NCBI RefSeq assembly: GCF_036409475.1
Contig: NZ_JAYRCK010000005.1
Location: 142,335-174,334, forward strand
DNA: 32,000 nucleotides
DNA from: Scandinavium sp. SGZ-S8
Lineage (GTDB): Bacteria; Pseudomonadota; Gammaproteobacteria; Enterobacterales; Enterobacteriaceae
Direction: 5' to 3'
In this document: positions 1 through 32,000 of the stretch, piece by piece
How positions within the stretch are numbered: position 1 is the stretch's first letter
Layout: every line of letters begins with the position of its first letter
Program-made: the position numbers and the translations under genes
The notes under the pieces: model-generated
The model's database searches: none
The model's input: the letters and a program-made list of their open reading frames with translations, nothing else
What the model was told of the DNA's origin: nothing

Positions 1-144
1 ATGGCTGGTGTGCAGCAAAGCCGTCTGATTGTTGCCATCAACAACGATCCCGCCGCGCCAGTTTTTGCCGCGGCGGATGTGGGCATTGTCGGGGATGCCG
101 AGGAAGTGCTTACAGAGCTTGTGCAGTGCGCCGGGCAGGATTAA
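1..144 (+). CDS. ygcQ: Electron-transfer flavoprotein alpha-subunit family protein, C-terminal 47 codons (5' end outside window)
   Basis: Frame 1 is open from the window edge to TAA at 142-144. The translation ...LIVAINNDPAAPVFAAADVGIVGDAEEVLTEL... fits the conserved C-terminal AINxDxxAPxFxxADxGIVGD motif of ETF-alpha/FixB proteins. It sits next to the fixC/fixX-like ygcN/ygcO genes as in E. coli. It is absent from the ORF track because no start lies in the window. Confidence 0.6.
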   Translation: MAGVQQSRLIVAINNDPAAPVFAAADVGIVGDAEEVLTELVQCAGQD

Positions 145-716
145 TTCAGCTTTTTGGCCAACTTCCAGACGTCGATATTGGTTGTCGACAACGCTGCTAC
201 TCCGGCGGCAATCGCGTTACGGGCATCTTCTTCATCGCAGACCAGGCCGCCTGCAATCAGCGGCTGGCGTACTTTCTCCGTTACCCAGTTCAGCACTTTC
301 GGCATGCAGCCTGGTAAGATTTCAATGCAGTCGGCGTTCGACTGTGCGACCTGCTTATCGATATTGTGGAAGGAAATGGAATCGACGATAAACAAGCGAT
401 GGATGCAGAAATACCCCTCAGCCCTGGCGGCTTTCAGCATGTTCGGCTTGGTGCTGATTATGCCGTCTGCCTGGGTCACCAGTTTCAAAAACTGAATCAC
501 CACCTCTTTATTGGACGCGCCTTCCAGTAAATCGACGTGGATGAAGCAGAATTTCCCCGCCTGTTTGATCTTCTGCACAATCCCGGTGATGGTGCAGATG
601 TTGCCGTACAGCACCGAAATAAACTGGCAATCGGACTCAATCGCCAGCTGCAGGCTGGCATTATCTTTGACCGCGGCGATCACCGGGTTTTGTCTCAGCA
701 GGTGAAGTAAAGGCAC
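141..716 (-). CDS. ygcP: GlpP-family (glycerol-3-phosphate responsive antiterminator-like) protein
   Basis: This is the C-terminal 191 codons of track ORF 141..809. I chose the GTG at 716-714 (reads MPLLHLLRQNPVIAAVKD...), which is preceded by AAGGA about 7 nt upstream. This gives the 191-aa length and N-terminus I recall for E. coli YgcP. The longer ORF would run into ygcO. Confidence 0.75.
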   Translation of the reverse strand: MPLLHLLRQNPVIAAVKDNASLQLAIESDCQFISVLYGNICTITGIVQKIKQAGKFCFIHVDLLEGASNKEVVIQFLKLVTQADGIISTKPNMLKAARAEGYFCIHRLFIVDSISFHNIDKQVAQSNADCIEILPGCMPKVLNWVTEKVRQPLIAGGLVCDEEDARNAIAAGVAALSTTNIDVWKLAKKLN

Positions 717-735
717 ACAGACATCCTTACAGTGG

Positions 736-1008
736 TTAACCAAAACGCAGGGTGATCCCCGCGCCAGAAGAGGGATATTGCCAGTCGTCCAGCAGGTCTT
801 GCCCGGCAATCAGTCGACAGCAGCCACATTCCAGACAGCCCTGAAAATGCACATTTACCCTGCCATTGGCATCTCGCTTAAACAACCCGGCGGGGCAGAT
901 TTTTTCCAGCAACGCACATTGCTCGTCGCTCAGCGATTCTTGAACCGCGATATGCGGGGTCTTCGCCGGGCGATAACAATTTCTGGTAAGGCTTTCGTTT
1001 ACAGACAT
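736..1008 (-). CDS. ygcO: FixX-like ferredoxin-family protein (ETF-quinone oxidoreductase partner)
   Basis: This is the last 90 codons of track ORF 736..1365, starting MSVNESLTRN... at ATG 1008-1006. It carries the Cys cluster CPAGLF...GCLECGCC typical of FixX/YgcO ferredoxin-like proteins. It overlaps the ygcN stop by 10 nt, consistent with translational coupling. The upstream 119 codons of the track ORF overlap ygcN out of frame. Confidence 0.75.
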   Translation of the reverse strand: MSVNESLTRNCYRPAKTPHIAVQESLSDEQCALLEKICPAGLFKRDANGRVNVHFQGCLECGCCRLIAGQDLLDDWQYPSSGAGITLRFG

Positions 1009-2294
1009 TTCAGGCTCCTCACAATATCGGCCCCTAATCGCAGCGGGCCGAAGCGACGGCTTTGACGCAATAGCGTTCGCCACACCGCCGGGTTCGCTTC
1101 GGCTTCTGCCCTCGTCATTTCTTGCAACACTGCCTGAGTGAACGTGGGCCACTGGCGGTACCAGCTTTCCCGCTGGAGAAGAGCCGGAACGTGTCGATAA
1201 CGCTGAAGTTGCTGCCAAAGCGCACTGCGAGTGAGATGCTGATTGTAGAGTTGATGCAGAGGTTTTCCCGGCGACTGAAAGTGTGTGATAAGCGTTTCGG
1301 CAGCGGCTTTGGCATTCAGCATCGCCATGTCCATTCCGCGGATCGTTACGCCAGTATTGATACAAGTGCGAAGCGTATCCCCCACCAGAAGCCAGCCTTC
1401 CCCGGCACGTTGCAGTGGCATACTGTTCAGGCCACCTTCGGGCACCAGATGTGCGCCATACTCCAGCGTTTCAGCCTCGCGCACTAACGGCCGAATAGAA
1501 GGGTGATTTTTCAGTTTCGCCAGTAAGGCAGAGGCTTCACCCGGGCCATTGCGCAGCGAAGTGAGCGGCACGACTACACCCAGCGACAGCGTCTGTTTGT
1601 TGGTATACAGAAAAGCGCCAGCCGGTTTGGTGCCGCAGACTTGCCCGCTGAACAGCCAGGCCGTGCCTTGATTGGCTTCCAGGTGAAAACGTTCATTGAT
1701 TCGACCGGCTTCCAGCGACAGCGTTTCTTTAATGCCCAGCGCCATGCTGTGCAGTTCAGGCCGCGGAACAAACCCCTGTTGCTCGGCAAGCAGGCTGTTA
1801 GCGCCTTCGGCCAGAACCACAACCCTGGCTCTGATCATTTCGCCTTCACACACCACGCCTGCAACCCGTCCATTTTCACGATACAGTGATTCAACCGTCA
1901 CGCCGCATAAAAGCTGCGCGCCTGCGGATTCAGCCTGAGCCGCAAGCCACGGATCGAAACGGGCCCGAAGGATACTCCAGGAAGGGCTTACCGGATTTTG
2001 TCCACCAAGCGTGGTTCCGCCATCGGCGGTCAAAAGCGTGAAGTTTTCGCGAGTGATAGTGCGCTCAAGCGGGGCGTGTTGCTGAAAATCAGGAAGGATG
2101 TCGGCGAGGGCATAACCATACAGTCTGCCGCCAGAGAGGTTTTTGCTGCCCGGTTGTTCGCCGCGTTCCAGCAGCAGAACCGACAACCCGGCACGGGCAC
2201 AAAGCAGGGCGCAGGTGGAACCTGCTATTCCTGCGCCGATAATAATAACGTCGAAATCGTCCGCCACCTTGCGCTCCTTTTCCTCAGAGCGCAC
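999..2294 (-). CDS. ygcN: FixC-like FAD-dependent oxidoreductase (ETF-quinone oxidoreductase family)
   Basis: 431-aa ORF with the N-terminal dinucleotide-binding motif DVIIIGAGIAGSTCALLCARAG. Synteny is with ygcO/ygcP and queD. The exact start is uncertain, since a slightly shorter start near ...KVADDFDVIIIGAG is possible. Confidence 0.8.
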   Translation of the reverse strand: MRSEEKERKVADDFDVIIIGAGIAGSTCALLCARAGLSVLLLERGEQPGSKNLSGGRLYGYALADILPDFQQHAPLERTITRENFTLLTADGGTTLGGQNPVSPSWSILRARFDPWLAAQAESAGAQLLCGVTVESLYRENGRVAGVVCEGEMIRARVVVLAEGANSLLAEQQGFVPRPELHSMALGIKETLSLEAGRINERFHLEANQGTAWLFSGQVCGTKPAGAFLYTNKQTLSLGVVVPLTSLRNGPGEASALLAKLKNHPSIRPLVREAETLEYGAHLVPEGGLNSMPLQRAGEGWLLVGDTLRTCINTGVTIRGMDMAMLNAKAAAETLITHFQSPGKPLHQLYNQHLTRSALWQQLQRYRHVPALLQRESWYRQWPTFTQAVLQEMTRAEAEANPAVWRTLLRQSRRFGPLRLGADIVRSLKCL

Positions 2295-2347
2295 ACCCTA
2301 CCATGGCGGGTTTAAAGGGTGTTTGACCGCTGCCGCAAAGGCAACAA

Positions 2348-2713
2348 TCACTCGCCGCGATAAATGCAGCCAGCGGTGCAGGTCTCTTTAATCATCACCG
2401 CGCTCAGCAGTGGAACCAGCGGTTTGATTTCATTCCAAATCCACTTTGCCAGCACTTCACTGGTTGGGTTTTCAAGACCCGGAATATCGTTCAGATAGAA
2501 GTGATCCAGACGATCGTAGGTCGGTTTGAAGGCGGCCTTCAGCTCAGCAAAGTCCATGATCCAGCCTGTATGCGGGTCGACCTCGCCGGTAATTTCCAGA
2601 CGCACCATAAAGGAGTGTCCGTGCAGGCGACCGCACTTGTGGCCTTCCGGCACGTGCGGCAGGTGGTGAGCAGCTTCAAACATAAAATCTTTAAACAGGG
2701 TGGTGGACATCAT
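2348..2713 (-). CDS. queD: 6-carboxy-5,6,7,8-tetrahydropterin synthase
   Basis: The 121-aa protein [45 protein letters not shown]... is near-identical to E. coli QueD (YgcM) as I recall it. It includes the Cys/His zinc and catalytic motif. Confidence 0.95.
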
Positions 2714-2879
2714 GAACTCTCGAAAAATGCGGAAAAAACCGGCGAATCTTACCGCAAAGGGCGTTTTTTCGCATTAACTAAAACCGCCATTAAAACGAGC
2801 ACCGCGATGGGAGGCGAGTATTCCCTGAAAAACAGAGAAATATCATAGAGATAATTAACCAGTTTTGCCGATAAAGCTG

Positions 2880-3017
2880 ATAGCTAAAACAGGTTAGTCC
2901 ATTTGGTTATTTATTATTTCCAACCCTTCTTTAATTGTTATTATTCCTGCCGTTAACCTTACTGTTACTTGAGTTATTACGCTAAAAATTGGCTCTGCTA
3001 CTGGAACATAACAACGC
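2880..3017 (+). promoter_or_regulatory. cysJIH promoter region (expected CysB-activated), shared divergent region with queD
   Basis: AT-rich stretch directly upstream of cysJ. The call rests on location only. In E. coli and Salmonella the CysB-dependent cysJIH promoter lies here. I could not pin down the -10/-35 hexamers. Confidence 0.35.
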
Positions 3018-4823
3018 ATGACGACACAGGCCCCACCTTCCGCTTTGCTACCGTTAAACCCGGAGCAACTGGCACGCCTGCAGGCGGCCACGACCGATCT
3101 TTCACCGACGCAGCTTGCGTGGGTCTCCGGCTATTTCTGGGGCATGCTGAATCAGCAGCCCGGCGCAACCGTGGCGGCAACGCCTGCGGCGGTTGAAGCG
3201 CCGGCTATCACGCTGATTTCTGCTTCACAAACCGGCAATGCTCGCCGCGTGGCAGAACAGCTTCGCGATGATTTGCTGGCGGCCAAACTTAACGTCAAGC
3301 TGGTGAATGCGGGCGACTACAAATTCAAACAAATCGCTCAGGAAAAACTGCTGGTGGTGGTGACGTCGACTCAGGGCGAAGGTGAGCCGCCGGAAGAAGC
3401 CGTTGCGTTGCATAAGTTCCTGTTCTCGAAAAAAGCACCGAAACTGAACGGCACCGCATTTGCGGTTTTTGGTCTCGGCGATACGTCCTATGAATTCTTC
3501 TGTCAGTCCGGCAAAGACTTCGACAGCAAACTGGCTGAACTGGGCGCAGAACGCCTGTTGGATCGCGTAGATACCGACGTTGAATACCAGACGGCGGCGG
3601 CAGAATGGCGCGAACGCATTGTTGATGTGCTGAAAGCGCGTGCGCCAAAAGAGACGTCTGCTCAGGCTGCACTGACGGCAGCAGGCGTGGTGAATGAAGT
3701 TCACTCCAGCCCGTACACCAAAGAAGCACCGCTGACCGCGACGCTTTCTGTGAATCAAAAAATCACCGGCCGTGATTCCGAAAAAGACGTGCGTCACATC
3801 GAAATCGATCTGGCCGACTCAGGTCTGCGTTATCAGCCAGGCGATGCGCTGGGCGTCTGGTATCAGAATGATGCCGCGCTGGTTCAGGAACTGGTCGAAC
3901 TGCTGTGGCTGAAAGGCACCGAATCCGTCACCGTTCACGATAAAGCAATGCCGCTGAGTGAAGCGCTGGAATGGCATCTCGAATTGACGGTCAACACCGG
4001 CAATATCGTGGAAAATTACGCCACGCTGACCCGCAGCGAATCATTGTTGCCACTGGTGGGCGATAAGGCGAAATTGCAGCACTACGCCGCGACGACGCCG
4101 ATTGTGGATATGGTGCGTTTCTCACCGGCACAGCTGGATGCACAAGCGTTGGTGGATTTACTGCGCCCGCTGACGCCACGCCTTTATTCCATCGCCTCTT
4201 CTCAGGCTGAAGTGGAAACCGAAGTTCACGTGACCGTCGGCGTTGTGCGTTACGACATCGAAGGCCGTGCGCGTACAGGTGGTGCTTCCAGCTTCCTCGC
4301 CGATCGCGTGGAAGAAGACGGCGAAGTGCGCGTGTTCATCGAGCATAACGATAACTTCCGTTTGCCAGCGAACCCGCAAACGCCGGTCATCATGATTGGC
4401 CCTGGCACCGGGATTGCACCGTTCCGTGCGTTCATGCAGCAGCGTGCCGCAGACGGCGCGGAAGGAAAAAACTGGTTGTTCTTCGGCAACCCGCATTTCA
4501 CCGACGACTTCCTGTATCAGGTGGAATGGCAGCGTCTGGTCAAAGACGGCGTGCTGAGCAACATCTCTCTGGCCTGGTCCAGAGATCAAAAAGAAAAAAT
4601 CTACGTACAAGACAAACTGCGCGAACAGGGCGCAGAGCTGTGGCGCTGGATCAATGACGGTGCCCACATTTATGTCTGTGGCGACGCTAATCGCATGGCG
4701 AAAGATGTCGAGCAGGCGTTACTGGAAGTGATTGCTGAATTTGGTGCGATGGACGCCGAAGCGGCAGACGATTATTTAAGTGAGCTGCGCGTAGAGCGCC
4801 GTTATCAGCGAGATGTCTACTAA
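3018..4823 (+). CDS. cysJ: Sulfite reductase [NADPH] flavoprotein alpha component
   Basis: 601-aa ORF. The N-terminus [28 protein letters not shown]... and the flavodoxin/FNR-like domains closely match E. coli CysJ. A 1-nt TAATG overlap joins it to cysI. Confidence 0.97.
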
Positions 4824-6535
4824 TGAGCGAAAAACACCCAGGCCCTTTAGTGGTCGAAGGCAAGCTGTCAGACGCTGAACGTCTGAAAAAAGAGAGCAAT
4901 TATCTGCGCGGAACCATCGCGGAAGATTTGCATGACGGCCTGACCGGCGGCTTCAATGGCGATAACTTCCTGCTGATCCGTTTCCACGGCATGTACCAGC
5001 AGGATGACCGTGATATTCGCGCTGAGCGTGCAGAGCAAAAACTCGAACCACGTCATGCCATGATGCTGCGCTGCCGTTTGCCGGGCGGGATTATCACCAC
5101 CAAACAGTGGCAGGCGATCGATAAATTTGCTGAGAACAACACGATCTACGGCAGCATTCGCCTGACCAACCGTCAGACGTTCCAGTTCCACGGCATTCTG
5201 AAAAAGAACGTTAAACCTGCGCACCAGATGCTGCATGAAGTTGGCCTGGACGCGCTGGCCACCGCGAATGACGTGAACCGTAATGTGCTTTGTACCTCGA
5301 ACCCGGTGGAGTCTGAACTGCACGCCGAAGCGTACGAGTGGGCGAAGAAGCTCTCTGAGCATCTGCTGCCACGCACTCGCGCCTATGCAGAGATCTGGCA
5401 CGATCAGGAAAAAGTGGCGACAACCGACGAAGAGCCGATCCTGGGCGAAACCTATCTGCCGCGTAAGTTTAAAACGACGGTTGTGATCCCTCCGCAGAAC
5501 GATGTGGATTTGCATGCCAACGACATGAACTTTGTCGCGGTCGCCGAGAACGGCAAACTGGTAGGCTTCAACCTGCTGGTGGGCGGCGGGTTATCTATCG
5601 ATCACGGTAATAAGAAAACGTATGCCCGCACGGCGAGCGAATTTGGTTTCCTGCCGCTGGAACACACGCTTGCCGTGGCGGAAGCGGTGGTCACCACGCA
5701 GCGTGACTGGGGCAACCGTACCGATCGTAAAAATGCCAAAACCAAATACACCCTTGAGCGCGTCGGTGTAGATGTGTTCAAAGCGGAAGTAGAACGTCGC
5801 GCAGGCATGACCTTCGCCCCGATTCGCCCGTATGAATTTACCGGACGCGGCGATCGCATCGGCTGGGTCAAAGGCATCGACAGCAAATGGCACCTGACGT
5901 TGTTCATCGAGAACGGCCGTATTCTGGATTATCCGGGCCGTCCGCTGAAAACCGGTCTGCTGGAGATAGCAAAGATCCACAAAGGCGATTTCCGCCTGAC
6001 CGCGAACCAGAACCTGATTATTGCCGGCGTGCCGGAAAGCCAGAAAGCGAAGATTGAAAAACTCGCGCAAGAGCATGGGTTAATGAACGCAGTGAAGCCG
6101 CAGCGTGAAAACTCAATGGCCTGTGTGGCTTTCCCAACCTGCCCACTGGCCATGGCCGAAGCTGAGCGTTTCCTGCCATCGTTTATCGACAAAGTGGAAG
6201 CGGTCATGGAACGTCACGGCGTGGGCGAAGAGCACATAGTTCTGCGTGTAACCGGCTGCCCGAATGGCTGTGGCCGTGCGCTGTTGGCAGAGTTAGGCTT
6301 GGTAGGCAAAGCGCCAGGTCGCTACAACCTGCACCTGGGCGGCAACCGCATGGGCACACGCATTCCGCGTATGTACCGAGAGAACATCACCGAGTCTGAG
6401 ATTCTGGATTCCGTGGACGAGCTGGTAGGCCGCTGGGCGAAAGAACGTGAAGCTAATGAAGGCTTCGGCGATTTCACCGTGCGTGCAGGGATTGTGCGTC
6501 CTGTGCTCGATCCGGCTCGCGATTTCTGGGAATAA
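4823..6535 (+). CDS. cysI: Sulfite reductase [NADPH] hemoprotein beta component (siroheme/4Fe-4S)
   Basis: 570-aa ORF starting [32 protein letters not shown].... It carries the Cys cluster ...[17 protein letters not shown]... and ...[10 protein letters not shown].... Confidence 0.97.
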
Positions 6536-6544
6536 CGTGATAAC

Positions 6545-6614
6545 GCCGGATGGCGCTAACGCTTATCCGGCCTACAAAGCACGTAGGCCGGGCAAACGCA
6601 GTGCCGCCCGGCAT
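6545..6614. repeat. Pair of REP (repetitive extragenic palindromic) elements in inverted orientation (BIME-like)
   Basis: GCCGGATggcgctaacgcttATCCGGCctac (6545-6575) and gtagGCCGGGCaaacgcagtgccGCCCGGCat (6583-6614). Both have the imperfect palindrome and GTAG/CTAC ends typical of enterobacterial REP sequences. They lie in the cysI-cysH spacer. Confidence 0.8.
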
Positions 6615-6635
6615 CATCAGGCTTGAGAGGTAACC

Positions 6636-7370
6636 ATGTCATTACTCAATCTGAACGCCTTAAACGAACTGCCGAAAGTTGACCGCGTGCTGCAACTGGC
6701 GGAAACCAACGCTCAACTGGAAAAGCTTAGCGCCGAAGAACGCGTTGCCTGGGCGCTGGAAAATCTGCCCGGCGAGTATGTGCTCTCTTCAAGCTTTGGG
6801 ATTCAGGCGGCGGTGAGTCTGCATCTGGTTAATCAGGTCAGCCCGGGTATTCCGGTTATCCTTACCGATACCGGCTATTTATTCCCGGAGACTTATCAGT
6901 TTATCGATGAGCTGACCGACAAGCTGAAGCTGAACCTGAAGATTTATCGTGCCGAGCAGAGTCCGGCGTGGCAGGAAGCGCGTTACGGTAAGCTGTGGGA
7001 GCAGGGCGTTGAAGGCATTGAGAAATACAATGACATCAACAAAGTCGAACCGATGAACCGGGCGCTGAAAGAGTTGAAAGCGCAAACCTGGTTTGCTGGT
7101 CTGCGCCGTGAACAATCCGGCAGCCGCGCCACGCTTCCGGTACTGGCTGTGCAGCGTGAAGTTTTCAAAGTGCTGCCGATTATCGACTGGGACAACCGCA
7201 CGGTGTACCAGTACCTGCAAAAGCATGGCCTGAAATACCATCCGCTCTGGGATCAGGGCTATTTGTCTGTGGGCGATACGCACACCACTAAAAAATGGGA
7301 ACCTGGCATGGCCGAAGAAGAAACTCGTTTCTTTGGCTTAAAACGCGAATGCGGGCTGCACGAAGGGTAA
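6636..7370 (+). CDS. cysH: Phosphoadenosine phosphosulfate (PAPS) reductase
   Basis: 244-aa ORF with SD GAGAGG upstream. It ends in the diagnostic C-terminal ...KRECGLHEG motif (ECGLH). Confidence 0.97.
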
Positions 7371-7382
7371 GTAACTTTTTTC

Positions 7383-7408
7383 AGGCGGAGCGTTTGCTTC
7401 GCCTTTTT
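7383..7408 (+). terminator. Rho-independent terminator of cysJIH
   Basis: AGGCGGAGC-gttt-GCTTCGCCT forms a 9-bp stem with one G-U pair, followed by TTTTT. It lies 13 nt after the cysH stop. Confidence 0.75.
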
Positions 7409-7767
7409 AATGTGTTCTCCACGTCAGTAGGGCAAAGCAGATAAAGCGATTTCCCCTTCCTCCCTCTTCCCGAATGACGAGATGCCGTAGAAAAAATACG
7501 TTCAATAATCATATCAGCTCTTTAATTTTTACTTCTTATTTATAGATGAATGTAATTAAATGTTATGAATTATTAATTGTTCAGATGGGGTGAAAATATC
7601 CATCATATATGATGTATTTGTTATGCGAACTGGGGAGATCTTTTACAAGGTTGGTTTGATTAATTCTCATCAATTTGATCCAAATCGTAAAATTGTAAAT
7701 GCGATGAGCTTGTTTCTTGTGCGGTGGAGTATCATTTTCTGCGTTTAAAACTCCACGGATATCAATA
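7409..7767 (+). promoter_or_regulatory. AT-rich cas3 upstream region (expected promoter / nucleoid-protein silencing region)
   Basis: Markedly AT-rich from about 7490 to 7715. It contains the perfect 14-bp palindrome CATCATATATGATG at 7601-7614. In E. coli and Salmonella the corresponding regions are H-NS bound. No promoter hexamers were assigned. Confidence 0.35.
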
Positions 7768-10461
7768 ATGATCGGCGATGTACCTGATTACCTTTGTTAC
7801 TGGGGGAAAACCAGTGATTCCTCTTTACAGGAAAGTAGAGACTGGCATTTACTGGCATATCATTGTCTTGATGTCGCTGCTTGTGGATATTTGATTGTTG
7901 AGCGGAATATATATTGCGCAAAAAATTCATTATATGAATGTGGTTTAGGTGATGACGAAATTCCTGTATGGATTGCCTGGCTGTTTGCTACGCATGATAT
8001 CGGAAAATTTGCGCGAGGCTTTCAGCGACTGGTGGAATTCACTGACTCACCTTTAGTGCCTCCGGTCAATGGGGTAAATGCTTTTGCTCGTCACGATTCG
8101 CTGGGAATGTATTTATGGCAAAAATTATACCGTGGCTGGTTGGCGGGAAAGAATAATATTCTTCCTGATATCCCTCCTGAAGAACGCGATGAGTATGAAG
8201 ACGCATTGCATTCCTGGATGTCAGTCAGCACAGGGCACCACGGATTACCTCCCGATAACAGCAATAAAAAAATACCCCTGGCATTTTGTGATGATGATAT
8301 TGCGGCGGCGGAACATTTCATGGAAGACCTGAGTCAGTTATTTCCAATAAAAATACCGGCACAGTGGAAAGATAAAAACGGAAGGAAAAATATCCGTCAG
8401 CAAAGCTGGTTTTTTGCCGGGCTGATGACGTTATGCGACTGGATGGGATCGGATCAAACGCTATTTCCTGTCGTCAGTACGCCAATGCCATTGCCAGAAT
8501 ACTGGCCTCTTGCCTGTGAAAGGGCGCAACGTGCGCTATCAGCTATTCCTTCCCCCTCGGAACCCAATCCCTATTCAGGTTATCAGACACTGTTTCCATT
8601 CATTCGTCAGCTAACGCCTCTTCAGCAACGTGCGACGACCCTGGATATCTCCTCGCCGGGTCCTCAGTTGATTATCCTGGAAGATGTCACCGGTGCGGGG
8701 AAAACGGAAGCCGCGTTAATCCTCGCGCATCGGCTGTTATCTGCGGGAAAAGGACAGGGGCTGTATGTCGGTTTGCCGGGGATGGCGACCGCCAATGCGA
8801 TGTACCAGCGGCTGCAGAAAGCGTATCGACAATTGTTCAGTGAGGAATCACAGCCCTCGTTGATTCTGGCACACAGCGGCCGGGAAATGTCAGAGGCCTT
8901 TCGTCAATCCATCTGGCAACCGTCAGCGACTGATGCGCAACCCTATTCCGCCAGCGAGGCCACTGCCTCCGGTCAGTGCCACGCCTGGTATGCCGATTCG
9001 CGCAAAAAAGCGTTACTCGCTGAAATGGGCGTGGGCACACTCGATCAGCTCCTGATGGCGGTCATGCCTTTTCGTCATCAGTCACTGCGTTTACTGGGCA
9101 TGCGTGACAAAGTGCTGCTGCTGGACGAAGTCCATGCCTACGATAGCTACATGGTCAGGCTGCTGGAAGGATTGCTCCATTTTCATGCGGCTCAGGGCGG
9201 TAGCGCAATTATCCTCAGTGCAACGTTGCCGGCTTCATTACGGGAAAAACTGCTTGCTGCTTTTAACGATGGCGCAGGTTTTCCCCCTCAAACGCCCGAT
9301 GAAGCCGATTACCCCTGGTTAAGTCATCTCAGTGCCGCTGGGCTATATGAGCAACCACTTCCTACCAGACCCGAGGTTCAGCGCACGGTAGCGGTGAATG
9401 CCCTTGTCGAGCCTTCTGACGCCATGGCGTTAATTCATCAGGCCGTCGCTGCGGGTCAGTGTATTTGCTGGATCCGTAACACGGTAGATGAAGCGCTGGA
9501 CATCTATCAGCAGCTGCTCGCGGCCGGGACGCTTCCGGCAGCCGATATTTTGTTGTTTCACAGCCGTTTTGCCTTTGCCGATCGTCTGGCAATAGAAGAG
9601 AAAACCCTCAACTGGTTTGGTAAAGATGCTCCTCCTGTGTCGCGCAAAGGCAAAGTGCTGATCGCCACTCAGGTGGTGGAGCAATCGCTTGATGTAGATT
9701 TCGACTGGATGATTTCCGATCTCGCGCCCATCGATCTGCTTATCCAGCGTGCCGGGCGGTTGCAACGTCATATTCGCGATGCTGAAGGCAACCCCAAATC
9801 TCAGCTTCCCGACGAACGTCAGCCGCCGGTATTGCATCTTTATGGTCCGCAATGGCAGGAAGATGCTCACCCTGAAGAGTATGCCAAAGCGCTGAAGGGA
9901 ACAGGCTATATCTACCCCGATCACGGCTGTTTGTGGCGCACTCAGGCGCTGCTGCGTCAGGTGGGAGAAATCCGTATGCCGGAAGGGGCAAGAACGCTGG
10001 TCGACGGCGTCTATGAGCAGAAAATTGCTGCGCCAGCAGGATTACAAACAGTTTCCGATCTGGCGTTTGGTCAGGATTTATCCCGCCGTTCGGTGGCCGC
10101 ACAAAATTTGCTCAGCCGAAATAAGGGCTATGACCGCGAGGCCAGCGATTTCTTGTGGAGTGAAGATCGGGAGTTTTCAACGCGTCTGGGCGAACCCAGT
10201 CTCGATGTCTATCTGGCGTGGCCAGATGGTGACGGAATATTGCAGCCCATCGTTCGCGAAGGCGATTTTCGCTGGGAGAAAAGCCGGATTTCGTTACGGG
10301 AATCCTGGTGGCGCAAACATCAGGCACAGCTTGAACAGCCGGAAGAAGAGCAACTGGCGCTGTTTCGTAAACAGCAGCATCGCCCTACGGCGCAGGTGGT
10401 GTTGGTGTCAGAACAAGGGGAAGCGGCGTATTACAGCAAGCGCTTTGGGTTGACTGGGTGA
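7768..10461 (+). CDS. cas3: Type I-E CRISPR-associated helicase/nuclease Cas3 (HD + SF2 helicase)
   Basis: The track ORF 7717..10461 starts at a TTG. I prefer the ATG at 7768 (MIGDVPDYLCYWGKTS...), which matches typical Cas3 N-termini (..YWGK..). HD motifs are LAYHCLDVAA, HDIGKF and TGHHG. Helicase motifs are TGAGKTEAA (Walker A), LLDEVHAYD (DEAH), ILSATLP and QRAGRLQRH. Confidence 0.93.
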   Translation: MIGDVPDYLCYWGKTSDSSLQESRDWHLLAYHCLDVAACGYLIVERNIYCAKNSLYECGLGDDEIPVWIAWLFATHDIGKFARGFQRLVEFTDSPLVPPVNGVNAFARHDSLGMYLWQKLYRGWLAGKNNILPDIPPEERDEYEDALHSWMSVSTGHHGLPPDNSNKKIPLAFCDDDIAAAEHFMEDLSQLFPIKIPAQWKDKNGRKNIRQQSWFFAGLMTLCDWMGSDQTLFPVVSTPMPLPEYWPLACERAQRALSAIPSPSEPNPYSGYQTLFPFIRQLTPLQQRATTLDISSPGPQLIILEDVTGAGKTEAALILAHRLLSAGKGQGLYVGLPGMATANAMYQRLQKAYRQLFSEESQPSLILAHSGREMSEAFRQSIWQPSATDAQPYSASEATASGQCHAWYADSRKKALLAEMGVGTLDQLLMAVMPFRHQSLRLLGMRDKVLLLDEVHAYDSYMVRLLEGLLHFHAAQGGSAIILSATLPASLREKLLAAFNDGAGFPPQTPDEADYPWLSHLSAAGLYEQPLPTRPEVQRTVAVNALVEPSDAMALIHQAVAAGQCICWIRNTVDEALDIYQQLLAAGTLPAADILLFHSRFAFADRLAIEEKTLNWFGKDAPPVSRKGKVLIATQVVEQSLDVDFDWMISDLAPIDLLIQRAGRLQRHIRDAEGNPKSQLPDERQPPVLHLYGPQWQEDAHPEEYAKALKGTGYIYPDHGCLWRTQALLRQVGEIRMPEGARTLVDGVYEQKIAAPAGLQTVSDLAFGQDLSRRSVAAQNLLSRNKGYDREASDFLWSEDREFSTRLGEPSLDVYLAWPDGDGILQPIVREGDFRWEKSRISLRESWWRKHQAQLEQPEEEQLALFRKQQHRPTAQVVLVSEQGEAAYYSKRFGLTG

Positions 10462-10530
10462 TTATCCCCGCTGACGCGGGGAACTGAAAAGCACTTTCCT
10501 ACGGTTCATCCCTATGATCATAAGGAACAT
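10458..10530 (-). ncRNA. Mini-CRISPR / crRNA-like RNA gene: psiR1 (10530-10502), 15-nt pseudo-spacer (10501-10487), psiR2 (10486-10458)
   Basis: The minus strand reads ATGTTCCTTATGATCATAGGGATGAACCG - TAGGAAAGTGCTTTT - CAGTTCCCCGCGTCAGCGGGGATAATCAC. psiR2 matches the array repeat (GTCA-loop variant) at 24/29, with an intact hairpin and cleavage-site context. psiR1 matches at 17/29. It keeps both termini (TGTTCC... and ...GGGATgAACCG, a 7/8 5'-handle). Its altered interior still forms a 6-bp stem (CCTTAT/ATAGGG) plus a GATC tetraloop at exactly the canonical stem positions. Confidence 0.6.
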
Positions 10531-10534
10531 GAAA

Positions 10535-10563
10535 ATTGTAGCAGAATTCTTGATAAAGAATAA
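10535..10563 (-). promoter_or_regulatory. Candidate sigma70 promoter for the mini-CRISPR (extended -10)
   Basis: The minus strand reads TGcTACAAT (10543-10535), an extended -10. A weak -35 TTATTC (10563-10558) lies at 17-nt spacing. The predicted start falls within the first bases of psiR1, around 10530-10528. Confidence 0.4.
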
Positions 10564-10581
10564 TGAACTTAATTTTTTTCT

Positions 10582-10599
10582 AAAAGCACTTTCCTACTT
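10582..10599 (+). promoter_or_regulatory. Predicted Cascade binding site: 15-nt match to the pseudo-spacer plus AAG PAM
   Basis: Plus strand AAAAGCACTTTCCTA (10582-10596) is identical to 10487-10501, so it is complementary to the predicted psi-crRNA. The adjacent CTT (10597-10599) equals 5'-AAG-3' on the non-target strand, immediately 5' of the protospacer. That is the optimal type I-E PAM. At the mini-array locus itself the same position is the repeat-derived CCG. Confidence 0.5.
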
Positions 10600-10759
10600 A
10601 ATTTGATTATTGTGTTTCATTAGTGGCTGTTGCATAGTTGACCAAGGAAGGGCCGATTTATCAGTAAAGGAGCCCCGGAAGAGGAGATTCCGTACTGAAT
10701 CTGTATAAGTAACTGCGATCTAAAACGTCCAGGTTACCAGCTACTGAAAGGTATCTTTT

Positions 10760-10840
10760 ATGACGATTTCTTTTGTGCTTAATCAGCCAGAAATGATCAT
10801 GTTATTTGCATTTCTTCTGTCTGGCTTAAAGCGTCTATAA
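10760..10840 (+). CDS. Hypothetical 26-aa hydrophobic peptide (MTISFVLNQPEMIMLFAFLLSGLKRL)
   Basis: ATG at 10760 is preceded by GAAAGG 9-14 nt upstream, and TAA is at 10838-10840. The product is a hydrophobic core with a basic C-terminal KR. It is too short for composition-based support, and no homolog is known to me. Confidence 0.2.
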   Translation: MTISFVLNQPEMIMLFAFLLSGLKRL

Positions 10841-10845
10841 CGTTT

Positions 10846-10867
10846 GGCTGGCCCAGATGGGCCAGCC
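10846..10867 (+). other. Perfect 10+10 inverted repeat (GGCTGGCCCA-ga-TGGGCCAGCC) just upstream of the cse1 RBS
   Basis: Read directly from the sequence. It lies 5 nt after the small ORF stop and 4 nt before the AGGAG Shine-Dalgarno (10872-10876) of cse1. No U-tract follows. Confidence 0.6.
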
Positions 10868-10884
10868 CTACAGGAGTGAATTGA

Positions 10885-12444
10885 ATGGATTTGATCACGG
10901 AAAGATGGCTGCCCGTTACGCTCACATCGGGTGAGCAAATCAAAATCTCTCTTTCTGAACTACTGGCTGACAACATTGTTGATGCTGCCTATCCCCGTGC
11001 CGATTTTCAGGGCGCAGCCTGGCAGATGCTTATCGGCATCATGCAATGCACGGTCGCACCGGAAGACAGGGGAGAGTGGAAGAGTGTATGGAAGAAGGGG
11101 ATAGACGAATCGCAGTGGAAAAAGGCGCTGGGCGTTATTTCCTCTGCGCTGCAGTTTGGCGAACAGAAACCCTCGTTTTTGCAGAGTTTCGATGCACTGG
11201 ACTGTGAGGCTGGTCCTGTCAGCGGGCTGCTGATTGACGCACCAGGCGGGAACGCCCTCAAGCTGAATAAAGATCATTTTGTTAAGCGTGGCAATACGGA
11301 CAGGATCTGCCCTCATTGCGCCGTCATGGCGCTGTTTACCGTTCAGACTAACTCACCCGCAGGCGGTGCGGGATTTCGGGTCGGTATGCGCGGCGGTGGG
11401 CCGTTGACTACGCTGGTTGTCCCGCAGGATGAAGCCTCGGTTCCGCTGTGGAAGAAGCTGTGGCTTAACGTGTTAGTGCAGGAGACGGCCCTCACAACTG
11501 CACAGCTACCGCTGATTTTCCCATGGCTTGCGGCGACCAGAACCAGCGAAAAACCGGGCAACAGTGTAACGCCGGACAACGCCCATCCTCTTCAGGCTTA
11601 TTGGGGCATGCCACGTCGCATTGAACTGGATTTTTCGTCAACCGAGCCCGGGCGTTGCTCGCTCTGCGGCGAGACACACGACAATCTGCTGATACAAATG
11701 CGCGGCAAAAACTATGGCGTTCAGTATGACAGTTGGCGGCATCCGTTTTCACCCTATCGGGCGGCGCTGAAAGATCCGTCCGCGCCCTGGCTGGCGCTAA
11801 AAGGGCAACCTGGCGGGCTAAGTTATAAAGACTGGATGGGCCTGCTGTGGGACAGCGAAGATAACTATAACAAAACGCAGCCTGCAAAAGTGGTCAGGGC
11901 CGCGAGCAGAGTCAGCGACACGCACCTGTGGTGTTTTGCCTATGACATGGATAATGCCAAGGCCCGCTGCTGGTATCAGCATCGTATCCCCATGATTAAC
12001 ACCTCCGTCCCTGAACTTTTCAATGGCGTGATGACGAGTGTGATTTCCACGGCATCTGATGCTCTCTTTGTGCTGAAAAAAGCGCTGAAAAGCGCCATGT
12101 TTGATGCGCCTTCAGAGGCAAAAGTGGATTTCAGCATGCGGGAGATTGCTTTCTGGCAGGAAACTGAACCGGCTTTTCGTCGGTTAGTGGCGGCACTGAC
12201 AGCCGATCCTCATTGTGCTGAGCAAAAGACCCGCAAGGCGCTTCGCCTGTGGGACAGCGAGCTGCATCATTATGTGATTACCGCATTCGACCGTCAGATC
12301 CTCACGAATGCGGATTGCCCCGACAAAATTCTCATGCGCCAGCTCGACGCCCGTCGCGTGCTGGAGAGTGATTACAGCAAACTCAAGGCGCGCAAGGAAT
12401 TACTCATGAGCGCAGAGGAAGATAAGGAAACCCGCCATGATTAA
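10885..12444 (+). CDS. cse1: Type I-E Cascade large subunit Cse1/Cas8e (CasA)
   Basis: 519-aa ORF with AGGAG 8 nt upstream. The N-terminus MDLITERWLPV... and the motif GGAGFRVGMRGGGPLTTLV parallel E. coli CasA (NWIPV...; GGGFKSGLRGGTPVTTFV). It has the CxxC...CxxC-like pair CPHC/CSLCG. It is the first gene of the Cascade operon. Confidence 0.9.
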   Translation: MDLITERWLPVTLTSGEQIKISLSELLADNIVDAAYPRADFQGAAWQMLIGIMQCTVAPEDRGEWKSVWKKGIDESQWKKALGVISSALQFGEQKPSFLQSFDALDCEAGPVSGLLIDAPGGNALKLNKDHFVKRGNTDRICPHCAVMALFTVQTNSPAGGAGFRVGMRGGGPLTTLVVPQDEASVPLWKKLWLNVLVQETALTTAQLPLIFPWLAATRTSEKPGNSVTPDNAHPLQAYWGMPRRIELDFSSTEPGRCSLCGETHDNLLIQMRGKNYGVQYDSWRHPFSPYRAALKDPSAPWLALKGQPGGLSYKDWMGLLWDSEDNYNKTQPAKVVRAASRVSDTHLWCFAYDMDNAKARCWYQHRIPMINTSVPELFNGVMTSVISTASDALFVLKKALKSAMFDAPSEAKVDFSMREIAFWQETEPAFRRLVAALTADPHCAEQKTRKALRLWDSELHHYVITAFDRQILTNADCPDKILMRQLDARRVLESDYSKLKARKELLMSAEEDKETRHD

Positions 12445-13033
12445 CAGCAAAACCGATGCCCTGTTAAGACTGACCACGCCGGAAGTTCAGGATATTTTTT
12501 TTGAGTGGTTCAGCATTTTATCTGAGCGCTACTCTTCTCTTGATAACCAAAAAGTTAATGGCCGTGCCTGGCGTGCGGAGCTCAAACGGGCAGAAGCGCC
12601 GTATGGCGTCATGCTCTGTGAAGGCTATAACGCATTGACTCGCCGTGTGGCGGAAAAGATGACGCTCAGCGAAGTGGACAAAATGGCGCTGTCATTGTTT
12701 GTCAGCGTCGCTGTGCATATTAAACGTGATAACGCTGACCGCAGCTTTGCCGCCCAGCTTGGTGAAAAGCGTAACGGTAGCACGTCCTGCGTCTCTTCGC
12801 TGCGCTTTGAGCGGATGTTAAAAGCCCGTCAGCCTGACGATTTTTGCCGCCTGCTGATTCAGGCGGTCAGGATCCGCGACAAGGAAGGCTGCAATATTAT
12901 CTGGCTTGCCGACAGCCTCTTTATCTGGATGAAAGAGTGGGCCGACCGTGAGGCCAATCTGCCTGAATCCAGCAACCCCTTTGAACGCAGCAACGTTCGC
13001 TGGGTCAATGAATATCTCTCTACTTCGCGCTAA
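12437..13033 (+). CDS. cse2: Type I-E Cascade small subunit Cse2/Cas11 (CasB)
   Basis: 198-aa ORF overlapping the cse1 stop by 8 nt (ATGATTAA). Its position between cse1 and cas7e is invariant in I-E loci. The sequence is helical and basic (…RAWRAELKRAE…). Confidence 0.85.
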   Translation: MINSKTDALLRLTTPEVQDIFFEWFSILSERYSSLDNQKVNGRAWRAELKRAEAPYGVMLCEGYNALTRRVAEKMTLSEVDKMALSLFVSVAVHIKRDNADRSFAAQLGEKRNGSTSCVSSLRFERMLKARQPDDFCRLLIQAVRIRDKEGCNIIWLADSLFIWMKEWADREANLPESSNPFERSNVRWVNEYLSTSR

Positions 13034-13058
13034 CTCGTTATTTAAAAAGGATCTCATT

Positions 13059-14117
13059 ATGACGACATTTGTTCAGCTTCATTTTCTGACCGCTTATGCG
13101 CCTGCCAACCTTAACCGTGACGAATCCGGCCGCCCAAAAACGGCGTTTATGGGGGGCGTGGAGCGCCTGCGTGTCTCTTCGCAAAGTCTCAAGCGTGCAT
13201 GGCGTGTTTCAGACGCTTTTTATGAGGCGGTGGATGAAAACATCGGTAAGCGTACTCGCCGAATCGGTCTTGACTATGTGTATAAGCCGATGACAACCGC
13301 GGGCATCGACAAAGACACGGCAAAAAGTGCAGCAGACGCTATCGCGGGCCATTTCGGGAAAGTGAAGAGTGACAAAAAAGCGCCGGTAGAAAAAAATCTG
13401 GAAACCGAGCAAATCGTGCATATCAGTAATCACGAAATCGCGTTGATTCAGGCGTTGGTCGCCACACTGATTAACGAAAACCGGGTACCAACAGAGGAAG
13501 AAGTCAAACTGCTGCGTAAAGAGCAGCACGCCGTGGATATGGCGATGTTTGGCCGCATGCTGGCTTCTTCGCCGGAGTTTAACGTGGAGGCGGCCTGTCA
13601 GGTTTCTCATGCGCTTGGGGTTAGCGCCGTCACCGTTGAATCAGACTTTTTTACGGCTGTCGACGATCTGAATAATAAAGAAGAGGACGCGGGTTCCGCG
13701 CATATGGGGGAACAGGGTTTTGCTTCTGCGCTATTTTACACCTATCTGTGCATTAACCGCTGCCTGCTGGTGGAAAACCTTGGCGGTGATGAAGCGCTGG
13801 CAAAACGCACGATCGCGGCGCTGACCCACACTGCGCTGACGGTTGCGCCTACGGGCAAGCAAAACAGCTTTGCCTCCCGCGCTTACGCATCTTATGCACT
13901 GGCGGAGATCGGTCAGCAGCAGCCGCGTTCTCTGGCCGCGGCGTTCTTCCAGCCGATTCGCGAAAGCCACCAGATTCAGGCGGCGATTGCGCGGCTGGAA
14001 GCGCAGCGCGACAACTTCGACACGGTATATGGCAAATGCGCTGACGCACACCAGTCATTTAACGTGGAGAAAGGGGAAGGTTCACTGGAAGCGTTGCTGG
14101 CTTTTGTGCGCCAGTAA
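13059..14117 (+). CDS. cas7: Type I-E Cascade backbone subunit Cas7e (CasC/Cse4)
   Basis: I chose the ATG at 13059 (MTTFVQLHFLTAYAPANLNRDESGRPKTAFMGGVERLRVSSQSLKRAWR), preceded by AAAGGA. This N-terminus is the conserved Cas7e signature. The track ORF start at 12948 would overlap cse2. Confidence 0.92.
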   Translation: MTTFVQLHFLTAYAPANLNRDESGRPKTAFMGGVERLRVSSQSLKRAWRVSDAFYEAVDENIGKRTRRIGLDYVYKPMTTAGIDKDTAKSAADAIAGHFGKVKSDKKAPVEKNLETEQIVHISNHEIALIQALVATLINENRVPTEEEVKLLRKEQHAVDMAMFGRMLASSPEFNVEAACQVSHALGVSAVTVESDFFTAVDDLNNKEEDAGSAHMGEQGFASALFYTYLCINRCLLVENLGGDEALAKRTIAALTHTALTVAPTGKQNSFASRAYASYALAEIGQQQPRSLAAAFFQPIRESHQIQAAIARLEAQRDNFDTVYGKCADAHQSFNVEKGEGSLEALLAFVRQ

Positions 14118-14126
14118 GGACGGGCA

Positions 14127-14852
14127 ATGAAGGATTACCTGATTTTTCAGCTCTACTCGCCGCTGGCATCATGGGGGGAAGAGGCCGTCGGCGAAGTGCG
14201 GCATTCGGCGACAGTGCCGACACGCTCAGCGTTGCTCGGCCTGCTTGCCGCAGCCGTTGGGATCCGCCGTGACGAAGAGCAACGTTTAGCCGCTTTTCAT
14301 GACGGCTACTTTTTCACGGTGCATGCCCTGGCGTCTCAGGATCGCTGGTTGCGGGACTATCACACGGTCAGCATGCCCCGGGAAAACAAAAAATATCATT
14401 ACCACACCCGTCGGGAAGAACTTTGTCTTGCCCCGGATGAAGTGAGTACGTTGATTTCACAGCGGGAGTATCGCTGCGACGCCTACTGGCACGTCGCCGT
14501 TTCGGCAAAGCCCAATGCGCCTTATTCGCTTGCCGATTTGCAACAAGCGTTACTCACACCGCATTTCCCGCTCTATCTCGGCAGAAAGTCCTGCCCACTG
14601 GCCTTGCCGCTATCGCCGCGTCTGTTAAGCGGTGATGTAAAGCAGGTATTGCAGAGTGCGGCAAAGACGTTGCGTCCGGTGGAGCTGCAAGGCTTTCTTT
14701 CGCAAAGCGGCGTTTGCTATTGGGACGATCCGCAGGAAAACAGCCTGAAATGGCAACAAAAGCTGCGCAGCAATAACCAGCCTTTGAGCCGACAGCGCTG
14801 GCAGTTTGGTAGTTATCTGCGCTTTAGCGGGCCATTACAGGGAGGCGAATAA
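14127..14852 (+). CDS. cas5: Type I-E Cas5e (CasD)
   Basis: 241-aa ORF. MKDYLIFQLYSPLASWGE...PTRSALLGLLAAAVGIRRDE parallels E. coli CasD (MRSYLILRLAGPMQAWGQ...PTRSGLLGLLGACLGIQRDD). Confidence 0.92.
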   Translation: MKDYLIFQLYSPLASWGEEAVGEVRHSATVPTRSALLGLLAAAVGIRRDEEQRLAAFHDGYFFTVHALASQDRWLRDYHTVSMPRENKKYHYHTRREELCLAPDEVSTLISQREYRCDAYWHVAVSAKPNAPYSLADLQQALLTPHFPLYLGRKSCPLALPLSPRLLSGDVKQVLQSAAKTLRPVELQGFLSQSGVCYWDDPQENSLKWQQKLRSNNQPLSRQRWQFGSYLRFSGPLQGGE

Positions 14853-15552
14853 TGTATCTGTCACGTATTCAACTCCGTTTTAATCAGCTTCGCCCAGAGA
14901 TGCTGGCAAAATGGGATGCCGCCGCGCCTTATGCCAGCCATCAGTGGCTGTGGCAGCTATTTCCTGAATTGCAAACGCGCCATTTTCTGTTTCGCCAGGA
15001 GCTGAAAGGCGGTTTCTTTGTGCTGTCGGCAACACCTCCACTCATTGAACATAACCTTTTTCAGATAGAAACCCGGCCGTTTAAACCGCAGCTGGGGAAA
15101 GGGGCATTACTCGATTTCCAGCTACGCGCTAATCCTGTTGTCACGCGAAACGGCAAGCGCAGCGACGTCATGATGGATGCCAAATATCAGGCGAAAGTGC
15201 AGGGGATACCGCAACCAAAATGGTGGGCGCTTCAGCAGGAGGCGGCGCAGCACTGGCTGACAATGCAGGGACAGCAACATGGTTTCACCCCCGTTTTCCC
15301 TGACAGTGACTCGTTCGCATCCTGGGCGGGGGATGATGACGCCATGGAGCCTGCAAAAACTTGCGTCACAGCCTATACGCAGCATCGTTTTGCGCGCAAA
15401 GAGGGCGAAAAGCCCATTGTGTTCAGTAGCGTTGATTTTGCCGGAACGCTGCGGGTTACGGATCCTGTCGCATTTGAACGGGCGTTGTTTACCGGGCTTG
15501 GAAAAAGTAAAGCGCTGGGCTGCGGTCTGTTGATGGTCAAACGGAGGACGTA

Positions 15553-15553
<1 letters not shown>
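14852..15553 (+). CDS. cas6e: Type I-E pre-crRNA endoribonuclease Cas6e (CasE/Cse3)
   Basis: 233-aa ORF with a TAATG overlap onto cas5. It starts MYLSRI... and has the C-terminal glycine-rich motif GLGKSKALGCGLLMV (compare E. coli GIGPAKSMGCGLLSL). Confidence 0.92.
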
Positions 15554-16757
<1,204 letters not shown>

Positions 16758-16850
16758 AATCAACAGGTTAGGCTCTTTAAAAAATTGATATTCTTTGGTG
16801 GGAATATTTCCATGGGTAATTTCCTTTTAATTCAATGATCTATTTTTAGA
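16758..16850 (+). promoter_or_regulatory. CRISPR leader
   Basis: A 93-nt AT-rich spacer between the cas2 stop and the first repeat, in the same orientation as the repeats. It has two matches to the IHF consensus WATCAANNNNTTR: AATCAACAGGTTA (16758-16770, forward) and TAAAAAATTGATA (16778-16790, reverse). The promoter was not pinned down. Confidence 0.8.
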
Positions 16851-19800
16851 GTGTTCCCCGCGCCAGCGGGGATAAACCGCGAGTTATTAGAGGCTTGGTG
16901 GTTGCTGTACGGTGTTCCCCGCGCCAGCGGGGATAAACCGAAACTGACCTCCTACGTGACTGCGGGCAAGCTGTGTTCCCCGCGCCAGCGGGGATAAACC
17001 GGATGTTGATCCGCACGATGAATATCTGTGCTGGTGTTCCCCGCGTGAGCGGGGATAAACCGCGTGAGCAGGAAATCCGCCGGCAGTTCGCAGCGTGTTC
17101 CCCGCGTGAGCGGGGATAAACCGGCGCACGCCGACTTTGAGGCGCTCTATCAGGCGTGTTCCCCGCGTGAGCGGGGATAAACCGGCACAGGCGCTGATTA
17201 ACGCGCTGCAGGGTCAGTGTTCCCCGCGTCAGCGGGGATAAACCGGCCGCATTCAAACAGGCTGGGCAGGAGGGGGAGTGTTCCCCGCGTCAGCGGGGAT
17301 AAACCGAGGCGCAACAATCAGCAGAATTTACGTACATAGTGTTCCCCGCGTCAGCGGGGATAAACCGAAAGTGGCACCAATCCCGGGTCTGTTTGAACAG
17401 TGTTCCCCGCGTCAGCGGGGATAAACCGCGTTTTGGTCTATTACGTTTGTGCTGCCGCGCGTGTTCCCCGCGTCAGCGGGGATAAACCGCCTAATTCAAC
17501 GGCCCTTGCGGCGTTCCCCGGGTGTTCCCCGCGTCAGCGGGGATAAACCGACGCATCTGACGCGGACGTCTGCCAAACAGGAGTGTTCCCCGCGTCAGCG
17601 GGGATAAACCGCGATCACGAGGTCTTCATATGCAGGCTGAGCGGTGTTCCCCGCGTGAGCGGGGATAAACCGTCTACTTAACTTCATCTATGAGCAGTCG
17701 AACAGTGTTCCCCGCGTGAGCGGGGATAAACCGCAGAGGATTAATACGCACCAAGCAAGCCACCAGTGTTCCCCGCGTGAGCGGGGATAAACCGAGGCGC
17801 CACAATCTCAGGTGACGGAGTCGCCGGTGTTCCCCGCGTGAGCGGGGATAAACCGCATGGCGATGCAGCAGTAACAACGGACGGTAAGTGTTCCCCGCGT
17901 GAGCGGGGATAAACCGCCTAGTTTTCCGTACTTTACCAGCGTGGTATTGTGTTCCCCGCGTGAGCGGGGATAAACCGAACATTCAAGGATCTATGACCTG
18001 TCACCTGGGGTGTTCCCCGCGTGAGCGGGGATAAACCGCCTCCAGATACGCCGAACGCCGCCAAATTTCCGTGTTCCCCGCGTGAGCGGGGATAAACCGG
18101 GTGGATTCTACGCCACTAACTTAAAACGATTGTGTTCCCCGCGTGAGCGGGGATAAACCGAAAAAACAGAGTATTCATGGTTTCTCCATAGCGTGTTCCC
18201 CGCGTGAGCGGGGATAAACCGATGGCCTTCGCCGCGTTCTCCTCGTGAGCAATGTGTTCCCCGCGTGAGCGGGGATAAACCGATATTTTTTGACAAGTCA
18301 AGCGGAAAGAATCTGTGTTCCCCGCGTGAGCGGGGATAAACCGCATTACGGCGGAAACTACTCCGGACCGGGCGCGTGTTCCCCGCGTGAGCGGGGATAA
18401 ACCGCTGGTGGCGTTTGATAACAGGCTGCTGATGCTGTGTTCCCCGCGTGAGCGGGGATAAACCGGCCGTGGTCCAGTGGCCGCACAATATGAAACTGTG
18501 TTCCCCGCGTGAGCGGGGATAAACCGCGAGTCCGGCTTTACATCGCACCAATCGCACGGTGTTCCCCGCGTGAGCGGGGATAAACCGCAGAAATGCCAAT
18601 GCAACGCCTGAAATGAATTGTGTTCCCCGCGTGAGCGGGGATAAACCGGGGCGAGCGAAATAATGCCAGTAGAAACAGCAGTGTTCCCCGCGTGAGCGGG
18701 GATAAACCGCGCATTGCTGATCTGGAGAAAGATGCTCAGGGGTGTTCCCCGCGTGAGCGGGGATAAACCGGGGCGAGCGAAATAATGCCAGTAGAAACAG
18801 CAGTGTTCCCCGCGTGAGCGGGGATAAACCGCTATTTGCTGGACCGAGACAATTAACGAAGCAGTGTTCCCCGCGTGAGCGGGGATAAACCGCTGGCAGA
18901 ACGCCTGCACGCCATCAAAGAACAGTGTTCCCCGCGTGAGCGGGGATAAACCGTCTTATAACAGTTTTATGTTATATGCCCCTGTGTGTTCCCCGCGTGA
19001 GCGGGGATAAACCGCAGCTTGACAGGTTGGGCGAAGAGAGGGGGGCGTGTTCCCCGCGTGAGCGGGGATAAACCGCCTAGAGCAGCGAATAACGTACAGT
19101 GAGCAGGGTGTTCCCCGCGTGAGCGGGGATAAACCGTGATCGATATAGCCAGGCACAGAATACGTTGGGTGTTCCCCGCGTGAGCGGGGATAAACCGTAG
19201 ATTAAATTTAGCTAGCTGTTTTAGGCGCTGTGTTCCCCGCGTGAGCGGGGATAAACCGATTACATTCGCCCACTGGAGAGGATCCCCGGCTGTGTTCCCC
19301 GCGTGAGCGGGGATAAACCGGGTTCAGACGGGAACAGATTGCTGCTACGGAAGTGTTCCCCGCGTGAGCGGGGATAAACCGCAGTAATAGATGACACCCT
19401 GGTAGTTTTCGAAGTGTTCCCCGCGTGAGCGGGGATAAACCGCACAGACGGAAACAATACCCGGGCAATGATAGTGTTCCCCGCGTCAGCGGGGATAAAC
19501 CGCGCAACGTCAATTTGCGCATCATCAAGGGAATGTGTTCCCCGCGTCAGCGGGGATAAACCGGTGGCGGGCGGCGTAACGATTTACGGTGGCCAGTGTT
19601 CCCCGCGTCAGCGGGGATAAACCGGTTATCGACATTACCGCCAAGCGCGAAGGCTTGTGTTCCCCGCGTCAGCGGGGATAAACCGCCCATCACCGGATCC
19701 CAAACGACGACGCGCTGGTGTTCCCCGCGTGAGCGGGGATAAACCGGCCCGAACATCCAGGAGCGGCAACGGGCAATAGTGTTCCCCGCGTGAGCGGGGA

Positions 19801-21698
19801 TAAACCGGGCATCAGTATTAGTAATTGACATACCGAGCTGTGTTCCCCGCGTGAGCGGGGATAAACCGCGCATATCAAGAGGCGCAAGTTGCTAAAGCTA
19901 GTGTTCCCCGCGTGAGCGGGGATAAACCGCCAGCATTGATAACAGCGTTAGAAAAGCGGCAGTGTTCCCCGCGTGAGCGGGGATAAACCGTGAATCATGA
20001 CAGTGGGGGGTTCCACAAAAGAGTGTTCCCCGCGTGAGCGGGGATAAACCGAATACAAAAAATCGAGGTGAGGAGGGGGGATAGTGTTCCCCGCGTGAGC
20101 GGGGATAAACCGTGAGCGTTAAATTATCCGCATACGTCTGGGATGTGTTCCCCGCGTGAGCGGGGATAAACCGCTGTTACGTGGAGCGGTACGGTCTGGA
20201 TTTCTGTGTTCCCCGCGTGAGCGGGGATAAACCGCACGGCACGGTCAAGGACTTCGTGAAGTTCCGGTGTTCCCCGCGTGAGCGGGGATAAACCGCGATT
20301 ACCAATCAGTGGTTAGTGGTGATAATGGTGTTCCCCGCGTGAGCGGGGATAAACCGCAAATTGTCGAGCTGCTCAACCAGTTATTCGCGTGTTCCCCGCG
20401 TGAGCGGGGATAAACCTGGTTTTCGTCATAATGCTCTCCGGTTATCTGCGTGTTCCCCGCGTGAGCGGGGATAAACCGCCAGATAGCCATCGCTGAAAAA
20501 TCCCGCCGCAGTGTTCCCCGCGTGAGCGGGGATAAACCGCCGCCGTAAAAGCTGTTGCAAACACCGCGCAGGTGTTCCCCGCGTGAGCGGGGATAAACCG
20601 CGACATCGGTGAAAAAATTAGGCTGATTAGGGGTGTTCCCCGCGTGAGCGGGGATAAACCGGGATTGCGATCAGCAGCACCAGCCGGGCAACGGTGTTCC
20701 CCGCGTGAGCGGGGATAAACCGGGGATGATATGCGATTACCGGACAGCGTTCAGGTGTTCCCCGCGTGAGCGGGGATAAACCGCTGGCAGAACGCCTGCA
20801 CGCCATCAAAGAACAGTGTTCCCCGCGTGAGCGGGGATAAACCGGCGCTGAATGAAGCTGTAGAAAACTATCAATCGTGTTCCCCGCGTGAGCGGGGATA
20901 AACCGGGGGCAGCGAAATAATGCCAGTAGAAACAGCAGTGTTCCCCGCGTGAGCGGGGATAAACCGTAAAAACACAATCATCAACAACAATCACCGCAGT
21001 GTTCCCCGCGTGAGCGGGGATAAACCGCATCCATAGCAGATGTATCAAGCGGGTAATTAGTGTTCCCCGCGTGAGCGGGGATAAACCGACAGAAAAACTC
21101 AAGTTCATAGGTACACATCTGTGTTCCCCGCGTGAGCGGGGATAAACCGCAGGTACTGCAAAACACATTCCCAACAGCGACGTGTTCCCCGCGTGAGCGG
21201 GGATAAACCGGTTACCTGTCCAGTGCCGTTCGTTGGGAGAAAGTGTTCCCCGCGTGAGCGGGGATAAACCGCATGCAACTGCATGATGTACGGTTCAGTT
21301 AGCGTGTTCCCCGCGTGAGCGGGGATAAACCGAGAGTCAGAAGGTGATTTACCTCCGCCAGGGGGTGTTCCCCGCGTCAGCGGGGATAAACCGTTAGAAT
21401 GAGAGCGCACGGCCACACCGCAAACGTGTTCCCCGCGCCAGCGGGGATAAACCGCCCATCACCGGATCCCAAACGACGACGCGCTGGTGTTCCCCGCGCC
21501 AGCGGGGATAAACCGAATACTGGCGTTACGGTACTGCGCTTTAATCTGTGTTCCCCGCGCCAGCGGGGATAAACCGGCGACGGTGTTGAGTTGGCTCTTG
21601 GTACCCCTGTGTTCCCCGCGCCAGCGGGGATAAACCGCGTGGACATTGGGTATCGTTCAAGGCTCTCTGGTGTTCCCCGCGTTAGCGGGGATAAACAG
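16851..21698 (+). CRISPR. Type I-E CRISPR array, 80 repeats / 79 spacers
   Basis: The 29-nt repeat is GTGTTCCCCGCG[C/T][C/G]AGCGGGGATAAACCG. I checked every unit against the 61-nt period. 77 spacers are 32 nt, one is 33 nt (S40, 19259-19291) and one is 31 nt (S43, 19443-19473). Tetraloop variants occur in blocks: R1-3 GCCA, R4-6 GTGA, R7-13 GTCA, R14-43 GTGA, R44-47 GTCA, R48-74 GTGA, R75 GTCA, R76-79 GCCA. The terminal R80 (21670-21698) is degenerate (GTTA loop, ...AAACAG end). R59 ends in T (20417). Confidence 0.99.
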
Positions 21699-21880
21699 CT
21701 ATTGAGGTTCAGTCCTGGCATGGGCCGAGCAGGGGACAAATTAAGCTTTCCTCATCTTCGTCAGTTCTTTCTCCAAAGGTGGTACAACTTTCACTGTATC
21801 GCGGCTACGGCGCCCAATGTGACCAGATAGTGTTTTTCGATGCATGATTAAGCAGCACGGTATTATCGCCGGAGAATAGT

Positions 21881-22720
21881 TCATTTCCTGAGTTGGCCGT
21901 ACGGTGAACCCTGCACTTTGACATTCCTCGGCGGAACCCCAAATTCTTTGCGAAAACAGGTCGTGAACCAGGAGTGATCGTCAAAACCACAATCCTGGGC
22001 GACAGACGTGATGGCTTTATTGCTGTAAAGCAGTTGGTAAAGTGCATTAAACAATCGGACTTTATTTAAATATCGCTGGGGTGACAGGCCCACATCTTTA
22101 TCAAGATAGCGATGCATGGTTCGCACTGTAATGGAAAACTGTGAGGCCAGTTGTCCCCAGTCAATATGTTCCTGATAATTGGCATGCAGCCAGCGAATTA
22201 ATCTCAGGGTTCTTCTCTCGTTAGTATTGTTCTTGTCGTAAAAATAGCTGCAATGCCGCAGGTCTACCAGCAGCCGTAAAAAAAGACTCTCTTGTTCAAT
22301 GTATCCTTGGTGCTGGCTGGCAATTAATTTATCCAGTGCGTCGTTTATCATGCCTGCACTTTGTCTGTCTAAAAAACGGTGAATATGGTACGAGGCAAAT
22401 TGTTTTGGGATTAAGGCTTCAAACCCTTTAATCAAATGGAAGTGGGCCGATGGCTGATAATAGATATTAATCACGCTTAGGTTTTGAGTATGCTCATAGA
22501 TTTGCTGGTCGGTGGCTTGGGTAAAAAAGAGCATTCGTGGATAAATAGTGTAAGGTTTCCCATTAATAATATGCAGGCCGATACCATCAGCGATAAAGGT
22601 TATCTTGCTGAAATTAAAATTTGGTTTTGGTGAATAGTGTTGCGGAATGCGTGAGGTAATAATGATGTTTTGATGCTCTGAGATAAAGTGATCTTGAGAT
22701 GCCAGTTTATTCATAATCAA
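21881..22720 (-). CDS. AraC/XylS-family transcriptional regulator
   Basis: 279-aa ORF with a cupin-like N-terminal half. The C-terminal double-HTH signature is ...IDWGQLASQFSITVRTMHRYLDKDVGLSPQRYLNKVRLFNALYQLL...SVAQDCGFDDHSWFTTCFRKEFGVPP. The start could be Met1 or Met3. Confidence 0.9.
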   Translation of the reverse strand: MIMNKLASQDHFISEHQNIIITSRIPQHYSPKPNFNFSKITFIADGIGLHIINGKPYTIYPRMLFFTQATDQQIYEHTQNLSVINIYYQPSAHFHLIKGFEALIPKQFASYHIHRFLDRQSAGMINDALDKLIASQHQGYIEQESLFLRLLVDLRHCSYFYDKNNTNERRTLRLIRWLHANYQEHIDWGQLASQFSITVRTMHRYLDKDVGLSPQRYLNKVRLFNALYQLLYSNKAITSVAQDCGFDDHSWFTTCFRKEFGVPPRNVKVQGSPYGQLRK

Positions 22721-22770
22721 GATGTATTCTTCAGGTTTTCTCTATTTACAGGGTATACACGCTATCACAT

Positions 22771-22801
22771 AAAGGCTAAAGAGCTAAGCCCTTTAGCCTT
22801 T
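22771..22801. terminator. Perfect 11-bp stem-loop between the HPr-like gene and the araC-family gene (possible terminator)
   Basis: AAAGGCTAAAG-agctaagcc-CTTTAGCCTTT. The flanking sequence is only moderately U-rich on either strand, so terminator function is uncertain. Confidence 0.35.
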
Positions 22802-22838
22802 ATTATTTGGGCAAAGTGATGATTAAAAACGCTAGCGA

Positions 22839-23105
22839 TTATTTTTCGCCAAACCCGGCGTCGAACAAGGCTTTGATTTCTGAATAAACGGCTTGTTCAT
22901 CTTCGCCATCACAAAAAACATCAACGCTTGCTCCGCCCGTTATTCCGGCAGTCATGAGTCCTATGACGCTTTTTCCTTTTATGACCTTTTCTTTAAACAG
23001 AAACTCTACTTTTGCATGATGTCTGGAAACAACTTTAACGATGGCACTGGCTGGCCGGGCATGCAAACCCGTCGTGTTGTTTACACGTAATGTTTCTCTA
23101 ATCAT
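22839..23105 (-). CDS. HPr-family phosphocarrier protein (operon-specific PtsH paralog)
   Basis: 88-aa ORF. NTTGLHARPAS contains the HPr active-site His motif (GLHARPA). The size and ...GKSVIGLMT... region are typical of HPr. Confidence 0.9.
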   Translation of the reverse strand: MIRETLRVNNTTGLHARPASAIVKVVSRHHAKVEFLFKEKVIKGKSVIGLMTAGITGGASVDVFCDGEDEQAVYSEIKALFDAGFGEK

Positions 23106-23150
23106 TCAACTCATCCTGAAGTGAATAGGAATGCTGATGTCAGCTGTGGG

Positions 23151-24206
23151 TTACAGCCTGATTAACATATCGCTATGTCCTGTTTTGAAATATTCGTTCA
23201 ACACAGTTTTCAACAAATAAGGTGCTTTCGGAATAGCATCAATGGTGTCACCCGCAATATGGGGAGTGAGCGTAACGTTATCCAGTTCCAACAAGGGATC
23301 GTTGTTTTCAATGGGTTCACACCAGCTGACATCCAGCGCAGCACCGGCGATGCGCTTATTCTGCAATGCGTCGATCAAATCTTCTTTGCAGACGACGCCC
23401 GCTCTCGCGGTGTTGATGATATAGCTGCCAGGTTTCATTTTATTAAAGATGTCTTTATTGATCATCCCCTCTGTTTCGGGTGTTAAGCGCATGTGCAAAG
23501 ACAAAATATCCGCTTGTGATACCACGCTTTCCAGAGGCAGAAGTTCCACCTGAATGCCTTCTTTGCTTAGCATGGCGGCTTCAATAAAGGGATCGTGAGC
23601 AATCACTTTTATGCCTAACGCATTGAGTCTTTTAGCCACTAATTTCCCAATGTAACCAAGCCCAATCAGGCCTACCGTATGGTTAGCCAACACGGTTTTG
23701 AAGGCATCGTTAGAAAAGCTTTTACACCACTGACCCGTTTTAATCGCATGGTGAGCACGCGCGATATTCCTGGTTTCGGCATACATCAGGCTGAGCGTGA
23801 AGTCTGCCACCGGCTCGGCGTTGCGGATCACATGAATGAGCGTAATGCCCTTCTGCTTCACGCTGTCCAGCGCAATATGCTCAAGGCCACCGCGACAGGT
23901 GCCAATCAGTTTCAGCTTATTGGCAGCTTGCAGCATGGCGTTTGATACGGGGGCAATGTGCACCAGAAGGTAATCCGCTTCACGCATCGCCTCGATAATG
24001 CCGTCTGGCACAGGAACCGCCTCAGGGCCATGCTTTTCTATTTGCAGTATTTTTGCCTGGAACGCTTCTTTATCCAGCTGTGAAAACCATTCGAACGTGG
24101 CGATGTCGAGCTCTTCGCCGTTTCGGCCAGCAAAATCAATGCCTTTGGCCGCATCCATTAACGTCGCACTGCTGACCAGCGCATCTCCCACTATGACCAG
24201 TTTCAT
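23151..24206 (-). CDS. D-isomer-specific 2-hydroxyacid dehydrogenase family, NAD-binding
   Basis: 351-aa ORF. The Rossmann motif is VGLIGLGYIGKLVAKRL. A conserved ...NTARAGVV...AALDV...TPHIAG... region carries the catalytic Arg/Glu/His context of the family. Confidence 0.85.
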   Translation of the reverse strand: MKLVIVGDALVSSATLMDAAKGIDFAGRNGEELDIATFEWFSQLDKEAFQAKILQIEKHGPEAVPVPDGIIEAMREADYLLVHIAPVSNAMLQAANKLKLIGTCRGGLEHIALDSVKQKGITLIHVIRNAEPVADFTLSLMYAETRNIARAHHAIKTGQWCKSFSNDAFKTVLANHTVGLIGLGYIGKLVAKRLNALGIKVIAHDPFIEAAMLSKEGIQVELLPLESVVSQADILSLHMRLTPETEGMINKDIFNKMKPGSYIINTARAGVVCKEDLIDALQNKRIAGAALDVSWCEPIENNDPLLELDNVTLTPHIAGDTIDAIPKAPYLLKTVLNEYFKTGHSDMLIRL

Positions 24207-24211
24207 GGTTA

Positions 24212-25627
24212 TTATCCTTTTTCCGTAAGGGTTTTTTGTTCATCATTTACGCTGACCTGTCTTTCAAGATAAGCATGAATGGCCTCTCGTTTGATGCGCA
24301 CGAAAAGATAGAACACGATGTAAACAATGACGCTAAGCGCAATATAAAGTGGGTTTTGCGTAAGGAAGATGAGGAATAACCCGCCCATAAGATGGTTAGT
24401 CATCACGGCAAAGCTGCAAATTAACAACGCGCCAGCCGGGAGAATCACGCCAACACTTTTGGCGACGTCGGTGAAGACCGGAGCCACTGCGGTAATGATA
24501 TATAACCCGCCAACGCACCAGATTGCGCCAGAAATAAGCGATTTAAAAATGTTGCCACCCGAGATAGCGATAATAAGTTCAATCATATACGGGATAGCAA
24601 TCAGGTCGACCATGGGGAGCGTCTGATTACCGGGTAAGATAATGGCCAAAATAAAGATGACAGGAATAAGCAACATTCCGGTCAGTAAGGTGGCGGATTC
24701 GCCATAGCCTGCGGCATCGTTAATCGCCAGATACCAGACCCGATTCTGGCCACTGCTTTTGGCGGTTTTTCTGGAGGCATCGGTGAGGGTGGTGAAGGCT
24801 GAGGCGAAAACCCCGGCGATTTTAGGGAAGATGCACATCACGGCTGCTGTGGCGATCCCCACTTTGCAGACTTCACCCCAGGCTTCTAAGGTCTCCAGGC
24901 GCGTATAGTTGCCGGCAAGCCCAATTAAGCAGCCTAATACCAGGCCCAGACTGATGGGCTCGCCCATAAAACCTAATTTTTGCTGTAAGGTTTCCGGGTT
25001 CCATTTAACTTTGTTGGCGCCTAACTTATTAAGGATCCAGTCGACGACAATAGCTAAGGGAACTGAGCAGACATGGTGTGGAGCCGTCATGGTGCACCCG
25101 GGGTAGCCATAGTAGGTAGACCAGCGTTTGGCGACAATTTCGGAACAGACCAAAGAATATAAATTCGACAACAGCATCAAACCAATGGCCAAATAAATGT
25201 TGCCCGTTGCGATATAGAGCATTGACCCCCAGAGCATAAAGGAAAAGTTATTCCACATGTCTGAGGGCATAAAGATATTCGTAAAGCGGGTGATAAATAA
25301 AATTGTCTGAAACAGGAGCCCGAGGCCCAAAAAAATCATCCCAACATTGGTTGAGTAGGCGACAACGCTGGTTGCCTGCCAGCCGGTGTCCAGAATACGC
25401 AACGAAATGCCTGATGTTTCCACCATACGGGTGATGACGGGAGTGACGACAGGCGTATAGGCACCAATCAGCATGCCGAAGCCGGTTAAACCAATACCGG
25501 CATTCAAGCCTGCTTTCAGTGCCTTTTTATGATTCACCTTCATAATCAGCGCGATGATATAAATGATAAATGGAACAATTATCGCCGCGCCAAAGGAGTT
25601 CATAATTTTCGACAGAAGATCTAACAT
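24212..25627 (-). CDS. PTS EIIC component, galactitol (Gat) family
   Basis: 471-aa polytopic membrane protein. The segments GEPISLGLVLGCLIGLAGNY and PGNQTLPMVDL parallel E. coli GatC (GEPVTVGFVMGLIIGILAGY; PGNQVLPFGDL). Confidence 0.88.
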   Translation of the reverse strand: MLDLLSKIMNSFGAAIIVPFIIYIIALIMKVNHKKALKAGLNAGIGLTGFGMLIGAYTPVVTPVITRMVETSGISLRILDTGWQATSVVAYSTNVGMIFLGLGLLFQTILFITRFTNIFMPSDMWNNFSFMLWGSMLYIATGNIYLAIGLMLLSNLYSLVCSEIVAKRWSTYYGYPGCTMTAPHHVCSVPLAIVVDWILNKLGANKVKWNPETLQQKLGFMGEPISLGLVLGCLIGLAGNYTRLETLEAWGEVCKVGIATAAVMCIFPKIAGVFASAFTTLTDASRKTAKSSGQNRVWYLAINDAAGYGESATLLTGMLLIPVIFILAIILPGNQTLPMVDLIAIPYMIELIIAISGGNIFKSLISGAIWCVGGLYIITAVAPVFTDVAKSVGVILPAGALLICSFAVMTNHLMGGLFLIFLTQNPLYIALSVIVYIVFYLFVRIKREAIHAYLERQVSVNDEQKTLTEKG

Positions 25628-25770
25628 TTTCCCCTCTCATGCTTCTTGTGATCAGAATTAAGCTGAGAACGGTTGACTGTTCAGCAACGCTTTCTGATGA
25701 ATAGATAAAATCTACAGAGATCGTAAGCTGCAACAAAACAGCAGAGTGCAGCGTCGGGTAGACACGCTTT

Positions 25771-25794
25771 CTCCATAAACTGAGGTTTATGGAG
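25771..25794 (-). other. Perfect 10-bp stem-loop in the EIIB-EIIC intercistronic gap
   Basis: The plus strand reads CTCCATAAAC-tgag-GTTTATGGAG. It starts 10 nt after the EIIB stop on the transcribed (minus) strand. No U-tract follows. Confidence 0.5.
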
Positions 25795-25803
25795 ATGTCG
25801 TGA

Positions 25804-26103
25804 TTAAATTTTTAATTTCTCTACGGCGTTGAGTAATTCTTCGATAAAACCATCTTCGTCAGTGCCTATTAATAATCCTACGGCATTAATGGTCGGGAGG
25901 TCGTAGGTGTCCTTGAGTGGGCTGGTGTGAACAATAATGTCCCACTTTCCTGAACTCAATTGTCCTTCGACGCCGCCTGGATTGACTTCAACCGTTTTGG
26001 CTTTGTATCCATTGACGTCAAGAATATCTTTTACTTTTTCGGCAACCATGGAACTGGTCACGGTGCCGGACCCACAAACAGAAATGACATTGATATTTTT
26101 CAT
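25804..26103 (-). CDS. PTS EIIB component, galactitol family
   Basis: 99-aa ORF. The N-terminal NVISVCGSGTVTSSM has the phospho-Cys motif of GatB/SgcB-type EIIB (compare IIVACGGAVATSTM). Confidence 0.88.
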   Translation of the reverse strand: MKNINVISVCGSGTVTSSMVAEKVKDILDVNGYKAKTVEVNPGGVEGQLSSGKWDIIVHTSPLKDTYDLPTINAVGLLIGTDEDGFIEELLNAVEKLKI

Positions 26104-26133
26104 CTGTGCTTCCTTTATAGGTTTATTGTTGGG

Positions 26134-26955
26134 TTATAAAATCCCTGCTCGTGGTGTGACATTGAACGTATCAGCCAACGCTCTTAATTCATCGCTCGTA
26201 ATAGACTGCTTAATTCCGGAGGTTACCGCAGAGGCGCGCAGGTAAATATCTGCGGCTTTGTCGACGGTTTCGACCAGACCCAACGCATCATCCAGATTAC
26301 AGCCTGCGCCCATAATGCCGTGATGCGCCCAGATGACGATTCGGCAATATTCCATCTTTTCAGCTGAGGCCAGGCCGAGGTCAATGGTGCCAGCCACCAT
26401 CCACGGCACAATCCCAACGCCTTCCGGGAACACGACCAGGCATTCGGTAATCTGCTGCCACAGCGTTTTTGAAAATTTCTTTTCATCAAGGTCGTGGACA
26501 AATGTCATCGCGATAGTGGCTGTGGCATGAGTGTGTAAAATGACCCGATGGCTGGGGTCGTGCTTCAGACGAGTGTCATGACATTTTAAATGGGAGGCTA
26601 ATTCACTGGTGGGCGTGCCACCGTTAACCAGACCCCACAGGCGGTGGTAATGTCGGCCATCTGCGGAGACTTTCAGGATAACCAGCGTATCGGCAGGATT
26701 TTTGATGACATTGCGAAAATACTTCCCGGATCCCGATACCAGAAAGATTTTGTTAGCCAGATCCGGCAGCGCAATAGGCAGCTCGATTTTGTCGAGCAAC
26801 TGTTCCGTATTCAGGTAAGGGGCAACGTCTTCTTCATTCAGAAGATAGCTGATATTGCCGCCATTTCTTTCCGCCCACCCTTTCTCCCATAATTTAAGAG
26901 TAATATCGCTCATCTCTTTGATAAACGGCGCTTCATTAATGTTATAGATAATCAT
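26134..26955 (-). CDS. Class II aldolase, rhamnulose-1-phosphate aldolase (RhaD)-like
   Basis: 273-aa ORF. [35 protein letters not shown], HTHAT and [20 protein letters not shown] align with E. coli RhaD motifs ([60 protein letters not shown]). Confidence 0.85.
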   Translation of the reverse strand: [273 protein letters not shown]

Positions 26956-26964
26956 AGTGTCACC

Positions 26965-27438
26965 TTATAATGAGACTGAATTGAAAAATTCAAAAACGTC
27001 ATCCGCAGAAGTTAACGCCTTCAGGGCTTCGACTCTCTCGTGATGTGAAAATATGGACATCAATGTCTGCAGCAGGAATATTTGATTTTCTGCCTGGGTG
27101 ACGCCCAGTGAAAATATCCAGTCGACATTGACGCTTTCATCCGTCGTCCCCATAACAAAAAAGGGCAGAGGGTTTGCCAACTGAGTGATCGCAATAAAAG
27201 GCTTCTTAATGTGCTGAGGATCGGTATGGGGGATAGCGATATTCAGCCCGGCTGCCACTAATCCTGTTGGGTACTCTTTTTCTCTGGTCACGATCTTATT
27301 GAGATAGCTTGCTTCGACGTATTCCTGCAGATACAAAGCCTGAAAAGAGTGCTTAAAAAAATCATCCTGACAATCATAGGCGGCATTTAAGGTGATCAAA
27401 GAAGGCGAGATAAACTCACTTATCGTACTTCCCATCAT
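26965..27438 (-). CDS. PTS EIIA component (mannitol/fructose/Ntr EIIA-2 fold)
   Basis: 157-aa ORF. ...EKEYPTGL...GLNIAIPHTDPQHI... contains the EIIA-2 active-site His context (AIPH). It is the first gene of the minus-strand operon. Confidence 0.85.
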   Translation of the reverse strand: MMGSTISEFISPSLITLNAAYDCQDDFFKHSFQALYLQEYVEASYLNKIVTREKEYPTGLVAAGLNIAIPHTDPQHIKKPFIAITQLANPLPFFVMGTTDESVNVDWIFSLGVTQAENQIFLLQTLMSIFSHHERVEALKALTSADDVFEFFNSVSL

Positions 27439-27634
27439 GTGTTGTCCCTGCGTTTTATGTCCCGGTTAGCGGCTAAGGTCGCCAGATAATGTTGCTGACT
27501 GCCATCTTAGGACGCAGAGCGGGGAATTCTTTAAGGCTGTGGACGGGTAACGATAAAAGCTGTCTGTCTGATTAAAATGCGGGTGATACTCATCACAAGT
27601 TGCTGATCATTGCTTTCGGGGCGATAGCGGGACG

Positions 27635-27667
27635 AAAAAAAGGAAGGGAGATGGCTCACCCTTCCTT
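27635..27667 (-). terminator. Rho-independent terminator of iap
   Basis: The minus strand reads AAGGAAGGG-tgagccatct-CCCTTCCTT followed by TTTTT. It lies about 35 nt after the iap stop. Confidence 0.8.
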
Positions 27668-27701
27668 ATATAGCGTGTCGTCAAAAGCTCTGTGGCTGGC
27701 T

Positions 27702-28745
27702 TCAGGCTTTCCTCACCTTAGCCAGCTCCTTCATCAACGGCAGCATCACGCGCATGACATCGCGGCCACGGCGCTCGATCCGCCCCGGCAGGGTTTTGTC
27801 GATGTACTGCTGGTTATCCAACTGGACGTTATGCCAGCTGGTACCCTCCGGGAAGGCATGCGATTTTGCGCGCTGCTGGAACCCATCTTTATTACCCAGT
27901 GACCAGTTAGTGGCTTCGACAGAAAGCACCGGAATACCCGCTTTATCAAAAATCTCTGCATCGTTACAGCAGCCTGTCCCTTTTGGGTAAGCAGGGTTCA
28001 GCCCAGGATTGCTGATGGCTTGAATACCGTGGCTGTGCGCAATTTTGAGCGCCCGATCGCGCGTCAGTTTGCGCACGGAGGCTGGCGTGGTTTTGCCGCT
28101 GTTGAAATAGAGTTTGTCGCCTACTACCAGGTTATCGAGGTTGATCACCAACAGGGTGTTCTTTTTCTCTTCAGGGCTCATGCGTTTGAGGATATTTTCT
28201 GCGCCCAGTTTCCCCTCTTCTTCACCGCTGGTGGCGATGAAACGAATACTGTACTCGGTGGGAATATCTTTCAGGCGCTCGGCCAGTTCGAGCATCACGC
28301 CGACGCCCATCGCGTTATCGTCGATGCCTTGTAGCGTCAAACCGCCGAGGTTCTTTTCCACGTCTGTGTCGCTGTGCGGAGCATAGGTATCAAGATGTGC
28401 CATCACGATAATCTGCTGGCTGGCTTTGCCTTCGTGTGCGGCGATGACCGTGCTACCGGTGACGTTATGCCAGTTCTGTCGATTATCTTTGCTGGTATAA
28501 ATGAAGCGGCTTTTAAACGTGCGGATATCGCTCTCGTAACCCATCAGGGAGAACTGCTGACGGACATAGTCGGCTGAGAGCATTTCGGCCGGGCTACCTG
28601 TCATTCGCCCAGGGAAATAGGTGGCGATATGGCGTGCTTGCTCATTGGCAATATGACCGGCGGGCACAACGGCGGCGAAAACAGAGGTCGAAAAACATGC
28701 GCCAATCGCGAGCGGCAGCAGGCGGCGGCACAATGCGGCAAACAT
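27702..28745 (-). CDS. iap: Alkaline phosphatase isozyme conversion aminopeptidase (M28 family), signal peptide present
   Basis: 347-aa ORF with a signal-like N-terminus MFAALCRRLLPLAIGACFSTSVFA. M28 metal-ligand motifs are present (…MAHLDT…, …GIDDNAMGV…, …SGEEEGKLG…). The position next to the CRISPR array matches E. coli. Confidence 0.92.
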   Translation of the reverse strand: MFAALCRRLLPLAIGACFSTSVFAAVVPAGHIANEQARHIATYFPGRMTGSPAEMLSADYVRQQFSLMGYESDIRTFKSRFIYTSKDNRQNWHNVTGSTVIAAHEGKASQQIIVMAHLDTYAPHSDTDVEKNLGGLTLQGIDDNAMGVGVMLELAERLKDIPTEYSIRFIATSGEEEGKLGAENILKRMSPEEKKNTLLVINLDNLVVGDKLYFNSGKTTPASVRKLTRDRALKIAHSHGIQAISNPGLNPAYPKGTGCCNDAEIFDKAGIPVLSVEATNWSLGNKDGFQQRAKSHAFPEGTSWHNVQLDNQQYIDKTLPGRIERRGRDVMRVMLPLMKELAKVRKA

Positions 28746-28983
28746 AATGTGTCCTTACATGAGGGCAAAATAATTAACCGCATTAGTATGAAACTGTGAC
28801 CGGCTCAACACAATTTCATTTCGTCTTAAACTGCCCAGAAAACGCGCACTAAGCACTTTTTTATCTGAACAATTCTGAAGTGTTATTCCTTTGCGGAACT
28901 ACTCATTCCATTTCGTAATTTCATTTGCTCTAAGCCTCCCCCTATAGTCGCCCTATGACTGAATGTGAACGAGTTGTCGCCCC

Positions 28984-30399
28984 GTGGACTATTTGCCTCT
29001 CTTTGCTGAACTGAAAGACCGCCCGGTTTTGGTTATCGGCGCAGGCGACGTTGCTGCCCGCAAAATCGTGCTGCTTCGCCGGGCAGGTGCCCGCGTGCGG
29101 CTGGTTGCCCGTGAGATCGCGCCGGAAATCGCCGGGCAGGTGGAGAGCGGCGATATCACAATGCTTGCCGAAGAGTTTGACGAGGCCCAAATCGACACTG
29201 TGTTCCTGGTGGTTGCCGCGACGGACGACGCTGAACTCAATCAGCGCGTATTTGCTGCCGCGGACGCTCGCCAGCGTCTGGTGAACGTGGTTGATAACCC
29301 GCCGCTCTGCTCGTTCATTTTCCCTTCGATTGTCGATCGCTCACCGTTGATGGTGGCTATCTCTTCCAGTGGCACAGCGCCGGTGCTGGCAAGGCTGCTG
29401 CGGGAAAAAATTGAGGCGCTGTTGCCAACCAACATTGGGCGCATGGCGCAAGCGGCGAGCTATTGGCGTCATCACTTGCAGACGCGGCTGACCAGTGTGG
29501 CTGAACGCCGTCGTTTCTGGGAGCGCGTCTTCACCGGGCGTTTCGCCAGCCAGATGTTGGCCGGGAATGAAGCGGCGGCTCAGCAGGCGCTGGAAGATGA
29601 ACTGAATCAGCCTGAACGTCGCATGGGCGATATCACGCTTGTTGGCGCAGGGCCGGGCGATGCAGGCTTGCTGACGCTTCGTGGCTTGCAGGTTATCCAG
29701 CAGGCCGATGTGGTGTTTTACGACCATCTGGTGACGGACTCGGTGCTTGAGCTTGTTCGCCGCGATGCAGATCTTATCTGCGTGGGCAAACGCGCAGGCA
29801 GCCACACCGTACCTCAGCATGAAACGAATCGTCTGCTGGTGGAGGCGGCGCTTGAGGGCAAAAGCGTGGTGCGTCTGAAAGGTGGCGACCCGTTTATTTT
29901 TGGCCGCGGCGGCGAAGAACTGCAGGCGGCGGCAGAAGCAGGCGTGCCGTTCCAGGTGGTGCCCGGTGTGACCGCAGCGGCAGGGGCAACGGCCTATGCC
30001 GGGATTCCATTAACCCACCGGGATCACGCCCAAAGCGTGACTTTCGTGACCGGACATTACAAAGCCGACAGCACGCCGTTTGACTGGGCGCACCTGGCGC
30101 AAAGCCGTCAGACGCTGGCGATTTACATGGGCACCATGAAGGCGGCGGACATCAGCCAACAGCTTATCCAGCACGGGCGCGATGCTTCGACCCCGGTGGC
30201 GGTGATAAGCCGTGGCACTCGCGCCGATCAACAGGTCAGCGTCGGCACATTACAACAACTCGAGAGCCTTGCGAAAGACGCCCCAATGCCAGCTTTGCTG
30301 GTGGTTGGAGAGGTGGTGCAACTGCATCATCAGCTCGCCTGGTTTCAACACAACCCACAACAGGAGGGCTTTAACTCCTCCGTGGTGAATCTGGCTTAA
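28984..30399 (+). CDS. cysG: Siroheme synthase (uroporphyrinogen-III methyltransferase / precorrin-2 dehydrogenase / ferrochelatase), CysG paralog
   Basis: 471-aa ORF with a GTG start giving [27 protein letters not shown] (E. coli CysG: [27 protein letters not shown]). It contains the SUMT motifs [16 protein letters not shown] and [16 protein letters not shown]. The stop lies 9 nt before cysD. Confidence 0.92.
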
Positions 30400-30408
30400 G
30401 GAACGGTT

Positions 30409-31317
30409 ATGGACCAAAAACGACTCACTCACTTGCGGCAGCTGGAGGCGGAAAGCATCCACATCATCCGTGAAGTGGCGGCTGAATTTTCCAACCCGGT
30501 GATGATGTACTCCATCGGCAAGGATTCCAGCGTGATGCTGCATCTGGCGCGCAAGGCGTTCTACCCAGGAACCCTGCCATTCCCGTTGCTGCACGTGGAT
30601 ACCGGCTGGAAATTCCGTGAGATGTACGAATTCCGTGACCGCACTGCGAAAGCCTACGGCTGCGAGCTGTTGGTGCATAAAAACCCGGAAGGGGTGGCGA
30701 TGGGCATCAACCCGTTCGTGCACGGCAGCGCTAAACACACTGACATCATGAAAACTGAAGGCCTGAAGCAGGCGCTGAATAAATACGGTTTTGACGCCGC
30801 ATTCGGTGGGGCTCGTCGTGATGAAGAAAAATCTCGCGCCAAAGAACGTATCTACTCTTTCCGCGATCGTTTCCACCGCTGGGACCCGAAAAATCAGCGT
30901 CCGGAGCTGTGGCACAACTATAACGGCCAGATTAACAAAGGCGAGAGCATTCGCGTGTTCCCGCTTTCTAACTGGACCGAGCTGGATATCTGGCAGTACA
31001 TCTATCTGGAGAATATTGAAATCGTTCCGCTGTATCTGGCTGCCCCTCGTCCGGTGCTGGAGCGCGACGGCATGCTGATGATGATCGACGACGATCGTAT
31101 CGATTTGCAGCCTGGCGAGGTTATCGAGCAGCGCATGGTGCGTTTCCGTACCCTCGGCTGTTGGCCGCTGACCGGCGCGGTGGAGTCTGAAGCGCAGACG
31201 TTGCCGGAAATCATCGAAGAGATGCTGGTCTCGACCACCAGTGAACGTCAGGGCCGCATGATCGACCGCGACCAGGCAGGCTCCATGGAGCTTAAGAAAC
31301 GTCAGGGTTATTTCTAA
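30409..31317 (+). CDS. cysD: Sulfate adenylyltransferase subunit 2
   Basis: 302-aa [30 protein letters not shown]...[12 protein letters not shown]... with a PP-loop motif. It is near-identical to E. coli CysD. Confidence 0.97.
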
Positions 31318-31326
31318 GGAGCCGCC

Positions 31327-32000
31327 ATGAACACAACGATTGCACAACAGATTGCCGATGAAGGCGGCGTGGAAGCGTATCTGCACGCTCAGCAGCACAA
31401 AAGCCTGCTGCGCTTTTTGACCTGCGGCAGCGTCGACGATGGCAAAAGTACGCTGATTGGCCGTCTGTTGCACGATACCCGTCAGATTTACGAAGATCAG
31501 CTTTCTTCGCTGCACAATGACAGCAAGCGTCACGGCACTCAGGGCGAAAAACTGGATCTGGCGCTGCTGGTGGATGGCTTGCAGGCTGAGCGCGAGCAGG
31601 GCATTACTATTGATGTGGCGTACCGCTATTTCTCCACCGAGAAGCGCAAATTTATCATCGCCGACACTCCTGGGCATGAGCAGTACACCCGCAATATGGC
31701 GACCGGCGCATCAACCTGTGAACTTGCGATTCTGCTGATGGATGCGCGTAAAGGCGTGCTGGACCAAACCCGTCGCCACAGCTTTATCTCTACGTTGCTG
31801 GGGATTAAGCATCTGGTGGTCGCGGTCAATAAAATGGATCTGGTGAATTACAGCGAAGACACCTTCAACGAAATTCGTGAAGCTTATCTGACGTTTGCCG
31901 AACAGCTGCCGGGCGAACTGGATATCCGCTTTGTGCCGCTGTCTGCCCTGGAAGGTGATAATGTTGCAAGTCAGAGCGAAAAAATGCCATGGTACAGCGG
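31327..32000 (+). CDS. cysN: Sulfate adenylyltransferase subunit 1 (GTPase), N-terminal part (3' end outside window)
   Basis: The ATG at 31327 lies 9 nt after cysD. The translation is [50 protein letters not shown]...[12 protein letters not shown]...NKMDL, carrying the G1, G3 and G4 GTPase motifs. The frame is open to the window end, so it is absent from the ORF track. Confidence 0.95.

Follow-up and report, generated by a model that had tools for sequence, protein, structure and literature searches.

The minus strand of the interval between cas3 and cse1 in the window (the whole stretch of 32,000 nucleotides that was analyzed) carries a miniature CRISPR-like element at positions 10458 to 10530. 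Comparative sequence evidence makes it likely that this is a creA/creR gene, the RNA of which would repress the promoter shared by the cas operon and a small open reading frame (ORF), itself a candidate toxin gene of the CreT type. The element probably belongs to a module similar to CreTA. Regulators of its kind are known from experiments in Salmonella and Citrobacter. New here are a fully matched pseudo-spacer of only 15 nt, the shortest seen, and an unannotated small-ORF family. The features on which the argument draws are as follows.

7768-10461, plus strand: cas3, its start taken from the 897-aa gene called in the closest relative (locus L063)
10458-10486, minus strand: psiR2, repeat-like, sequence CAGTTCCCCGCGTCAGCGGGGATAATCAC, from which the mature RNA would take its Cas6e hairpin and 3' handle
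10463-10861, unstranded: cassette of 399 bp (creR, target, promoter, leader, and small ORF), missing from L063
10487-10501, minus strand: psiS, the pseudo-spacer, 15 nt, TAGGAAAGTGCUUUU / TAGGAAAGTGCTTTT
10502-10530, minus strand: psiR1, degenerate repeat ATGTTCCTTATGATCATAGGGATGAACCG, 17/29, beginning 44 nt upstream of psiR2
10535-10543, minus strand: extended -10 box TGcTACAAT of the putative creR/creA promoter, recognized from sequence, 4 nt ahead of psiR1
10582-10599, minus strand: target, with an AAG PAM (10599-10597) and a 15-nt protospacer (10596-10582) identical to psiS
10610-10638, plus strand: predicted sigma-70 promoter directed at the small ORF and cse1 (TTGTGT, 17-nt spacer, CATAGT; consensus score 7/12)
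10711-10741, plus strand: conserved leader block AACTGCGATCTAAAACGTCC...ACCAGC, seen in alignments, after the predicted promoter and before the small ORF
10760-10840, plus strand: small ORF of 26 codons, hydrophobic, MTISFVLNQPEMIMLFAFLLSGLKRL, with the Shine-Dalgarno-like GAAAGG upstream
10846-10867, plus strand: GC-rich hairpin GGCTGGCCC-AGAT-GGGCCAGCC, just 5' of the cse1 Shine-Dalgarno AGGAG (10872-10876), no U-tract
10885-12444, plus strand: cse1, product identical to WP_330982871.1
16851-21698, plus strand: cognate CRISPR array, 80 repeats of GTGTTCCCCGCG(TGA/TCA/CCA)GCGGGGATAAACCG

Read from 10530 to 10458 on the minus strand, psiR1 is followed by the pseudo-spacer and then by psiR2, at a distance of 6.3 kb from the CRISPR array. 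psiR2 agreed at 24 of 29 positions with the array repeat in its GTCA-loop variant and at 23 of 29 with the majority GTGA variant, with no differences from the GTCA variant at positions 3 to 25; the cas3 stop codon TGA (10459-10461) falls within its final bases. Outside the array it was the only repeat-like 29-mer at six or fewer mismatches, and none was found in shuffled sequences (0/20). The bare match of psiR1, with 12 mismatches, was not significant (15 such 29-mers in 16.8 kb versus 4.6 in shuffles), and the two repeats have little in common beyond their ends. At the canonical location, psiR1 has a re-paired 6-bp stem, CCUUAU/AUAGGG, which includes one G-U pair and is closed by a GAUC loop. 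The stem-loop is followed by an 8-nt 5' handle, AUGAACCG, that is conserved at seven of eight positions (ATGAACCG). Both hairpins were present in the minimum free energy fold of the putative transcript, which is predicted to begin at the first bases of psiR1. The preliminary description had reported a near-perfect repeat copy at the cas3 stop, a second, divergent repeat with a re-paired stem and a retained handle, a pseudo-spacer of 15 nt, and an extended -10 box placed to start transcription at psiR1; all of these held.

A canonical immune CRISPR array was ruled out by the dissimilar repeats, the 15-nt spacer, and a match only to its own locus. Rfam covariance models returned nothing at the gathering threshold in the window, and at an E value of 10 or less only chance-level hits between 10300 and 10950.

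The 16-mer GTAGGAAAGTGCTTTT, which contains the pseudo-spacer, has a second copy at 10597 to 10582 on the minus strand. The copy is preceded by AA, giving an AAG PAM and a 15-nt protospacer. No second copy was expected (0 in 100 shuffles), and the whole 32 kb holds exactly one PAM-plus-seed site. The same 16-mer gave 19 matches in viral contigs, all without repeat flanks, a number that by our estimate is consistent with chance when 16 nt are matched exactly against a collection of that size. The target lies 52 nt upstream of psiR1, and its PAM ends 11 nt upstream of the predicted -35 box facing cse1, which is the position of an UP element; a crRNA-like RNA would pair here with the plus strand. 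Judged by its consensus score, the promoter at 10610 to 10638 is weak, and a stricter promoter scan of the window did not report it. The -35 box starts 9 to 13 nt past the PAM in 10 of 18 loci, and the outward promoters of relatives are stronger, e.g., TTGACC-16-TATTAT in locus L045. No terminator was found between the small ORF and cse1. Neither the target site nor the downstream small ORF was mentioned in the preliminary description.

The same layout was found in 21 other distinct enterobacterial and metagenomic type I-E loci, giving 22 elements with that of the window. All 22 are antisense to cse1, and in each an AAG-flanked, seed-anchored match to the pseudo-spacer lies 29 to 92 nt upstream of psiR1, often with mismatches at every sixth position. 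Shuffled pseudo-spacers reached the observed match in 0 to 2 of 300 trials. The pseudo-spacer co-varies with an AAG-flanked site beside the cse1-facing promoter in 22/22 elements. At 15 nt, that of the window is the shortest of the 22; the others measure 19 to 23 or 32 to 34 nt. The psiR1 stem was likewise conserved as a structure, with 92% of cells paired (49 to 56% when the partner was slid) and 13 cells changed on both sides versus 4.6 in shuffles (0/500). The cleavage-side GGG of psiR1 was invariant, and an extended -10 box (TGnTAnnnT) precedes psiR1 by 3 to 10 nt in 12 of the 14 loci examined for it. The double-sided changes support the earlier proposal that psiR1 diverged under selection for an RNA and not by decay; compensatory changes have kept its stem paired. 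The earlier reading as a transcribed, Cas6e-processable regulator of the CreA/CreR class gains support from the stem covariation, the conserved -10 box, and the matched pseudo-spacer and target in every element. For transcription and processing themselves, the -10 box, the folded hairpins, and the stem covariation are indirect signs.

In the mechanism that we propose, the mini-CRISPR would be transcribed from its own extended -10 promoter. Cas6e would cut after the psiR1 and psiR2 hairpins and release a 44-nt crRNA-like RNA made up of the AUGAACCG handle, a guide of 15 nt, and a 3' hairpin of 21 nt. A shortened Cascade, which from work in E. coli is expected to contain about three Cas7 subunits fewer, would take up this RNA, bind to the AAG-flanked 15-bp site, and block RNA polymerase. 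Cascade synthesis would thereby come under negative feedback, which would be lifted once crRNAs titrate Cascade or once anti-CRISPRs or mutation inactivate it. The small ORF would be the first cistron of the repressed unit, upstream of cse1 and the remaining Cascade operon, and loss of Cascade would be penalized through a CreT-type toxin, as in the CreTA of C. rodentium. A duplex of 15 bp is of a size already described (a 15-nt match in S. enterica; in E. coli, spacers of up to 20 nt did not interfere, PMC5159557), but here the whole guide is matched, and -18 spacers in E. coli still primed adaptation. It should be noted that purely harmless repression is an assumption, since some Cas3 may still be recruited by a 15-nt guide that is matched throughout and has a perfect PAM.

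The predicted -10 box facing cse1 precedes the small ORF by 122 nt. Orthologues of 25 to 26 codons occupy the same place in 19 distinct loci including the window, with length, frame, and hydrophobicity kept and an entropy by codon position of 1.31/0.56/1.44. There was no match in Pfam, NCBIfam, or PADLOC, and the family had a single member among 5.8 billion proteins. Hydrophobic peptides of 25 to 26 aa with a basic C terminus resemble type I toxins. The ORF is a candidate for a CreT-type toxin or a leader peptide; a toxin role is drawn from the CreTA of C. rodentium (PMC12055562), and we give it an even chance. The leader block upstream of the ORF had a weak consensus structure (-3.7 kcal/mol). 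In the GC-rich hairpin in front of cse1, which begins 5 nt after the ORF stop, compensatory changes were found in five of eight predicted pairs.

The alternative that survives best, possible though doubtful, is that autoregulation of the Cascade operon is all that the RNA does. The 26-codon ORF would then be a small membrane protein with another role or a non-toxic leader peptide, the translation of which could, e.g., be coupled to the cse1 hairpin and Shine-Dalgarno sequence. Such a reading is favored by the ORF ending immediately before that conserved hairpin, but the hairpin is also found before cse1 in L063, which has no such ORF. The resemblance to type I toxins and the union of ORF and creR in one cassette also argue against this reading. 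In its favor, the ORF is frameshifted in one Salmonella lineage (L058-61) with creR and its target intact, and it is missing from the published S. enterica type (L062 and L016), the CreR of which works without such an ORF (10.1101/2023.03.10.532045). The RNA can therefore work without the small ORF. Against this stands the type I-E module of C. rodentium, which has the same layout and a small ORF that is toxic when translated (PMC12055562).

The ORF and creR travel together as one cassette. L063 is 98.3% identical to the window through cas3 and 97.6% identical from cse1 on, and it has 54 unrelated bp in place of the 399-bp cassette. Loci with 98% identity thus differ by the gain or loss of the whole cassette, and its absence from so close a relative shows that it is dispensable. 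We tentatively offer a broader interpretation, somewhat short of an even chance as a whole. The smallest natural type I-E guide of the set would form a mini-Cascade with three Cas7 subunits, and the peptides, a widespread and almost unannotated family from at least 19 distinct loci of Enterobacterales and metagenomes, would be Cascade-repressed toxins cotranscribed with the Cascade operon. The stand-alone Salmonella CreR would be a CreTA that lost its toxin by frameshift or deletion, and the 399-bp unit would be mobile as a cassette.

Three further explanations were weighed against a creA/creR gene. It is improbable that the psiR2 hairpin serves mainly on the plus strand, as the 3' end or a stabilizer of the cas3 mRNA, the rest being incidental. 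A GC-rich hairpin (CCCCGCTGACGCGGGG) does begin 5 nt past the cas3 stop, but it has no U-tract and the terminator scan was empty. In addition, Salmonella loci have a divergent cas3 and keep the mini-array beside cse1, and psiR1, the pseudo-spacer, and the target would be left unexplained.

Still less probable is self-targeting, in which the mini-array would bring about Cas3-dependent damage or primed adaptation at the locus and be an autoimmunity liability or a priming device instead of a repressor. The perfect match and canonical PAM would suit it. The best experimental model for the 15-nt pseudo-spacer, although engineered and set in canonical repeats, is the shortened E. coli spacers of 14 nt (-18), which are processed and yield a Cascade that lacks three Cas7 subunits and binds targets (Kuznedelov et al., NAR 2016, PMC5159557). 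These spacers primed adaptation robustly on fully matched targets, so Cas3 is not fully excluded, and the suggestion in the preliminary description that the short complex cannot license Cas3 was too strong. Interference was absent in that study when the spacer measured 20 nt or less. The arrangement has persisted through evolution in many lineages, the C. rodentium module needed Cascade and not Cas3 (PMC12055562), and the S. enterica RNA repressed transcription (10.1101/2023.03.10.532045), all of which speak against self-targeting.

A decaying, functionless remnant (of an array fragment in inverted orientation, or of repeats that recombination left behind at the end of cas3) would fit the nonsignificant match of psiR1 by itself and the closest relative lacking the region, but it has a negligible probability and is already contradicted by the comparative data, namely, the compensatory stem changes, the invariant GGG, the conserved promoter box, and the co-varying pseudo-spacer and AAG-flanked site in 22 distinct loci from many genera.

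The reading as a creA/creR gene is in line with several described systems. The type I-E CreR of S. enterica ATCC 51960 repressed PcasA 8.6-fold through E. coli Cascade, and either additional crRNA or AcrIE8 lifted the repression (Liu et al., bioRxiv 10.1101/2023.03.10.532045). It shares with the window a degenerate two-repeat mini-array upstream of casA that keeps the psiR1 5' handle and the psiR2 hairpin, a pseudo-spacer starting with TAG, a match of 15 consecutive nucleotides with an AAG PAM, and a target adjoining the predicted casA promoter. This type was found again in L062 and L016. It differs in its pseudo-spacer (TAGATACAGTCTTAATAGCGCA, 22 nt, versus TAGGAAAGTGCTTTT, 15 nt), in the distance from target to casA (~140 versus 289 bp), in having no small ORF, and in its cas3, which is divergent, whereas that of the window is co-oriented. 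In the common Salmonella cluster (P0013), Cse1 shares only ~68% identity with that of the window, which comes from a different, undersampled lineage of Enterobacteriaceae. The CreR work reportedly appeared later in Cell Host Microbe (2023).

The type I-E CreTA of C. rodentium was demonstrated with a translated 96-bp toxin ORF and requires Cascade but not Cas3 (Basta et al., Nat Microbiol 2025, PMC12055562). Here too, CreA lies on the opposite strand of the cas3-casA intergenic region, and its target overlaps the UP element of a promoter driving a small ORF upstream of casA. The two modules differ in ORF length (96 bp in C. rodentium, 81 bp in the window), PAM (ATG versus AAG), and intergenic length (495 versus 423 bp). 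Toxicity was shown for the C. rodentium ORF, whereas that of the window is a candidate toxin. These two precedents correct the preliminary description, which did not know such a regulator to be characterized for this enterobacterial type I-E locus, in that the class already has characterized members in enterobacterial type I-E loci.

Further systems were compared as well. In the accessible part of the survey of Shmakov et al. 2023 (bioRxiv 10.1101/2023.03.03.530964; NAR 2023), mini-arrays are placed between cas3 and cas8e in ~19% of bacterial type I-E loci. As in the window, their upstream repeat is the more degenerate one, and they have seed-anchored partial matches to the cas8 promoter with an AAG PAM and mismatches at every sixth position. 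The survey is a prediction, and the window variant, the 15-nt pseudo-spacer, and the small-ORF family do not appear in that part of it. The type I-B CreTA of the archaeon Haloarcula hispanica, in which Cascade, guided by a crRNA-like antitoxin, represses the promoter of the toxin (Li et al., Science 2021; Cheng et al., PMC8501985), follows the same logic within a cas locus. It has two divergent psiR elements, and its repression is Cas3 independent. Its toxin is an RNA that sequesters a rare tRNA, whereas the candidate of the window is a hydrophobic peptide, and there is no sequence relationship. [quoted passage not shown] It differs from the window in showing no DNA similarity, a barely recognizable psiR2, and no member of the small-ORF family. 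An anti-Pcas promoter was reportedly described in E. coli K-12 by Pul and coworkers in 2010.

The window provides an independent, well-resolved case of type I-E self-regulation by a crRNA-like RNA from a poorly sampled enterobacterial lineage, and it leaves the known picture of CreR and CreTA biology unchanged. Across the 22 elements, covariation in the stem, between guide and target, and in the position of the promoter supports, at the level of sequence, a mechanism so far tested in two species, and guide length classes of ~15, ~21, and ~33 nt fit the loss of whole Cas7 subunits. The conserved, unannotated gene for a 26-aa peptide between the repressed promoter and cse1 may be a common CreT toxin of type I-E systems.

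The window is a type I-E locus at the usual chromosomal site, cysH-to-iap, with the gene order queD, cysJIH, cas3, cse1, cse2 to cas1, array, sugar-PTS island, iap, cysG, and cysD. When the minus strand at the end of cas3 was re-read, psiR1, a 15-nt pseudo-spacer, and psiR2 were found at the cas3 stop codon, just as the preliminary description had claimed. The relevant features are as follows.

About 7768-10461: cas3
10486..10458, minus strand: psiR2, CAGTTCCCCGCGTCAGCGGGGATAATCAC, matching the GTCA-loop repeat variant at 24/29 positions
10501..10487, minus strand: psiS, the 15-nt pseudo-spacer TAGGAAAGTGCTTTT
10530..10502, minus strand: psiR1, ATGTTCCTTATGATCATAGGGATGAACCG, matching the repeat at 17/29 positions
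10543..10535, minus strand: extended -10 box TGcTACAAT, 4 bases upstream of psiR1
10610-15 and 10633-38, plus strand: predicted promoter, TTGTGT and CATAGT with a 17-nt spacer (7/12, below the threshold of the tool scan)
10760-10840, plus strand: small ORF of 26 codons, MTISFVLNQPEMIMLFAFLLSGLKRL, with a Shine-Dalgarno-like GAAAGG upstream
10885-12444: cse1
16851-21698, plus strand: CRISPR array of 80 repeats

The cas3 stop codon is overlapped by psiR2, the sole 29-mer outside the array with ≤6 mismatches from the repeat (0 in 20 shuffles). As a bare repeat match psiR1 was not significant in the shuffle comparison; the case for it as a putative repeat is made by position, structure, and comparison with related loci. 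Both hairpins form at their canonical places in the folded transcript, and we regard the mini-array as real and well supported. A search of the whole window against Rfam gave no match at the gathering threshold, with only chance-level matches around the element.

A second copy of GTAGGAAAGTGCTTTT was present at 10597..10582, on the same strand as psiS and with AA in front (two copies, none expected). With this AA, the copy reads as a canonical AAG PAM and then a 15-nt protospacer that equals the entire pseudo-spacer. The site lies 52 nt upstream of psiR1, and no other PAM-plus-seed site occurs in the 32 kb. The preliminary description recognized the mini-array but overlooked this target. Interpretation of the 16-nt repetition as a target-site duplication was rejected, both copies being located within one 399-bp cassette. 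Viral mimics (Cracr) of this psiS were also sought, and none was identified: 19 exact 16-mer matches were found in viral contigs, by our own estimate about the chance number for a collection of this size, and none had repeat-like flanks. A phage BLAST search for a psiS mimic matched repeat-like sequence only.

For comparison, species-representative genomes and metagenomes were scanned with Cse1, and contigs encoding Salmonella Cse1 variants were added. The outcome was 22 distinct elements that share this build, window included, with named hosts from Pluralibacter, Mixta, Erwinia, Pseudescherichia, Enterobacter, Citrobacter, Tenebrionibacter, Pantoea, Apirhabdus, and Salmonella. Each of the 22 runs antisense to cse1 and has, 29 to 92 nt upstream of psiR1, an AAG-flanked site with a seed-anchored match to the pseudo-spacer of that element. 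With every sixth position skipped, the match is unbroken for 6 to 15 positions, and mismatches often fall at sixth positions; shuffled pseudo-spacers reached the observed match in 0 to 2 of 300 trials. Since pseudo-spacer sequences differ among loci and each matches its own site, guide and target covary.

Of 14 loci examined, 12 have every pair of the psiR1 stem intact, with exchanges of CG to UA and of GC to AU or UA at the three inner pairs. Paired cells amounted to 92%, versus 49 to 56% when the partner was slid, and double-sided changes numbered 13 versus 4.6 in shuffles (0/500), so that the earlier proposal of a stem kept by compensatory pairs held. The cleavage-side GGG of psiR1 is invariant, and a TGnTAnnnT extended -10 box was located 3 to 10 nt upstream of psiR1 in 12/14 loci. 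Given the conserved -10 box, the compensatory stem, and the covarying targets, an attempt to refute the element through missing conservation or missing compensatory pairs failed. A G at handle position 3 (ATGAACCG or a close variant) was seen in 15/22 psiR1 sequences versus ATAAACCG in the array repeat, and is a shared derived difference.

Pseudo-spacer length among the 22 elements was 15 nt in the window only, 19 to 23 nt in 15 elements, and 32 to 34 nt in 6, with none of 24 to 31 nt. These classes are compatible with 6-nt steps, corresponding to whole Cas7 subunits, in a small sample of elements related by descent. Two further loci with divergent cas3, from Rosenbergiella and Mixta theicola (L004:2841-2869 and L006, about 2870-2900), have one repeat-like hairpin immediately in front of the small ORF or within the leader; a full mini-array was not found in either.

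In 10/18 loci, the best sigma-70-like promoter beyond the PAM had its -35 box 9 to 13 nt past the PAM, for example TTGACC-16-TATTAT in L045 and TTGACT-16-TATGAT in L008. From this spacing, the target would occupy the UP-element position of the predicted promoter, whose transcripts in the window would start near 10645 (plus strand). About 120 nt downstream of that promoter, between the target and cse1, is the small ORF. Including the window, 19 distinct loci have orthologues of 25 to 26 codons at an equal distance from cse1, with length, frame, and hydrophobicity conserved. Entropy was 0.56 at codon position 2 versus 1.31 at position 1 and 1.44 at position 3, and GRAVY was about 1.1, a pattern that would be expected under selection for a hydrophobic peptide. 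The peptide was not recognized by Pfam, NCBIfam, or PADLOC. Searching 5.8 billion database proteins, using a query alignment with a 40-aa first row, returned one family member, a 25-aa JGI protein identical to the copy in the related locus L055.

Between the small ORF and the cse1 Shine-Dalgarno sequence, a GC hairpin (10846-10867, plus strand, GGCTGGCCC-AGAT-GGGCCAGCC) is conserved in 11 loci, among them L063, the closest relative of the window, and its changes are compensatory. As this hairpin has no U-tract and is followed by the cse1 Shine-Dalgarno sequence, the small ORF and the Cascade genes probably form one transcription unit. The most conserved leader block in alignments A1 and A5 is 10711-10741 (plus strand), about 20 to 50 nt upstream of the small ORF, with the consensus AACTGCATTCTAA..GGCGTC....ACCAGCAA, which is unlike a sigma-70 box. 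The consensus structure of the leader from promoter to small ORF was weak (-3.7 kcal/mol), and a leader RNA motif is therefore not claimed.

[quoted passage not shown] Transcription would begin at about 10529, and Cas6e would cut after the GGG of psiR1 and the GGGG of psiR2 to release the 44-nt AUGAACCG-UAGGAAAGUGCUUUU-CAGUUCCCCGCGUCAGCGGGG. Loaded into Cascade, this RNA would form an R-loop on the plus strand at 10582-10596, where the complex would occlude RNA polymerase. The best model for a 15-nt guide is E. coli Cascade carrying spacers 18 nt shorter than normal, whose RNAs are processed and assembled with three fewer Cas7, bind more weakly, and support no interference, while permitting robust primed adaptation on a fully matched target (PMC5159557). 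The earlier suggestion of a shortened Cascade is reasonable in view of this assembly; that it cannot license Cas3 is not established, as such spacers still prime.

In L063, cas3 is 98% identical to that of the window and the sequence from cse1 onward 97.6%, and exactly 10463-10861 is missing, with 54 unrelated bp (L063:2924-2977) in place of the 399-bp unit. The RNA gene thus behaves, together with target, promoter, leader, and ORF, as one indel cassette. In Salmonella enterica of houtenae type (L058-L061:2846-2925), a 1-nt frameshift divides the small ORF, with MAITFS... in one frame and FNHTETSWFLIILCSALKR ending at a stop in another; the 33-nt psiS, AAG PAM, and target are intact. This combination suggests that a "stand-alone" crRNA-like repressor (CreR) can arise from a CreTA toxin-antitoxin module through toxin loss.

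The small ORF may instead encode a leader peptide and no toxin: the published Salmonella CreR type lacks it, and the houtenae-type loci keep creR and target beside the frameshifted ORF. A hairpin at the cas3 3' end is at most an additional role of psiR2, and a terminator function was rejected, there being no U-tract and the mini-array being still present where cas3 is divergent. Self-targeting autoimmunity or priming by the mini-array is unlikely, as the arrangement is evolutionarily stable. A decaying remnant is ruled out by the covariation.

The array consists of blocks of differing loop variants, in the order GCCA x3, GTGA, GTCA x7, GTGA, GTCA x4, GTGA, GTCA x1, GCCA x4, and a degenerate last repeat; these blocks suggest segments with different histories. 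The island between array and iap (21881-27438, minus strand) encodes a RhaS-like regulator, a 2-hydroxyacid dehydrogenase, galactitol-type PTS IIC and IIA, and a rhamnulose-1-phosphate aldolase.

The mini-array is a known kind of regulator (CreR/CreTA). Shmakov et al. (10.1101/2023.03.03.530964) found mini-arrays of this type in about 19% of the I-E loci of bacteria. Liu et al. (10.1101/2023.03.10.532045) described a type I-E creR in S. enterica ATCC 51960, whose psiS starts with TAG and has 15 consecutive matches, with an AAG PAM, to a target about 140 bp upstream of casA. Using E. coli Cascade, this CreR repressed PcasA-gfp 8.6-fold; mutation of TAG abolished repression, and extra crRNA or AcrIE8 relieved it (10.1101/2023.03.10.532045). 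Two related loci, L062 and L016, fit that description (TAGATACAGTCTTAA, AAG, 142 bp), and L062 served as a stand-in for the ATCC 51960 creR, a likeness by published description. For two different I-E CreRs of Salmonella, a later preprint reports mimics in phages (10.1101/2024.10.29.618823). The window comes from a host other than Salmonella. Its Cse1 (WP_330982871.1) belongs to a two-sequence cluster and shares 68% identity with the common Salmonella Cse1, and its Iap is closest, at 86 to 88% identity, to Iap of Scandinavium and other Enterobacteriaceae.

[quoted passage not shown] There, CreT is a 96-bp ORF with a strong promoter, toxic only if translated, and CreA lies on the opposite strand with a target overlapping the UP element; in the mouse gut, Cascade was needed and Cas3 was not (PMC12055562). 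Positions 10400-10900 of the window had no blastn match in 5,426 E. coli genomes. The cas3-casA interval of E. coli K-12 (NC_000913.3, 2884139-2884552) has only a psiR1-like element, ACCTTCCCTACTTAAGTAGGGATAAACCG, antisense to casA, with hairpin, handle, and a re-paired stem; no member of the small-ORF family was found in this intergenic region. The preliminary description was essentially right in its interpretation and overestimated the novelty, I-E CreR and CreTA being already published. What is noteworthy here is a guide of minimal length with a full match to its target, a peptide family that lacks annotation, and the polymorphism of the cassette.

What the first reader, a model, noticed from the sequence alone, without database searches (positions are those of the whole stretch)
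10582..10599. Perfect PAM-flanked target of the pseudo-spacer inside the cas3-cse1 intergenic region (candidate Cascade autoregulation site)
- **Match.** The 15-nt pseudo-spacer sequence recurs exactly at 10582-10596, 95 bp away. A 16-nt exact repeat, AAAAGCACTTTCCTAC, occurs at 10487-10502 and 10582-10597. A chance 16-mer repeat within a 423-bp spacer is very unlikely.
- **PAM.** At the distal copy the flanking bases are CTT on the target strand, which is AAG, the optimal I-E PAM, on the non-target strand. At the mini-array the same position is the repeat-derived CCG (self). The shared 16th base is simply the G common to AAG and CCG.
- **Pairing.** Complementarity is PAM-proximal (seed plus 15 nt) and stops there. 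That is the pattern expected for stable Cascade binding without R-loop completion or Cas3 cleavage.
- **Strand.** The crRNA would pair with the plus strand, the non-template strand for cse1-operon transcription. That is the orientation reported to give efficient Cascade roadblocks.
- **Location and model.** The site lies 286 nt upstream of the cse1 ATG, in the region where the Cascade-operon promoter should be. I infer a negative feedback loop in which Cascade represses its own operon, or a downstream toxin-like gene, via this RNA.
Basis: partly seen in the sequence, partly recalled or inferred. Interest (0 to 1): 0.88.

Follow-up and report, generated by a model that had tools for sequence, protein, structure and literature searches.

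The report
Cascade self-regulating guide RNA and target
The repeated 16-mer is real and is the docking site of a degenerate two-repeat "mini-CRISPR" RNA that most likely steers the cell's own Cascade complex onto the promoter of the Cascade operon, a circuit already shown experimentally in Salmonella and Citrobacter, so this is a correct call but a new member of a known kind.

Summary
AAAAGCACTTTCCTAC occurs exactly twice (10487-10502, 10582-10597). The distal copy is followed by CTT, which is an AAG PAM on the minus strand.

The proximal copy is the 15-nt pseudo-spacer of a reverse-oriented mini-array (10458-10530) in a complete type I-E locus. That mini-array has its own minus-strand promoter.

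Comparative evidence:
- In 32 related loci, the pseudo-spacer seed and a PAM-flanked target co-vary: 22/32 cognate pairs score 10/10, against 1/992 non-cognate pairs. Mismatches often fall at the flipped position 6.
- The target sits 9-10 bp upstream of a sigma-70-like -35 box in half of the loci, including this one.

This is the CreR/CreA class. It has been validated for type I-E in Salmonella enterica (same 15-nt match, same AAG PAM) and in Citrobacter rodentium (CreTA, with a translated small-ORF toxin in the same slot).

Points specific to this window:
- The pseudo-spacer is trimmed to exactly the 15 nt that pair.
- A conserved 26-codon hydrophobic ORF (10760-10840) lies between the regulated promoter and cse1. 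It is a candidate CreT-like peptide of an undescribed family.
- The whole ~385-bp module is absent from a locus whose Cse1 is 98% identical.

No expression, processing or toxicity data exist for this locus.

The parts
10458..10486 (-). PsiR2, the 3' repeat-like element of the mini-array. Minus strand: CAGTTCCCCGCGTCAGCGGGGATAATCAC. It overlaps the cas3 stop codon (10459-10461). It keeps the Cas6e hairpin and the GUUCC part, but its last 8 nt are degenerate.
   Evidence: the only reverse-oriented repeat-like hit in the window; 7-bp stem with a 4-nt loop; the same pattern in 34 loci.
10487..10501 (-). PsiS, the 15-nt pseudo-spacer. Minus strand: TAGGAAAGTGCTTTT.
   Evidence: It is the shortest of 32 related mini-arrays; the others are 19-21, 26 or 32-33 nt.
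10502..10530 (-). PsiR1, the 5' repeat-like element. Minus strand: ATGTTCCTTATGATCATAGGGATGAACCG. Its 8-nt 5' handle is 7/8 identical to the canonical one (AUGAACCG vs AUAAACCG). Its hairpin is rebuilt with 3 compensated pairs plus 1 wobble.
   Evidence: (I1). 32/34 loci keep a hairpin of at least 5 bp here, with different stem sequences.
10535..10543 (-). Predicted extended -10 element (TGcTACAAT) of the mini-array promoter. It ends 4 nt before PsiR1.
   Evidence: the best minus-strand -10 ends 2-10 nt before PsiR1 in 21/34 loci. This is a prediction only; the generic scan did not list it.
10582..10596 (+). Target (protospacer). The + strand is the strand that would pair with the guide, and all 15 nt are complementary to PsiS.
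10597..10599 (-). PAM: AAG on the minus (non-target) strand, CTT on the + strand.
   Evidence: The same PAM is found in 28 related loci; C. rodentium uses ATG.
10610..10638 (+). Predicted sigma-70 promoter of the sORF-cse1 transcript: -35 TTGTGT (10610-10615), 17-nt spacer with TG at 10631-10632, -10 CATAGT (10633-10638). The transcription start would be near 10645.
   Evidence: the -35 box starts 9-11 nt after the PAM in 15/28 loci, and the mean score profile peaks only at offsets 9-10. This is a prediction, and the consensus match in this window is weak.
10760..10840 (+). Conserved 26-codon ORF, MTISFVLNQPEMIMLFAFLLSGLKRL, with a Shine-Dalgarno-like AAAGG upstream. It is a candidate CreT-like peptide or first cistron of the regulated transcript.
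   Evidence: orthologues in 8 loci; codon-position differences 199/108/267 and pN/pS 0.46; hydrophobic; no Pfam or PADLOC match.
10846..10867 (+). Perfect 10-bp hairpin between the sORF stop and the cse1 ribosome-binding site. No T-run follows, so it is not an intrinsic terminator.
   Evidence: (I3). It is also present in loci without the module.
10885..12444 (+). cse1/casA, the first Cascade gene downstream of the regulated promoter.
   Evidence: TIGR02547, E = 6e-145.

Best explanation
Window 10458-10530 is a degenerate two-repeat mini-CRISPR of the CreA/CreR type.

Proposed mechanism (all steps inferred unless marked as shown):
1. It is transcribed from the minus strand, antisense to the end of cas3, from its own extended -10 promoter.
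2. Cas6e cuts at the two hairpins. This gives an RNA of about 44 nt: an 8-nt 5' handle, a 15-nt guide and a 21-nt 3' hairpin handle.
3. The RNA assembles into a shortened Cascade.
4. That complex recognises the AAG PAM at 10597-10599 and pairs all 15 guide bases with the + strand at 10582-10596.
5. A 15-bp R-loop is too short to license Cas3 cleavage, so the complex stays bound. Its PAM side lies 10 bp from the -35 box of the promoter that drives the 26-codon ORF and, by read-through, cse1-cse2-cas7-cas5-cas6e.
6. Bound there, over the UP-element zone, it lowers transcription.

The consequences would be negative feedback on Cascade level and de-repression when Cascade is titrated by crRNAs, blocked by anti-CRISPRs or lost. 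If the small ORF is toxic, as the ORF in the same position in C. rodentium is, the circuit would also be an addiction or abortive-infection safeguard (CreTA).

Shown here: the sequence anatomy, the co-variation, the positional conservation of the promoter, and the coding-type conservation of the ORF. Inferred from homologous experimental systems: processing, binding and repression. Untested: toxicity.
For: - **Repeat and PAM.** The repeat is exact and non-random, and the PAM is correct.
- **Orientation and anatomy.** Both match the main array's repeat. PsiR1 keeps the 5' handle and a compensated 7-bp/4-nt hairpin. PsiR2 keeps the hairpin and 3' handle.
- **Co-variation.** Each of 32 related loci has its own pseudo-spacer. 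22 of them have a 10/10 PAM-proximal match plus CTT in their own intergenic region, against 1 of 992 non-cognate pairings. Mismatches cluster at position 6, the base Cascade flips out.
- **Pairing length.** Uninterrupted pairing most often ends at position 15 (11/29 loci) whatever the pseudo-spacer length. The window's 15 nt is therefore the functional core.
- **Main promoter.** The -35 box lies 9-11 nt after the PAM in 15/28 loci, including the window.
- **Mini-array promoter.** It lies just upstream of PsiR1 in 21/34 loci.
- **S. enterica precedent.** The published CreR locus, read here as L087, has the same design: 15 consecutive nt, AAG, -35 at offset 10. It repressed PcasA about 8.6-fold in E. 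coli (bioRxiv 10.1101/2023.03.10.532045).
- **C. rodentium precedent.** The type I-E CreTA locus, read here as L088, has the same layout, with a translated 96-bp toxin ORF 52 nt before casA.
- **Short guides.** E. coli crRNAs with 14-nt spacers are processed by Cas6e and give no interference (PMC5159557).
- **Small-ORF linkage.** Intact small ORFs in this slot always co-occur with a mini-array and a matching target: family 1 in 6/6 loci, family 2 in 8/10 (L034 and L035 have the mini-array, but no target reached the score threshold), family 3 in 3/3.
- **Module behaviour.** The module is present or absent as one block between loci with 98% identical Cse1.
Against: - There are no transcript, processing, binding or expression data for this organism.
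- The predicted + strand promoter is a weak consensus match in this window (TTGTGT/CATAGT, score 6.3), and the generic scan did not report it.
- A 15-nt guide corresponds to a '-18' Cascade. In S. thermophilus such complexes showed assembly defects (PMC6859484). In E. coli, -18 guides still triggered primed adaptation from a fully matching target (PMC5159557), which would be dangerous on the chromosome.
- For the toxin half: the peptide is unrelated to the C. rodentium toxin, has no family match, and sits on the same predicted transcript as cse1.
- Copies of the ORF exist next to decayed mini-arrays (L003, L085).
- No conserved RNA structure was found in the 5' UTR.
Confidence: 0.8

Rival explanations
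1. Pure CreR. The guide RNA only auto-represses the Cascade operon. The 26-codon ORF is a harmless leader or first cistron, for example one that tunes cse1 translation through the hairpin that follows it, and is not a toxin.
For: - The validated S. enterica CreR locus has no ORF in this position.
- The ORF and cse1 share one predicted transcript with no terminator between them.
- The hairpin and ribosome-binding-site block downstream is also present in loci without the ORF.
- The peptide is unrelated to the proven C. rodentium toxin.
- ORF copies survive beside decayed mini-arrays in L003 and L085.
Against: - At least four unrelated small-ORF families occupy the same slot in different lineages, and one of them is a proven toxin.
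- Intact copies were never seen without a mini-array plus target.
- The surviving copies in L003 and L085 have lost the start codon or the Shine-Dalgarno sequence.
- The peptide is hydrophobic, like small membrane toxins, and is under purifying selection.
Confidence: 0.4
2. A decaying remnant. The mini-array is a dead fragment of an old CRISPR array, the second 16-mer copy is a by-product of a local duplication, and neither has a function.
For: - The pseudo-spacer is abnormally short.
- PsiR1 differs from the repeat at 9 of 29 positions.
- A near-identical cas operon (98% identical Cse1) works without the module.
Against: - The changes in PsiR1 are compensatory and preserve a 7-bp/4-nt hairpin and the 5' handle.
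- The copy carries the optimal PAM, while the array-side copy carries the repeat.
- The same architecture, with different co-varying sequences, recurs in 29 or more loci from many genera.
- A conserved promoter sits in front of PsiR1.
Confidence: 0.04
3. Chance. An A/T-rich intergenic region happens to contain the same 16-mer twice.
For: The region is A/T-rich and only 423 bp long. The same 18-mer (target plus PAM) occurs 40 times by chance in the very large metagenome collection.
Against: - The expectation in the whole window is 0.02, even with 2 mismatches allowed.
- One copy is exactly the spacer of a mini-array and the other carries the PAM.
- Co-variation is seen across loci.
- None of the 40 metagenome hits has a repeat-like element or a second copy nearby.
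Confidence: 0.01
4. Antisense regulator of cas3. The minus-strand transcript that starts at 10528-10530 runs into the 3' end of cas3 and acts mainly as an antisense RNA, like the anti-Pcas transcript described in E. coli (from my own knowledge). The repeated 16-mer would be incidental.
For: PsiR2 overlaps the cas3 stop codon, and transcription from the predicted promoter would continue antisense to cas3.
Against: - In close relatives cas3 is divergent, so the mini-array is not antisense to it, yet the mini-array, target and PAM are retained.
- This reading does not explain the co-variation or the PAM.
Confidence: 0.05

Closest known systems
CreR of the Salmonella enterica type I-E system (Cas-regulating RNA; bioRxiv 10.1101/2023.03.10.532045, later used in 10.1101/2024.10.29.618823)
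   Same: - Same Cse1 lineage (58-68% identity).
- Two-repeat mini-array between cas3 and cse1.
- Exactly 15 consecutive PAM-proximal nucleotides match a site flanked by AAG.
- The -35 box starts 10 nt after the PAM (locus L087).
- PsiR1 keeps the 5' handle and PsiR2 keeps the 3' handle.
   Different: - In Salmonella the pseudo-spacer is 22 nt with 15 pairing; here it is 15 nt and pairs throughout.
- The Salmonella target is about 140 bp from casA with no ORF between. Here it is 286 nt away, with a ~115-nt leader and a conserved 26-codon ORF between.
- In that Salmonella locus cas3 is divergent. Here it is co-directional, and PsiR2 overlaps its stop codon.
CreTA of the Citrobacter rodentium type I-E system (PMC12055562)
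   Same: - Same order of parts in the cas3-casA intergenic region: CreA on the opposite strand, a target over the UP element next to a canonical PAM, a promoter, a ~115-120-nt leader, a small translated ORF, then ~45-50 nt to casA (locus L088).
- cas3 is co-directional.
   Different: - The C. rodentium toxin (32 aa, basic, MQEESTRFKCLFLRMMVRLGKKLSISFQLSLH) is unrelated to the window's 26-aa hydrophobic peptide.
- Its PAM is ATG, not AAG.
- Its pseudo-spacer is 33 nt with about 14 nt of uninterrupted pairing (position 6 does not match).
- Cse1 belongs to a different type I-E sub-lineage (the L023 group, 41% identical to the window).
- Toxicity is proven there and untested here.
Type I-E mini-arrays between cas3 and cas8e catalogued by Shmakov et al. 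(PMC10120712)
   Same: That survey found mini-arrays in about 19% of type I-E loci. They are transcribed opposite to cas3, with partial matches to the cas8e promoter region flanked by AAG. The window fits this description.
   Different: The survey is mainly computational and does not mention small ORFs or peptides in this position. It describes the repeat next to the seed as the better conserved one. Here the seed-side repeat (PsiR1) is the more degenerate one overall, apart from its handle.
CreTA of Haloarcula hispanica type I-B (Li et al. 2021 Science, as cited)
   Same: The logic is the same: a degenerate mini-CRISPR RNA with limited seed pairing makes Cascade a repressor of an adjacent promoter.
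   Different: It is an archaeal type I-B system. Its toxin is an RNA that sequesters a rare tRNA, not a conserved peptide. The module lies between cas6 and cas8.
Engineered E. coli and S. thermophilus Cascades with spacers shortened by 18 nt (PMC5159557, PMC6859484)
   Same: The guide length is 14-15 nt. It is processed by Cas6e, assembles with fewer Cas7 subunits and gives no interference.
   Different: Those are laboratory constructs. They showed priming (E. coli) or poor assembly (S. thermophilus). A natural regulatory guide of this length has not been described in the papers read here.

Membership tests
CreR/CreA-type crRNA-like regulatory mini-array (type I-E) | Two repeat-like sequences flank a spacer-like sequence, located inside a cas locus and outside the CRISPR array. 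| tested here: met
   PsiR2 is 10458-10486, PsiS is 10487-10501 and PsiR1 is 10502-10530. They lie between cas3 and cse1, 6.3 kb from the 80-repeat array.
CreR/CreA-type crRNA-like regulatory mini-array (type I-E) | Asymmetric degeneration: PsiR1 keeps the nucleotides that become the 5' handle, and PsiR2 keeps those that become the 3' handle and hairpin. | tested here: met
   The PsiR1 handle is AUGAACCG vs AUAAACCG (7/8), and its hairpin is rebuilt by compensatory changes. In PsiR2 the first 21 nt are 18/21 identical with an intact hairpin, while the last 8 nt are degenerate.
CreR/CreA-type crRNA-like regulatory mini-array (type I-E) | PAM-proximal (seed) complementarity to a site that carries a canonical PAM of the subtype. 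| tested here: met
   15/15 nt match and the PAM is AAG. This is the only such site in the window.
CreR/CreA-type crRNA-like regulatory mini-array (type I-E) | Pairing is too limited for Cas3-dependent cleavage. | tested here: met
   At most 15 bp can form because the pseudo-spacer is 15 nt. E. coli guides of 14 nt gave no interference (PMC5159557). That this particular site is not cleaved was not tested.
CreR/CreA-type crRNA-like regulatory mini-array (type I-E) | The target lies in or next to the promoter of the effector cas genes or of a toxin gene. | tested here: inconclusive
   The predicted -35 box is 10 nt after the PAM. This position is conserved in 15/28 loci and matches the two experimental loci. 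No transcription start site has been mapped, and the promoter match in this window is weak.
CreR/CreA-type crRNA-like regulatory mini-array (type I-E) | Pseudo-spacer and target co-vary between related loci. | tested here: met
   22/32 cognate pairs against 1/992 non-cognate pairs reach the full score.
CreR/CreA-type crRNA-like regulatory mini-array (type I-E) | Cas6e-dependent maturation and Cascade-dependent repression of the target promoter. | not testable with these tools
   This needs small-RNA sequencing and reporter assays. It has been shown only for the S. enterica and C. rodentium homologues.
CreTA (Cascade-repressed toxin-antitoxin) | A gene downstream of the repressed promoter whose product is toxic when Cascade or CreA is lost. 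| not testable with these tools
   The candidate is the 26-codon ORF at 10760-10840. It is conserved as a coding sequence, is hydrophobic, and sits in the same slot as the proven C. rodentium toxin. Toxicity is unknown.
CreTA (Cascade-repressed toxin-antitoxin) | Sequence relationship to a described CreT or CreP toxin. | tested here: not met
   The peptide shows no evident resemblance to the C. rodentium CreT when the two sequences are read side by side (no formal alignment was run). It has no Pfam or PADLOC match. It has no run of rare codons as in haloarchaeal CreT (sequence read).
CreTA (Cascade-repressed toxin-antitoxin) | The toxin is never found without its antitoxin (a co-occurrence asymmetry). 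| tested here: met
   Intact family-1 ORFs occur in 6/6 loci with a mini-array plus target. Mini-arrays without the ORF exist (L007, L087). ORF copies beside decayed mini-arrays lack a start codon or Shine-Dalgarno sequence. The sample is small.

The most novel reading that the evidence does not exclude
The 26-codon ORF at 10760-10840 founds an undescribed family of translated, Cascade-repressed peptide toxins. This would make the window a CreTA addiction or anti-anti-CRISPR module rather than a plain autoregulator.

More generally, the slot between the CreA-controlled promoter and cse1 in type I-E loci would be a hot spot that has recruited at least four unrelated small peptides:
- the 26-aa family seen here;
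- a 36-aa transmembrane-like family in Methylococcales and relatives;
- a 44-aa basic family in Alteromonadales-like genomes;
- the proven C. rodentium toxin.

In addition, the 15-nt pseudo-spacer would be a natural guide for a shortened three-Cas7 Cascade that can only regulate and never cleave.
Probability: 0.35. Interest if true: 0.6.

Novelty: new member of a known kind. Interest (0 to 1): 0.35.

Why it matters
This locus adds a clean natural example to the CreR/CreTA class, in which a CRISPR effector is turned into a transcription factor by a degenerate guide. Such circuits set the Cascade level, sense crRNA load and anti-CRISPR attack, and can make the cas locus addictive.

Three features could be useful to specialists:
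- **A minimal guide.** It is trimmed to exactly the 15 nt that pair. That length is also where pairing most often ends in relatives with full-length pseudo-spacers. This points to a natural ceiling for safe binding and gives a design rule for cleavage-free type I-E repression.
- **A candidate toxin.** A conserved hydrophobic 26-aa ORF sits in the position where C. rodentium carries a proven toxin. This makes the question 'how diverse are CRISPR-guarded toxins?' directly testable.
- **A natural with/without pair.** The module is present or absent between loci whose Cse1 proteins are 98% identical, which allows a fitness comparison.

Tried and rejected
- **E. coli genomes.** blastn of the region found no match, so the module is not an E. 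coli element.
- **Rfam.** A permissive scan of 10380-10950 gave only chance-level hits.
- **Generic promoter/terminator scan.** It found neither promoter proposed here and no terminator. The promoter calls rest on positional conservation instead.
- **5' leader structure.** RNAalifold on the predicted leaders of six loci gave no convincing shared structure (-2 kcal/mol). A conserved sequence block (AACTGnATTCTAAC...GGTCAYCAGCAA) remains unexplained.
- **Small-ORF family searches.** Pfam and PADLOC gave nothing for the three small-ORF families, apart from one sub-threshold transmembrane hit for family 2.
- **Phage mimics.** Viral contigs contain no copy of the handle plus pseudo-spacer, so there is no evidence of a phage 'Cracr' mimic.
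- **Metagenomes.** The 18-mer (PAM plus target) has 40 hits, none with a repeat-like element or second copy nearby, so they are chance matches.
- **Self-priming.** None of the 79 array spacers matches the rest of the window with up to 6 mismatches.
- **Window genome.** Looking up the window's own Cse1 in the contig collection found nothing. The organism is known only as an unclassified Enterobacterales (WP_330982871.1).
- **C. rodentium toxin sequence.** The supplements of PMC12055562 do not give it. It was read from the fetched locus instead.
- **Relationship to the C. rodentium toxin.** I considered that the window's ORF might be related to it and rejected this on reading the two peptide sequences side by side; no formal alignment was run.
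Full report
**1. The observation**

The window carries a complete type I-E CRISPR-Cas locus at the cysJIH / iap-cysG site:
- cas3 at 7717-10461;
- cse1 at 10885-12444;
- cse2, cas7, cas5, cas6e, cas1 and cas2, ending at 16757;
- an array of 80 repeats and 79 spacers at 16851-21698, whose + strand repeat is GTGTTCCCCGCGTGAGCGGGGATAAACCG.

In the 423-bp cas3-cse1 gap, the 16-mer AAAAGCACTTTCCTAC occurs at 10487-10502 and 10582-10597. It occurs nowhere else, even with two mismatches allowed. The chance expectation is 0.02. The distal copy is followed by CTT and the proximal copy by CGG.

**2. Anatomy of the mini-array**

The proximal copy sits inside a two-repeat mini-array that is the reverse complement of the main array. 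Read on the minus strand it is:

ATGTTCCTTATGATCATAGGGATGAACCG (PsiR1, 10530-10502) / TAGGAAAGTGCTTTT (PsiS, 10501-10487) / CAGTTCCCCGCGTCAGCGGGGATAATCAC (PsiR2, 10486-10458, overlapping the cas3 stop codon).

- **PsiR1** keeps 7 of the 8 nucleotides that would become the crRNA 5' handle. It also keeps a 7-bp stem with a 4-nt loop. Three of those pairs are changed on both sides relative to the canonical repeat, and one has become a wobble pair.
- **PsiR2** keeps the canonical hairpin and the first 21 nt, which form the 3' handle, but not the last 8 nt.
- **The distal copy**, in the same orientation, reads AAG-TAGGAAAGTGCTTTT. This is a protospacer with the optimal type I-E PAM on the non-target strand, and the + strand is the strand that pairs with the guide.
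- **A promoter.** An extended -10 element, TGcTACAAT (reverse complement of 10535-10543), ends 4 nt before PsiR1. In 21 of 34 related loci the best minus-strand -10 ends 2-10 nt before PsiR1. The RNA would therefore start at about the first base of PsiR1.

**3. Related loci**

I fetched 80 loci encoding Cse1 relatives and several more by exact protein look-up. A reverse-oriented repeat hairpin followed by a second, degenerate repeat lies upstream of cse1 in 34 of them.

- **Co-variation.** Each locus has its own pseudo-spacer. I scored the PAM-proximal run (positions 1-11 without position 6, with CTT required) of each pseudo-spacer against its own intergenic region. 22 of 32 loci reach 10/10, with a mean of 8.6. 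Among 992 non-cognate pairings the mean is 1.5 and only one reaches 10.
- **Position 6.** Many cognate pairs mismatch exactly at position 6, the base that Cascade flips out.
- **Hairpins.** 32 of 34 PsiR1 elements keep a hairpin of at least 5 bp directly before GAU(A/G)AACC(G/A), with very different stem sequences.

**4. Where the target sits**

Downstream of the PAM, the best sigma-70-like promoter has its -35 hexamer starting 9-11 nt after the PAM in 15 of 28 loci. The mean score profile has a single sharp peak at offsets 9-10.

In the window this promoter is TTGTGT (10610-10615), a 17-nt spacer and CATAGT (10633-10638), with TG at 10631-10632. It is a weak match that the generic scan did not list, but it is in the conserved position. 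With a start near 10645, the target and PAM would cover about -63 to -46. That is the UP-element zone, with the PAM (Cse1) side facing the -35 box.

The likely mechanism is therefore promoter occlusion rather than an elongation roadblock.

**5. What is known**

This is the CreA/CreR class.
- **Type I-E catalogue.** Shmakov et al. catalogued type I-E mini-arrays between cas3 and cas8e, transcribed opposite to cas3, with AAG-flanked partial matches near the cas8e promoter. They occur in about 19% of type I-E loci (PMC10120712).
- **S. enterica CreR.** Liu et al. showed that an S. enterica type I-E CreR shares 15 consecutive nucleotides with an AAG-flanked site about 140 bp upstream of casA. It repressed PcasA about 8.6-fold in E. 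coli, and the repression was relieved by excess crRNA or by AcrIE8 (bioRxiv 10.1101/2023.03.10.532045). I recovered that locus (L087). It reads TTAAGACTGTATCTA|CTT, has a 22-nt pseudo-spacer, and has its -35 box at offset 10.
- **C. rodentium CreTA.** A 2025 study showed that the C. rodentium type I-E cas3-casA gap holds a CreTA module. CreA lies on the opposite strand, its target overlaps the UP element next to an ATG PAM, and a 96-bp ORF must be translated to be toxic. Cascade genes, but not cas3, are needed for gut colonisation unless the toxin region is deleted (PMC12055562).
- **Layout of the C. rodentium locus (L088).** The order is target, -35 at offset 8, a leader of about 120 nt, the ORF MQEESTRFKCLFLRMMVRLGKKLSISFQLSLH, then 52 nt to cse1. 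The window has the same order and nearly the same spacings: a leader of about 115 nt, a 26-codon ORF, then 44 nt to cse1.

**6. What is particular to this window**

(a) *The pseudo-spacer.* At 15 nt it is the shortest of the set. The others are 32-33 nt, 26 nt, or 19-21 nt (most Enterobacterales and Gilliamella). These lengths differ by roughly 6 nt, the length bound by one Cas7 subunit (established knowledge; PMC5159557, PMC6859484).

Uninterrupted pairing most often ends at position 15 (11 of 29 loci; range 8-19) whatever the pseudo-spacer length. The window is the only locus in which pseudo-spacer length equals pairing length.

Laboratory data bear on such short guides:
- E. coli guides shortened by 18 nt are processed by Cas6e and give no interference, but can prime adaptation from a fully matching target.
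- S. thermophilus -18 complexes assemble poorly.

Both points are caveats. None of the 79 array spacers matches the rest of the window.

(b) *A conserved small ORF* at 10760-10840, MTISFVLNQPEMIMLFAFLLSGLKRL.
- It has a Shine-Dalgarno-like sequence.
- It has same-length orthologues in Pluralibacter, Mixta, Pseudescherichia, Salmonella and Pantoea loci.
- Differences by codon position are 199/108/267, against a flat 347/355/340 in the upstream control. pN/pS is 0.46.
- It is hydrophobic (GRAVY about 1.1).
- It matches no Pfam or PADLOC family.
- Intact copies occur only with a mini-array plus matching target (6/6). Copies beside decayed mini-arrays have lost the start codon (L003) or the ribosome-binding site (L085).

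Other lineages carry unrelated small ORFs in the same slot:
- a 36-aa transmembrane-like family in 10 loci, all with mini-arrays (a matching target was scored in 8; in L034 and L035 none reached the threshold);
- a 44-aa basic family in 3 of 3 loci;
- the C. rodentium toxin family.

(c) *Presence or absence of the module.* A locus whose Cse1 is 98% identical (L089) has cas3 in the same orientation but only a 78-nt gap. It lacks the mini-array, the target and the ORF. About 385 bp (roughly 10462-10845) therefore behave as one presence/absence cassette. Two Pseudescherichia loci show the same contrast (L005 with the module, L006 without).

**7. Most likely mechanism**

The proposed sequence of events is:
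1. The mini-array is transcribed from the minus strand.
2. Cas6e processes it to a guide of about 44 nt.
3. A shortened Cascade assembles on it.
4. The complex binds the AAG-flanked 15-mer without cleavage.
5. It occludes the promoter that drives the small ORF and, with no terminator in between, the Cascade genes.

The result would be negative feedback on Cascade. If the ORF is toxic, it would also be a safeguard that punishes loss or inhibition of Cascade.

The sequence anatomy, co-variation, positional conservation and coding signature are shown here. Processing, binding and repression are inferred from the two experimental homologues. Toxicity is untested.

My confidence figures:
- about 0.8 that this is a functional CreR/CreA-type regulator of that promoter;
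- about 0.35-0.4 that the ORF is a toxin, given that the element is functional.

**8. Rivals**

- Chance is excluded.
- A dead array remnant is very unlikely, given the compensatory hairpin, the PAM asymmetry and the recurrence in other loci.
- A pure antisense role against cas3 does not explain the PAM or the co-variation. It also fails in relatives where cas3 is divergent but the module is kept.
- The real open alternative is plain CreR with a harmless leader ORF, against CreTA.

**9. Verdict**

This is a new member of a known kind. Interest is moderate to low (0.35). The mechanism class is established, including for type I-E in close relatives. The trimmed 15-nt guide, the candidate peptide family and the cassette polymorphism are worth a specialist's follow-up.

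Noticed in passing
window 10760-10840 (+): A conserved 26-codon hydrophobic ORF (MTISFVLNQPEMIMLFAFLLSGLKRL) lies between the regulated promoter and cse1. It shows a coding-type substitution pattern across 7 loci and has no family match. It sits where C. rodentium has its CreT toxin.
   Followed up: yes
L027, L034, L035, L037, L039, L040, L050, L053, L066, L078 (upstream of cse1, e.g. L034 2869-2976): A second, unrelated small-ORF family of about 36 aa with a C-terminal transmembrane-like segment (e.g. MGQIKDLIDAINAFAPNPLAVICLALVLAIIVALKM). In most of these loci it starts about 55-77 nt after the PAM of the mini-array target. All ten loci have mini-arrays, but in L034 and L035 no matching target reached the score threshold. 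The family is not described in the papers read here.
   Followed up: partly
L031 2842-2943, L063 2820-2951, L070 2808-2927: A third small-ORF family of about 44 aa, basic, with the motif ...YGLKAWPI.... It lies between the mini-array target and cse1 in Bowmanella, Rheinheimera and Oceanisphaera loci and has no Pfam or PADLOC match.
   Followed up: partly
L089 1423-1500 compared with window 10462-10884: A locus with 98% identical Cse1 lacks the whole mini-array/target/sORF module. About 385 bp are replaced by about 40 unrelated bases. The junctions lie right after the cas3 stop codon and at the hairpin before the cse1 ribosome-binding site.
   Followed up: yes
window 10846-10867 (+): A perfect 10-bp hairpin (GGCTGGCCCA..TGGGCCAGCC) lies directly upstream of the cse1 Shine-Dalgarno sequence. 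It is conserved with compensatory changes in relatives and is also present in loci without the module (L004, L089). No T-run follows it. Its function is unknown.
   Followed up: partly
window ~10697-10745 (+); alignment A2 columns ~98-240: A conserved sequence block in the predicted 5' leader (AACTGnATTCTAAC ... GGACGTC ... GGTCAYCAGCAA) about 60 nt upstream of the small ORF. In some loci UCAYCA can pair with the UGGUGA at the ORF start codon. RNAalifold gave no convincing shared structure.
   Followed up: partly
32 related loci: Pseudo-spacer lengths fall into classes of 32-33, 26, 19-21 and 15 nt. The steps are about 6 nt, the length bound by one Cas7 subunit. The 19-21-nt class (two Cas7 subunits fewer) dominates in Enterobacterales and Gilliamella.
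   Followed up: partly
L001 ~2480-2600; L086 ~1015-1140: Some relatives have three-repeat mini-arrays. In Pantoea (L086) the two pseudo-spacers share the same 11-nt seed (AACTGTACTAG). In Pluralibacter (L001) the first spacer is 31 nt and has no obvious target.
   Followed up: no
L082, L083, L085, L086, L087: In the closest Cse1 relatives (Salmonella, Pantoea and metagenomic loci), cas3 is divergent from cse1. In the window, L001, L005 and C. rodentium it is co-directional. The mini-array keeps its orientation relative to cse1 in both arrangements.
   Followed up: partly
window 16851-21698: The array is large, with 80 repeats and 79 spacers (77 of them 32 nt). There are three loop variants of the repeat (GTGAG 59 copies, GTCAG 12, GCCAG 7). 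PsiR2 carries the GTCAG variant.
   Followed up: partly
window 10514-10521 and 10796-10803: The palindrome ATGATCAT, which contains a GATC Dam site, occurs in the PsiR1 hairpin loop region and again inside the small ORF. This is probably chance.
   Followed up: no
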